Assembly (NCBI GenBank): GCA_964187785.1
Contig: OZ076417.1
Location: 20,336,001 to 20,400,000 of the forward strand
DNA: 64,000 nt
Reading direction: 5' to 3'
DNA from: Amphiscolops sp. MND2022
Taxonomy: Eukaryota
Position 1 is the stretch's first letter. Every line of letters starts with the position of its first letter. Shown one piece after another: positions 1-64,000 of the stretch. The position numbers were made by a program, and so were the translations under genes. The notes below the pieces were generated by a model, which worked only from the letters and a program-made list of their open reading frames with translations, had not been told where the DNA came from and did not search any database.

Positions 1-12
1 CTCATGCATGCA

Positions 13-208
13 CCCTAGTTTTGCGGAATCACAAACTTTGCAAAATTCGGCCTAAATTTTTACCAATTATGCATTGGTTACAAGAATCTTACAAGTTTGT
101 ACAAGAATCGCAAGTTTTGCAAGAATCTTGTAAGAGTTAGTGTCAAACAATGCATTTTCTCACGAGTTTTTGTAAGAATTTTGCAAAAGTTTATTTTTTC
201 AACTAGGG
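13..208. mobile_element. MITE-like element with CCCTAGTT terminal inverted repeats
   Basis: CCCTAGTT at 13-20 and AACTAGGG at 201-208, flanked by CATGCA on both sides (7-12, 209-214; candidate 6-bp TSD). Interior rich in TTGCAA/CAAGAATC. Duplicate at 4669-4848 and a related partial copy at 57294-~57430. Confidence 0.7.
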
Positions 209-556
209 CATGCAATGCCATGGCCATGGATGGGTCACACATGAACCATACACGCGCAATTTTTGCTATTCAATGGCTATTAAATGCTATAAAAAATCCT
301 TAAACGTAATAATGACATCTGCATATTATATCAATGTGCGGTGGAAGGAAAGATTTTTTCCCAACTTGATGCATACCCTAGCAACTGATTAAAATAATCT
401 CTGACATGTGTGAAAAACCAAAACTCAGTTGACGTCTTTCCAGTTGAAATGAAAAACTGTCGAGAGGAAAAAGATTAAGACATGTTTATACTATTGTACT
501 TGTTCGCTAAGTTTTATAATTTATACTTAATTATATGATAGGTCTTGTTAACATCC

Positions 557-1491
557 CTGATAACAATATAAAAGTAAATTATCTAATCGCAGCTTCATCT
601 GGAACTGTTTCAGAAACCCCCGCATCTCCCCGTAGTGTGCGATCTCCATCACCAGACAGATGGGCTCAGCGCGGGAAATGACACCCAGAAGTTTTATGAT
701 ATGTGGGTGTGAAAACTTCCTCATCGTCATCGCCTCCAGGAAGAAATGGTCCTGGGCGAAGTGCTCGACCTTGGTCAGCAGTTTGATTGCCACTTTCTTT
801 ACCTGGTGACCTTCGCGGTCAACTCGCAGGTCACCTATGAGGAACCATCCATCAGCAAACTTAAGGATTCCTTACATTCAAAAAAGTACAAATAAAATCA
901 AATAATTTCAACTGATACCTGGATCCTAATTCATGAAGCTTGCATGCAATTCCATGCATGGAACCATTTGATCGGATGAATTCCATGCGATTCCATGCAT
1001 GAAATCATGTCATTCTTGATTTCCATACGTTTTCATGCATGGAAACATATGATTCCATGCGATTCCATGCATGGAATCGAATATTGCGTTGGATCCAGGT
1101 ATAGTTTTTTCAAAGATTTTGGAGTTGTTGGTACTATTAGCGATTTGAATGGAATTGATAGCTTATTTTTTTTAGTTTGGAAAATAATGAAAAGAAATTT
1201 CCTTTCATCATTTTTTCAAACTACCAAGTTTTCACTGCAAACTGTATTTTTGTCCAGTACGTTCAAAAAATTTTCAAATTCTCGAAATTGACTGACACTG
1301 ATTGAAGCTTGGTCTATTTTTTTTCCGTGAAACTGATGAAACCAAATTATCTTTATAATCTGATTATATCCTTTCACCAAAATTTTTTCCTGATAATTCC
1401 TCATACCCTCGAAAACTTTGCCGAATTGGCCTTCGCCCAGTTCTTTGACAATGACCAAATTTTCACTGGGAATTTCAATGGATATTATTGA
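557..1491 (-). pseudogene. Partial duplicate of FAK-like tyrosine kinase exons (subdomains I-V)
   Basis: Exons ~1491-1407 (IEIPSENLVIVKELGEGQFGKVFEG) and 834-557 (DLRVDREGHQVKKVAIK...LLLYCYQ). The 5' part of the first exon is replaced by unrelated sequence. Any further exon would lie left of the window. Confidence 0.75.
918..1099. mobile_element. CATG-rich MITE in a kinase intron (duplicate at 5561-5742)
   Basis: CCTGGATCC...GGATCCAGG termini flanked by TA on both sides. Interior made of TTCCATGCATGGAA-like palindromic units. Confidence 0.7.
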
Positions 1492-2074
1492 CTTTTACAG
1501 TACTCATTGTTGACTTGTTTTGATGCCAATAATACCGGTCTAAGGGGCCTATTCTGGCTAATAAATCGCGGTGTAAAAGTGTGTTTAATGGCCTCAACAG
1601 GTTTCATTATTACATAATCATCCAATGCATCTAATATTAAAATAGCTTTACCTTTGTCCCGTTTCAAGATTCACATGTTGACTCGTGCCTCAGTGTGTGA
1701 TCACATATTTTGAATACCTTCACCCCAACAATAGTAATGTGAGGATTTCATAACTCTTCATAACGTGAATCTCAACTCTGATATATCTTTGTTGTATTGT
1801 ACCAAGAATGCCTTGATCAAACTGATGCTTTGATATAATTGTTGTTGAAGTCTAAATGCCACTCCAGGAATGTGGACCCGGAAAAGCACATGACATTTTT
1901 CCTCAACTTTGTTGACATATTGATGCTGAGGAATGTAACTATCATTCCAATGAGACTATATATACAAGAGGCTCTCATAGGAAGAACACAAATCTGTAAA
2001 CTGTTTTCTAGTTCAAACCGTTCAAACGTTACTTTTCCGAATAAAATGATTCAGATATTTACTATCGGATATTC

Positions 2075-2689
2075 TTGATGCCTACCACTAGAAAACAAAA
2101 AAAGAAGGACAGAAAATCGAGAGGATTAGAATTGCTCTCAGACATAGAAAACCTAGACATTATGTTGGAAGACAGACACTCTGAGAGAGAGGAAAGTGTA
2201 GATAGCAATCGGGCTAGAAGGCCTGAAAGTGCAAATAGCAATCTCTTTGAGAACGATGAAGAGAATTAATACTTGAATCCTAGAGAAATCAGATCTAGTA
2301 ACAATGCTGGTCTTGGCCAAAATTCGACAAGTGCGAACTCTAGTGCTGAGATCAACAGATTATCGAGTGAATTAATTTCTAGGATATCTAGGGAGATGGA
2401 TGAGATGATGAATAGTGTCAGTGTTCAGATTCAGAGGGCAATTAACAATACCATCAGTAGTCAGGTATTACCCCAAATTCAGAATGCCATCATGGCCGGA
2501 CCGGGACATATGACACAGAAAAGATGGAACGTTCCGGCTGAGAGACGGGAAACAAATACCGAAGTTCTGCGAAATGGAAAGGTCAAAAATAGTTTAAAAG
2601 ATGAGTTTGCCGAAAAGCGTCTTAATTATGAGCCCATCGGCAATGCTTACGACAAAACAATTTACAGAATCTATCAACTGATTTACTGA
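2075..2689 (+). pseudogene. Interrupted ORF (MPTTRKQKK...), probably a TE-derived gag/ORF1-like fragment
   Basis: ORFs 2075-2269 and 2273-2689 are in the same frame, separated by one TAA. Central predicted coiled coil (AEINRLSSELISRISREMDEMMNSVSVQIQRAI). No catalytic motif recognised. Confidence 0.4.
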
Positions 2690-3671
2690 TTTTCCTTGAA
2701 TGCAAACTTGCACACAAATGTTTCAAATTTTGGATTAGCTTAAAATTCATTTCAACCGCAGATGGTTCAACCTAGGAAGAGTCTAGTTTCGAAAGTAACA
2801 TAGAATTGTTCAGATAAGTGATATTTATAGACATAATGCAGCATGAAACCTGTGTAACTCATGTCAATACGTTTGCTAGCAAGATGGCGTTTTGCAAAAT
2901 GAACAAAGAGTTGCGAAATTGTTACAATTTAAGTAGTTTTTGATCAAAACATGAAACCTGAGTTCTGTGCAACTCTGTGAAAGAACCATTTAAATTTAAT
3001 GCATCTAATCCGGGATTGTTTACAAAAGTTGACTTTATGCAGCTAATGGTTTCGAAACATGCTCATAGAAATTATGTTCACACCAACAAGGAAGCAAAAA
3101 TAGCAAAATTTCTTTTCTAATTTCCCCAATTATAATTATAACCTGCGGAAATAGAGTTTCATGTCGGCTGAAATTTTTCTTGAAATGCGAAGTTTTACAA
3201 AGTGGCAGTTTTGACTCACAAGTTATGTAAGCAAGTTATATAAGTGAGTGAATGTACGTTTTTCAAATTAAAAATGTGAAAAGGGACCCTATGACAATTG
3301 CATAACGAAAAAACAAAAAAGTTGTTTCTGATATGATAAGTTCACATGAAACACAGAATCATGACAACTATGTAAAATTGTTTATATCAATTGATCTTCT
3401 ACTTGAAAAAAAAAATATTAATATTTGAGTCAGAAAAGAAAAAAATTTCAATGATAAAAAAGTCTTCGAATGTTCATTATACCATGCGTATTTTAAGCGT
3501 AAGAAAGCGTTCGCAGAGTTTTTTCTGTTATGTTCCTTCAATTTATCCAATTTATCTGCGTCTGAAATTATCTAACAAAATCCAATTCTTGCAGCTGAAT
3601 CACCGAGGTCTACATTTAGAATACGGTACAATTATTTAGAGAAATTTTACGACTTAATTGCCACATAAACA

Positions 3672-3817
3672 TAGTTATTTTGACTGAACGCTGCGAAATC
3701 ATGTCCTAAAATCTGCACCAAGCTGACAAAATTCTGTTTGTGTTAACACAAACAGAATTTTGTCAGCTTGGTGCAGATTTTAGGACATGATTTCGCAGCG
3801 TTCAGTCAAAATAACTA
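3672..3817. repeat. Perfect 146-bp palindrome (73-bp arms, no spacer)
   Basis: The left arm tagttattttgactgaacg...ctgtttgtgtt is the exact reverse complement of the right arm. The centre is GTT|AAC at 3744/3745. Confidence 0.97.
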
Positions 3818-4372
3818 GTTAACTTAGTCAAACTAGTTAACTAGTCAAAATAACAATGTCCAGGTACTAGTTATAAACGCCATATATGAGTCACCTGGTT
3901 ATAGGTGAAATACCTGTTATAATCTCTTCTGAGCTAATCATGTCCTCTCGGGACAGTTGGAAAAGAATAACCGTGGAATCAAAAGCACGTGATTCATAGG
4001 GATAGTTGTTTGTATTGCGCAATCTTTGGGGGCGCTTGTTTTGAAGACAAGACCACAGAGTCTAAAAGAAATCCCCACTTCTAAATTTCTTTCCAAATTT
4101 CCTCAGATGTTTTCCAAAATCTGCCAATTAACCCGGCGCCACCACTTCACAAAGAAGTCGGGATCAAATTAACCGACTATCAATTAGTCCGAACAAGAGT
4201 GTCAACAGTGTTTCATTGGTTGAAAGAAAACCGACGTCATGTGACCGAATGATTACGTCATTAATTTTTCACATCGGAAATGGTTCAACCAATCAAATAC
4301 ATGAAGTCAGAGTGCTTTATGAACTGTTGCTAGAAGTTTGTCTTTAAGGAATACCGATGGGCTAATTTTTTA

Positions 4373-6149
<1,777 letters not shown>

Positions 6150-9100
6150 GCTTGGTAGTAACGTGTAAATTGCGTAATCACTGACGCAATAAATTCAATA
6201 TTGCGTAATGAATTATTGGAATGTCAGGAGCGTAACTGATCAATAAACCGGCTGTAATAACTATGACCCCACTAAACAGACCTGGTTATGACTAGTAATG
6301 GAAAATACAAACTACGCAATGAAGTAAACCGGATGTAGTTTGACGAGGTCTATCGATAATTAAACATTTATAACATCCGGGAGGTCAAATAATAATAAAA
6401 GATACAGTAACGATGGCGAGACAAGATGAATGACCGGCCCATAAAACGATGGAACAATTCAAAGGAAAATCACTTGAATTTATAGTGAATTTCAAGTGGA
6501 AACCCAACAAAGTAGCCAAGCTGCTAATTAAATTTCATATCCAAATGTATTTCGAAATTTTTCAAAACGTTGGGCTAAATTATCGAAGTTTAAATTCCGT
6601 TGGCTTTAAAACTATAGTTTCAAAATTTATAGATTTATGACGTAACAAAAGTTGTGTAAGATCTCGAAAACTTCGTAAGCAACACAAACTTTGGCGGAAC
6701 TTGCTTTAAATCAATGCGAAAGAGAAATAAATCGTCAACATAGTTTGCAACTCAAATGACATTTTCCAGGGTTTTTGTCGATCTGTTTGTCAAACGATGG
6801 TTTCAGAGTTGTCGCACCAAAGACAAAAACGAATAAGTTGATAGATCCAGTTTGAAAGTTTCCCTAATTGACGTAATACAGTTTGAAAGTCAAATGGATA
6901 AATAGTCAAATCAAAGATTTATTTTGTGATGTCACTTAAATCAAGTTTCGTCTGACTGTCAAAATTTGAACAGAGTTATTATTTCACACTCCATGCAACC
7001 AAAATAGGCGTGAAAACTATTTGAGGTGACAAAGTCAAGACTTCCGGTTTCAGTTTTACGGAGTAACTAATTTGATGACCTTTAAGAAACAGCGTCAAAA
7101 TTTGGCTGGATTTGAAACAAACAGACAGGAATTTACAGAATTGCCAAGAGGTTGCAAAAGTGCAAAATCTTCAACAAACAAATACACCCTGGAAATTATT
7201 TGGATTGGCAAAGCTCGAACGTAAACAAAGCTTTGTGGGTCCAGAGTTTTGGAAAAGTGGAATTGCAGATAATTTGTCTGGAAATTTGCAATTGCAGCTG
7301 CTTTTGGGATTTGTTCACGTGTAAATTTGAGCGGGTAATTTGTAATAAGCTCAATATAACTTATAACAGGGAATGGTAATAGGTACTGGTGCCTCCAACA
7401 AATTTAAAATCAGAGGGCAAAAATTTGAGTGGATTTGGAAGCAGAAGAAAGCCAGAAATAAATCTTCGTCACAGATTTTAAAAGAACTTTCTTCCGATAT
7501 AAAGAAGACCAGGACTTTCGGTGCTGTATACTTATAAGAACCGAATTTACACAACGGACTTGTTAGTATATGTATATAAAAGGAGTGAGGTTATGTATTA
7601 TAAGGAGCAGTGTTTATAACTAAGTTAGTACGAAGACCGGTTCTGTTTAAAAGCCTGTTAAATCCTTAAGTGTCAGCCGCTTTACAAGGAACCAAAATTT
7701 CGTGCGGATTCTTGGACAGGATATTCGCGTTCGGTTTATTAATTTATATATAAATTATAACTACTAGATCGGGTATACACGAAAGACAAGGATTAGTTTT
7801 ACCAGATGAATCTCCCGATAATAACCAATGAAATAGAAGACATATAAGTTTGTATAAATAAACTCACCAAGACTGCTCTGCAGAGCTAAGTTTGAGAATT
7901 ATTCTCGAATAACCTTCGTAAATTTAATTGTGCCGATATTTGGAAGCAACCACCGCGCGGCTAATTCATGAGATTTATAAAATTATAATCAACCACGTTC
8001 TATCTTATTACACGACTAGTTATAAAAATTTTGCTTGTTAGATAACCAACAGTAAAAAAGAGCATAAAATTGATGAATATTGCTGCCAAAAACTATGGTC
8101 AATATTGATTTTGCTTCACTGCGAAATTCTCAACATCATGCTAAAATTTTGGCCACTTTCATTTTTTTGATCTTTTCGAAACATGCTTGATGCAATTGTT
8201 ACGTAATAGTAATTACGTCATACGTACATTATGAGATGATGGATCATTTTGTGAGCGCAAAAATCAGTTATAAACAATGGTCAAGGATCGTGAACTGTAA
8301 CATATCAATGTTAATGGTAGTTTATATAAGAAATGAAAGGTTAATAATTTTTTTTAAAAAACACATGGTGCAAAATGTCATTTCTTGTTTTCTGACGTTT
8401 TTTGTCACTCTAGCTCAGCATGATTCATTTAACGGTTACATCACACGCAGATTAAAAATTATTACGCAAGTTTGCGTGAATACCATGAAAACAATATTAT
8501 ATAATGTCTTGTGTGCGTCAAAATAACACAAAGAACCACAAAAATGAATAATTCATTCCCAGAGGTTTTGTAAACCCTTTTAAACTAGCTGCTCAATTGT
8601 TTTAAGGGATATAATAGCTGTCTTTTCCAGAAAACGTGGACCGTTTCCTTGAAATCTGACAAAAACTAGCAGTAAATTTTAGCTAGAAAAATAATTTTTC
8701 AAGTTCAAACTGAAAAGTGTTTCAGAGGCGTTGAACACTAAGGTATTGAATTATCTTTTTTTTACTCACATTTCACAACATTGATAAAATTTTAATCCGC
8801 TTTTGAGGTATGTGATGGTTCTAGTCCTTATACGTTAATTCTAAACGAATCATACCACTGTCGTAGTTGCTGTGAATAGATCGAATTGCAGAAACGTTTC
8901 ACTCAATTTGTGTCCGTTAGAATGAGATTAAAAGTCATGTATTTTGTTTAAAGTTTGGGTGTTAACTGAGACGTTTCTGAAAAACTACCTTGGTTAAAAT
9001 CACTCAAATGGAAAGAAACTTTGCTTATCGCTTCTATCGCTGAGAAACAAGGTCCGAAAGGGCCATTGAATGCCATAATGTTCAGTACTTTAATGAGTTT

Positions 9101-9259
9101 CAGTTCCCTAGTGATGTTTGAGCACCTTTTCAGTGCCCAAGTTGAAACTTCTGAAGGAGCTAGTGGGTTTCTGTAAATCCGTCATTCAAGGTGACTTTCG
9201 TTTAATTCAAATTTGTATTGGAACTTAAACTTTGTTTTGTTGGAGAGACTATGATCATC

Positions 9260-9500
9260 CATCCGCGAGATGCTTGAAAAATGCTTGGTGTCTGGATTTA
9301 GTCGAAGTTCGAGAATCGATACCCAGCGTTCGAAGCCATGGAACGCTTGCCATGATCATGGTTAATCTTGCTAAATCATGGTTGACCATAGCACCTTTGT
9401 CAAGATCATGGCAAATCATGATACATGGAAAGCTTCTCAAGGTCATGGCAAGATCATGGCAAGATCTTGTCAAGATAACCATGGTTTGTCATGGTCCTTA
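9260..9500. repeat. CATG/GATC-rich low-complexity dispersed repeat
   Basis: Repeated ATCATGGCAAG/CCATGATC units. The ORFs called here are repeat artefacts. Confidence 0.6.
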
Positions 9501-9974
9501 CCAAGGATGTCATGTCAAAAATTCGATTGAACCATTTTCAGTTATTGACCTTGTCCCTAGTTGGAAGGTCTGTCTTGGAATGCATGGAAACCGGGAATAC
9601 CATGGGGACCGGAAATAACGTCTAAGGAATAACATCTAAATGCAAAACGGGAATAACGTCTAAAGCGGCGAGCGGCGGGAATAACGTCTAAGGAATAAAT
9701 AATTATAATTAAGTACGTCAGATAATATCTTAGGCTTAGAAACAAGTTCCGGTTGTTTCCTTGAAACAGAACTTATAGATGAAGGCAAATTAACGAAATG
9801 TTAACAAAAAATCTAAAGTTGTTTTTTTAAAAGTAAACTACTTTATTGAACCAAAAAATTTAAAAAAAAAAACGAAAATACAAAGACAAGGGTGTAAAAC
9901 AATTCGGCACCAATAATGAAAGTGCTCATTAACAAGTATAATTTCAATTGAGAATGAAACTCACAGGTAGTTTT

Positions 9975-11027
9975 CCCAGGTTGACCCCATCATGGCTCAA
10001 TAACGGCTTTTCATCCATGATCATGACTTTCTTATAGCATTACACTCGAATCATGGCTAATAATGGCTAAAGATCTATGAAAGAATGCTCCATGTTCTGT
10101 TAACCACGGAGCTTTTTGCAAATCTGTGATAGCTTATGCATTTCATCACCCTAGGTGAAACTGCTTGATTTCTTTACATACTGCAGGCCTGAGTGCAGTG
10201 GAATTTTTCATCAAACCTAGAAAATTCAGTAATGTTCCTGTTGTGAATCTTTCAACATCTGATGTGATCATCGCTTCTACAATAGGACGCTAAACATGAC
10301 GCTACTTTGCAGTTTATTACGCGACTGAACTTATTTGATTGACAGTAAAACTGATTGCATCTTATTTGCTTTCAAAATTAGAACTGTCACCAATGAATCC
10401 TGCGAATCTTTCAAGCAGCATGATGAAAGTCAAATACAACAGGGAAATGTTTTCGCCTGAAAGTGTCCGTAAGAGTTTAAGAAAATCATAATAAAGTTTT
10501 TTGGCAACATTAAAGTGTATGCAAAAAATTCAACCTATTTCAACAAGGGCAAGCACCAATCAGAAGCGTTCAAATCGCGTCTTTACATGAATGTTTCTTG
10601 TAAAAAATATGAGACAACATTATTATGAAAATCTGGAAAAGTTTCAAAACGCATTTCGGAGTCAACTTGTTGAATAAGATTCATAACGTTGTAATTATAT
10701 GAAACAAAGTTTGGTACGATTTGCGTTACTGTCCTTTTCAGCCATGGAAGCAACTTCAGCTCACTAATTCTGTATTTTAGTGGTGTTTAAGAGAACCACT
10801 AATACAAAATAATTCTTGGTTTAGATCTTTTTATGGTTAACGTTATGCTGTCTTCATCCATAACCATACATGGCACCATGGCTTTTCATCCGTGATCATC
10901 CATGCATCATGCATATCTTCCATGATCTTGAAATGGTTCTCGGCATGGCGAACTCATGAATCATGGATGAATCATGGATGAATCATGGATGAATCATGGA
11001 TGGAAAGCAATGACCTTTAGACCTGGG
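9975..11027. mobile_element. Possible non-autonomous DNA element with short CCCAGGT inverted termini and CATG-rich subterminal regions
   Basis: CCCAGGT at 9975-9981 and ACCTGGG at 11021-11027. Four tandem copies of GAATCATGGAT at 10958-11001. No TSD seen. Confidence 0.35.
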
Positions 11028-12741
11028 CTCTGCATATTGAATCCTGCTGCTCTAATTCAATATTCTAATTAGTTCCTTCGTGAAAAAAAGTGTTCGTTGG
11101 ATTTTACGTTCTTGAGTAAAGTTTAGTACTTTTACTAAAGGACTTTCTGGTAACTACAATATAAGTTGGAAAACGAGTTGCTATTTGGTCGAGTTGGTTT
11201 TTTCATTGGAGTCACCTTGTTTAACATGAAACGACGTAGAAGAAAGCAAATAAATTTAGTGATAATTTCCGCAAAGTATAATGAGAAAATACACAAATGA
11301 TTATGTTGAAAAGCTTCGAAAGGGCCCGTCGAAACTGTTTTTTCAATAATTTTTAATAAGTAGGTTACTGTTTGTGAACAATATCCATAATGTACTGAAC
11401 TAAAATGGCAAAGGTCAAGCCGAAAACTAATTAGCTAGACAAATAGTCAATTTCCATGCAAGCAAAAAGTTGGAGCCTGGGAGGGAAGTATTGGGAATAT
11501 TTTCATGGAATTTTGAATTTACATTTTGTTGCCAGTTATTTCATTTTCGGCCTTCTACAGTCACAGAAAAAAAACAGAATGAACAAATGTTTCTTTTTAC
11601 ACCCATTTTTACATTAATCTAATGTACTTTACAACAAATTCACCGATGCATTTCGCCACAAAATATAGCGGTAACACATTAAAAACATGTATATTTCGCA
11701 TCGGAGTTTGCTTAATCATTCACACAGTTTTTATCATTATGATTCAAACGAGAAAATGTTCAAACTTTTTATGCACAGAGTATCTAGATTCTTTCCGAGA
11801 ATCAAATGATTGTCGTGACACTTTTTAATTTGTATAAAATTGAATATTAATTATAAAAACAGACGCTTTGTCTGTTTGTAGGGGGCGAATTTACAAACAT
11901 ACACAAAAATGAAGTTGTGAAATGAAATAAGATTTCATGCTCAACAAGCTAGCTGGTGAATATCAAAAAATTCTTATAGCTAGTCAAATAAAAAAATCTG
12001 AATAAAAAATTTTCTAATTCCACCGGGCGTTCGCAGAGTGAGTTCGGTTTTTTTAAATTTCGAACTACACCCTCTCGGAATAAACGAAAGAGTCATGCCC
12101 ATTTCAAGTAAAATGTCGAAATATATGCACTTTCGTTTCTGAGCTACTGAGCCATTCAGACGTTTGCCATTTCCAAAACGCATAAATGGGAAAATTTGGA
12201 TTTAAAAAATTGAGTCAAAACCTCAACAATCAAATTTTGTTGATTAACGAAAACGTGACGTACAAACTAGAATTCTCTAACTAACTTTGAAAACTCCGTA
12301 GTCGAGACTGCTGAAACTCTTTTCAAGCTGAAGGCCTGCATGCAGGGTAGTTTTATAAAACCTAGAAAATTCATGTTGCATCAGGCGGCAAATTTTGGTA
12401 AGTTTTCGGTTTTGCAACTATTTGTATAAAAAACTATATGAGATTTTTCGTGCCACCTTCTCTTAGTTTCAGTACTGATGATGCTTTCGAAACTTGTAAT
12501 TCTTCAATGAATGCATGCCCAGTTAACGAATAACTACACAATATGCTCCAAAAATACCTTTCTCGAATCGAGTTTTTGTTCAGCCCAAAACTGAAGTTTT
12601 AGAAAGTACAATAATGTTCATAAACGGAAAAAACAATGAACACTTAAAATTTCTAAATACCAGATTATCGGCAGTTTATTTTAACAAAGCCTTTTTTGTT
12701 TCAGTCTAATTTCCAAATTAGATTTTTTTGTACAACTATTT

Positions 12742-12941
12742 NNNNNNNNNNNNNNNNNNNNNNNNNNNNNNNNNNNNNNNNNNNNNNNNNNNNNNNNNNN
12801 NNNNNNNNNNNNNNNNNNNNNNNNNNNNNNNNNNNNNNNNNNNNNNNNNNNNNNNNNNNNNNNNNNNNNNNNNNNNNNNNNNNNNNNNNNNNNNNNNNNN
12901 NNNNNNNNNNNNNNNNNNNNNNNNNNNNNNNNNNNNNNNNN
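12742..12941. other. Assembly gap (200 N)
   Basis: Run of N. Adjacency of the two flanks is not guaranteed. Confidence 1.
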
Positions 12942-13701
12942 TTCAAGGCCGGATATGCGGTCGGTACTTCTTCCTTAAGCACCGGTATGCAGTCCAACCC
13001 GGATATCAGGTAAAATTTATTTGAATAAATCGACTGCATATACCTCTTTGCGGTGCATGTGATGGCCACCGCACATTATCGACCGCATATCTTGCCAGGA
13101 AAACAAGTTTGAGTTAAAGTTAATTACATCAGATAAATCGTTGTGGAGGGCAAAAACTGGTATGCGACGTAAGTTTCGGCCACCGCACTCAAGGTACTGT
13201 TTCATGAACAATGTTTTTTATTGAACTAAAATTACCTCAATTAAAAAGAAATGTTGACTGCATATACTTATTTGCGGTGTATGTGATAGACACCGCACTT
13301 CCAGTTCTTTGAGTTATAGTGAATTTACTGGAAGATACTTTTTGAGGGCAAATAATTGTTTGCACTATGTGCCTGTCACCGCGTTCATGATACGGTCTCA
13401 GTTACAACGTATTTTTGAAATAAAGTTAATTTATTGAAAAACAAATGTCGACTGCATATACCTTTTTGCGGTGTATGTGATAGCCACCGCACTCAAATTG
13501 TTCTGAGTTACAAAGCATTATATTGATTTGAAATTAACTTTAATACAATCTTAAACGCGCAAATTTTGTATGAAACGTGTTTTGCCTTTTTCGGAAAAAC
13601 CTTTTTCAAAAAACCGTTGTTTTTTATACTGCAAATTTTTGCAAAACAAGCAATTTAAAATCAACCAATTTAAGACATCGACCGAAAAAATTGAGCTTAT
13701 T

Positions 13702-16700
13702 TTATCTTGGAAAGTAGTAAAAGAACTCACCTTTCTTTTCTCTAATAACTTGATCGTTATGTTTCTTCACGGCTTGGTTTAAAAGCGTCGTCTGAAGCAC
13801 TTTGATGCGTTCATTTGCTTCTTCTACTTCCCCTCTCGTGGAAACCGGGTTAAGTGTTGTTTCTTTCAATCGTTGGATTTCTTGAAAAAGTGCTTCTTTT
13901 TTGTGACATCGAGAAAAATGTCTTTGTGGCTTCGTAAACCAAGTCCCATCAGCACAGAGACCACATGGATAGCTTTTAGTTTTGTTTGTTCCCAGTCGAA
14001 GGATTTGAATTGCAGAAGCGTCGTATGCGTTAACAACACAATCACTGACATCAGGTACTTGAAGTGAGCTGTTAGGTGGCGAGGGAACGTTGAACAGTGT
14101 TGCGGAGGATGCAATGCTTGTTTCTGGCTCAATAGATAAATTATCTGAGGCCTCCGAAGCAATCAGCGACGGACATTTTAGCGGCTTTTCAGACTTGTTG
14201 ATGGCGGAAACCCTCTTTTTCCTCGAAGGTGAAACGGTCGTTTCTTCTTCTTGCTCATCTGATAGTTCCTCTGAACTTTCCACATCAGCCACTTCATCAA
14301 CTTGGAAATCAGCGTCCGAACCATCACTTGATGCATATGATTCCGTGTCACATTTTGAAGAACTCTGGCTATCGTTTTGCTGCTCTTCATCCTCTGCGTC
14401 ACTGCAAATTGTCTGGCTCTGGGGCACTAATGGTGTCGAGGATGTTCGAGGAAGAATGTCAGATGGAATACCTGAACACGGATGAGTTTGGTGTTTTGTT
14501 TTTTTTTGGATCAAGGAATGGAATGGGTATGAAAAACTTGTTTCTTTCTTTCAATACTTTTCACCAATGTTTTCAATGGACACTTTTGATTACCAACGTT
14601 TTGAAGAAAGATGGTAAAAATTGAGAATTCCAAATCTAGCTAAATGTTACTTAGATAATAAAGGTTTTCGGAACGTGTACTTCAAGAAACTGGCGTTTCA
14701 AAACTACAACAATTGTCTTTTCTTCAATGGGATTAAAATGGTTTCTGAATGGATTGTTGAAAACAATCAAGCTTCGATAAGCTCATCCCTGTTTCGGTTT
14801 CATCTGTGTTTCTGAGGTTTGGAGTTTGGAATTTGGTGTTGGAGGTTTGGAGTTGATTGGTGGTCCATGAGGGTGCGGCAAGTTTTTCCATACCTTCATT
14901 GACTTGGCTTGTTCCTCTGCAGGGAGTGGTGCAGGGTTGCGAAGTTTCTTCCTCGATAACACTGAGCCTTTTTGATTCTGTAGTTTGCGGTGTTAGATTA
15001 CCATCGGTCAAATGTTGATTTTCATCAGAGTCATCATCTTCATTCCATACTCCCCATTTTGTTTTTGTTCTCCCAGCAAACTTCGGAACAATTTGGACTC
15101 TTTTGCTAGTTATTGGTTTTCTCTGGACTTTTGTGTTTCCTTGCTGCTGCTTTGTTCGAGCTGCATTTCCTTTTATTGAAGTTGGAAGACGTTTTCTAGA
15201 CACACTAGGTGCCTCAGTAGCAGTATTTTCTTGTACTTCACAGTTGTCGTCAGCGTCCGAATTTTGGCTGCTCATCACCACTTCTGATTGGTTTGTAGTT
15301 TGACTTCGCTTGTTAAAAGAATCTGATTCAATCCGGACAGCTGATTGCAAAGAAATGACGTTAGAGGAAACACTACAACGAGCTGAGGTCTCACTGACGG
15401 TATCTGTGCTATTCGCAGAGGTCTCGTCCAAGAACCTGGTTGAAGATGTACTTGAAGTAGATGGTTGTGTAGATGTTCTACTGCTGCGTTTTGAGCTTCT
15501 CGTTGATACAGAGCGGGCCTCGTCATTTCCTTTAAACTTTCTTGCATAGATAGCCATGCCCCTCATTTTCTTCCGAACTGGTGCGAACAAGTCAACAAAC
15601 TGCTCCTCGTCTTCCTGCAACGCGTTATTGTCTTCCATTGGGACTAGATTTAAGTCAAGTGCTGGAGATTGTTTGAATGAGTCAGGGATTTCCACTCGAA
15701 AGGAACCATCGTTTGGAACGTTATGTAGAAACTGCCATCCACTAGCCGTCTCGCTCCAATTGCTTCGTGACTTCCAAGGCTGAAGGTTGTTTCCGTAGTT
15801 GTACCGCAGCTCGTCTCCTGTTAAGACAAAACGATTTATCCAAGCAGGCAAAGAAAAGTTCTTGCTGCTTGTCACTTTCCTGCCTTAGAGAACCCCCGAA
15901 AATAACGATGTTGTCCCAAATGATACCGTTTCAAATTTTACAAATTCAACTGAAGTAGGGATCCCGGGTCGACCTTAAGAAGCCCACCTCCTCCTTCTTT
16001 AGTTCGTTATTTTGAATATTTTGATGAACTGATTAAAAATTGTAAACTATCTGAAAAAACGTAGATTGAAAACGTACTCGAAAACTTGGAAACGTTACGG
16101 AGCCTTGCAGTTCAAATTACCATTTCGAAACATTGATGTTAATCAATTATAAAAGAGAAATCTAAAAAGGTGAATTTACAGTAAAGAAACTGAATAATTA
16201 TTGTAAAATTTGATAAAGTAAAATTGCTAAACGGTATAAACCAGGGGTGGGTAGAAACTAATTAATGCGGAATTATTCTGATAAATAATTTATTTTGACT
16301 GCCGCAAAATAGAATTTATTTATTTTTTCTAAACGAAAGAATGAATTCTTTATTTTGAGCGGATTCTTGCATAAAAATTATTTGTTTCTAAGGTGAATAG
16401 TAAGGAAATACTATTTTACCCATCCCTGGTATGAACTCACGAAACAATGACCATAATTTGTAATGGCTTACCTATGGAAATTTTGGAAACAGCCTTGAAC
16501 CAGAGGACACATGATGGCTCCCCATTCTCTTCAAAGGGATGCAAATGTGGTTCGCAGTTTGGTTTATGGAATGGATCGGTGTCATTTATGAAACGACCAA
16601 TACTTTCTTCCAACGACGTTCCATCAATAGTCCAATGTTTGTTCCTCCACTCAATGCCAAAAATTGCAGGGCCCACTTTATTGTCTTGGGAAAGACGCCC

Positions 16701-16871
16701 ACGATAATTTACAATAAAATCTCCTTTCTCGAATTCTTTGAGAACAAACACTCCCAATCCGATGGATTTGGAAACAATTTTGATTTCTAGCCAATTTGGA
16801 TCGCTGTTGGCAAATTCCTCTGCTAGATCGGTGGGTTTCTTTTGTCTCAAATTACGAGTTCTGGTTGTCAT
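13702..16871 (-). CDS. Spliced SET-domain (KMT5A/PR-Set7-like fold) protein with long acidic/Ser-rich linker and CxxC...H...H Zn-finger-like region; probably 3'-incomplete
   Basis: Exons 16871-16472, 15817-14894 and 14471-13731, all phase 1 with GT-AG. SET motifs GLGVF..EFEKGDFIVNYRG, IGRFIND, KPNC and, across the intron, G|DELRYNYG..PW. Exon 3 has CGLC...RHFSRCH...HNDQV and ends at a strong GTGAGT donor. Confidence 0.8.
16242..16428. mobile_element. hAT-type MITE in intron 1 of the SET gene
   Basis: CAGGGGTGGGTAGAA / TTTTACCCATCCCTG termini; 8-bp flanks GTATAAAC / GTATGAAC (7/8 TSD match). Confidence 0.75.
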
Positions 16872-17019
16872 CTGCAAAAAGAATAGTTTGTATTGCACCA
16901 TTGAAACCATCTTTCAAAATTGTTTATAGCTACAAACGTTTGTTTATAGCTACAAACGTTCTTCAGGGACTTGAGGAACATATTGGATTTCCAAATACCA
17001 AAATTACACAAACGAACAG

Positions 17020-17336
17020 CTGAAAACAGATTCGAAAATCCACAACATGAAAAGAGTTTATATTACCATGAAGTTTAGTTTGACCAATCTTTCAAACCAA
17101 CCAATTCGAATATCAAAACTTTCATTCTTCTCTGCCACCATCAATCTGATATCAGATATCTGATATCTTTATGGTTTGTTCCAAGATTTCCAGAGGCGCT
17201 ACTTTGAAAATATTTGATGGAGGCAGAAAAGAATCTGTTTTGATATTCGAATTGGTTGGGTTGAAAGATTATTCAAGTCAATTTCATGGTAATATAAAAA
17301 CTCTTTTTTGTTGAGGATTTTCGAATCTGTTTTCAG
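17020..17336. repeat. Fold-back (MITE-like) element with ~125-bp imperfect inverted arms
   Basis: ctgaaaacagattcgaaaatcc...ctgccaccatcaa is mirrored by ttgatggaggcag...ggattttcgaatctgttttcag. Confidence 0.8.
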
Positions 17337-18549
17337 GGACCACACTTAGTAAGGAGAAATCGCTTGAAATCACATTTAGTCAGGAGTACCCAGAAAACAT
17401 TGGACAAAAAATATTTGAAATCAAGCAACTGAAAATAATCTCATTTCGGACCAAAAAAATATTTGGTATTGATTTTCAACTAATCTGATTCATAAAAAAA
17501 TAAACTCGGTCAATAATGATCACTCAAGGAGAGCTTGGTAACTGAAAAGTTGGTGAAAATCAATGAATCCAGAGAAGTTTTAAAAGTTTGAAAGTCAAAT
17601 TTAAGAGTGACACTTACTTTCTGCTGATTGCGCTCGTCTGAATCGAGCGACCAAAATAAAAGTAAAGTGTAATTTATTGCACAGTATTTTTTACTGTAAA
17701 TGGTTGTTAAAGTTTGGTAGTTAAATGGTAGTTAATGTTAAATTACGGAAAGTTTAAAAGTTTGCAGAATGGAAACTCGAAAAAGCATGCAGTTTTTAAG
17801 CAATCAATTTTATTTGTTGAATCGATTTGACTGTCGCATTGAGAGACAACTGAGAAAGTGATTCCCGACTGACCGTCTGAAGTAATCAACCAATAGAATT
17901 CAAGAAACTTTGACGTCAGACCAACTCGGCTTTCCACTTGATGTGAACGACAAGTTACTGACCTCATATCTGATGACTTTCCGCTGCAACCTGCGTTTCA
18001 AACACAATTCGTTGACCAATCAGCGATCAGTTCCTCATTCGGTGGACAGATTCAACTTCGCGCTTTACATTAGCTAACTAGCTATATTAACTAGCTAACT
18101 GTTAGCTGAACTGAAGCACACTGTGAACATGCAGCATATAATGAAGCAAAGATTAGCTCATAAGCCGCAATGAGAGCTTGAAAGGACAGCATGTTCAAAC
18201 TGAGATGAAGAAGGAAAGTTGTTGAAAGTTGAGCGAATGAAAGTTGAATGAATGTTGGAAGAAAGAAAGTGATGTTCCCCATTTCCTGATATTACCATGC
18301 AGGGCTGTAAAAATATAAATACAGGATTTATTGTACTGGAGAAATCAGAATTGAAACTGACTTTCAAAGAGCAATGAGTAGTAATCAAAATGATGACTTT
18401 TTTTTATATCTATTGTTGCTTTAATTGCTTTAACTATTGGAAAAAATTAAGAACCATATAAAATTAACTTGAGACGAAAAGTGAGCATGAAAATTAGAAA
18501 ATGTAAATCAATAAATATTGGGAATAGTAAATGGAATAATAATGAGCAA

Positions 18550-19747
18550 TTAATATTGAGAATTTTGAAATTGCTCGAACTTCATCTTGAGAGCTTTTAA
18601 AGTTCCTTGTTTGGCTTCTGAGCAAACATCGCATTTGACATAGAAGAACCAATGTCTGGCAGAGCATAGAACATTCCGCTGTTTCTGATTCACTACTTTC
18701 GACACTGATTCATCGTCAATTTCGGGGATCCAAAACCGGCACACTTGTGTCAACTGATGGATAAAATCGTTGGATAGAAATTTCTGGTTGTTTCTGAAAA
18801 CAGAAAAACAAAAACCCAGACAAATATTGAAGCCAAAATAAAGTTTCCCTGAAGTCTAACGCATGTGGACAAGCTAAAATTTAAAATCCTCAAACGAATT
18901 TAGAACATCCCATTTCAAAATAAACAGATAAATCAATCCAATTTCTTGGTTTTAGTTTCAATTGTACACCAAAAACCCGATCCGAAAAAAGAAAAACAAA
19001 AACCCAGACAACAATTGAAGCCGAAATAAAAATTCCCTGAAGTCTAATGCATGTGGACAAGCTAAAAATTCAAATCTCAAATGAATTTAGTACATGCCCT
19101 TTCAAATTAAAGATGAATCAATCCAATTTTTTGTCTTTTATTTCATCTTGTACGTCAAAAACCAGATCAGAAGAAAAGAAAAACGAACACGGACCAACAT
19201 CGAGGTCAAAATAATGTGTCCTTGAAGTCGCTTGCCTGTGGACATTTGCATTTAGAAGCTCCCATTTCAAAATAATTTTGAATCACAAGCTGACTGGTTA
19301 ACTACGCAATTCAGAAAATTTAACCTGCGATAAACAGTTCGGGTAATTATCAGCACGTCTAATGAACAAGCATCAAAAAGCAATACAAAGTTAAAAGTAG
19401 TAGGAAACGAAGTAGTACTTGTATTCCTAGGTAAGACTGTCTTCCTTTCCAACACTTTGTACTACATATTGTCTCCTTTTTGAACCTTTCATTTTGATCT
19501 GTACCATTATCTCTGGTTCCAAGAGATCGTAATACAATTAAGAAATAGAGGAACTATACCAACAATGTGGAGACTTCACATGGGTGCTTCCGGAGTAAGT
19601 TCACACATACGTGTTTTGTACCTCGAACTCCGAACAACTGGATATTGGGTCCAAGTAGTTTTAAAAATAACTGCGGCTTAATAGCCAGCAAATTTAGTCA
19701 TTTTGGAGTAGTTATACTTCGAATCTATCTCCACAGACTGTTTGCAT
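18550..19747 (-). CDS. Predicted 4-exon gene of unknown function (173 aa)
   Basis: Hand-threaded exons 19747-19718, 19670-19560, 19461-19325 and 18793-18550. All introns are GT-AG with matching phases (0, 0, 2), total 522 nt. The last exon contains RHWFFYVKCDVC. No homology recognised. Confidence 0.45.
18800..19275. repeat. Degenerate tandem repeat, ~185-bp unit, ~2.5 copies
   Basis: gaaaaacaaaaacccagaca...ccctgaagtctaa.gcatgtggacaagctaaaa recurs at ~18800, ~18990 and, degraded, ~19175. Confidence 0.8.
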
Positions 19748-20177
19748 GTCTCTGATAGGTTTTTTTAACGTCGATTGAGTGCCTGACCGCACAACGGTGA
19801 TCCCATATCTGGGTTGGACTGCATATCGGTGTTTAAGGAAGAAGTATCGACCGCATATCTTGCCTTGCATACAAGCATACATACATACATATGTATGTAT
19901 CTAATCGTGTTATCTTGTAATCTCATATTTAATTCTACTTTCGTGCTGAGAGTGTATTTTTGAAAACTTGTCTTGCATAGTACAAAAATATCTTTTTATA
20001 CCCCAATATAGTCAAATTTTTCTTTTACTTTCACTCTACAAGCCGCACTACTTCCTTCTTCACAAGTTTGAAACATTTTTTATTGATTGCAATATGAAGT
20101 TTGAAACAGTTTCCAAAGCCCGTTCTTCACGTTTATTGAAAATGGAATAAACCCTTCGCTCCCAATGACTTCTTCAA

Positions 20178-23100
20178 ACTTTGTTCACTCGCCCATGTTT
20201 ATTCATAACTCATCGACAACTTAATTCCACCTTACTTCTCCAGCTCCAAAAGTTTTCAGTTTTGAATGCTCACGTTGACGAGCATCATAAATTTTTCTCA
20301 AGGCCGATGAAAGACGACTTAAATGTTTCATGTTCTTTAAAACCAAATATATTAAAACAACTTGGCAAACAATAACTTGAACGTAGCTGTCAGCCGCTCT
20401 GAACGAAACTTTTACCCTGACCTCTAAGAAACATTGCACCAATGTTAACCGAACATAGGAAGATAACACCATCTTAGGTTGTTCTCACACCTTAAGTGCA
20501 GTACAATTCTCAAGCACACTTTCTAGAACAAGTACAATCATTCAAATCATACATCTCATTAGGAAACATGAACCTCGCTCTTCCTTAGTGCAGATATAAA
20601 ATCTCAATTTTTTTTCAAACATTCCAGGTTGATTGTGATGTATGACCTCAAGTGTTTTCATAATTTCGAAATTTACTTGGACTCTTTGACCGAATAGTTT
20701 TGTCGTGAACTCCAAAATAAATTGAATCACAATCAAGAGTAATCAAACGCTGACTCCTTGTTTCTCTGATACAAAATCAGAGACGCCTGATTTAATTTCT
20801 CTTGAATGAAACGTTTCACTCTCCTTAATTACAATTGAACTCTACTCTTTTATCTTCAACAATTCAACGACTCCAGAAGGTAATCAACAATGAATTTCAA
20901 GTTTTCTAAAGTAAGATCCACATATTTGTTTCTTTGGCAACAAGTGCCCCATAAAAACTTGGATAGAAGGTTCCTCTAAGAGAGAAAGATTACAAACCCC
21001 CTTTTTCTTCAACGACAACCTTTATCGTCTTTATCATTTAGTTAACATCATTTGAACCCAATAACTTCACATCCAACATAATTCTCCCTTTTTAACAAAA
21101 CTCAACACAACGCAATCTTTCAATTTTAATAATGATTTTTTCTACGAGTGAGATTATTAAATGGTGTCCAGACCAGGATCTCCAACAGCTGCAAATCAAA
21201 CGGAAGCCATAAAGCCAACAGAAAACATCATTGAAGAACCGCAATTATTACGATTAAAATTGTCTAGAAGATCTCACAAGGGTTATATGCGACGGCTATT
21301 AACCCAAGCAAAAGAAATACTACAAAATAAAGATACAACACTGGAAGCCCTTGCAATACTTGATCAACAAATTAAATCGAAGAAAGAAGTTCTGTCAACG
21401 AAAAACGAAGAAATTGAAGCACTCACCTCATTGGAGAAATTGGAAGAAGAAATCGAAGAAACTATTACCTTCACAGAGGAAATCGACAATTGTGTTTTTG
21501 AACTAGACAAGATTGTAAACAGACTTTTAACAGCCAAAGATGAATCAACCCAGCAAAGAAGAAAACCGGATGCAATCGGTACCATCTAACAAACAAATAC
21601 AAGACTCCCCAAGATAGAGATGCCAACATTCAAAGAATATGTTTTGAGTTTCTTCTTACTGGGAATGGTTCGATGCCAACATTAATTCACTCACCACACT
21701 AAAATCAGTTCAAAAATTCAGTTACCTGAAGACAACTCTGGAAGGAGAACCGTCAACACTAATCGCCAACTTGGAAATGACAGCAGTAAACTACAACTCA
21801 TTGGAAGTTTTTAAGGACAGATACGGGGACAATCATCGCATCATCGAAGCACCCTACAGAAAACTACTTAACTTAGACCCAAAAAGAGGTAGATACACTC
21901 ACTTGAAGCAGTTTCCGACACCTTGGAGCTACACATAGCTACTCAGTAAGAGCTACTCATTAAAAGAGAACTACGTCCATACTAAATTATGGAACAAGAC
22001 AGAACCAAAAAAGTGAACTCAATGACAGAATTGCAATCCTATTCGTCAGCAGCCTTCTGCACCAACCAAACCCAAAGTTCCAAAAGAAAACACAGAGAAG
22101 GAAACGAAACGAAAAACTACACAGAACAAAAGAAACGAGCCACGAAGTGTTCTTTTAGCGGATCATCACATCGCGCCAGCGATTGCCTAAAATACGCCAA
22201 CATTAATGATCGCCTCGAAGTAGCCAAACATGAAGGACTATATTTCAATTGTCTGGGAAACACCAAGATGGATCGTCTTTTGCAACTCAATGCGAAAGAG
22301 GAACATGCCCAAAGTGCGGTGAAAAGCACCACATAGCACATCACAAGGAAGGCAACGGAGAAAAGAAGACAGAAAAACACAGAAAAAACCACAGAAATAC
22401 AATCAAACTTCACCTACGCCAATCAGAGCGGGATCCTAAAGATATTTATGGTAACGGTAGCTAACAGAATCAGAACAGTGGAAGCAGCAGTTCAACTGGA
22501 CGACGGATGCTCGGACACCTTTTGCACTCTCAACCTAGCACAGAAGCTTTAGCTACCTACAACATTACATCAACGACTTAGCATTTCACACTTTGGATCG
22601 GAAAATGAAACTTACAGATGTTACAACATTAGCCCCATCACGTTAAAGACAAATGAAGAAAATGTTCACCAGGAAGGAATTGTTGTACCCAATATGTGTA
22701 CATAGAAAATTCACCAGCCCTAACGATACAGAAAAGAAGAACAAGTGAAGGACAAGCCTATTGTGAAACCAGTCAACGAAGGAAGAGAAATCAACCTCCT
22801 CATCACACCAGACTTTTGCTACTCGGTGGTAACAGATGGAGTCATCCGACTAAACAATGGAACAGTCGCAGTAAAAACCAAAATTGCATATCTTGTCTGT
22901 CGTGGCCAACACAATGCTCCACCACAGATTGACAGTTACTTCACAAAAACACAAACAGTTCTCTTTGTTGCAGACAAAGAACACAAGATAATAAATTAGA
23001 CGACTTTCTACAGACTTCAGCCTCAGAACCCGAAGACTGGACAAAATACAGCATCTCTACCGTGGACACCCGAACATGAGAAATCAAAGATTCCGCAAAA

Positions 23101-26100
23101 TAGACACAAATCATATCACAGAGCAAGAAACATGATCGAGAAAACTTCAATCGATAAACAACTCCTCCAGAAGCTGAAGGATATTTTTGGAGATTACAAA
23201 CGATGTGGATTCAACAGCCTGACGACCAACTACAGATACAACGACGACAAGTGCAGCTATCTGCCCTGGCATGTCGTCTACAAAGATTACTCCATTCACA
23301 CCAAAGTTTGGATTGTCTTTGAGGACAGAGACTGTTGCAGAGACAAACTATTGTGATTGTCACTCAACGACTTTCTCTGGAAGGGACCCAATTTAACAAA
23401 CATCCTAGTTGAAATACTCCTCAAAATTCGACTACATTGGATTGCTTTGACAGTAGACATCGAAAAAGTTTTTCTCCAATGAGAATCAAAGAAGAAGACC
23501 GAAGATACTTGAGATTCTATTACCTACGAAACCCGGAAGACGAAGATCTAGGAACTGGACGACTAGCTGTCTACCATTTCAACAATATTGTTTTGGATCT
23601 CGAGCGTCTTCTTTCATCCTCGCAGCCGTTTTACAGCACCATCTACAGAAATGCAATATGGAACACTGGACATTGGAAGGAACATACTTGTGGACAATCT
23701 CGTCACAGGAACTGACGCAGAAGAACAAGCAAAAACCTATTTCAGAAGCACCAGGAAGATCATTCAAGAAGCATCACTGAACATTCGCGAAAGGACTTTG
23801 TTCAATCGCCCATGTTTGTTCATAACTCATTGACAACTTAATTCCACCTTACTTCTCCAGCTCCAAAAGTTTTCAGTTTTGAATGCTCACGTTGACGAGC
23901 ATCATAAATTTTTCTCAAGGCCGATGAAAGACGACTTAAATGGTTCATGTTCTTTAAAACCAAATATATTAAAACAAGTTGACAAACAATAACTTGAACG
24001 GAGCTGTCAGCCGCTCTGAACGAAACTTTTACCCTGACCTCTAAGAAACATTGCACCAATGTTAACCGAACATAGGAAGATAACACCATCTTAGGTTGTT
24101 CTCACACCTTAAGTGCAGTACAATTCTCAAGCACACTTTCTAGAACAAGTACAATCATTCAAATCATACATCTCATTAGGAAACATGAACCTCGCTCTTC
24201 CTTAGTGCAGATATAAAATCTCAATTTTCTTCAAACATTCCAGGTTGATTGTGATGTATGACCTCAAGTGTTTTCATAATTTCGAAATATACTTGGACTC
24301 TTTGACCGAATAGTTTTGTCGTGAACTCCAAAATAAATTGAATCACAATCATGAGTAATCAAACGCTGACTCCTTGTTTCTCTGATACAAAATCAAAGAC
24401 GCCTGATTTAATTTTTCTTGAATGAAACGTTTCACTCTCCTTAATTACAATTGAACTCTACTCTTTTATCTTCAACAATTCAACGACTCCAGAAGGTAAT
24501 CAACAATGAATTTCAAGTTTTCTAAAGTAAGATCCACATATTTGTTTCTTTGGCAACAAGTGCCCCATAAAAACTTGGATAGAAGGTTCCTCGAAGAGAG
24601 AAAGATTACAAACCCCCTTTTTCTTCAACGACAACCTTTATCGTCTTTATCATTTAGTTAACATCATTTGAACCCTATAACTTCACATCCAACATAATTC
24701 TCCCTTTTTAACAAAACTCAACACAACGCAATCTTTCAATTTTAATAATGATTTTTTCTACGAGTGAGATTATTAAATGGTGTCCAGACCAGGATCTCCA
24801 ACAGCTGCAAATCAAACGGAAGCCATAAAGCCAACAGAAAACATCATTGAAGAACCGCAATTATTACGATTAAAATTGTCTAGAAGATCTCACAAGGGTT
24901 ATATGCGACGGCTATTAACCCAAGCAATAGAAATACTACAAAATAAAGATACAACACTGGAAGCCCTTGCAATACTTGATCAACAAATTATATCGAAGAA
25001 AGAAGATCTGTCAACGAAAAACGAAGAAATTGAAGCACTCACCTCATTGGAGAAATTGGAAGAAGAAATCGAAGGAACTATTACCTTCACAGAGGAAATC
25101 GACAATTGTGTTTTTGAACTAGACAAGATTGTAAACAGACTTTTAACAGCCAAAGATGAATCAACCCAGCAAAGAAGAAAACCGGATGGAATCGGTACCA
25201 TCCAACAAACAAATACAAGACTCCCCAAGATAGAGATGCCAACATTCAAAGAATATGTTTTGAGTTTCTTCTTTCTGGGAATGGTTCGATGCCAACATTA
25301 ATTCACTCACCACACTAAAATCAGTTCAAAAATTCAGTTACCTGAAGACAACTCTGGAAGGAGAACCGTCAACACTAATCGCCAACTTGGAAATGACAGC
25401 AGTAAACTACAACTCATTGGAAGTTCTTAAGGACAGATACGGGGACAAACATCGCATCATCGAAGCACCCTACAGAAAACTACTTAACTTAGACCCAAAA
25501 AGAGGTAGATACACTCACCTGAAGCAGTTTCCGACACCTTGGAGCTACACATAGCTACTCAGTAAGAGCTACTCATTAAAAGAGAACTACGTCCATACTA
25601 AATTATGGAACAAGAAAGAACCAAAAAAGTGAACTCAATGACAGAATTGCAATCCTATTCGTCAGCAGCCTTCTGCACCAACCAAACCCAAAATTCCAAA
25701 AGAAAACACAGAAAAGGAAACGGAACGAAAAACTACACAGAACAAAAGAAACAAGCCACGAAGTGTTCTTTTAGCGGATCATCACATCGCGCCAGCGATT
25801 GCCTAAAATACGCCAACATTAATGATCGCCTCGAAGTAGCCAAACATGAAGGACTATATTTCAATTGTCTGGGAAACACCAAGATGGATCGTCTTTTGCA
25901 ACTCAATGCGAAAGAGGAACATGCCCAAAGTGCGGTGAAAAGCACCACATAGCACATCACAAAGAAGGCAACGGAGAAAAGAAGACAGAAGACACAGCAA
26001 AAACCACAGAAATACAATCAAACTTCACCTACGCCAATCGGAGCGGGATCCTAAAGATATTTATGGTAACGGTACCTAACGGAATCAGAACAGTGGAAGC

Positions 26101-27414
26101 AGCAGTTCAACTGGACGGCGGAAGCTCGGACACCTTTTGCACTCTCAACCTAGCACAGAAGCTTTAGCTACCTACAACATTACATCAACGACTTAGCCTT
26201 TCACACTTTGGATCGGAAAATGAAATTTACAGATGTTACAACATTCGCCCCATCACGTTAAAGACAAATGAAGAAAATGTTCACCAGGAAGGAATTGTTG
26301 TACCCAAGATGTGTACACAGAAAATTCACCAGCCCTAACGATACAGAAAAGAAGAACAAGTGAAGGACAAGCCTATTGTGGACAATAGTCAACGAAGGAA
26401 GAGAAATTAACCTCCTCATCACACCAGACTTTTGCTACTCGGTGGTAAAAGATGGAGTCATCCGACTAAACAATGGAACAGTCGCAGTAAAAACCAAAAT
26501 TGCATATCTTGTCTGTCGTGGCCAACACAATGCTCCACCACAGATTGACAGTTACTTCACAACAACACAAACAGTTCTCTTTGTTACAGACAAAGAACAC
26601 AAGATAATAAATTAGACGACTTTCTACAGACTTTAGCCTCAGAACCCGAAGACTGGACAAAATACAGCATCTCTACCGTGGACACCCGAACATGACAAAT
26701 CAAAGATTCCGCAAAATAGACACAAATCATTTCACAGAGCAAGAAACATGATCGAGAAAATTTCAATCGACAAACAACTCCTCCAGAAGCTGAAGGATAT
26801 TTTTGGAGATTACAAACGATGTGGATTCAACAGCCTGACGACCAACTACAGATACAACGACGACAAGTGCAGCTATCTGCCCTGGCATGTCGTCTACAAA
26901 GATAACTCCATTCACACCAAAGTTTGGATTGTCTTTGAGGACAGAGACTGTTGCAGAGACAAACTATTGTGATTGTCACTCAACGACTTTCTCTGGAAGG
27001 GACCCAATTTAACAAACATCCTAGTTGAAATACTCCTCAAATTTCGACTACATTGGATTGCTTTGACAGTAGACATCGAAAAAGTTTTTCTCCAATGAGA
27101 ATCAAAGAAGAAGACCGAAGATACTTGAGATTCTATTACCTACGCAACCCGGAAGACGAAGATCTAGGAACTGGACGACTAGCTGTCTACCATTTCAACA
27201 ATATTGTTTTGGATCTCGAGCGTCTTCTTTCATCCTCGCAGCCGTTTTACAGCACCATCTACAGAAATGCAATATGGAACACTGGACATTGGAAGGAACA
27301 TACTTGTGGACAACCTCGTCACAGGAACTGACGCAGAAGAACAAGCAAAAACCTATTTCAGAAGGACCAGGAAGATCATTCAAGAAGCATCACTGAACAT
27401 TCGCGAAAGGACTT
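20178..27414. repeat. Tandem segmental duplication, ~3616-bp unit (20178-23794 / 23795-27414)
   Basis: Near-identical copies including ~520 bp of flank, an LTR and the 5' half of a BEL element. Junction with ACTT microhomology at 23795-23798. Confidence 0.95.
20701..23794 (+). mobile_element. 3'-truncated copy of a BEL/Pao LTR retrotransposon (5' LTR, gag, protease, part of RT)
   Basis: LTR 20701-21161, PBS-like TGGTGTCC at 21162, gag RRSHKGYMRRLL / RLPKIEMPTF. Cut off inside RT by the duplication junction. Confidence 0.9.
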
Positions 27415-30400
27415 CAAACTACCCAAACCTAATGAATCACTTCACTACTCACACGTCCTGGGACAACAGTGGACCACCAAAGAAGATCAGTTATCACTGG
27501 AACCTTTCAAGCAACATTCAAAGCAGTTTGGACAAAAAGAAGAAAACTCTGTCAGTTCGCGACAAATTTCGACCCTTTTGGATGGACGGCCTCAGCAACA
27601 GTCAAAGCCAAACTCTTTATTAGAGACGTTTGGAAAGAAAATTGGACAAGGGACGAAGAACTACCGGCACAGAAGAAGAATGGAAGACAATTGCCGCCGA
27701 ATTAGCCAATGCAACAACATTCGTAATACCATACCAAGACACAAACCGAATACAGAGAAGAATTGCCTGGACATCTCCGTGGATAGCTCACTCTCAGCAT
27801 ACGCAGCAGTTGCCTACTTTAATGGGGAGTTTTACATGGCGAAGAACAGACTTAACACAGTATTACCAAAGACTATACCCGGACTTGAGTTGATGGCGAT
27901 GGCTCTCGGCTCACAGCTAGGAAACTGTTTACAACAGACTCTTCAACACCTGCCCATCGTGCTAGAAACAACATTCAGCAATTCACATGTTTGCCTGGCT
28001 AGGCTCACATCAACCAAGACACTGAAAACGTTTGTTCGCAACCGAGTGAACATGATCAACAACTACAAATGTACTTTCTTCTTCATTCCAACGGACCACA
28101 ACGAAGCCGACATTGCTACCCTCATAAGTCAGCTAAAAGAATCCCGACAACAACTTTGGTGGCACGGCCCATCACTTAGTGTCTTATAGCAGTTGAAGAC
28201 AACTCATTAAGACGTCTCGGAACCATTAGAAAACGCAGCTTTAATCCCTAGAAAGCAAGAAGAATGACGAGAGGGTAAACCCGAAGGTACCCTCGAAACA
28301 AAAACTCAACTCTATACAGTAAGTCAGGGTAGCCCCGAAGATACCCTTAAAACAGACCGCACTCAACGCAGTAAAAGGATCACAGCAATACAGGGTAAAC
28401 CCGAAGATGCCCTGTATGAAGACAACTTAGACCTACCTGAATCAACAGAAGAGATGACAAACCACTCAGGAACTTTTTGCATTTTCACAACACCCAAGTT
28501 CACAACACTCACGCGAGACAACAGTAACAGTAATTGACGTGACACGCCAATCTCATTTGAGAAAGTTGATTAGGACTAGCGCATGGACAGACAAACTTGA
28601 CAAACACCTCACAGCAGCAATAGCAACTCCATAGTCAAAAAAGAACCCGAATCACTCACTCCAAGGGAAGAACGTACGGCACTCTTTGACATCATTCGTC
28701 AATCACAAGGTACCATACACGCCGAAACGAAGGAACTACTACATCTTAGAAAGAAAAATCCCCCCATCAGAAGTCCCAGACATTTTAGGAATTTTTATTG
28801 ATCAACATGACATCATTCGATGCCGAGGACGTTGTTTGGGAAATAGCAAGGATCTGTCACTTGGAAAAAAAGAGCCCATAAAACGTACCCAGGATCATTT
28901 GGCAAAACAGATTGTGGAAGACTGCCACAAGAGAACTCCACACTCCGGAAAAAGAGCCACTTTATAACACTTACGGACAGTTTTGGATACCCAGAGGAAG
29001 AAGCTTCACCCAGAAGATTCTCAGGAACTGCAACACCTGCCGTCGCATACACAGCAAAACTTACAGATACACGGACCATCCCGCGCTACCGAGCTATCGA
29101 GTTAACTCAGCACCAACCTTCAGTGCTGTTGGGCACCTCGTTGTCAAATCCAACACTGCAGAACAATCCAAAGCCTACATTGCAGTTTTCGCCTGCTTCA
29201 TGAACGTGCAGTACACATGGAACTTGTGACAGATCTAACAGCTGAACTGTTTCTTCTCGCGTTGCGCCGTTTTTGAGCGGGAAAATCCGTTCCAGCAACA
29301 GTTGTATCGGATAATGCAACTTATTTTATTGCAGGAGAATCAGCAATCAAGACTGTTTTTGAAGACGATGCCTTTCAGCAACACTTCATCAAGCACCGAT
29401 TCAAATGGATACACATTCCCGGAAGATCACCAGCGTGGGGAGGATTGTACGAAAGACTTTTCAGTAATGTCACAAACATTTTGAAAAAAAATCTAGGAAA
29501 AGCCTTACTGACACAAACAGAACTCCACACAATCCTGAAAGAAACCGAAGCCACAGTCAACAACAGACCCCTGCCATACGTGGAAAGCGCCACAGCTACT
29601 ACATCACAAACAGCATTGACGCCGTCACATCTCATCATTGTACGAATCCTATCAATTACACCCCACCTTGAAGAACCTGGAGACAACATCATCGAGAAAG
29701 ACCTCGGACACAAGCAACCCAATCAAAGACTATTCTAATTGACACAACTACAGCGAAGTACTCGGAACAGACGGAAAACAGTGTATTCGAGTTTTGGAAG
29801 AGAACGCCAAGAAGCCAATAAATGGAAGACATCTGCAATAGCAGTCACGAAAGGAAATATAGCACTGGTCTACGGTGACACACCTCGCTCGACATGGAAA
29901 TCGGAAAGAACCGAAGAACTCTACAAAAGAAATGACGGACAAGAAGGATCGTTTCGAGTAAGAACACAAGGACGTGCTCTTTATCACCCGAGCACTTTAT
30001 GAATTGTACCCTCTCGAACGGACAATAATAGAAGAATCGAATACTGATGAAACTGCAGAACACCTTCGAGAAAGTAATACATCAGTAGTAGAAAAATCAG
30101 AAAACAAAAGTGGTCCAAATCTGAGCACTGGTTGCAGACCGAGGCGCAAAGCTTTTACTTAAGGTTTAAAATGCCTCAAGGATACTTTTGACGATAATGA
30201 TTTCAACGAAAAGGAATCTCTGCCCATGGGGAGTATGTTGTGAACTCCAAATTATGTTGACTCACAATTATGAGTAGTCAAACGCTGATTCATTGTTTCT
30301 CTAAATCCAAATCAAAGACGGCAGACTTTATTTCTTTTGAAGGAAACTTTTCACTCTCTATGATTACAATAGAAGTCTACTCTTTTATCTTCAACAATTC

Positions 30401-30694
30401 AACGACTCCAGAAAGGAATCTACAAGGAATTTCAAGTTTTCTAAAGTAAGGTCGACATATTTTTTCTTTGGCAACAAGTGCCACATAAGGACTTGGATAG
30501 AAGGTTCCTCGACGAGAGTAAGATTACAAACCCCCTTTTTCTTCAACGACAACCTTTATCATCTTTATCATATAGTTAACATCATTTGAAACACTATATA
30601 CTCTCATCCAACATAATTCCCCTTTTTATCAAAACTCAACTTAACGTTATATTTCAGTTATAGTAATTATTTTCTCGATAAGTGAGATAATAAA
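24317..30694 (+). mobile_element. Full-length but decayed BEL/Pao LTR retrotransposon
   Basis: LTRs 24317-24777 and 30236-~30694 (roughly 15% diverged in the first 80 bp, hand count), PBS at 24778, PPT GGGGAGTA at 30228-30235, AGTTT/AGATT flanks. Fragments in PR (LDGGSSDTF), RT (DIEK, VDN), RH (DSSLSAYAAVAY), INT (HSG, CRR, SDNA) order, with many frameshifts. Confidence 0.9.
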
Positions 30695-32369
30695 AGATTT
30701 GACAAACGTCACTTCATTTAGAAGTTACCACTTCATTATTAAGATGCTGACATTTTGTAATGGTTTCATTAAAGATCTAATTTTATAGTCTTCATTTTGT
30801 AGAGATTTGAATGATCTTCAATCTCAGTATTATTTGATGTTATCACTGATGTTATCCATGTAACTTTATTATCAGAGTAACTCGAATACTGTATTCAAGT
30901 AGTTCCCTAGTGTAGACAAGATAGTAGAACTAGAAATAAAAGATAACTAGCTACTTAGAACGGTTTTGCTTAAGACTCAAAAAATTCTTATGCACTCCTC
31001 CAAAGACATAAGATATACAATCAAACAAGTTTTAAGCAGCTCAACAACTAGTCCATTAATACCCGGTAAAGTATTTTTTTGCTCGAATTTGGTGCATAAT
31101 TGTTTTCGTTTGCTCCAATGTTAAAGAAAGGATCGTTTGAGAAACCATCAAAAGTTATCGGAATATGATGATACTCTTAGTTGATGCAAATACTTCTCCC
31201 GTGTTGCTTTGAGGTTGGTTAATAATCTGTAGGGAAAATAAACTTGCTCTAGGATTCAAACATTTTTGACAGAAGTTTGGTCCAAAAAACGTTTACTAGA
31301 AAAACGTCGCACTCTGCCAACCAACTCACAAAAAGGACCCTTTATGCTCGTTTAACAATATGAAAATAGAAATGGGAACCTCTGGTGAAATGAAACCTTT
31401 TTTTAAAAAAGCAGTTGAGCAGAAAAACCCTGAATGAGTAGACTCTTATTTTCCAACATCGTTTAAAACTTTTTAGTGGTCATAGATATGAAAGGGTCGT
31501 GTTTTCACCCTAGCGAAGTATATAGTCACTGAACAAAATGATCAAATTGAACAAAACGGGACCACTTAGTGTGACGACATTTAAAAAAGCGCCGACTAAA
31601 ACCAAGAGTTTTTAATTTGCATCAAGCGCAACCGCTAAATCGGAATAGCACACTTTCTGTTTTTTAGTGCTGTGTTCAAATCTTTACTTCCTCACTCTGA
31701 TTTTGAAGGTTCCGAGCTGCCGAAAATTGTCATGAAGAAGTCTGTCAATTTCAAGTCGGGAAGTTTTGCATTATTTACAACGCATCATATCTATCTTTAA
31801 ATGCAACTATAACATCATCAATGTCATCACTATTTTAATGCAGCGAAACAACTGTAACGTTAAAAATAGTAATCTTTTGTTTCAATGGTGGAACCTGCAG
31901 TGTAGAAACTTACAGCTTGAATCTTATTGAACATCATAGATTTTACTTCAAAAAAGTACATTGCAAAACAATCTACAGCATGAACCAGCAGTTTCCATTG
32001 GAGGAAGAAACAAAACTCAACAAATTTCATCGGACCATTAATTGGGTTTACACTGAGTTGTATGACCATTTAACTGAGTTTTTAATTGTGCTTTACAAAC
32101 TTATTGAATATTGTTGAGAGCAAATTTGCTAAAGCGTTCAGCTCAAATTCAATTTTTTCACAAATATGTTCCCCGAATGGCCCAGATAAACAAAAAAGTC
32201 AAAAATGTTTCAAAGCTCGAATCAAATCTGCAATCTTGTCGAATTAGTCTCCGCAATCAAAAAAGTAGTTTTTGGAGTCAAAAATACATGCATTGAAATT
32301 AATATAGTTAGTGATATAATGTGTTGAAGGCATTTAAATTTTCATTCAGCATGCAGCGTGACAATCTTT

Positions 32370-34174
32370 TCATTTTCTTCTGTTTGTAACAGTGTTCTTC
32401 AAACAAATCCCGTAGGGTCTGGCGTTCTGAGCGTCATTAACAATCATATAACTTTGGTTTCCTTCTGGGATTCGAACCTCTGACGGTTTCAATCGGACTT
32501 GGAACACGCATTTCTGACCTTCCACATCTCTTGCGTAGAAGTTGGCTTGAATCACAAGTTGAAAAAGGATTTTGGAACAATTTCTTGCAGTTTCAAACTT
32601 GTTTTTGAAGAACGATTTTCGAAAAACGGAATTCGATGTACTCATTGGTAACTTTTCGCAGTTCAACCAACAGGTTCCTTGAATTTGCATCACACTCTTA
32701 AACAAATTAGAAAAAGAAAAACCCTTCACTGCCTTCGGATCGTAATTTGAACATTTTTCAACCAGAAATGTCAATTTTGTTAGCAAAATACGCCCCAGCT
32801 CCACATGGTTGACCTTTTCTGTTGCTAGCTTCCTTGACATCCTTGTCGCCGCAGTGAGCTTGACCCCCTGAATTTGTAAAGAAAGTTCGGGTCTCGGATA
32901 TTCCCTGATTACCCTCACGGGTGCTTCCATGAAAACCGACGGCCCACTCGTTTGGGTTGGAATCCATTTTGAGCCAGTCGTCGTTACCGTTGTCGTACAT
33001 ATCAATGCATCTGAGTCCAACTCTTACCCATGTTTTGTCTTCGGCATAGCAAAAATGGATATGTAAAAACAGACTGAACTCTTTAGCCTTCAAAACAATA
33101 AGGCTGAATGAAAAAAAAACTTGCCTATTTAGAGACCAGTCCAAGTACAAGCTCAAAATCCTAATTTTCGGTATGTTAAATCAATGCTTGAGTTATCAAC
33201 ACTGAATTCAAGGGGCAACAACTACTTTTCAGCAACTGAAGTTTTTTGTGAAAAAAAGACAACCTTATATTTCAGCAATGAGTTGAAAAAAGTCAGTTGC
33301 AACCCGTTCAGTCCGGAGACCTACAACCTTCACACTGGAAACGTAAAATTCCATTCGGAAAAGTTGGAGTATATTAGATGACCAAGATACAAAGGATTCA
33401 TCGTAACGACAGTTTTAAATTCATGCATTTATATTTTATGTAAAAAGGCGGGGCTCAACTTCAAAACGAGTATTCCATTAAAATCTCAACCTAAGCTTCA
33501 TGCGTCACGTGATATGTCCCGGAAAGAAGAACATGAGTAAAATGGGATGAATAGTTTCTGCACAAAAGCTAGCTGTGGTTTGTCTTACGTGTGGAAAGAA
33601 CATACTTGAACTAATTACACTGTTTTGTTTCAAATAACGTTCGTTTTATAGCTTCCCATGCTCAATTAAAAAAAACGCCGCGCTTTGAATTTTGCAACTC
33701 CAACTTGGAATTTTGCTCAAGTTTCTCCCAGGTCTTCCTTAAATACAAGTCTTGAAACAGTTTTCATACGTTTCGTACTCGGGTTACAATGCTGTTAGAA
33801 CTTGGCGAATTACACGTTCAATAAATGGACAGGAACTGAGCATTTTCAAAGTCTGAAAACCATTGATGGTCCTTTAGCCGGATCTGCGACTTCTTAGTCC
33901 GCATTAGCTATCTGTGGATCCGAAAACGCAAGCAAGATGTAGTTTTTTCCGAAGAAATGGAATCAAATGAGTATAACTAGGAAACAAAAAACAGGGTTTA
34001 CATACCAACAAAAAACACAAATGTTTGACAACCCGTACCTGGTTGATGATAATCCATCCCTCCTCGTTTTAGAATAATCCCGTCGTCAGAAGGAAACTCG
34101 AAGTCGCCCCTTGAATCGAAGTCATTTCTGTGCAACCTCAACAACGGAATCGCTCCTTTCTTCAGCAATGTCAT
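32370..34174 (-). CDS. Small PARP-like ADP-ribosyltransferase-fold protein (NEURL4-ART-like family), 3 exons, ~195 aa
   Basis: Exons 34174-34039, 33038-32763 and 32545-32370, both introns GT-AG phase 1, 588 nt with no internal stop. Motifs DFEF...RGGMDYHQP, WVRVGL, YDNGNDDWL, EWAVGFHG, GAYF, VFQVRLKP and RPYGICLK. An additional upstream exon is possible. Confidence 0.8.
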
Positions 34175-34601
34175 TCGCTCTGAACCTGATCAAAATCATC
34201 GAGGATGTTGATTTAAATTATCAATAATTATTACAGGACGTCTGACTGAAAAATTGTTTTCTGGGAAATCACCAACCTTTCTTTTCGAGAACGAACGTGG
34301 CATGTGATAGGAAGCAGGCGTAAGTGAATTTGAATCTTGAGCTGGGCTATAGATTTTGTTTGCAAATGAAAGAGATCTTCCCTTGAAAAATGTGTTTCAG
34401 TTTTAAAGAAGTTTGCGAGCCTATAGGGATTTTTTTTCAATTTTTAAAGCACTCTGCGACTTTTTTCTAGAAACAAAATTTTATATGTAGAAAGTTTTTG
34501 TACACATAGACGTTTTTTGACGTTTTCGTTGAAGAAAAAAGCTTTTTTGTCAATTTCAGTGGTGCCCTTTTCAGTCATTTTGTAACGACAAGCTCTCACC
34601 A

Positions 34602-34674
34602 GGTCGTCATTTCGTCATAGAGTGGTAGAGGTACCTACAGTATGGGTATGTGCCGGGGACAGGCTCCCATGACC
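34602..34674 (+). other. Degenerate tRNA-derived (SINE-head-like) sequence
   Basis: GGTCGT...ATGACC acceptor-like pairing, A-box-like GTCATAGAGTGGTAG and degraded B-box. Confidence 0.3.
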
Positions 34675-35029
34675 ATAGGCCCATTTTGCCTCCTAGGGGT
34701 AAAAGTTGTACCGTCAGATCCAGTTTTGCTATCGGCGGTGTGAATTACACTTTTTCCTTGAAATTACCACTCAGATAGCCTTTGAAAATGGGGACGGTGA
34801 CAAAGATAAATTCTCATTCCAGGTTTTTGTGAAATCAGTAGCTCACGAGCTAAACGTTCCAACAGATCGGTAATTTACTGCACTATTCCATGGCAAGATG
34901 ACAATCAAAAAGGGACACAAGCACGGATGCTTGTTTAAGCAAAGACAAGACGCATTTCAGGTCTTTGCAATATTAAATAGTGACATTTCAGATGTAAAAG
35001 TGATAAGACGATGAAAAGAGTCTATTTAA

Positions 35030-38000
35030 TTATACATTTCGAGTCAATTTCAGCATTTTCCTGGCACACGTTCTTTTTCGTTCCTTTTGCCAAAGGGATC
35101 CCTGCATCTGTTTTCCGTTCTGGCACTTTTCAATTCGTCGGGCAGGTACTTGATAAAGACACTGAGACTTTCGGCGGAATATGACAGAAACCGACAAAGT
35201 CTGGTTCCCAATCCAATCCTTGAACAAAAATTCCACCGGAATCGCCACGCCTAGTTGCTCCTGAACTGCATTGGGAGGATTCGCTTGGATTGAGCCCGCA
35301 GTTATGCTCCTTTTTTGTTTGGCATTCACTTTGGGTCGTATGTCAGATCTGTCCGAGAGCCCGCAGGCTCTAGACCAGCATTCCTTGTTCTCCTGTTCGA
35401 TCACTTGGCGGGACGCTTCGCACTTGGGTCCAAGGGGTTCACTCAAGAGTTCCATTACATTGTGACGCGTTTCTGCTAGCATGTCATTTCCCATGGTCAC
35501 CCTTGCTTCCGGGTTCCACACTGGTGCACCTTCAGGTGATACCACCTTCCCTCTCAATCTGCCTCGTCTATCCTCCAGTGTGCGTGACATCCAGATTCCC
35601 AGTTCGTGGTGGTCACGGTAGCAAAATTGCTCATTAATTCCTCGTTCGCCCCAGCTGATGGGTTTAGCCCTGGAGAGTTCGATTGCCGCTCGCCAATACC
35701 GTGCCGGGAACTAAATCATTTCGAAGGAATGTTCTCTGTTGAGATGACCACCTAGAGCCCGCAAGCTCTCATTTAAGTACAATCGAGTGCTGTTCATACT
35801 CCAGTTATAACGGCTTTGGATTCCCGAGGCATCGAGTGGCGAACCATACCAACTTACTGGTCCATACTCACGCGACAAGGCACATGCTTTCTTTGTTCTG
35901 GTGCGCATGATTCCCATCAAGTTTTCATCTTGCTGGATTTCCGCCTTTATTGTGGTGTAAATTCTGGGCACTAGCATGAATAGCCCGCGATCCAACATTT
36001 GTTGGTAGTCGTGAGGTCTTTTGTTCTTCAGAAATGTTAGGATGGATGTGCTCAGGGTCTCAGAGGCTAAGCGTAAGGGTTTCGTCGGATATCTGAGGAC
36101 TCCTATTGCACCGGGTGCTAACACTGGTATCAGGTGAAGGCTTGGTAAAGGCAAGGTAAAGGCTTGGTAAAGGCAAGGTAAAGGTATCAGGTTCTGACAA
36201 GGTAAAGTCGGCTTGCTGATTCGGTGTGAGAAACCCTGCCACCTCAGATGTTGGTTGGTTTTCATCATAGAGTGGCTGAGTTGATTCAATACCCACGAAC
36301 ACGCCAGACGAACACACCAAAGTACAGTCTAACCAGTGCCACAAAGACAGCTTCATCGCTTCTAAATGTTCCGAATACCCTTGTGCATCCTTCTTTTTCA
36401 GGATTTCGGCTAATGCAAGAAGTCTTTTCATGTCTCTTCTTGTCATCACGAGATATGAGAACAGACGTTCCAGGCTGCATTCCGCTATCAATTCGGCTAA
36501 TATCATCATTGGTCCGGCTACAAATCTCTGCTGACCGAATGCCAACATCAGTGCCAACAGTTCATTAATACTCATTGCTCCAATCGTTTCGCTCAAATTT
36601 ATGATCACACTTTCTTCAAGTCCAAATTCCACACAAATGACGTCAGGGCTCCAACAGGGGCCAATACACAAGGCAAATTGGTCCGTAGTGAGACCCAATT
36701 CCTTTGCCACATCCGCAATATTAGTCGCACGCAGTCGTTGATACCAGCAATCGTAGGTAGTGTCACATGCCTGCTTTTCCGCATATGTCTCACATTTGAG
36801 CTCGGCGGCGATATACTTTACTCCAAGCGACATCTTTGTCAGGCAGATATCTGTAGCGTATCTCACCCTGGGTATCGCCCGCTCTATTTCACGGACTTCT
36901 GATACTTTTCCCATCTCAGCATTCGTTTCGGCTAGATGAGTTTTTTGGACGTTTTTTCACCTTCGTTCTCCTTTGGTGTCAACATCAAGCCATCCTGGTG
37001 CCATTGTCAAAATAGATCGTTTCATCCAGGGTCAATTGCGAATTTCCCGTGGTTTTCACCGACTGCAATATTTTTGAGACTGACGCGATATATCCCATGT
37101 AGGATAGCTAGGAAGGGCGAAAATCTCTCCCGCTCACACGCATATTCGGGGCACAGATAGCGAAATCAACTCCTTGACACTAGCAGATTTCCGTTACTAG
37201 GTAGACACAAACGTTGGAGAGCCGAAGGCCATTAATTGAATCCAGGCGGGGTCACAAAAAATGATGCGGTGTTCAATTTGTTTCTCCTTATTTGTTGGGT
37301 TTTTTCCATGGCCCTCGCCAAATTGATGGCAGCGTTGAGGACTACAGTTCTCTGAGCCGTTGTCGGGTTCCTGTTTTCGATCTCAGACAGTCTCGTCATT
37401 ACACCCTCACAGGCTGGATGGTCGAATACGTTGGAGCATATTACTCTCTTTGGAGGTGGTTCACGATATGTCGCTGTCATTTCTGGATCAAACATGGCTA
37501 CTACCACCTCAGACATTTCAGGGATCCTGGAAAGAAGAATCGTCATTACAATTACGTCCGAGAGCACGTTGTCGTTGGGGACGTTTTTGAAGAAGGCCGA
37601 ATCTATCATCAAGGCGTAGCCTGCAAGCTGCAACCTTTCTTTTTGGCATCAGTAGTTGGGCTTCTAAGATTCTTGCATAGCTTGAAATGATCTTGAACGT
37701 CTCTCCTGTCAGTAGCGCATACCGTTCTTCGAATTGGTTTCTCAGTCCAATATTTAGGGAGTACAAATAGTTGTGTTCTACTCCGGGAAGTATATTCACC
37801 GCTCTACTGAGTCACGCAGGCTCAGAAGCTTGTGAATATTCAGCTCGTAGAGGTATTCCCAGGAACACCGACACGACACGTTCATTCTTTTATTATTCGC
37901 ATGTTCATCATCGTTGGGGGGTCACATGTTCTTTTGATACACCACTCTGGCGACACAATCACCGCCGCTTCCCAGGTTCTTCTCGCAACTTTCGTCACCG

Positions 38001-38480
38001 GTTATCCGAGACGATTTTGCATGGAGTGCAGATAAGTACGATGTCTGGTGAATGTCTTTTCGCTACCGGGATTTTGTAACCCTTGTTTTCTTAGCGGGGT
38101 GCCGGTAGGTCCACTGTTTTTCACCTTCACAGCGGGATACTCGGACATTATGTCCTTTACTGTTCGCTGCGGGTCTGATGTACCTTGGTACTCGACGGAG
38201 GGAGATTGTGGAGCGCGTGATGTCTGTGGGCGAGGTGTTGCCCTTTGCGATAAAATGCTTCGTGAAGATTATTGGGGTGGTGGAGTGGGTTCTGGAAGTT
38301 GTGGTGGTGGAGGTGGCAGAAGCATGGATGCTTCCGATACCACTGGTTTCATTTGGCTAGGCGTTTTCTAGTTCGAGGCTTTCTTGTCAGGTGGTGCAGG
38401 CGGCAGTGTTTGTTGAGGTGGAGCAGGTGCAGAAAATAGTTGAAGAGGACGATTTTGTTGCCATTACGACGCCAAACAGG
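35030..38480 (-). pseudogene. Long decayed accessory ORF downstream of Gypsy pol, function unknown
   Basis: ORFs 36914-36060, 36289-35711 and 35590-35030 join into one ~620-codon frame after removing a 22-bp duplication and reading through one TAG. Further frameshifted pieces at 37799-37518 and 37633-37232. GC-richer than the flanks. Confidence 0.55.
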
Positions 38481-38652
38481 GAACCTTGGTTTTTTCAAGA
38501 ATTGAGGAAAATTGGCTTTTGAGACTACCAAAATGTGTTCTCTAGAAACGAGGAAAAAGTGATTTTCAAAGTGCCGCCAATTTGACCTAAGAATTCAGAC
38601 AATAATGTTGGTAGTGCAAAAATGAAAGTTTCAAGAACTGAGGAAATTTTTT

Positions 38653-39095
38653 TGTGGATTCTTCACAATATTAATAGAATATGGTTCCCATGTTTAATAA
38701 TGGATGTGAAGATTCTTCGATTTTCGTCAATTCTTCAAAGTTTTCTGGATTGTTCAAAAGCTTTCCTGGATTCTTCACAAGTTTTCTCGGATTTTAGTAA
38801 CCTACTTAGTGAAGAATCCTCGCAAACTAATAAGTTCTAAAATGAAGAATCAACACAATTCCAAGAATCCACAAAAATTTTATTGACCTATTTAGTTAAG
38901 AATCCCCGCAAACTAATAAATGCTAAAATGAAGAAACCACAAAATTTGAAGAATTCAGGAAAACAGTGAAAATTTTGATTCAGCGATTCTTCGCAGGTTA
39001 CGCAGGTATTATTGCAAGAATCCAGAAAAATGTTTTACTCCATTTTCCTCATTTCTTGAAAACCCACGTAATGTAATCGATGTGAAGAATCCACA
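38653..39095. mobile_element. GAATC/GATTC-rich MITE-like insertion
   Basis: Perfect 15-bp inverted repeat TGTGGATTCTTCACA (38653-38667 / 39081-39095) with an AT-rich interior full of GAAGAATC units. Confidence 0.65.
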
Positions 39096-39171
39096 CCACA
39101 CTGCAACAGATTTGTTGCAGTCAAAAGTTCCCTGTTTGGCGTCGTAATGGCATGCCTCCACTCGCAGAGCT

Positions 39172-42100
39172 TTATGAAATCGAAGCACGGTCATCATGAA
39201 AATGGTGGGTCAAATCGTTTCCCGACCATGTACCATTTTGATAGGTCATGGACAGTTGAAAGCCAGGAAAGGCAGATGTTATTGTGACCGATGATAAAGG
39301 AGCTTGAAGTTGGCATTCCATTTGGGCGATCATTGCTGCAAGCCCCGTTACTGTGGCAGGAGAAATATCGGCAGTAAGGCGATCTCTGACTGGGGCAGCT
39401 TGAGAGATGCGATGCTTGCTTGAAGTATCGTAGATGCGCTGGCCCATGGTCGGTGAGTCAGTTGGCGTGCGGGGAGGAATATTGCCATCAGAAGGATTCA
39501 TTCTTGGGCATGCAACTTGGTCTGAAAACGTTAAGGGAGGAATCAAGCAGCCGAAGGTACAAGGTAATCATTAGATAAATGGACGAGTTCGAGTTGTTAC
39601 AATAATATACATCACAGAAAAGCCAACGAGCGGCGGAGGTCTATAAAAGGAAGTCGGGATACGTCATAATACTAGCGATCGAAACGTACGTACGATCGTG
39701 GAGCACAAGGGAATGCGTAGTTTCGGCAAAAAGATCCATAAAACACGTGTAAAAATTGTAAAGGTTGCGCAGAGGACCGTATAGGTGTTTTCAGCGTGTA
39801 TAACCAATCTTAAATTACCATATCAGATTTCATGTTTTCGTTGGTAACCAGGACTCCCCGGGGTCGTATCGGGTCATCCCCGTTAATCAGAAGGTTGGAA
39901 GTACAATCACGCAATCCACAGGTTCCACAAGGATAGCGTAGGGCTCGATCACGTCGTAGCCCGTATCGTAGGTTAACAAGTGGGGCAGATGACTCCTGGT
40001 CAGTCGAAACGTGAGCGCTAGGGTCAGAGACCTCAGAATCAGACGTTGATGATGCAGCTTGTTCGGTAGGATTAGGAGCCTCCTTCGGTGGACGACCTCT
40101 GGGACGTCCCCTTTCACGTATACCTCTGCAACAACTTTGCACTGGTTTGTTTTTACCGGTGGTAGGGCTTGCTGGGGGTTGTCCCCGGGTTTGCGTTCTC
40201 GTTGAGTAGTCGTAGAAGATACGTGCCCGGGGGCACCTATGAAACTAGTTTTTGCATTTTGTGAACTCATCGGATATGTGGTGTGTGCATTGGGGGTTAT
40301 TGGCTGGTGTGTTTGTGGCCATATCGAGAAATTGCTAAGTACATCCGTTAGAGATGGATTAGCTAAGAGTGGGGCTGAAGTGCCTAATAATGAAGTTCCA
40401 GTTTCACTGGCAGGTTGCTGAGTTTCTTGTTCGTCAGGAGGTGCTTCCATCATTTCGTGTTCCGAAACGAGGTTTTGAGTTATATTGGGTCGGGTCAGAG
40501 GTACCTCAGTTGGTGGGAGCGCGAGAGCTTCAGGGTGAATGGCCAGTTCTTGCTCCTCATTGGTTTCTGTTTGGGCGCTGGATAAAAGAATATTCGATGA
40601 CTCCTCATCCGTGTCAGTTGAAGAACCAAATTGTTGATAATAGCGACGCGTTCCTCCTCCACGGAGTCTGGTAACCATCCAGTGTCTTTGCCTGGGAGGT
40701 AGGTAGGTGTTGCTTGCCTCGAAACTGGTTCTTCTTCACAGTAGGAAGGCTGCGAAGCAGCATCAGGAATTTCTTCAAGAGATTGTCCCGGCTCTGGGTC
40801 CATGATCACAGCTACATCACCATTGTTTGTAGGTGCAGTAACCCATTCGGTTGGTCCGCTATGGTGTGGCTTCAATCGTTCAAAGTGTACTTTCTGTCCT
40901 GTATCTAGAACATACACACGTCCTTCCTGTATCACTTGTGCTGTTTTATGAGGACCACGCCATGCTCGCATCAATTTGGGTGTTCCCTTCTGAGGAATAT
41001 AACGACAAAAGACCCATACAGGTTCACCAACTGAGTAGGCTTTGGCACGGATGTTCTGGTCATACTTCAGTTTCTGACGTTGTTGAACTTGGTGTGCATT
41101 GCGACGTACCAGGTCGTGAAACTCTTGTTGCCTGGAAATGATGTGATCAACATAGGCTTCATGAGACTCAAAAGATTGTGTAGCAATTTCTGGGTACAGA
41201 TAGGTGAGTGGTATCGCCTTTTTTTCGACTTGTTAGCATGTATGGAGAAGAACCAGTAGTCGCGTGACGTGTCGAGTGGTATGCACCCATCACTTCGTCC
41301 AAGTGTAGATCCCAGTCTCTTCTGCGTCTCAAGCAAAATACTCTGAGCAGCATCAACAAGGTTCGATTTTGACGTTCTACTAGCCCTTGGGACATGGGAT
41401 CCCCAGCAGTTGAGGTTACTTTGATTACCTGCGATGCTCGCATGAATTCCTTGGACACCTCAGCGGTCAGGTTGGGAGCGTTGTCCGATTGCATTCGTGT
41501 CGGCGTTCCTTGGCGGCAAACCACTTCTGCAGTATTAGCTTGGAGGTCGTAGCCGCTTCGTACTCTTCATGATTGCAAGGAACTGCTTCTGAGAATTTTG
41601 AGAAGCGATCTTATGACCAGCATACCCGTATTTCTGTTATCGGATGCACAGATTTTCAAGTGGTCAAATATTGATTCACATATTGCTCAAGGGATTTTCG
41701 GATGCCTGGCCCTGTGTATCGCTCCTGGATTCTTGCTACTACACCTTGGCAATGCCTTGATGACCCATCGCATCATGAGCCTTGAGGAGAATTTCCTCTT
41801 GGTAGTACAGTTGCTGCATGATGATCATGCAGGGGCGGGTATGCAGTACACGTTGATTTTTTGGATACTTTAGGCACAAAACCCCATTGGCATTGATGAG
41901 CAAAAGATCTTTTTTCTGCTTGTAGTAGTTGTTTGCGTTTTCTGGGAAATTTTCGTTGTCTATGGATTCTTTTGCCACTAATTTCTTGATCGCTAGGATA
42001 TGCTCGTCCCGATTTTGTGCTAGTAGCAAGTCCCTTAGGCCATTCACTGTGTTAGTCTTTTCATGAAGTTCCAGATTCACCTCGTTGATAGCCAAACTCA

Positions 42101-43553
42101 CCTCTCGCACGTATTTGGGGGCAGCGTCAAGTGCTTGTTTTTCTGTTCCCGTTAAAGAATAAGTGGTTCTGAATGAGACGTTGGCAACATGCGTTGGTAA
42201 AAGATAGTCTTGTCTACATTCTTCAGTCAATTCGATCCAATCCTCTGGATACTCAGGATAATTTTCCATGAGGGATGAATCATCCATTGGCGGTAACGTG
42301 GGCAGTGGTGTTTTCAGTGCTTTTTCACGAGACGCGATACTTAGAGCACGGTTGCGTGCACGCGCCACTTTCAACATTGCTTGTGGGTGTTTTTTGTCAC
42401 AATTCGTGAGGTGTTCAGGCAGTTCTGGCTGGTTTGGTATGACTCGTCCCTGAATGTCGAACCATGGTACCAGGGGAAGTCTATCGTACTCTTCTTGAGA
42501 TAGAAAGTTCCATTTCTCTGCATTTGAGTGTAACTCCCCCAGTTGGCGCTCATGTTTCTTGTAGTCATTCGTTCGCTTACTAAGTCCGTCCCCATTTCGA
42601 TGTTGTGTTCTTGGGCGATGTTGGATAGCGAAATGATATTTCTCTAATGCCATGATCCATCGTCCAATAATGGCTTGGTCTGTGGAATAAATTTTCAACC
42701 AGGCCAGAGCCTGATTGCCCACTCCTAATGTAAATTTTCGAGGGCGAAGGTGTCTGTGGTTTTTCAAGATGAAGTAAGATGCAGCGTACATCTCCAGTTT
42801 GGGAGCTCCTTATTTTGCTTTGGTTGGAGTAAGTTTTTCACTTCCGAATACTATCGGTCGCAGCTTCCTGTTATCAGAGGGTCCATGCCACTGGTGAAGA
42901 ATACTTGATATTGCCACACCGCTGGCATCTGTATCAAGAACAAATTCTCCTTCGGAGTCTGGTTGTGCTATAGCTGTGGCTTCGATGAGAGCCAATTTGA
43001 TTCCGTTGAAGGCTTGTTGTTGCTCCTCCTCCCACAAAAAGGGAGTGCCGGTACATGTGATGGCATGTAATGAGGCAACCAGTTTTGCGTGCCAGGGAAT
43101 AAAGTCACGATAGTAATTGGCAAAACCCAAGAAACTTTGTAGTTCAGTTTTGGTGCAAGGAAAGTCCCAATCACGGAGTTTGGATACGGCCTTTGGAACT
43201 GGTTTGATGCCGTCTGCGGATACTATGCGGACAGGGTACTTTATTTCCGATTTCATGAAGTCACATTTGGAAACACGCTTTTTGAAGCCTGCTTCTCGTA
43301 AACATTGAAGTACTTCACCTAGTCGTTCCATGTGGTCTTCTACCGTCTCCGTTGCAATGACAATATCATCGATAAAAGCAATGACCATTATTCCTTCGCG
43401 ATTGACTATTCTTTGTAGCGCTCGCGCAATGGCTTGTTGAAACGTTGCTGAAGCATTGCACATCACAAAAGGCATGCGGCGCCAATCAAATAGCCCTAGC
43501 TCACACGCGACGGCAGTCTTCTGCCGATCGGCTTTTCGGACAGCCTGGGGCAA
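39172..43553 (-). mobile_element. Decayed Ty3/Gypsy pol (RT C-half, RNase H, integrase with long C-terminal extension)
   Basis: MPF..CNASATFQ, FIDDIVI, LQSFLGFANYYR, FVLDTDAS, HDAMGHQG, SDNAPNL, VERQNRTL, WRGP, VHFERLK. Frameshifts and stops throughout; no LTR pair identified. Confidence 0.9.
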
Positions 43554-43559
43554 ATTCCT

Positions 43560-43920
43560 CAGCTCTGGAACATTTTGTGATAGGTGTTCTTTTTCGTTAG
43601 AAATTTTTCATGGAATAGTCGGATAAGATTTTTTACCGCTATTTTGTCGGGCTCTGTTTTGTACTCCGCTCCTATCCTCTGGTTCAATGTTTCTGGACCG
43701 ATTCCACATATGAAGTCGTTTTGTATTTCATTTTCTTTATCGGCTCAACCGGTTTGCGTCATTTCAGCTCCCCGTATCAATTCTGTGATATCCATCTCGT
43801 ACTTTCTTTTTGTATTCTGCCGGAATTTGTCGAGCCACGGTTTCGGTGTAAAAATCGTTTTCCCGTCTGACGTGGCTTCGAGATGCGGTACTTTGCGTTA
43901 CTTTGCTTCTTGTGTCATCT
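43560..43920 (-). pseudogene. Gypsy gag fragment abutting mid-RT
   Basis: The minus frame reads FICGIGPETLNQRIGAEYKTEPDKIAVKNLIRLFHEKFLTKKNTYH, followed directly by RT sequence with no protease. Confidence 0.55.
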
Positions 43921-45079
43921 TTCTTTAGTTTGACAAAATTAGTCAGTAGTTAAGTTTGCAAATTGAGCTATGTTTTCTTTCTCAATTAGGAAATATGAAA
44001 ACAGTTTGGATTTACTAAAAAATATTTTCTGTCTTTTGTCGACTAATTTAAGCTGTATTCAAATCTAGTATCAAAAGATTTAATAATACACTGCAGTAGT
44101 AAACTAAACATTTACTACTATGGTCTAAAAATAAGTAACATAAATTTCTTTTGATATGAATCTAGGAACTGGTACTAAGTAGTCTGAGTTTTTGATTGAC
44201 AGAACTTCCGAAAGATCGGTGCGGCATGTACACCGTATAACACCCATAACACTCTATTGTTCGTACATCTGATGACGCGAAATGAGTTTCTAAAATCATC
44301 TAATTGATGGAAACGTTCAATTAATCGTAAGCGTTTCATTGGAGGGGTATTGGGACAGTAAAAATTCCTTAGTGAGATTTCCTTTTCAACTTTCAATCCA
44401 GCAAACCTTTACTGCAGAATTGCGAAAAAAAGCATACTATTGTTTTGAAGTTGATCTTGAACAGTTCTTGGTTTCGAAAACGAAATTTTCATCGGTTGTC
44501 AGCTAAAGTTATAGAGTAATGGAAACAGTCATCATTCAACATCAACTAGTAATGTAAATCAAAAAGTTGTTCTCCAACCTTCATTAGCGTAGTCGGACAG
44601 CATGAAAGTAATCAAGTTTTTGAGATCGCTCAGCTCCGGGTCTTCAACCAATAACAGCTTACCACCTGAAACGTTCTGCAATAATATCGAAATTATTTTT
44701 CAAGTGACATTTCAGAAAACATTTCAAAAAAGCAAATGCAACATCACATTGCTTGATACAATTGAATATTGACTGAAAACTGAGGAAACATGTTGACTCT
44801 ACAATACCCTAATCCATTCTGCGCTGTACTTAGCACTTCACCAAATGTACTTCTTAAGAAAACTGCGAAACATGAAATGATCATCGATACTTTACAGATA
44901 AAAGCTGCAGTGTAAATTTTTCGTTCCTATACAAAATCCAAGGCTTCCATGAGTAATTGCTGGTTTCTCTAACTCAGTTACCTTTTCTACAACTTGATTC
45001 TCTACTTGCGTCTAAACTTGAGTTTCATCTGCAGTGTTACGAGCAAATTGTAAACCTTCAAAACGAAGTTATTGACCTT

Positions 45080-45630
45080 AAACAAGCCGGGAACGGCCAA
45101 AGTCGGCGCTATATCTAAGGCTCAAAATTGTAAAAGGGGGGACCCTTTGGGCTTTGTGAAACTCCAGTTGATTGCAAAATATCAAAATTAAAGGGGGGAC
45201 CCTTTGGAGACATTAAAAAAATCGAAAAAAAAATTGAAATTGAGATTTTTGAACAGTGTCACAGTGCCAAAAAATGTAATAGGTGGGACCCTTTGGGATT
45301 TTTTGACATCCATTGTGTTGCAAAATATTTAAAAAAATGAAAGGGGGACCCTTTGGTGGAATCCAAAAAGCTTTAAAAAAGTCACATAGTGCCGAAAAAA
45401 ATCCGAGTGAAAAACACAAAAGTTGAGGGAATCCTATGTTATCGAGGTTCTGGACGTCGATGTTTTTGTTTTAGACGAGGTCTGGTGTTTCGAATATGTT
45501 TTGGAGATCCGTAGTCAAAGTAGATGATGTTGAACAAATGAACAAAAAAGTGGACGTTTCGCGTTGAACTGACGAAAAAAAACTAGCCACTGTAAGAGTC
45601 GGGATTTTCTTCGAAAACGCCGACTAAAAA
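45080..45630 (+). mobile_element. Non-autonomous Helentron/DINE-1-like repeat, copy 1
   Basis: 5' AACAAG..AGTCGGCG, central AAAGGGGGACCCTTTGG repeats, 3' AGTCGG...CGCCGACTAAAAA hairpin/subterminal inverted repeat. Confidence 0.6.
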
Positions 45631-45808
45631 TGATGTCATTACAAGAACGTTATTCGAGTAAAGATCATCATGCTTCATAATTCCCATGTTTATGTGTTAA
45701 CTCAATACTTGGAAGTAGACATGTGCAGACAAATCAAGTATTTTCTGCAGTATTTCAGCTATGATATATCACAAGGTGATCTTAAAGCTCGTCAACCACT
45801 CAAACGAC

Positions 45809-46571
45809 AACAAGACGGGAACGCCTAAAGTCGGCGCTATATCTAAGGCTCAAAAAAGCGCGAAGTTTTTAAACTTGTAAAAGGGGGGGGGGGCTTTCGG
45901 CTTTTTGAAAATCCAGTCTGTTGCAAAATATCAAAAAAATTGAAGGGGGGACTCTTTGGAGACATTAAAAAAACTCGGAATTTTTTTTGAAAAAAATTTC
46001 GGAAAATCAAAAAATGAGAAATTTGAAACAGTCTCACAGTGCCGAAAACTAGAAAGGGGGACCCTTTGGGCTTTTCGAAACTTCAGTTTGCTGCAAAATA
46101 TCAAAAAATTTGAAGGGGGGACCCTTTGGCGACAAAAAATATTTTGAAAATTTTTTTGGAAAAAAAATCGAGAAAAAAACGAAAAATGAGAGTTTTGGAG
46201 GTCTCACAGTGCCGAAAAACTAGAAAGGGGGACCCTTTGGGCTTTTTGAAACTTCAGTTTGCTGCAAAATATCAAAAAATTGAAGGGGGGACCCTTTGGC
46301 GACAAAAAATATTTTGAAAAAAAGTCGCACAGTGCCGAAAAAATGCAAAGGGGGGACCCTGTAGTCCCATCCGGTTTTGTATCTTACGTTAAAAATTGAG
46401 TACACGAAAGGGGGACCCTTTGCACTAAGTTAGATGCGATTCCGCTTGCCGGTCCAGTACTTTAGTAGTTCTGTAAAAAGTGTCCACTGCACATACATTC
46501 TGTGGTCTGACGAAAAAAAACTTGCCACTGTAATAGTCGGGCTCATTTTGATAAAATGCGCCGACTAAAAA
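45809..46571 (+). mobile_element. Helentron/DINE-1-like repeat, copy 2 (with internal tandem units)
   Basis: Same ends as copy 1. The central unit gtctcacagtgccgaaaa...ggcgacaaaaaatattttgaaaa is tandemly repeated. Confidence 0.6.
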
Positions 46572-46657
46572 CCAAATCTATGAGAGGCGCCAAATGTTAG
46601 CTGGAAGGCAAAACCGGCCAAGGCACTGTTTATCACCCAGAAGTACCAGCTCATGAC

Positions 46658-46900
46658 ATGGAAGTCAAGAGGGCCTGCGATGAAAAATGTCTGAATATAA
46701 CAACTAAAACTTACCACCAAGTCAAAGTGTTCATAAAAGATGTCAATGGTGTAATACTTTCTCAAAATGTTGATAGTCTTGTAGCAGTCAAGCAACTTTC
46801 TGAGACTTTGCAACAAAAGACAAAAACTTCAAAGTCAGAAGCTTGATTTACACCTTGGAAAGCAAAATTTCGAAGGCACATTCAGAAAAACTTCACTCGT
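46658..46900 (+). pseudogene. Possible degenerate ubiquitin-like domain
   Basis: VKVFIKDVNGVILSQNVDSLVAVKQLSETLQQK resembles the ubiquitin N-terminal pattern. LIY and GKQ occur in shifted frames just downstream. Confidence 0.3.
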
Positions 46901-47290
46901 CAATGCTGAGAAACTTACTCCTATGCAAAGAAGGGTCAATGCCAATATGTCGCCAATCATTACTTATAAGAACGTGAACCAGGCCGGCACTACAACACCC
47001 TATAGGCAGTCTGATGCAGAATGAAAAGACCTCGAAAGTGTCGAGACTTTAACGAAATTTTACAATTAGATCTTAGTGCTGAACATTCAATTACTTGGAT
47101 ACCACAAAGATGATTTCCCGTTTTTCTTGAAACGCTTCAACGAAAGTAAAAAACATTTGAAGAATCATTACTACTAAACAGAAGTAAACCATGGTAAGAA
47201 AAAATACTGCGTTACTTGAATTCGACAAACCGATAAAACACACCTATGATTTTGACACATATTTGTTTTTGACACATTGAACAATGATTG

Positions 47291-50200
47291 TGTTATAGTC
47301 TAGCTGAATTGGCTAAAGAACTAGATAGACGAAAGAAGATGAAGTGTGAGAAACTGTATTGAATGGCGTAACTGTCTGTATTGGCAGATTGTTTTCTTTT
47401 GCCACTTTTACTATTTTTGACAGGTTGTTAATAAATAGTGTAATTAATTATTTTCACACTTTTGTTTTATCAAGCTGTACAACAAGTGTTCTACCACACT
47501 CCCCTCTCTAGAATAGGAGGTGAAGGGGGAACGATTTACAAAGTACTTCAAGAATCTCAAAATAGCGCCATAGGGTTAATGGTAGTCACACTCAGTTTAT
47601 AAATTAAACACAAAAGCAACGACTAGCTCAAGGGTACAATTTGGCTAGATTAACTAAAAAGACAATTTATTGATTTCGATAAGTAGAACCAACTGTATTT
47701 AAAAGTTTGGTACGTTAGCACTGGTTAAATGTTTGGTTTAAAGGTTTTCAGCTTTCTGGGCCAGTTTTTCCTTCGGGTTAGGAATTTCCATCACGCTGGG
47801 GAGGCTTTCTTCTTCATTGGCAGATTCTGGCTCGATCTTTGCTATCATGACATTGTTGCCCCATCTGTCGGGCTTTTTTGTTACTCTTGATGAGGTTCGG
47901 GATTTCTCCCATTTCACTGTGCCTTGGATTTTGGATTGGCGTAGATTCCAGAGTTGACTTTTCGGCACTTTCTATTTCATCTTCGCTGTTTGCGGTTTGT
48001 TCTTCTTGATCCCTGTGTGTCAGACTATCTTCGTTGTCCTGTTCTTCCTTCACAGGCGGGATTGTTGTTTTTTCTTCTTCTCCATGATGTGGTGATTTGT
48101 TTTCTTCCACTTGTTTTTGGTGGCTAACTCCCATCTCTTGACCTATTGCTGTTTTAGCTTCTTAGCCACTTTGTTCGATTTTGCCTCTTTTGTCTTGCTT
48201 GCCTCTCTTTTACTTTTTGCCTTTTTGTTCGCGTGTGCCTTCTTGCTTGGACTTGCTAGCTTACTTCCTGCTGCCACGTCTCTTTTTGAGTAGATGACTT
48301 GATGGCCTGTTTTAGGTAAGACAGTAATGGTGTGGCTTGACTCTCCTACAATCTTTCCCTTTACCTTTTTGAAGGCGCCTTCTAGCTTAGTCCCTCTGAC
48401 TCTCTCCCTGACCAAGATGGTTGAGTCTGCCTCTTCGCTAAAGTCTTCGGGTTCTATTTCGATTTGTGGGTCTTGTTCTAAAACACATTTTTCTATCATT
48501 CGTGATTTTTCCGTATTTGGTTTTTTTCCATTTTGTTTTTCGAATGCAGATTTACCGTCTGGTCCTTTTTCTGATCTTAATGCGAACAAGATATTTGAAA
48601 TGTCGTTTTTATCTTTTGAGATTAATAATTTTTTGTTCGTTCTTAGCCTTTCGTTTATTGCTCTAATCATTCGTTTTACTTTTCCGTTCCCCCGGTGGTC
48701 TCTTACCGGGCAAATGACATGTTCTATCAGTTTTTCTTTACAAAATGTTTTGAACTTTTCGCTTTTGAATGCCGTTCCAGGGTCTGTCCTGATTCTTTTG
48801 GTATACCGTTTTTTGATATGTACTCTACGAAAAATTCGATAACCTTATCCGCCGTGGGATTCGGTAAAAATAGCGCATCCGGCCATCCCGAGTGATTGTC
48901 AACTGATACAAGTAAGTATTTTTTCTTCAAATTGGCGTTTTGGAAGGGGCCGGCAAAATCAAGAGAAACTTCCTCATTCGGCTGATTTGCTTGTGGTAAC
49001 TTTCCGAATTATTTTTGAGATTTTATACACTTGAAATTCTTACCTGCTTCTCGGCATTCGCTACAATTTCTCGCCTTGTCGATAATTTCTCTATGGATGC
49101 GAGGCCACCAGACATCTGAGGCCTCCCTCAGCATTGCGCCACGTCCTGCGTGGCCAAAATGTATGGCCCGGAGCATATTCTCCCGCATATCTTTGGGGAT
49201 AACGAGGCGGTGGTCCATATATAAAAGACCGTTCGAATCCACAGAAAAGGAATTAAATTTTTTCCCTCCACGGTGGGGGTAATCGAGCAATTACAGCTGT
49301 GTTTTTGTTTAAGATGAGATTGATTACTTTTTGAATTGTCCGATCGTTTTCAGCAATCACTTTTACGTAAACCGAGCTACTTTTTGATTTTGTCAAATTT
49401 TTGGCTTCTGCCATTTCAATTAGTTGTTTGTCAACTGCTTTCTCTCTTTCAACTTTGCTGTCTATTTGCATAGGCGCTTGGATTGACAAAACTTTATTTG
49501 CTTGCGTATGCTGAACATTCTTACTTTCCTGCGATTTGATTGGCTTACGCCAGTCTGCCAATCGCTTCATTTCTGGCGTAATCTCTCTGACAACGTTCAC
49601 CGTAAACCAATCGTTGAATAATTCTTCCGCTTTTGCTACCGATCCTTCGTATTCTGACGGATGCCTTGATAGGTAATCCGCCATTCCTAGCGTTCTTCCC
49701 GGGGTATGTACAATTGAAAATTCGAAGGGTAAAAGCCTATCCACCCATCTAGTTAACCTACTAGAAAATGTTTTATTACTTTTGTTCGATTTTAACACAC
49801 TTTGCCAGGCTTTATGATCTGACACTATTCCGAATGCGACTCCGTACACGTAATTTTTAAAATGTTCTATTGACCATACTACCGCCAATAGTTCTAACTC
49901 ATTAATTGAATATTTACACTCTAATTCAGTTAAAAGTCTAGACGCATATGCTATTGATTTCCATTTGTTTTCCTTGCATTGCGGTAAAACAGCTCCCAAG
50001 CCTTGTTTGCTTGCATCACATATAATTCTAAGCGGTTTATTCCTTTTGAAATGTGTTAACTCGGCTACTTTTTTCACTTCGTCGTTTATTCTCTTAAACG
50101 CTTTTTCATGTTCTTCCGTCCATTTCCATATCACGTCTTTCTTCAATATGGACCTAAATGGAAAGCAAATTGCCGCCAGATCGGGAATGAATTTGTAAAA

Positions 50201-52617
50201 TTGATTTACTGCGCCAAGGAATGACCGTAATTCTTTCAAATTCGTCGGTCGTAGTATTTCCGTAATTCCTTGTACTTTTGAATTTACCGGCGAAATTTCG
50301 TGGCTTGTCAATTTAAACCCCAACCACTCAAGTTCTTGTTTTGCCACATTACACTTTTCTGCCTTCAGCTGTAATTTTGCCGCGTCCCATGTTTTTAGAA
50401 TTTCCCGCACTTTCTCTATGTGGTTTTGCTTTGTTCTCTTGGTTACGATTAAAATGTCATCAATGAATACGAACACGTCTCTAATTTTTGCTACTAAATT
50501 ATCCAATACTTTTTGAAATTCTGTTGGCATAACCGACAGACCGTAAAAACCTGTTACGAATCGATACGTCCCGGTGGATTCTCCACCGAATATCTGAAAA
50601 TTGCAGTGTTTTTCTGTTGATTGATGCAAGGGGACTTCGCCGTATGCGTAGGTCATATCGACTGATGAAAACCACGCTTCGCCTTCTTCAGTATCGATTT
50701 TTTCAGCGACCATATCTAATAAATTATCCAAATTTGGCATTTGTTAATTATCTTTATCGATCGCTTTGTTCAGCGCTCTCTCGTCTAATGCAATTTTCAC
50801 TGAACGGTCCTTTTTGACCGTGATGACTGTTGGCTGAATGAATACGTCATCCTTTATTTGGTCAATTTTTTTGATATGACCTTCCTTTAGTAAACGGCTA
50901 ATTTCTTCATCCACTGCCTTTTGCAGTTGGATTGGAATTCGTCTCCCTTTTTGTTGACTTACTTCCGCTTCTGACTTCGAGTTTATTTTTATTTTGTAAT
51001 TGTTTACTTTACCTTGCCTTTTGAATAGTTTGGGAAATTCGGGGACTAGTTGCTTTGTTTCTACGCTTAGTTCACTTTTCTTCTCTATAGAATTTACTTC
51101 TAACTCACCCTTTTGCGGTTGTAGCTTGTATCGGAGTGTTGTTAGCCATTCTCTGCCATTTATCGACTTTGATCCACTTCGGGCAGTTAGGATTCTCGCC
51201 TTTTTGATGTAGCTGTCATTCACCTGTAGTTCGCAAAAGACATATCCCAGCAATTGCAGTGGTTTTCCATTGAAATCCACGTATCGCTTGCCTTCTATCA
51301 TCTTCCGCACTGGCAACTCCTTCCTCCTCATGATTCATTTTATTTCGTTCAAACCGAAAATTGTTACAGGGGAGCCCGTATCTATCATCGTTTTGAAGCA
51401 GTTGCCATTAATGAATCCTTCCATATAGAATGGTTTTGAATCATTTTCGCTTCCTTCAACATTTAGCACCATGTAATCGTCTTCGTCTTCATGGTCGCTT
51501 TCCTCCTGATCCACCAACTGCACTCTGTTGCCAAATCTTCTGGGTTTGCCGTTTTTCGGGTAAGTGTCCTTTTCCTTCTGATTACAGACTCGTTCTAAAT
51601 GGCCTTTTCGCCCGCAGTAGTTACACATTGCTTCGGGTGCCTTGCATCGTTTCAAGTGATCTAGGGTGAAATTACCCGCACCGCATCTCCAGCATTCTCT
51701 TGTGTTATTGCTACTAATCGCGCAAATAGGTTCTTCTTTTACTTTGGGCTCTTGGTTGATGTACCCATACGGTTTTTGGCGTTTTAGCCCGTCCTCAAAG
51801 GCTATCGCAAATTGTAGGGCTTCAGCTGGCGTTTCTTTAGGTTCGGTGCAAAGCTTTTCTTGTACTTGTTTATTTGCCATATTTAAAACAAATATGTCGT
51901 GAACTAGGCTTTCTGTTTGGTCACTGAAATTGAATCTCGCCGCGAGTCCGTTTAATGCATTCCAGAATTGATTTAGTGTCTCGTCGGTTTCTGTTTTCTC
52001 GAAAGAAACGTGTGTCGATCTAATCTCCGGTTACGTCGAATTGGGAAGCATTCTGCGCAATTTTGCATAAGTTCTCGAAGTTCGATCAGTAGAATGTTTA
52101 TTCGCGGGAACTTGTCCATCAGCATTTTTCTTGCTTTTTTACCATTTGAGATGTAGAGTAAACTTACGACTTTCCTTTTTGCAGGGATTTCTTCTAAATT
52201 TCCTATCAGAGCCGCCGCACGTGGATTCTGTTGGTCAGCCTCCCTTAGCACTTCGGACACTGAGATTGAGTGTCTTGCCAATGTTGCGACTTCGAACAAT
52301 TGAATCCATTGCTCCCAGTCGTATCCAGGGGGCTTTTCAGCATCCTGCCAGAAGTAATTCAGTCCTCGTAGTGGGGAGTTTGAATGATCTTCATCAGCGC
52401 GCAGCGCCATGTTATAGTCTAGCTGAATTGGATAAAAAACTAGATAGACGAGAGAAGATGAACTGTGAGAAACTGTATTGAATGGCGTAACTGTCTGTAT
52501 TGGCAGATTGTTTTCTTTTGCCGCTTTTACTATTTTTGACAGGTTGTTAATAAATAGTCTAATTAATTATTTTCACACTTTTGTTTTATCAAGCTGTACA
52601 ACAAGTGCTCTACCACA
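47291..52617 (-). mobile_element. Full-length Ty3/Gypsy LTR retrotransposon, inactivated by stops and frameshifts
   Basis: 208-bp TG...CA LTRs (47291-47498, 52410-52617; 7 differences), GATTG 5-bp TSD, PBS TGGCGCTGCG (tRNA-Ser-like), PPT AGAGAGGGGAG. Gag with two Cys/His knuckles, protease DTG, RT FIDD, RH CDAS, INT LDFAGP. Confidence 0.97.
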
Positions 52618-52999
52618 GATTGTGAGCGCAAAAACAATGAAAACCTAAGGTCTGCATACAATATTTTTGAGCCAACACGTGAAATACTGAATTCGAAAAG
52701 TTGTATCGATCATATGGTGGCTAAATTCAAACATCAATACGTGATCACTGCACAGTTGTTGCAAAAACGAAAGGAAAAACAACATCATCCATTAAAACCT
52801 CTGAATTCCGTCAGAACTTTGAATGACTTCAAGTCAAAAAACTCTAAGCTTCCTGTAACGCCTTGATCAATAGTTGAAACTGATTGACGATGAACTGAAA
52901 TTTGATGAACTTATCATTCAGCTGATCAAATGTAAAAGCAACAACTTGCAAGAGTAAAATTGGACGTTAATGAATAATCAACAGCTTTTAAAAAGCTTT

Positions 53000-54700
53000 G
53001 TCACAACGAGGCAAATCGTTCCCCAAAAGGGATGATATTTCAACTGATGAACAACAGAGAAAGGTTACCCAAACAATACGAAAAGCAAAAAATACAATTT
53101 GCGCAAATTAGGGCCAAATCCTGCTGTCAAGATTTTTCACAAAGCTCTTGGTACTAAAAAGAAACAACAACAACCATACACAACACTACCTGACCTTGAA
53201 CAACTCAAAAAACACTTTTATCCTGTCGGCCAAATTTTAAACTCCAAGCACTCGGAAACAAAGTTTTTTCCCTCGATCAGTCAAACAGAGAACACCTTGA
53301 TACTTCACGACGGACTGCACCGAAGTTGCTAAGATTTTGAAAAAGATGAAAATCCGGAAATCATTGTCGCCGCGATGGCATGAGCCATTAAATCCTGATA
53401 TGGTGTTCACATGTAATTGAATGATAACCGGATTTTAATTTAACAGCCTTACTGGAAGCTCTTATCGATCAACTTTTAAAATTGCCGATGTGATTCGACG
53501 TCATTAGAAGGACACGGGTAAGATCCTTTATATAATAGACTAATCAGCCCTTTGAGCTCAAAGAGAAAAATTTAAAAGAAACTTCTACACAAGAGAACAA
53601 CTAAACTTTGTCGAAAGCACAAACGTCTCACTACAATACACAATGGTTTTAGACAAAACCATCACGTGTAGATACAATTACTTCCGTCATCGAATTCACG
53701 AGAAACGAAATGGAAAGCAAAAAGACAGAACAAGCTTGCTTTGTTGACCTTGATAAAATGTTCGACATCATTGATCACGAGTTGTCTTAGAAAACACGAA
53801 CAAACACATGTTTACAGGGCTGACACTTGACATTATGGAACGTTTTCACAGTGATCGATAGCAGAAAGTACCCGCGGCTCGAAGAATAATGGAAAATCAA
53901 TATGGAAACGGGTGTCCCTCAAGACTCTGTCATAAGCTCATTTAATTTTCTCTTTTTTAAGTGAATTATATGCAAACTGTCTCCTAGAAAAGTCTAGTAT
54001 TTATGTTTGCCGATGACACTCATGTTGTACGCTGTGTTGAAGAAACTCATCCCCCGGCGTTGCAAGGTTTCTCAATGTAACTGAATGGTTAAGTTCTTCT
54101 AAACTTACCAATGATAACGACAAATGTGAAGCGATACCACTTGGGCCGAAGGTGCCCGGAAATATAACCTCATTGAATATTGAGCTAGGAATAAAAGTAC
54201 TTGCAAGCATCTAGGTATACATCTGGACAAAGCGCATCCAGTTTAAAGAGCATATTGATAAAGTTTTTAAGAAGCTCAACAATTTCTGTGGTCTAACTTA
54301 AAGGGTGCGGGATCGGTATCCGAGAAAAAACATTTTTTGTTCAACAATTCGTTTGCTGACTGAATAATCTCACCCAGAATTCTAGAACATGGATCAACAG
54401 CGAAAACACGTTTTTAAAACTTGAGGTTGCTCAGAGGCGATTTCTGAGAAGGGTTTTCTTCCGCAAACGCTACGAATCAATGAGTTATTTTTTAAATAAA
54501 CACAGTTCTTACAGTTCCCTTCAATTCATTTGAAAAACCAACTACGACGAAAACAAGCCACTGCACGCGAAGGAACTATAAGGGCTTTTTTGCTCGACTC
54601 ACGCCAGAACGTTGACAAAGAGGAACTAGATATGCTGCACTGTAGAGCATTCAAATGGTTCAAGTGAATAAATATCATTCCAGAAAATTGGGAAACATTG
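53000..54700 (+). mobile_element. Decayed non-LTR retrotransposon (CR1/L2-type) reverse transcriptase remnant
   Basis: ACFVDLDKMFDIIDHE (~53734), TGVPQDS (~53908), MFADDT (54003) and KHLGIHLD (54205) occur in the expected order. Boundaries are approximate. Confidence 0.8.
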
Positions 54701-54886
54701 AGTTCGGTCCAAGTTCTCAGTAAAAGGTTTTAAGTCAAACTCGATTCATGAGGGCGAAGACTCGTAAAGCAATTATGCTCCTTTTCGTCTTTTTTGGATG
54801 ATGAAAGTTCAAGTTATCTGTACTTCTATGTGTACCTAATACTATCATCCATATAAATTAACTTTTGTCTCTTCTTTTGCTTCTAA

Positions 54887-55504
54887 TTTTTAGTCGGCGC
54901 TTCATGAAGTAAAATGCGACTATTATAGTCACTCTTTTTTCAATCCACACGAACTGACCAAAAGAATTCTACAAAAGTTCTACGCAATTTTGTGGTGTCA
55001 AATTGAACAATTTGGCCTAGCGAACTGAACAAATGTCTTTCCTGTTTTTCCGCGAAACATACAGTACCGGGCGAGACTAAAAGGCCCCCTTTTATTTTTT
55101 TAGGCCTGGTGAGACTTTTTTGATTTTTTTTTCTCGAACGGCCCCCCTTCATTTTTTTATGTATGACGACAGAATGGATGTTGAGAAGTCCCAAAGGGTC
55201 CTTTCCCGTTTTTTCCGCATTGTGGGACGTTTTTGAATTTTATTCTTGAAGGGTCCCCTTCAATTTTTTGATGTTTGACGACAGAATGAATGTTGAGAAG
55301 TCCCAAAGTGTCCTTTTCGTTTTTTTTGGCATTGTGAGAATTTTTCTCGAAACCTTTTTCTCCAATGGGTCCCCTTTTAGCGCGCCAATTTGGTCCAATT
55401 TTTGCTTTTCCGGGTACTGTAAAAGAATACTTGACACTTTGAAGTCCTTTCGCTATTTTTGAGCTTTACATATGGCGACGACTTATGCCGTTCCCAGCTT
55501 GTTT
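54887..55504 (-). mobile_element. Helentron/DINE-1-like repeat, copy 3 (partial relatives at ~56290-56580 on - and ~59222-59430 on +)
   Basis: TTTTTAGTCGGCG at the left and GCCGTTCCCAGCTTGTT at the right are reverse complements of the copy 1 ends. Confidence 0.6.
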
Positions 55505-55668
55505 CTTCCAAGCAAAAGCACGTTGAATATAAATCTTGTTTTGAAGCTGATGAAATACAGTTGAAACTAAAGTTGCTTTTACATGTCTTAAACCTGAGGA
55601 AGAATAGTTAAAAAATGTTAAAACTAGGAGAACTTAACTATATCGAACAGTTGGACTTCGTCAGTTCG

Positions 55669-55943
55669 CTAGGTATGAAAAGAAACTTTGTAACCTTTTT
55701 CCTTGAGAATTTCTTCGAGCTTGTCAATGGCTGATTTTTGCATCTCTGACAGGCAATTTTTGATCGCCTTGTGCGTTGCAATTTCTTCTTCCGTTGGCTC
55801 TTGTCTGAGAAAATCCTCCAGCACTGCCTCTACCTTCATTGATTCGTCCCTTGTAAATGTTCTAAAAAGCCGTATTTGATTGAAACTTACTTGTTGACAC
55901 CAATAGAAACCATCGTAGAAACAGAAAATGGCAAAAATGTCAT
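55669..55943 (-). CDS. Candidate small two-exon gene (81 aa, helical/acidic) with a 29-nt intron
   Basis: Exon 55943-55891 (phase 2), intron GTAAGT...TTTTTAG (55890-55862), exon 55861-55669 (TFTRDESMKVEAVLEDFLRQEPTEEEI...EILKEKGYKVSFHT*). Confidence 0.35.
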
Positions 55944-58900
55944 CGTGAAAAATTGGTTCTTATGTACAAAAATCAAGACAAGCCTTACGGACAACGCTAC
56001 AACGACATGAAAAACCTAGAGAGTCAGTTCAATTCAGAATTTGGATTTAACATCCAGCACATCTGAGGCATCTTGCCAGAGCACCAATGTTCCTCAGGAC
56101 CCTTCGAGACGTGCTCCATAGCACTCTCTGTCTGTACTTGCTACCACTAATGCGCAATAAGCTAACACGAACTGACTAAAATAGTTCCACAAAGTTCTAC
56201 AAAATTTTAAGGGGCCAAATTGTACCACTTGACCCAGAGAACTGGATTATAAAAGTTGTTCCTTTTTTAAGCGCAACATTCGAAACTGGAGAAGCCTAAA
56301 AGGTCACCCCTTCAATTTTTTGATATTTTGCAACAGAATGGATGTTAAAAAATCCCAAAGGGTGCCACCTTTCAGTTTTTTCGGTATTGTGAGACTTTTT
56401 TGCGAAAGCTTTTTAGTGTCTTCAAAAAGGCGCGCCAGTTCGGTCATTTGGGTTTTTGAAAGTGTTTCGCAACTTTTTTTGTGGGTTTTTCATAAATAAC
56501 GCCCTGAGCAAATCTTAAAAAATTTGCGCTTTTTGAGCCTTAGGATATAGCACCAACTTATGCCGTTCACGGCTTGTTATTGTTGTGTTACGCTCAGATT
56601 CGAAACGTTCCTTGATTCCCTCATTGAGCATGTAAACGAAACTCCCACGAAAACCGCGCAGACATGTTAATGCCCTTCTGCAAATACTAAACCAACATCT
56701 GAGATTCCTCTTTTAAAAATGCCGTGTCGTGACACGTTGCTGTAGTGCTTCAACCAATTTTCTGCGAAAACTTATATCAAATTTGTGAAGGTTTATGTAC
56801 AAACACGCGTAACAACTGCACAAAAATCGAGTTCCACCTTGGTAATCACATTTTCAAAAGCTTATCGTGTGAAACCGCGCCGAAATTATCAAATTATGTT
56901 GACTAGAATGCGTCCCCGAGTCATGGCGTCTTTTAGCTTTTGGTTTTAATGGAAACGTATAAAAAATGAATAATAAAAGGTCACACAGTTGCCATTTTTT
57001 CGAATACTGATACAACATAAAATTTCCAAAGGACACCCATCAGTGTTAAAATACGAATTTTTCTTAGGTGGTATTCTATCAATATGTCATTCAACATGGT
57101 TTTATAAGCTGACGCGCAGAACCATTAAAAAGCCCTGAGATGTCCTCTATTGTTTTGAACAAACAATTCGCAACCCGGAGCTGCATTAAACTTGGTGGTT
57201 CGGGTGTGATTCAGTTCAATTGTTCGAGATGGATTTTACTGACTTGAACTTTCAGTTCAACGCATAAAAGACCCTTCATGCAAAACGTTAGCTCCCTAGT
57301 TGAAAAAAAAATACAAATCTTACAAGAATCTTGCAAGATGTCTTGCAAGATCTTGCAAAACAATGCATTTTTCTGGCAGGTTTCTTGCAAGATATACATC
57401 ATATTGCAAGATTCTTGCAAGATATACCATTTCTAAATTGTGTTCAGCATGTTCCAAACATTGCTCGCAGAAAGGTAAAGAAAAACTCACAGTTAACCAG
57501 GAAAGAATTTTAAATGCGCAAGTTTTACAATGAAAATATTAACTTATCTCAAAATCCTCACACTACAATATGAGAACACAGATGTTCATATTCCAGCATT
57601 GACTTGTTCCAGCATTGTGTTCAGCATGCTTCAGCCTCGTACAAACGAGCAGGTGGACAAAAAAGCCCCCTTCACAATGATACATCAGATGAATGAGCAC
57701 AAAAACCATGATGGATGTCTCTCGGAGTCTATCAAAAATCATATCAGGACCTCGAAAATATCGGTCATTTTTATAGTCTTGGCTGGCCAACTGAGAAACA
57801 GCCGACACTGGTAGGGCCACAAGCGAAAAAAGGACCTCGAAAAGAGACATTTGATTGGTTCAGATCGTATTCCGTTAGATCTTATTCCGGGAAAAGCAAT
57901 CAAGATATCCAATTTCTAGATTGTAGCTACCTTGTTTGACCCTCAGAAGCCTTCATCAAAATGGATGTTTCCTTCTGCGGGATACATCCACAGATCAATC
58001 GAATGGAACCGGTACGCGCTGGGCTTGGCTGCAAGGCAGTACTGTAACACGACATCACTGCACCTAATATGTGTCGTTATGCGCCTGGATCTCAAGTAGT
58101 TTCAACAACTTTTGATTAACAAAATAATTCTGTGTCTCGAACAACCTGGTCTCATATTCATCGTGTAGAACGCGAGCGGGGTTGTTTATTCAATCCATCG
58201 TGTCAGCATGTATGGTGCAAAACCGGTTGCATACCGATGCAGTTTTAGACCACGCGGATCTATTAAAAATGTTCATCCCAACCTCGCACTTTGCACGAAG
58301 CAAAATCTTCAACAAAATTAAGAAGGGTTTCGTCTGGCGCCCCCTTGTGAGCGTACATGGCGGGTATTTGATGTGATTATGTTCGATGGAACTCTCTTAG
58401 AGTCTTGCGCCGTCGGTTTTGCTGCTCTGTATCATTGCCAGCAAGATGATGATCTAAACACTTTTGAAAAATGTATGCGTGATGGTAGTCGCGTCACCAA
58501 AACGCTTCAGTGAACTTTGAAAGGTCATTGACCATGACTTTCTTTCTTGACTTTCTTTTTTCAAACAGATCGATTCCAATGTGGTCATACTGAACAATTT
58601 CATTAGTGTAACAGGTTTGAAATTTACGCAACTGGTAACGCACATCATCAGCTTACTGCAGCCTTTGTTGATATGTTTTACTCTGTTCTACCTAATCACC
58701 ATCGCTTCTGTGATTGCCTCAACTGTCCTTTGATCTTCGCTAGTACAGTATTCATTGTCTGGGTTTCTAAGTCCTCGAACTGGAGTTCTACTAGGTACAT
58801 TGGCGACATAAATATCATGCCTGCAATGTAATGATCCATGGTTCGCCGGTATTCTCAAGATCTATAAAATTTAACTGTTTGTGAGGACAGTTGTTTTGTG

Positions 58901-59453
58901 ACAGTTTCCAATAAAAATACATTCAATGAATACTTTAAATAAAAATTCCAATATCCATGATAAATGCGTAAGCAGATTCCGTGAAAGAAAAACAGAACGT
59001 CTCACCTTTGGGCCAACCAAAAATCATTGATTACAAGCAGTGCCAAATTCCTTGTTGAAGTCAATGTTCAAAGATATGGCCGCAGCCATTGAAGCTAGTC
59101 ATAGGAGGTTTTTCTGGACCTGTCAGCGTGTCTTCAGCACGAACAAAGGTTTGTCAACTTGATTGATAACTCATAAAGCGAAATACGTCGCGCATAAATA
59201 ATTGTGTAAGCGGAGAATGAAACAAACTGAGAACGGCCCAAGTCAGCGCCATATCTAAGGCTCAAAAATAGCAAAAGGACTTCAAAGTGTCAAGTATTCT
59301 CTTCTACAGTACCCGAATGGGGAAACAAAATTATCAAAAAAATTTTCGAAATTTTTTGAAGGCTCCGGTAAGTCGCATATTGCCGACAAATGTAAAAGTG
59401 GGGATACTTTGGGATTTTTTGAGCATCCATTCCGATCCAAAATAAATAAATTT

Positions 59454-59530
59454 GGTCCAGGGTGAGACTCTAATCCACGTCCTTTTGCTTGGCAGACCTC
59501 AAAAAATCTTAGTTAACCTCTATGCCAAGT
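59454..59530 (-). other. Degenerate tRNA-derived (SINE-head-like) sequence
   Basis: Minus strand TGGCATAGAGGTTAA (A-box-like) ... GGATTAGAGTC (degraded B-box). Confidence 0.3.
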
Positions 59531-59972
59531 GACAGTAGAAGTAGTTGTGTATAGTGGCAGATAGTGTGTGTGGAAGCCAGCTTATAACACTTATAAAATC
59601 TGTCACTTCGTTGGTTTTAAAAAAACGAAAAGTCACGACTAAAAACTCGAACCATTTGTTTTCATTTTTGAATCGCCCTTGTACGCTAGAGACTGCTATT
59701 TCCTGTCTTTTGGTGGGCCTTGCTACTGATTTAGAGCGGTAGCAAGGCCATTTCTGCTGGCATTGATTTCTAATACAATAGAAGGATTCCCGCTACTCTT
59801 AGCACTAACAAACTGGGACAAGTTTGCGAGTACTCAGACGAAGCGGGATCCCCGCGAAATATATTTCATCCCTGGGAAGCAAAACTGATTGGTGGGGACA
59901 TTTTAGGTCAATTTAAGTGAGTGGTCGTTTTGACTTTTGATTTCGCCTTTCTGCTACGTATTACTCAATTGG

Positions 59973-60290
59973 CTATATACAATTAGTACTGGTTTTGCCG
60001 CAAAAATTCAATTGTATAAACGCATTTTGCTTTTCAAGAGGTACAAAAATCTGTTTCACCGAAAACTGAGAAAAGTTTACGAGTACGGACCTTGGTTCCG
60101 TTGTTGGATTATTATGTCCAATCGCACGGATGCCTGAACCCTCACAAAAAATACAACTGCATCTGCGAAGATGAAATGGGGCATAATAAGAAAAGTGTGA
60201 ACCCCCATAAGATAAAAAATGCGATGGGTGAGGAATTGACTGGGTATAACTTGGTGGATCTTCATTTGGTGTAGAAAAGTATGAGCCCAT
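59973..60290 (-). CDS. Hypothetical 105-aa ORF starting MGSYFS
   Basis: Single open frame with an MGxxxS N-myristoylation-like start and a CSCIFC motif. No homology recognised. Confidence 0.25.
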   Translation of the reverse strand: MGSYFSTPNEDPPSYTQSIPHPSHFLSYGGSHFSYYAPFHLRRCSCIFCEGSGIRAIGHNNPTTEPRSVLVNFSQFSVKQIFVPLEKQNAFIQLNFCGKTSTNCI

Positions 60291-60687
60291 GTTATAAGAC
60301 GTAAGATATGAACTTTTCGAAATAGAGAAAAAATTGATCCAATTTAATTAGCAAATAGTAAATGTGAATCAGCAATAGTGGTTGCTGTCTTCGTTGTTTT
60401 TTGTTCAAATTCGAGTCTTTTCAGGATAAACCCTTCTCAAGTATATTTAGAGCTAGGCGATCTTGACAATGGGCCTCAAAGTAGATCACAAAAAACCGCA
60501 AAATTGTAGGTAAAAGTGGGCTGAATTCCTGTTTGACAATTTTGAAATATACTGCATCTAATAGTGATTTCTCAACAGCTGAAACATGAAGACATCAAAG
60601 CAATGTGTAAAGTCACAACACCTGCCGTTGCACAACGTCTGCCCATTATACCGCATGGTGAATTATTCAAATCACCACCGAAGCATG

Positions 60688-61070
60688 ACTTGAAATTCCA
60701 GATTTCTCAGAAAAACGAAAAAAACCCGTGACCAAGACGACGGCCGGCGGAGCGATGTAAGAACATGTGACTGCAGTAAACCGTTGACTAGTCTGGAAAT
60801 AAAGCTCCAAACAAAGCTTTCCCAACGTCTCCACAATATACCGCTTTGTAAATTATTTAAATCAAAATTTTATGGAAGCAGTTGTGGAAACGTTTTTTTT
60901 CTGAAATGGAAATCGACGTTACAGTCGAAGAAGCATACCAGTTTTGGTACCTTGAAATACCAGTTTTCTCAGAAATACGAAAAAAGCCGTGACCAAGACG
61001 ACAGCAAGAGCGATGTGAGAAAGAGCATAGAACATGTGAGTGCAGTAAATGGTTGACTGGTATTGAAATT
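60688..61070. repeat. Imperfect ~110-bp direct repeat at ~260-bp spacing
   Basis: cttgaaat.ccag.tttctcagaaa...ccgtgaccaagacgac...gagcgatgt...gaacatgtga.tgcagtaaa appears twice. Confidence 0.75.
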
Positions 61071-61460
61071 ACGTAGAGGTACTGTTTTATGCGTTGGAAG
61101 CTGTTACAACTCGATGTTACGAACTCTTCCCAGGTGATGACTGTTGCTTAAACTTTCTCTAATCAGTTCCAGGGAAGCCCCAGCTTACTAGTTGGGTGGA
61201 GGAATACCATTTTTAGTTTATTGGATGTTCTCTGAACTGTTAGTTGCAGGTATTTGATATTGTACGCTTGAGGGCTGCTATTTGGATCTGAATCCACAGA
61301 CTCCTGAAATTTAACTATTTAGTCCCTGCAGTTAGAAAGGACAAAACTATCCTTTCGAGTTTCAAAATTGGTCGTGATCGGCTACTTGAGACCCTTTTCA
61401 ACATTTAGAATAGAGGATTGACGAAATGAGAATGCAGCACATAAACAACAGAAACCACAC

Positions 61461-61906
61461 CCGTACTGAGACTCCATTCAATCCCATCGATGGGCAACTT
61501 TTTCCGATGGGCATCGATCATCGATGGACCATCGATGGCTATCGATGGGATTTGAATTATCGCCAAGCGCATGGGGGCACTTGTGGCATTTTATGGTTAA
61601 ATATATCAAATTTTTCCGAATAAAATATTTGGGCATCCTCGAAATCCCAAAAAAAGCTTAAATAGACTGAAAAACCTAAATGGCCAGAGTTTGTTGAAAT
61701 TTTGAACATGGTCAAGTCGAACGAATTTTTGTGATCGAAAATTTCGATTCCCATTGATGGGTCATCGATTGTCCATCGATGACCCATCGATGGGATCATC
61801 GATAGAAAAACCTCATCGATGCCCATCGATGGACGATTGATGGCCATCGATGGGCCCCATGGGACTGCGATGGCCATCGATGAACTGCGATGGGATCTCT
61901 GTACGG
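61461..61906. mobile_element. ATCGAT-rich MITE-like element
   Basis: CCGTAC(T/A)GAGA inverted termini, both subterminal regions packed with CCATCGATGG palindromes. Confidence 0.65.
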
Positions 61907-62752
61907 ACAGTTAATTTACAATTTTTGTAATTCACTTTTTTCAAATACTTTTTGCTGTGTATTGAACCATTTGTTGTTGAATATTTTTCCATTGCATTAA
62001 AAAACTGTTTGAGCGACAAGTAAGGCGGTAATTTTGATACCCTTTGGGTTAGGACATGTAAGGCAGTGGTGCTTTCAGATTTCAAGGGCAAACATCAAAA
62101 GTGACAAAATTTATACATTCAAATCGCACCTGTCTTCGGAATGAATGAGCGCAGAACCTACGTAGACACTTTTGAATCACACTTTTCCTCTTTCCATCAA
62201 TACTTCCTGCTTCTTCTATACCAGATCGCCCTCGCGTTTTTGGTCGTATTTTCTCATCTTCCAGATTTTTTTGGCAATCGTGCTTTAAAACGTTTTTTTT
62301 CCTGACTTTTCGAGTAAGAACAAGTTTGCTTGACCATCACCATATGTACCATTTTATAACAATTGTAATGAATTTTGGCTTTTATGGAACGTATCTCTTG
62401 TGAATTCTTGATGCCAGTGCCAAAACGTTGCGTCAGTAAAGAGAGCAAAACCTCCGGATTGTCACGATCGGGTTTCGTACTGACTGTTTAATTACTGGCC
62501 TCATCGTCGATAGAGAGTGTAAAGCCAAGTTTCTAAGACTGATCTCAGACTGATCAACTAACTGGAAGAGCGTTCCAAGTAAAGTCTAATTGTTGTCATC
62601 TAACCAACAAGCAATCCAAATTTTAACACACAATGCCTATTTTCTTCAAAAGGTTTTTTAAATCGCTGCTCCCAAATGCATTTACATATCAATTGCTATC
62701 GGTGTTGCGATAGCAATACAAATATCGTTAATTTAAAACAAACAAATTATAA

Positions 62753-62822
62753 GGCAGCTTGGCTCAGCGGTAGAGTACAAGGCCGGTATTTGACCGGCGT
62801 GGGTTCGATTCCCGGACATGCA
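62753..62822 (+). other. tRNA-derived SINE head or tRNA pseudogene
   Basis: A-box TGGCTCAGCGGTAGAG, hairpin GCCGG-TATTTGA-CCGGC and B-box GGTTCGATTCC, but poor acceptor stem, no U33 and no variable loop. Confidence 0.55.
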
Positions 62823-64000
62823 AAATATTTTATATTTTGGAAATATTTCTCTGATTTCGGTAAAAATACTTTCGAAAAGGCCTTGCTATTCAGATCAAAA
62901 AGTGAGTCATATTCTTTTGTAATTTTGTGATCAAACTTTTAGTTTGGCGGCATTTTATCACTAGTTTGGTTTATTGTCATTGAAACAGCTGAATAGACGT
63001 TTCTTCTCATACAAATCTTTGGTTAACAAAAAAGATTTTACATGGTGGCCATAGAGAGGCTTTGCATTCTGATTGCAATTCGTGTTTACCAATACAGTTT
63101 TACTCAACTTTTCTACCAAACCAGTCGATTGTGTTAGCAGTTCGACGATTTCCGCCCGTTTTACTAATCTTTATTCAAGAAATGTCCGCTCAAAATCTGT
63201 TACAGCCAATTCTCAATTTATCAGCTGATGCCATACTACAATATATCACGATACAACAATACGTGTGCATGTGTGTTACCATCGCCGGTGGAGAACAGTA
63301 AAGCGAAGTGTGTGATATCTCATTGGCTCGAAGAGATCTTGCTCTGAATTTACTCTTGTTTTGCCTGGCGAATTACTGTTCCAACTGCAATAGCTGTTCA
63401 ATACCAGTACTTATTTTGGCGTTAATGTACAGTTGTCATCATCTACTATTTGCTTCTTCGCCGCATATCTGCAAAAACACACAAACGTTGCCGCCGTCAT
63501 TGCCGCTCAAAAACGACAACGACACAGCACTAGTCACTGTTTCTTGTGTCCGATCTTGTTCAATAATTCCTTCAGTTTTCCTTCTCAGCCATACTTGTCT
63601 AGTTACCCTGGGCGGCTATTAATTGCTGGTGGAATAACCAAGACTTCTCGATTACGACTGAAGCTCTAATTCAACTGCAAAACAGCAACTTATTAATGTT
63701 TGTATTTTTTGAATGTGTGCTTCATTTTGTTCCGGGTAGCAAGACCTGATATTAATTTTGAGAACTATCGAAAAACACATTTATCGAGCGAAAAAAAAAT
63801 CCATAATCCCAACAATAGGAAAAAAGGGTGAAAAAAGTCTAACCAGTATTTGATCGATTGCCCATTTCAAAAAAAAGACGAAAATTGAATGGTGCGAATT
63901 TTGGCCGCAAGTTCTTTGCACCACGCAATTTCCAACAACAACTTTACCAATTCAACAGACTACAACAGCTGTCGCGAATTTTCCAGTTTCAACGTTTCCG

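Follow-up and report, generated by a model that had tools for sequence, protein, structure and literature searches.

A KMT5A-like SET gene in the Amphiscolops genome as the probable 5′ part of a Crypton-type transposon

The window, a 64-kb (64,000-nucleotide) stretch of the Amphiscolops sp. MND2022 genome, contains at 12944-19875 what is probably the 5′ part (~7 kb) of a ~13-kb Crypton-type SET-recombinase DNA transposon. The element would carry a single multi-exon gene on the minus strand, whose protein runs from a KMT5A-like SET domain through a Ser/Thr-rich linker and a CxxC..RH..H zinc finger to a tyrosine recombinase at the C-terminus; the splices of this gene are predicted from the sequence. 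Of the two arms of an inverted repeat found here, the right arm would be the real 5′ end, lying against a TG/CA-type microsatellite. The left arm would be an inverted copy of the 5′ end located in the large intron that separates the zinc-finger exon from the recombinase exons, with an (AATAT)n microsatellite immediately after it. The assembly would have broken at this microsatellite to leave an N gap, and for this reason the window would be without the recombinase half, which for this copy may sit on an unplaced contig or be lost. The 6.9 kb bounded by the inverted repeat probably do not form a self-contained element devoid of transposase.

The SET gene, the zinc-finger exon and their protein family

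The SET exon (16472-16910, minus strand), recognized by Pfam, motifs and selection, has a probable ATG at 16871 and contains the GLG and GRFINDT motifs. A Pfam search of the three large open reading frames (ORFs) of the unit found SET alone (E=2.4e-5, 25.1 bits against a cut-off of 22.4), and the best solved relatives of the exon are KMT5A/SETD8 (E ~5e-6). A canonical GT-AG intron (15818-16471, minus strand; ends GTAAGC...AACAG), predicted by reading the sequence, joins ...SKISIG to DELRYNYG and would thereby restore the latter motif. The SET protein with GxG, RFIND and ELRYNY described in the earlier sequence-only reading is thus upheld by the Pfam match and the predicted intron. The second SET exon, with the Ser/Thr-rich linker, occupies 14733-15817 on the same strand (defined by ORF and donor); the ORF stops at 14733, and the sole strong donor, AG|GTATGG, predicts that the exon ends at 14894. 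In place of the NH motif the window SET has ND, as does the whole SET-recombinase fusion family, with whose SET domains it shares 31% identity (E=5e-14).

The next exon (13731-14471, minus strand), assigned from the family profile and splice signals, encodes an acidic region and the CxxC..RH..H zinc finger, and would form the N-terminus of the recombinase protein. Its ORF matches positions 81-248 of the family profile (E=1e-11), has no ATG and ends in the consensus donor AAAG|GTGAGT in phase 1. Consequently, of the two same-strand spliced genes proposed earlier, the SET gene stands, while the second ORF, without a start codon, behaves as an internal exon.

A profile search retrieved 2994 relatives; among the 44 long family members, SET is found at the N-terminus in 13. 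The long relatives gave two weak Phage_integrase matches and one to DUF3504; the family profile also reaches DUF3504/QRICH1/ZMYM proteins, which are derived from Cryptons (Kojima and Jurka, 2011; PMC3212892). Word-based homologue searches returned only unnamed proteins of the same species in ENA. For the recombinase domain, neither a profile search of its alignment against solved structures nor Pfam, run on the recombinase ORF of ‘A’ (a separate Crypton-like family of >20 kb, whose (TG)n-tipped 3′ ends adjoin the window-type element), gave a match. An AF2 model of the ‘A’ recombinase domain has a pLDDT of 80, and its best structural matches are XerH, XerA, Tn1549 Int, lambda Int and Cre; a first model from a shallow alignment (pLDDT 41) was discarded. 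The recombinase exons of the window lineage match the same family profile as ‘A’, and, as modelled on ‘A’, the C-terminal domain of the family folds as a tyrosine recombinase. The link of SET and a CxxC..RH..H..HN..V region to a tyrosine recombinase, suggested in the sequence-only reading, gains support from the profile match of the zinc-finger ORF, the SET-bearing relatives and the modelled fold.

Between copies of the element the SET exon has a dN/dS of 0.08-0.25. Values for the second SET exon and linker are near neutral (0.5-2.0), and the zinc-finger exon similarly evolves near neutrality. The first recombinase exon, read from sister copies, gives 0.09-0.57, with most pairs at 0.1-0.3; it is open in four of the five copies compared, the C1362 copy having an 8-nt gap. 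Purifying selection between copies is seen on the SET exon and likewise on the first recombinase exon (dN/dS about 0.1-0.3).

The inverted repeat, the assembly gap and the sister copies

The arms of the inverted repeat (12944-13006 and 19805-19867) are 63 nt long, complementary at 57 of 63 positions (90%) and spaced by 6798 nt, in agreement with the original description of ~6.9 kb enclosed by a 63-bp repeat. In gap-free sister copies the repeat extends to 72-74 nt. A long-inverted-repeat search of positions 1-40000 found one other pair, an unrelated palindrome at 3672-3817. The right arm (19805-19875, minus strand) ends in ...CCTTGCATACAAG at 19875, where homology with the sister copies stops, and a (CATA)n/(TATG)n microsatellite (19876-19903) lies directly beyond. 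The left arm (12944-13006, plus strand) was identified by the repeat search and from sister copies. It starts 2 nt past a 200-N assembly gap (12742-12941), which hides its outer limit in the window; because the gap starts exactly at the left repeat, the recombinase part is invisible. The DNA to the left of the gap is unrelated to the element. As stated in the sequence-only reading, no transposase is visible: no recombinase or transposase signal was detected anywhere in the 64-kb window, and the ORF lists of the unit contain neither a reverse transcriptase nor a DDE transposase, as in a Crypton.

The assembly breaks at the equivalent junction elsewhere, namely at the left arm in C13, beyond whose gap lies a different Crypton-like element, and upstream of recombinase halves on C1884, C1362, C62 and C504. 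The orphan halves on C1362, C62 and C504 touch contig ends and that on C1884 lies at an N gap; C1362 starts with an AATAT-type simple repeat. The missing part of the gene can be followed at two independent loci, C1100 and C8, which have recombinase exons of the same lineage, on the same strand and in compatible splice phase. In C1100 the left arm is succeeded by (AATAT)n, next by a satellite array and finally by the recombinase exons; one exon, which matches profile positions 245-550, lies on the same strand 4.8 kb downstream and starts at a strong acceptor of phase 1. In C8 the recombinase C-terminus of the window lineage lies downstream on the same strand and is 93% identical to that of C1100. 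The recombinase motifs of the sister copies read RRGGE, GKQGK and LGH..IHGKYYR. L035, a 70% relative, is colinear, with profile positions 246-790 right behind the zinc finger; an inverted-repeat search of it found no terminal or intronic inverted repeat, and it is without flanking microsatellites. The gap, the start-less zinc-finger exon with its donor, the recombinase exons of C1100 and C8 and the orphan halves together argue that the right arm is the true 5′ end. The earlier view of a complete element, delimited by its inverted repeats and lacking a transposase, is therefore not supported, since the left arm is placed at a gap within an intron of the element's own gene and sister copies reach the recombinase exons.

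At least eight copies with 91-96% identity were found (the window, C13, C1100 twice, C8, C9:63.35 Mb, C3 and C1005); none that was fully intact turned up. In C1100 SET is interrupted by a stop at Q23 and the reading frame shifts at the catalytic KYYR; C8 is missing the middle exon. The right terminus is sharp and common to copies with five different outer flanks (the window, C8, C13 together with C1100, C3 and C1005), and four of the five independent 5′-end flanks are TG/CA-type simple repeats. The 3′ end adjoins (ATT)n in both available cases. The true 5′ end (CTTGTATGCAAGG...) is unlike the 3′ end (...AACAGGGGTATTT before (ATT)n), and no direct terminal repeats were identified at the element ends. 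Elements of the cut-and-paste or MITE type have terminal inverted repeats at both true ends together with a target-site duplication; here the left arm is internal in C1100 and no target-site duplication was found at readable junctions. Matches to the terminal motif (C/G)GAC(C/T)GCATAT number 9, against 1.7 expected, with seven inside the element, six of these in its left 520 bp or its right arm. The start of the large intron (13007-13730; repeat and motif search) contains ~194-bp repeats (D11) bearing this motif. Genomic contig runs over the window element (n=4) differ solely by indels that are found in other copies.

Two further arrangements were considered and rejected. The long inverted flanks of C13, a candidate for a giant element with terminal inverted repeats, are two copies of ‘A’. 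Circular permutation was discarded because, of the five flanks at the 5′ terminus, not one is the 3′ end of the recombinase half.

Alternative explanations

A possible though doubtful alternative is that the 6.9 kb between the arms form a stand-alone, non-autonomous derivative. It would have lost its recombinase while retaining a SET gene under selection, and relatives would move it in trans via its inverted ends. Both arms are present in five copies, the motif repeats are subterminal, as at transposon ends, and selection acts on the SET exon and not on the zinc-finger exon. In addition, the C9:63.35 Mb copy stops exactly at the left arm, which is fused directly to a LINE reverse-transcriptase fragment without microsatellite or recombinase exons; therefore at least one copy really ends there. 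(As a test of precise LINE insertion this copy was set aside: at window position 19684 its right end gives way to other sequence, and the contig stops.) However, of the five copies with both arms, two amount to a single segmental duplication, that of C1100, which continues into the recombinase exons, and in two more, in the window and on C13, the arm borders an assembly gap. The phase of the consensus donor of the zinc-finger exon fits the recombinase exon, excision by a tyrosine recombinase does not need inverted sites, and a target-site duplication is absent from the readable junctions. Against the reading of 12944-19875 as the 5′ part of a longer Crypton-type element stand the unrelated DNA left of the gap, the C9:63.35 Mb copy, the different Crypton-like element behind the C13 gap, the lack of a fully intact copy and the near-neutral zinc-finger exon. 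The simple repeats also change from the 5′ end (TG type) to the intron (AATAT) and the 3′ end (ATT), which simple insertion into one microsatellite would not predict.

It is very unlikely that the copies are segmental duplications of one decayed Crypton remnant, with the inverted repeat formed from chance remnants of a short repeat that play no role in mobility. Five different flanks meet the right terminus at a single base and two meet the left, and coding exons are under purifying selection between copies. The 63-bp sequence, moreover, occurs only ~13 times in the genome, and in every case examined it marks an end of a window-type element. These observations outweigh the block duplication that produced the C1100 pair (99.8% identity over at least 19.7 kb) and the neighbouring ‘A’ element that C13 and C1100 have in common at the right end. 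Least probable, to the point of being barely credible, is a domesticated host KMT5A-like gene merely situated between two repeat fragments. The window ORF and intron are intact and dN/dS is low, as such a gene would have it, but SET is multi-copy and always within the same unit, is nearer to the SET of the fusion proteins than to solved KMT5A, and has the ND variant of the fusion family. The single-copy SET gene that had been named as evidence against a mobile element is thus not what the genome contains; a search with the 63-bp ends and the interior recovered the unit with the same ends at other loci, in line with the mobile family first proposed.

Within the Crypton-type reading, the inverted copy of the 5′ terminus in the intron might be a working second recombination site for the element's own recombinase, although this is unlikely. 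If so, the enzyme could invert the SET/zinc-finger module with respect to the recombinase exons, or use the site to release or join DNA. SET-only sub-elements would then arise, like the C9:63.35 Mb copy joined to a LINE, and a built-in DNA switch would set whether the chromatin enzyme is fused to the recombinase.

Relation to known systems

In the primate protein SETMAR, SET is joined to a mariner transposase; its gene belongs to the host, is single-copy and acquired the transposase, of the DDE type, by capture. The window family similarly joins SET to an enzyme of DNA transposition in one protein, but here the fusion would be the transposon's own gene and the enzyme a tyrosine recombinase. 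KMT5A/SETD8/PR-Set7 is the H4K20 monomethyltransferase, and the window SET resembles it in the GxG and ELxYxY motifs, whereas its overall similarity is weak, it has ND for NH and it is carried by a transposon. By analogy with KMT5A, the SET domain may methylate a histone lysine (H4K20) near the site of action of the recombinase, which in turn, as for Cryptons, would excise a circle and integrate it at or beside simple repeats.

Classical Cryptons are likewise mobile DNA with a tyrosine recombinase only; they are described as having no terminal inverted repeats and single-domain recombinase genes (PMC3212892), whereas the window family would add SET and a zinc finger and be ~13 kb long. CryptonV is recorded as microsatellite-specific (PMC8869645, citing Kapitonov and Jurka, 2012, Repbase Reports 12:2034). 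Compared with that description, the window family would be similar as a DNA transposon that relies on a tyrosine recombinase, shows no reverse transcriptase and has ends against microsatellites, and its protein falls within the broad family that the sequence-only reading had named. It departs from CryptonV as described there in that its two ends adjoin different simple repeats and in the inverted 5′-end copy in an intron.

SET-zinc-finger-recombinase fusions are widespread and are annotated as “uncharacterized” in fish and frogs; the searchable literature yielded no paper describing a SET-Crypton fusion. The teleost and frog proteins XP_048861681.1, XP_077422404.1 and XP_077121903.1 have the same N-terminal SET and C-terminal recombinase domain, as single long ORFs or gene models of 950-1250 amino acids, while the window copy is incomplete and has large introns. 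Transposons with their own histone-modifying domain fused to the mobility enzyme could mark chromatin where they land or reside, and so bear on how mobile DNA evades or exploits silencing. To this the present copy contributes evidence that selection has preserved both the SET and the recombinase exons, and it has an inverted internal copy of its terminus, which is unusual. It also carries a practical warning, as it was an assembly gap at a microsatellite that made an incomplete copy look bounded and transposase-less.

Two other repeats lie inside the element. About 2.5 units of a 185-188-bp satellite (repeat family D8, from the repeat search) occupy 18793-19261, and longer arrays of it are seen in C1100 and L035. 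A nested palindromic MITE-like insert (inverted-repeat pairs I2, I3 and I5) is located in the upstream region at 17020-17336, where its word depth in the genomic runs (bin 17200-17399) is ~100 times that of its neighbours.

The SET gene and the recombinase frame

The element at 12944-19875 of the window is a new, decayed member of a SET-recombinase Crypton-like kind. Its gene lies on the minus strand and opens with a SET exon (16910-16472; Pfam SET, E=2.4e-5, exceeding the cut-off), which has a probable ATG at 16871 and KMT5A/SETD8 as its best solved relatives. The intron that follows (16471-15818, minus strand) has canonical borders (GTAAGC...AACAG) and is predicted to link ...SKISIG to DELRYNYG. 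As this intron restores DELRYNYG, the GLG, GRFINDT and ELRYNY motifs are all present, and the SET domain is intact in these motifs as the sequence-only reading had described. The next predicted exon (15817-14894, minus strand) has AG|GTATGG as its only strong donor, in the phase needed. A zinc-finger exon (14471-13731, minus strand) and, beyond 13731 on the same strand, a large intron that holds the left arm of the inverted repeat are likewise predicted. If the second predicted splice is wrong, the SET ORF would stop at 14733 and the zinc-finger exon would then require another upstream exon.

A profile of the recombinase ORF of 'A', a separate neighbouring Crypton-like family, was searched against all public protein representatives and matched 2994 relatives. 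An N-terminal SET domain is found in 13 of the 44 long relatives; Phage_integrase is weakly matched by 2/44 and DUF3504 is present in 1/44. SET comes first in the domain order, ahead of a CxxC..RH..H..HN..V zinc-finger region and, last, the recombinase; named examples are teleost and poison-dart frog proteins annotated "uncharacterized". For the 'A' protein, the C-terminal domain has a predicted fold (pLDDT 80, from a 41-sequence alignment) whose best matches are XerH, XerA, Tn1549 integrase, lambda Int and Cre. The window ORF 14550-13705 aligns with positions 81-248 of the profile of long relatives (E=1e-11), a profile that matches nothing else in the window, and this identifies the predicted second gene as the N-terminal quarter of a recombinase protein. 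Thus, of the two genes proposed earlier, the second minus-strand ORF exists but is part of such a protein. The suggested association of SET, the zinc-finger region and a tyrosine recombinase holds, since the relatives have the same domain order and the window ORF matches their profile. It was also correct that no transposase is visible, as there is no recombinase or transposase signal anywhere within the 64-kb window.

Cryptons are tyrosine-recombinase DNA transposons, described without TIRs (PMC3212892). CryptonV families are recorded as microsatellite-specific in a passage of PMC8869645 citing Repbase Reports 2012. Searches of the accessible papers, Repbase entries aside, brought up no description of a SET-Crypton fusion.

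Inverted repeat, termini and recombinase exons

The inverted repeat reported at the element is real, with 63-nt arms (12944-13006 and 19805-19867) that are 90% complementary and spaced by 6798 nt. It is the only long inverted repeat near the locus in a search of the first 40 kb; the sole other pair there is an unrelated perfect palindrome at 3672-3817 (73+73 nt, spacer 0, 100% complementary). A 200-N gap (12742-12941) ends 2 bases before the left arm, so the outer limit of this arm is unreadable in the window, and the DNA left of the gap is unrelated. In sister copies without a gap the repeat measures 72-74 nt. The right terminus, ...CCTTGCATACAAG at 19875, has an identical cut base across copies with five differing outside sequences, four of which are TG/CA-type simple repeats. 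Beyond the left arm the copies on C1100 and at C9:63.35 Mb carry differing DNA, and the window and C13 have N gaps. The kinds of simple repeat differ between the 5' end, the intron and the 3' end. Against 1.7 expected, the terminal motif (C/G)GAC(C/T)GCATAT occurs 9 times in the window; seven of the occurrences fall within the element, and six of those lie in its leftmost 520 bp or in the right arm.

The zinc-finger ORF lacks an ATG and ends at AAAG|GTGAGT, a phase-1 consensus donor. On C1100, a single strand carries the left arm, ~550 bp of (AATAT)n, a 185-bp satellite array and then an exon matching profile positions 245-550, which starts at a strong phase-1 acceptor, cttgtgtttcag|GA. The predicted join of the two exons reads ...IREKK-G-ILVPVRL..., and additional exons extend the match to position 824. 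On C8 a recombinase C-terminus of the same lineage, sharing 93% identity with that of C1100, lies downstream of the zinc-finger exon; this divergence equals that of the remainder of the unit. The window element is also colinear with a 70% relative, L035 on an ENA contig, in which profile positions 246-790 lie ~90 bp past the zinc finger. Four further recombinase halves lie at contig ends (C1362, C62 and C504) or behind an N gap (C1884), and C1362 starts in an AATAT-type simple repeat; the assembly thus breaks at this repeat, behind the left arms of the window and C13 and before the recombinase halves.

With a start-less ORF that runs into a phase-1 donor, and with C1100, C8 and L035 continuing into the recombinase, the proposal that the inverted repeat bounds a complete, transposase-less element is probably wrong. 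At C9:63.35 Mb, however, a LINE reverse-transcriptase fragment is joined straight onto the left arm, which shows that on at least one occasion breakage and joining of DNA took place precisely there. This junction keeps alive both the stand-alone, repeat-bounded unit first proposed and a more unusual possibility, in which the inverted terminus within the intron would serve as a second site for recombination.

Copies, selection and decay

The unit with these ends is repeated, its ends and interior being found elsewhere in the genome at 91-96% identity. Copies lie at C13:0.17 Mb, C8:54.06 Mb and C9:63.35 Mb, and twice on C1100 in one block of at least 19.7 kb duplicated at 99.8% identity; C3 and C1005 hold right-end pieces, and C1 holds a copy that is more distant. 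The C1100 copy spans ~13.2 kb from its terminus to an (ATT)n tract beyond the recombinase half. Together with the common right-terminus cut base and the five different flanks, this repetition bears out the claim of mobility. Immediately downstream of the recombinase remnant of the divergent C1 copy is a FLYWCH-like zinc-finger ORF (L021:2903-3280; C1:83.99 Mb, minus strand).

Values of dN/dS are 0.08-0.25 for the SET exon (window, C8, C13 and C1100) and, between copies, 0.09-0.57 for the first recombinase exon, with most pairs at 0.1-0.3. The Ser/Thr-rich linker (0.5-2.0) and the acidic/zinc-finger exon (0.5-1.5) are near neutral between copies. The low values in the SET and first recombinase exons indicate that both catalytic modules still mattered as the lineage spread. 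Of five compared copies, four have an open first recombinase exon; the exception is C1362, with an 8-nt gap. The window SET ORF is open. Damage is nonetheless present in the copies that could be read: on C1100 SET is interrupted by a stop at Q23 and the frame shifts at KYYR, C8 lacks the middle exon, and C9:63.35 Mb has stops and frameshifts.

Neighbouring families and repeats

Recombinase copies of the 'A' family number in the hundreds, in elements of >20 kb (L013:1-4769 on C13, L011:1-4932 on C1100, loci L023-L034) with an internal tandem array of 57 bp and a 168-aa SET exon that precedes the recombinase ORF by ~8.6 kb. In C13 and C1100 the 'A' 3' end, ...GTGCGGATTCTCACACA(TG)n, adjoins the window-type element at its 5' terminus, and in C13 inverted 'A' copies lie one on each side of it. 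Many near-identical SET-containing open frames of ~1384 aa occur elsewhere in the genome (e.g. C2:43712285, C3:44961825, C9:14240499) and probably represent a young single-ORF SET-recombinase family.

Inside the window element, 17020-17336 is a palindromic 317-bp MITE-like insert whose words reach ~100 times the depth of the neighbouring sequence in genomic runs, and it is thus a very high-copy repeat. Directly right of the element, a 3.6-kb unit is tandemly duplicated at 97-99% identity (20178-27000, and 30144-30590) with strong AT and GC skew. Elsewhere in the window, 11-6126 holds a direct duplication of 4.64 kb at 98-99% identity.
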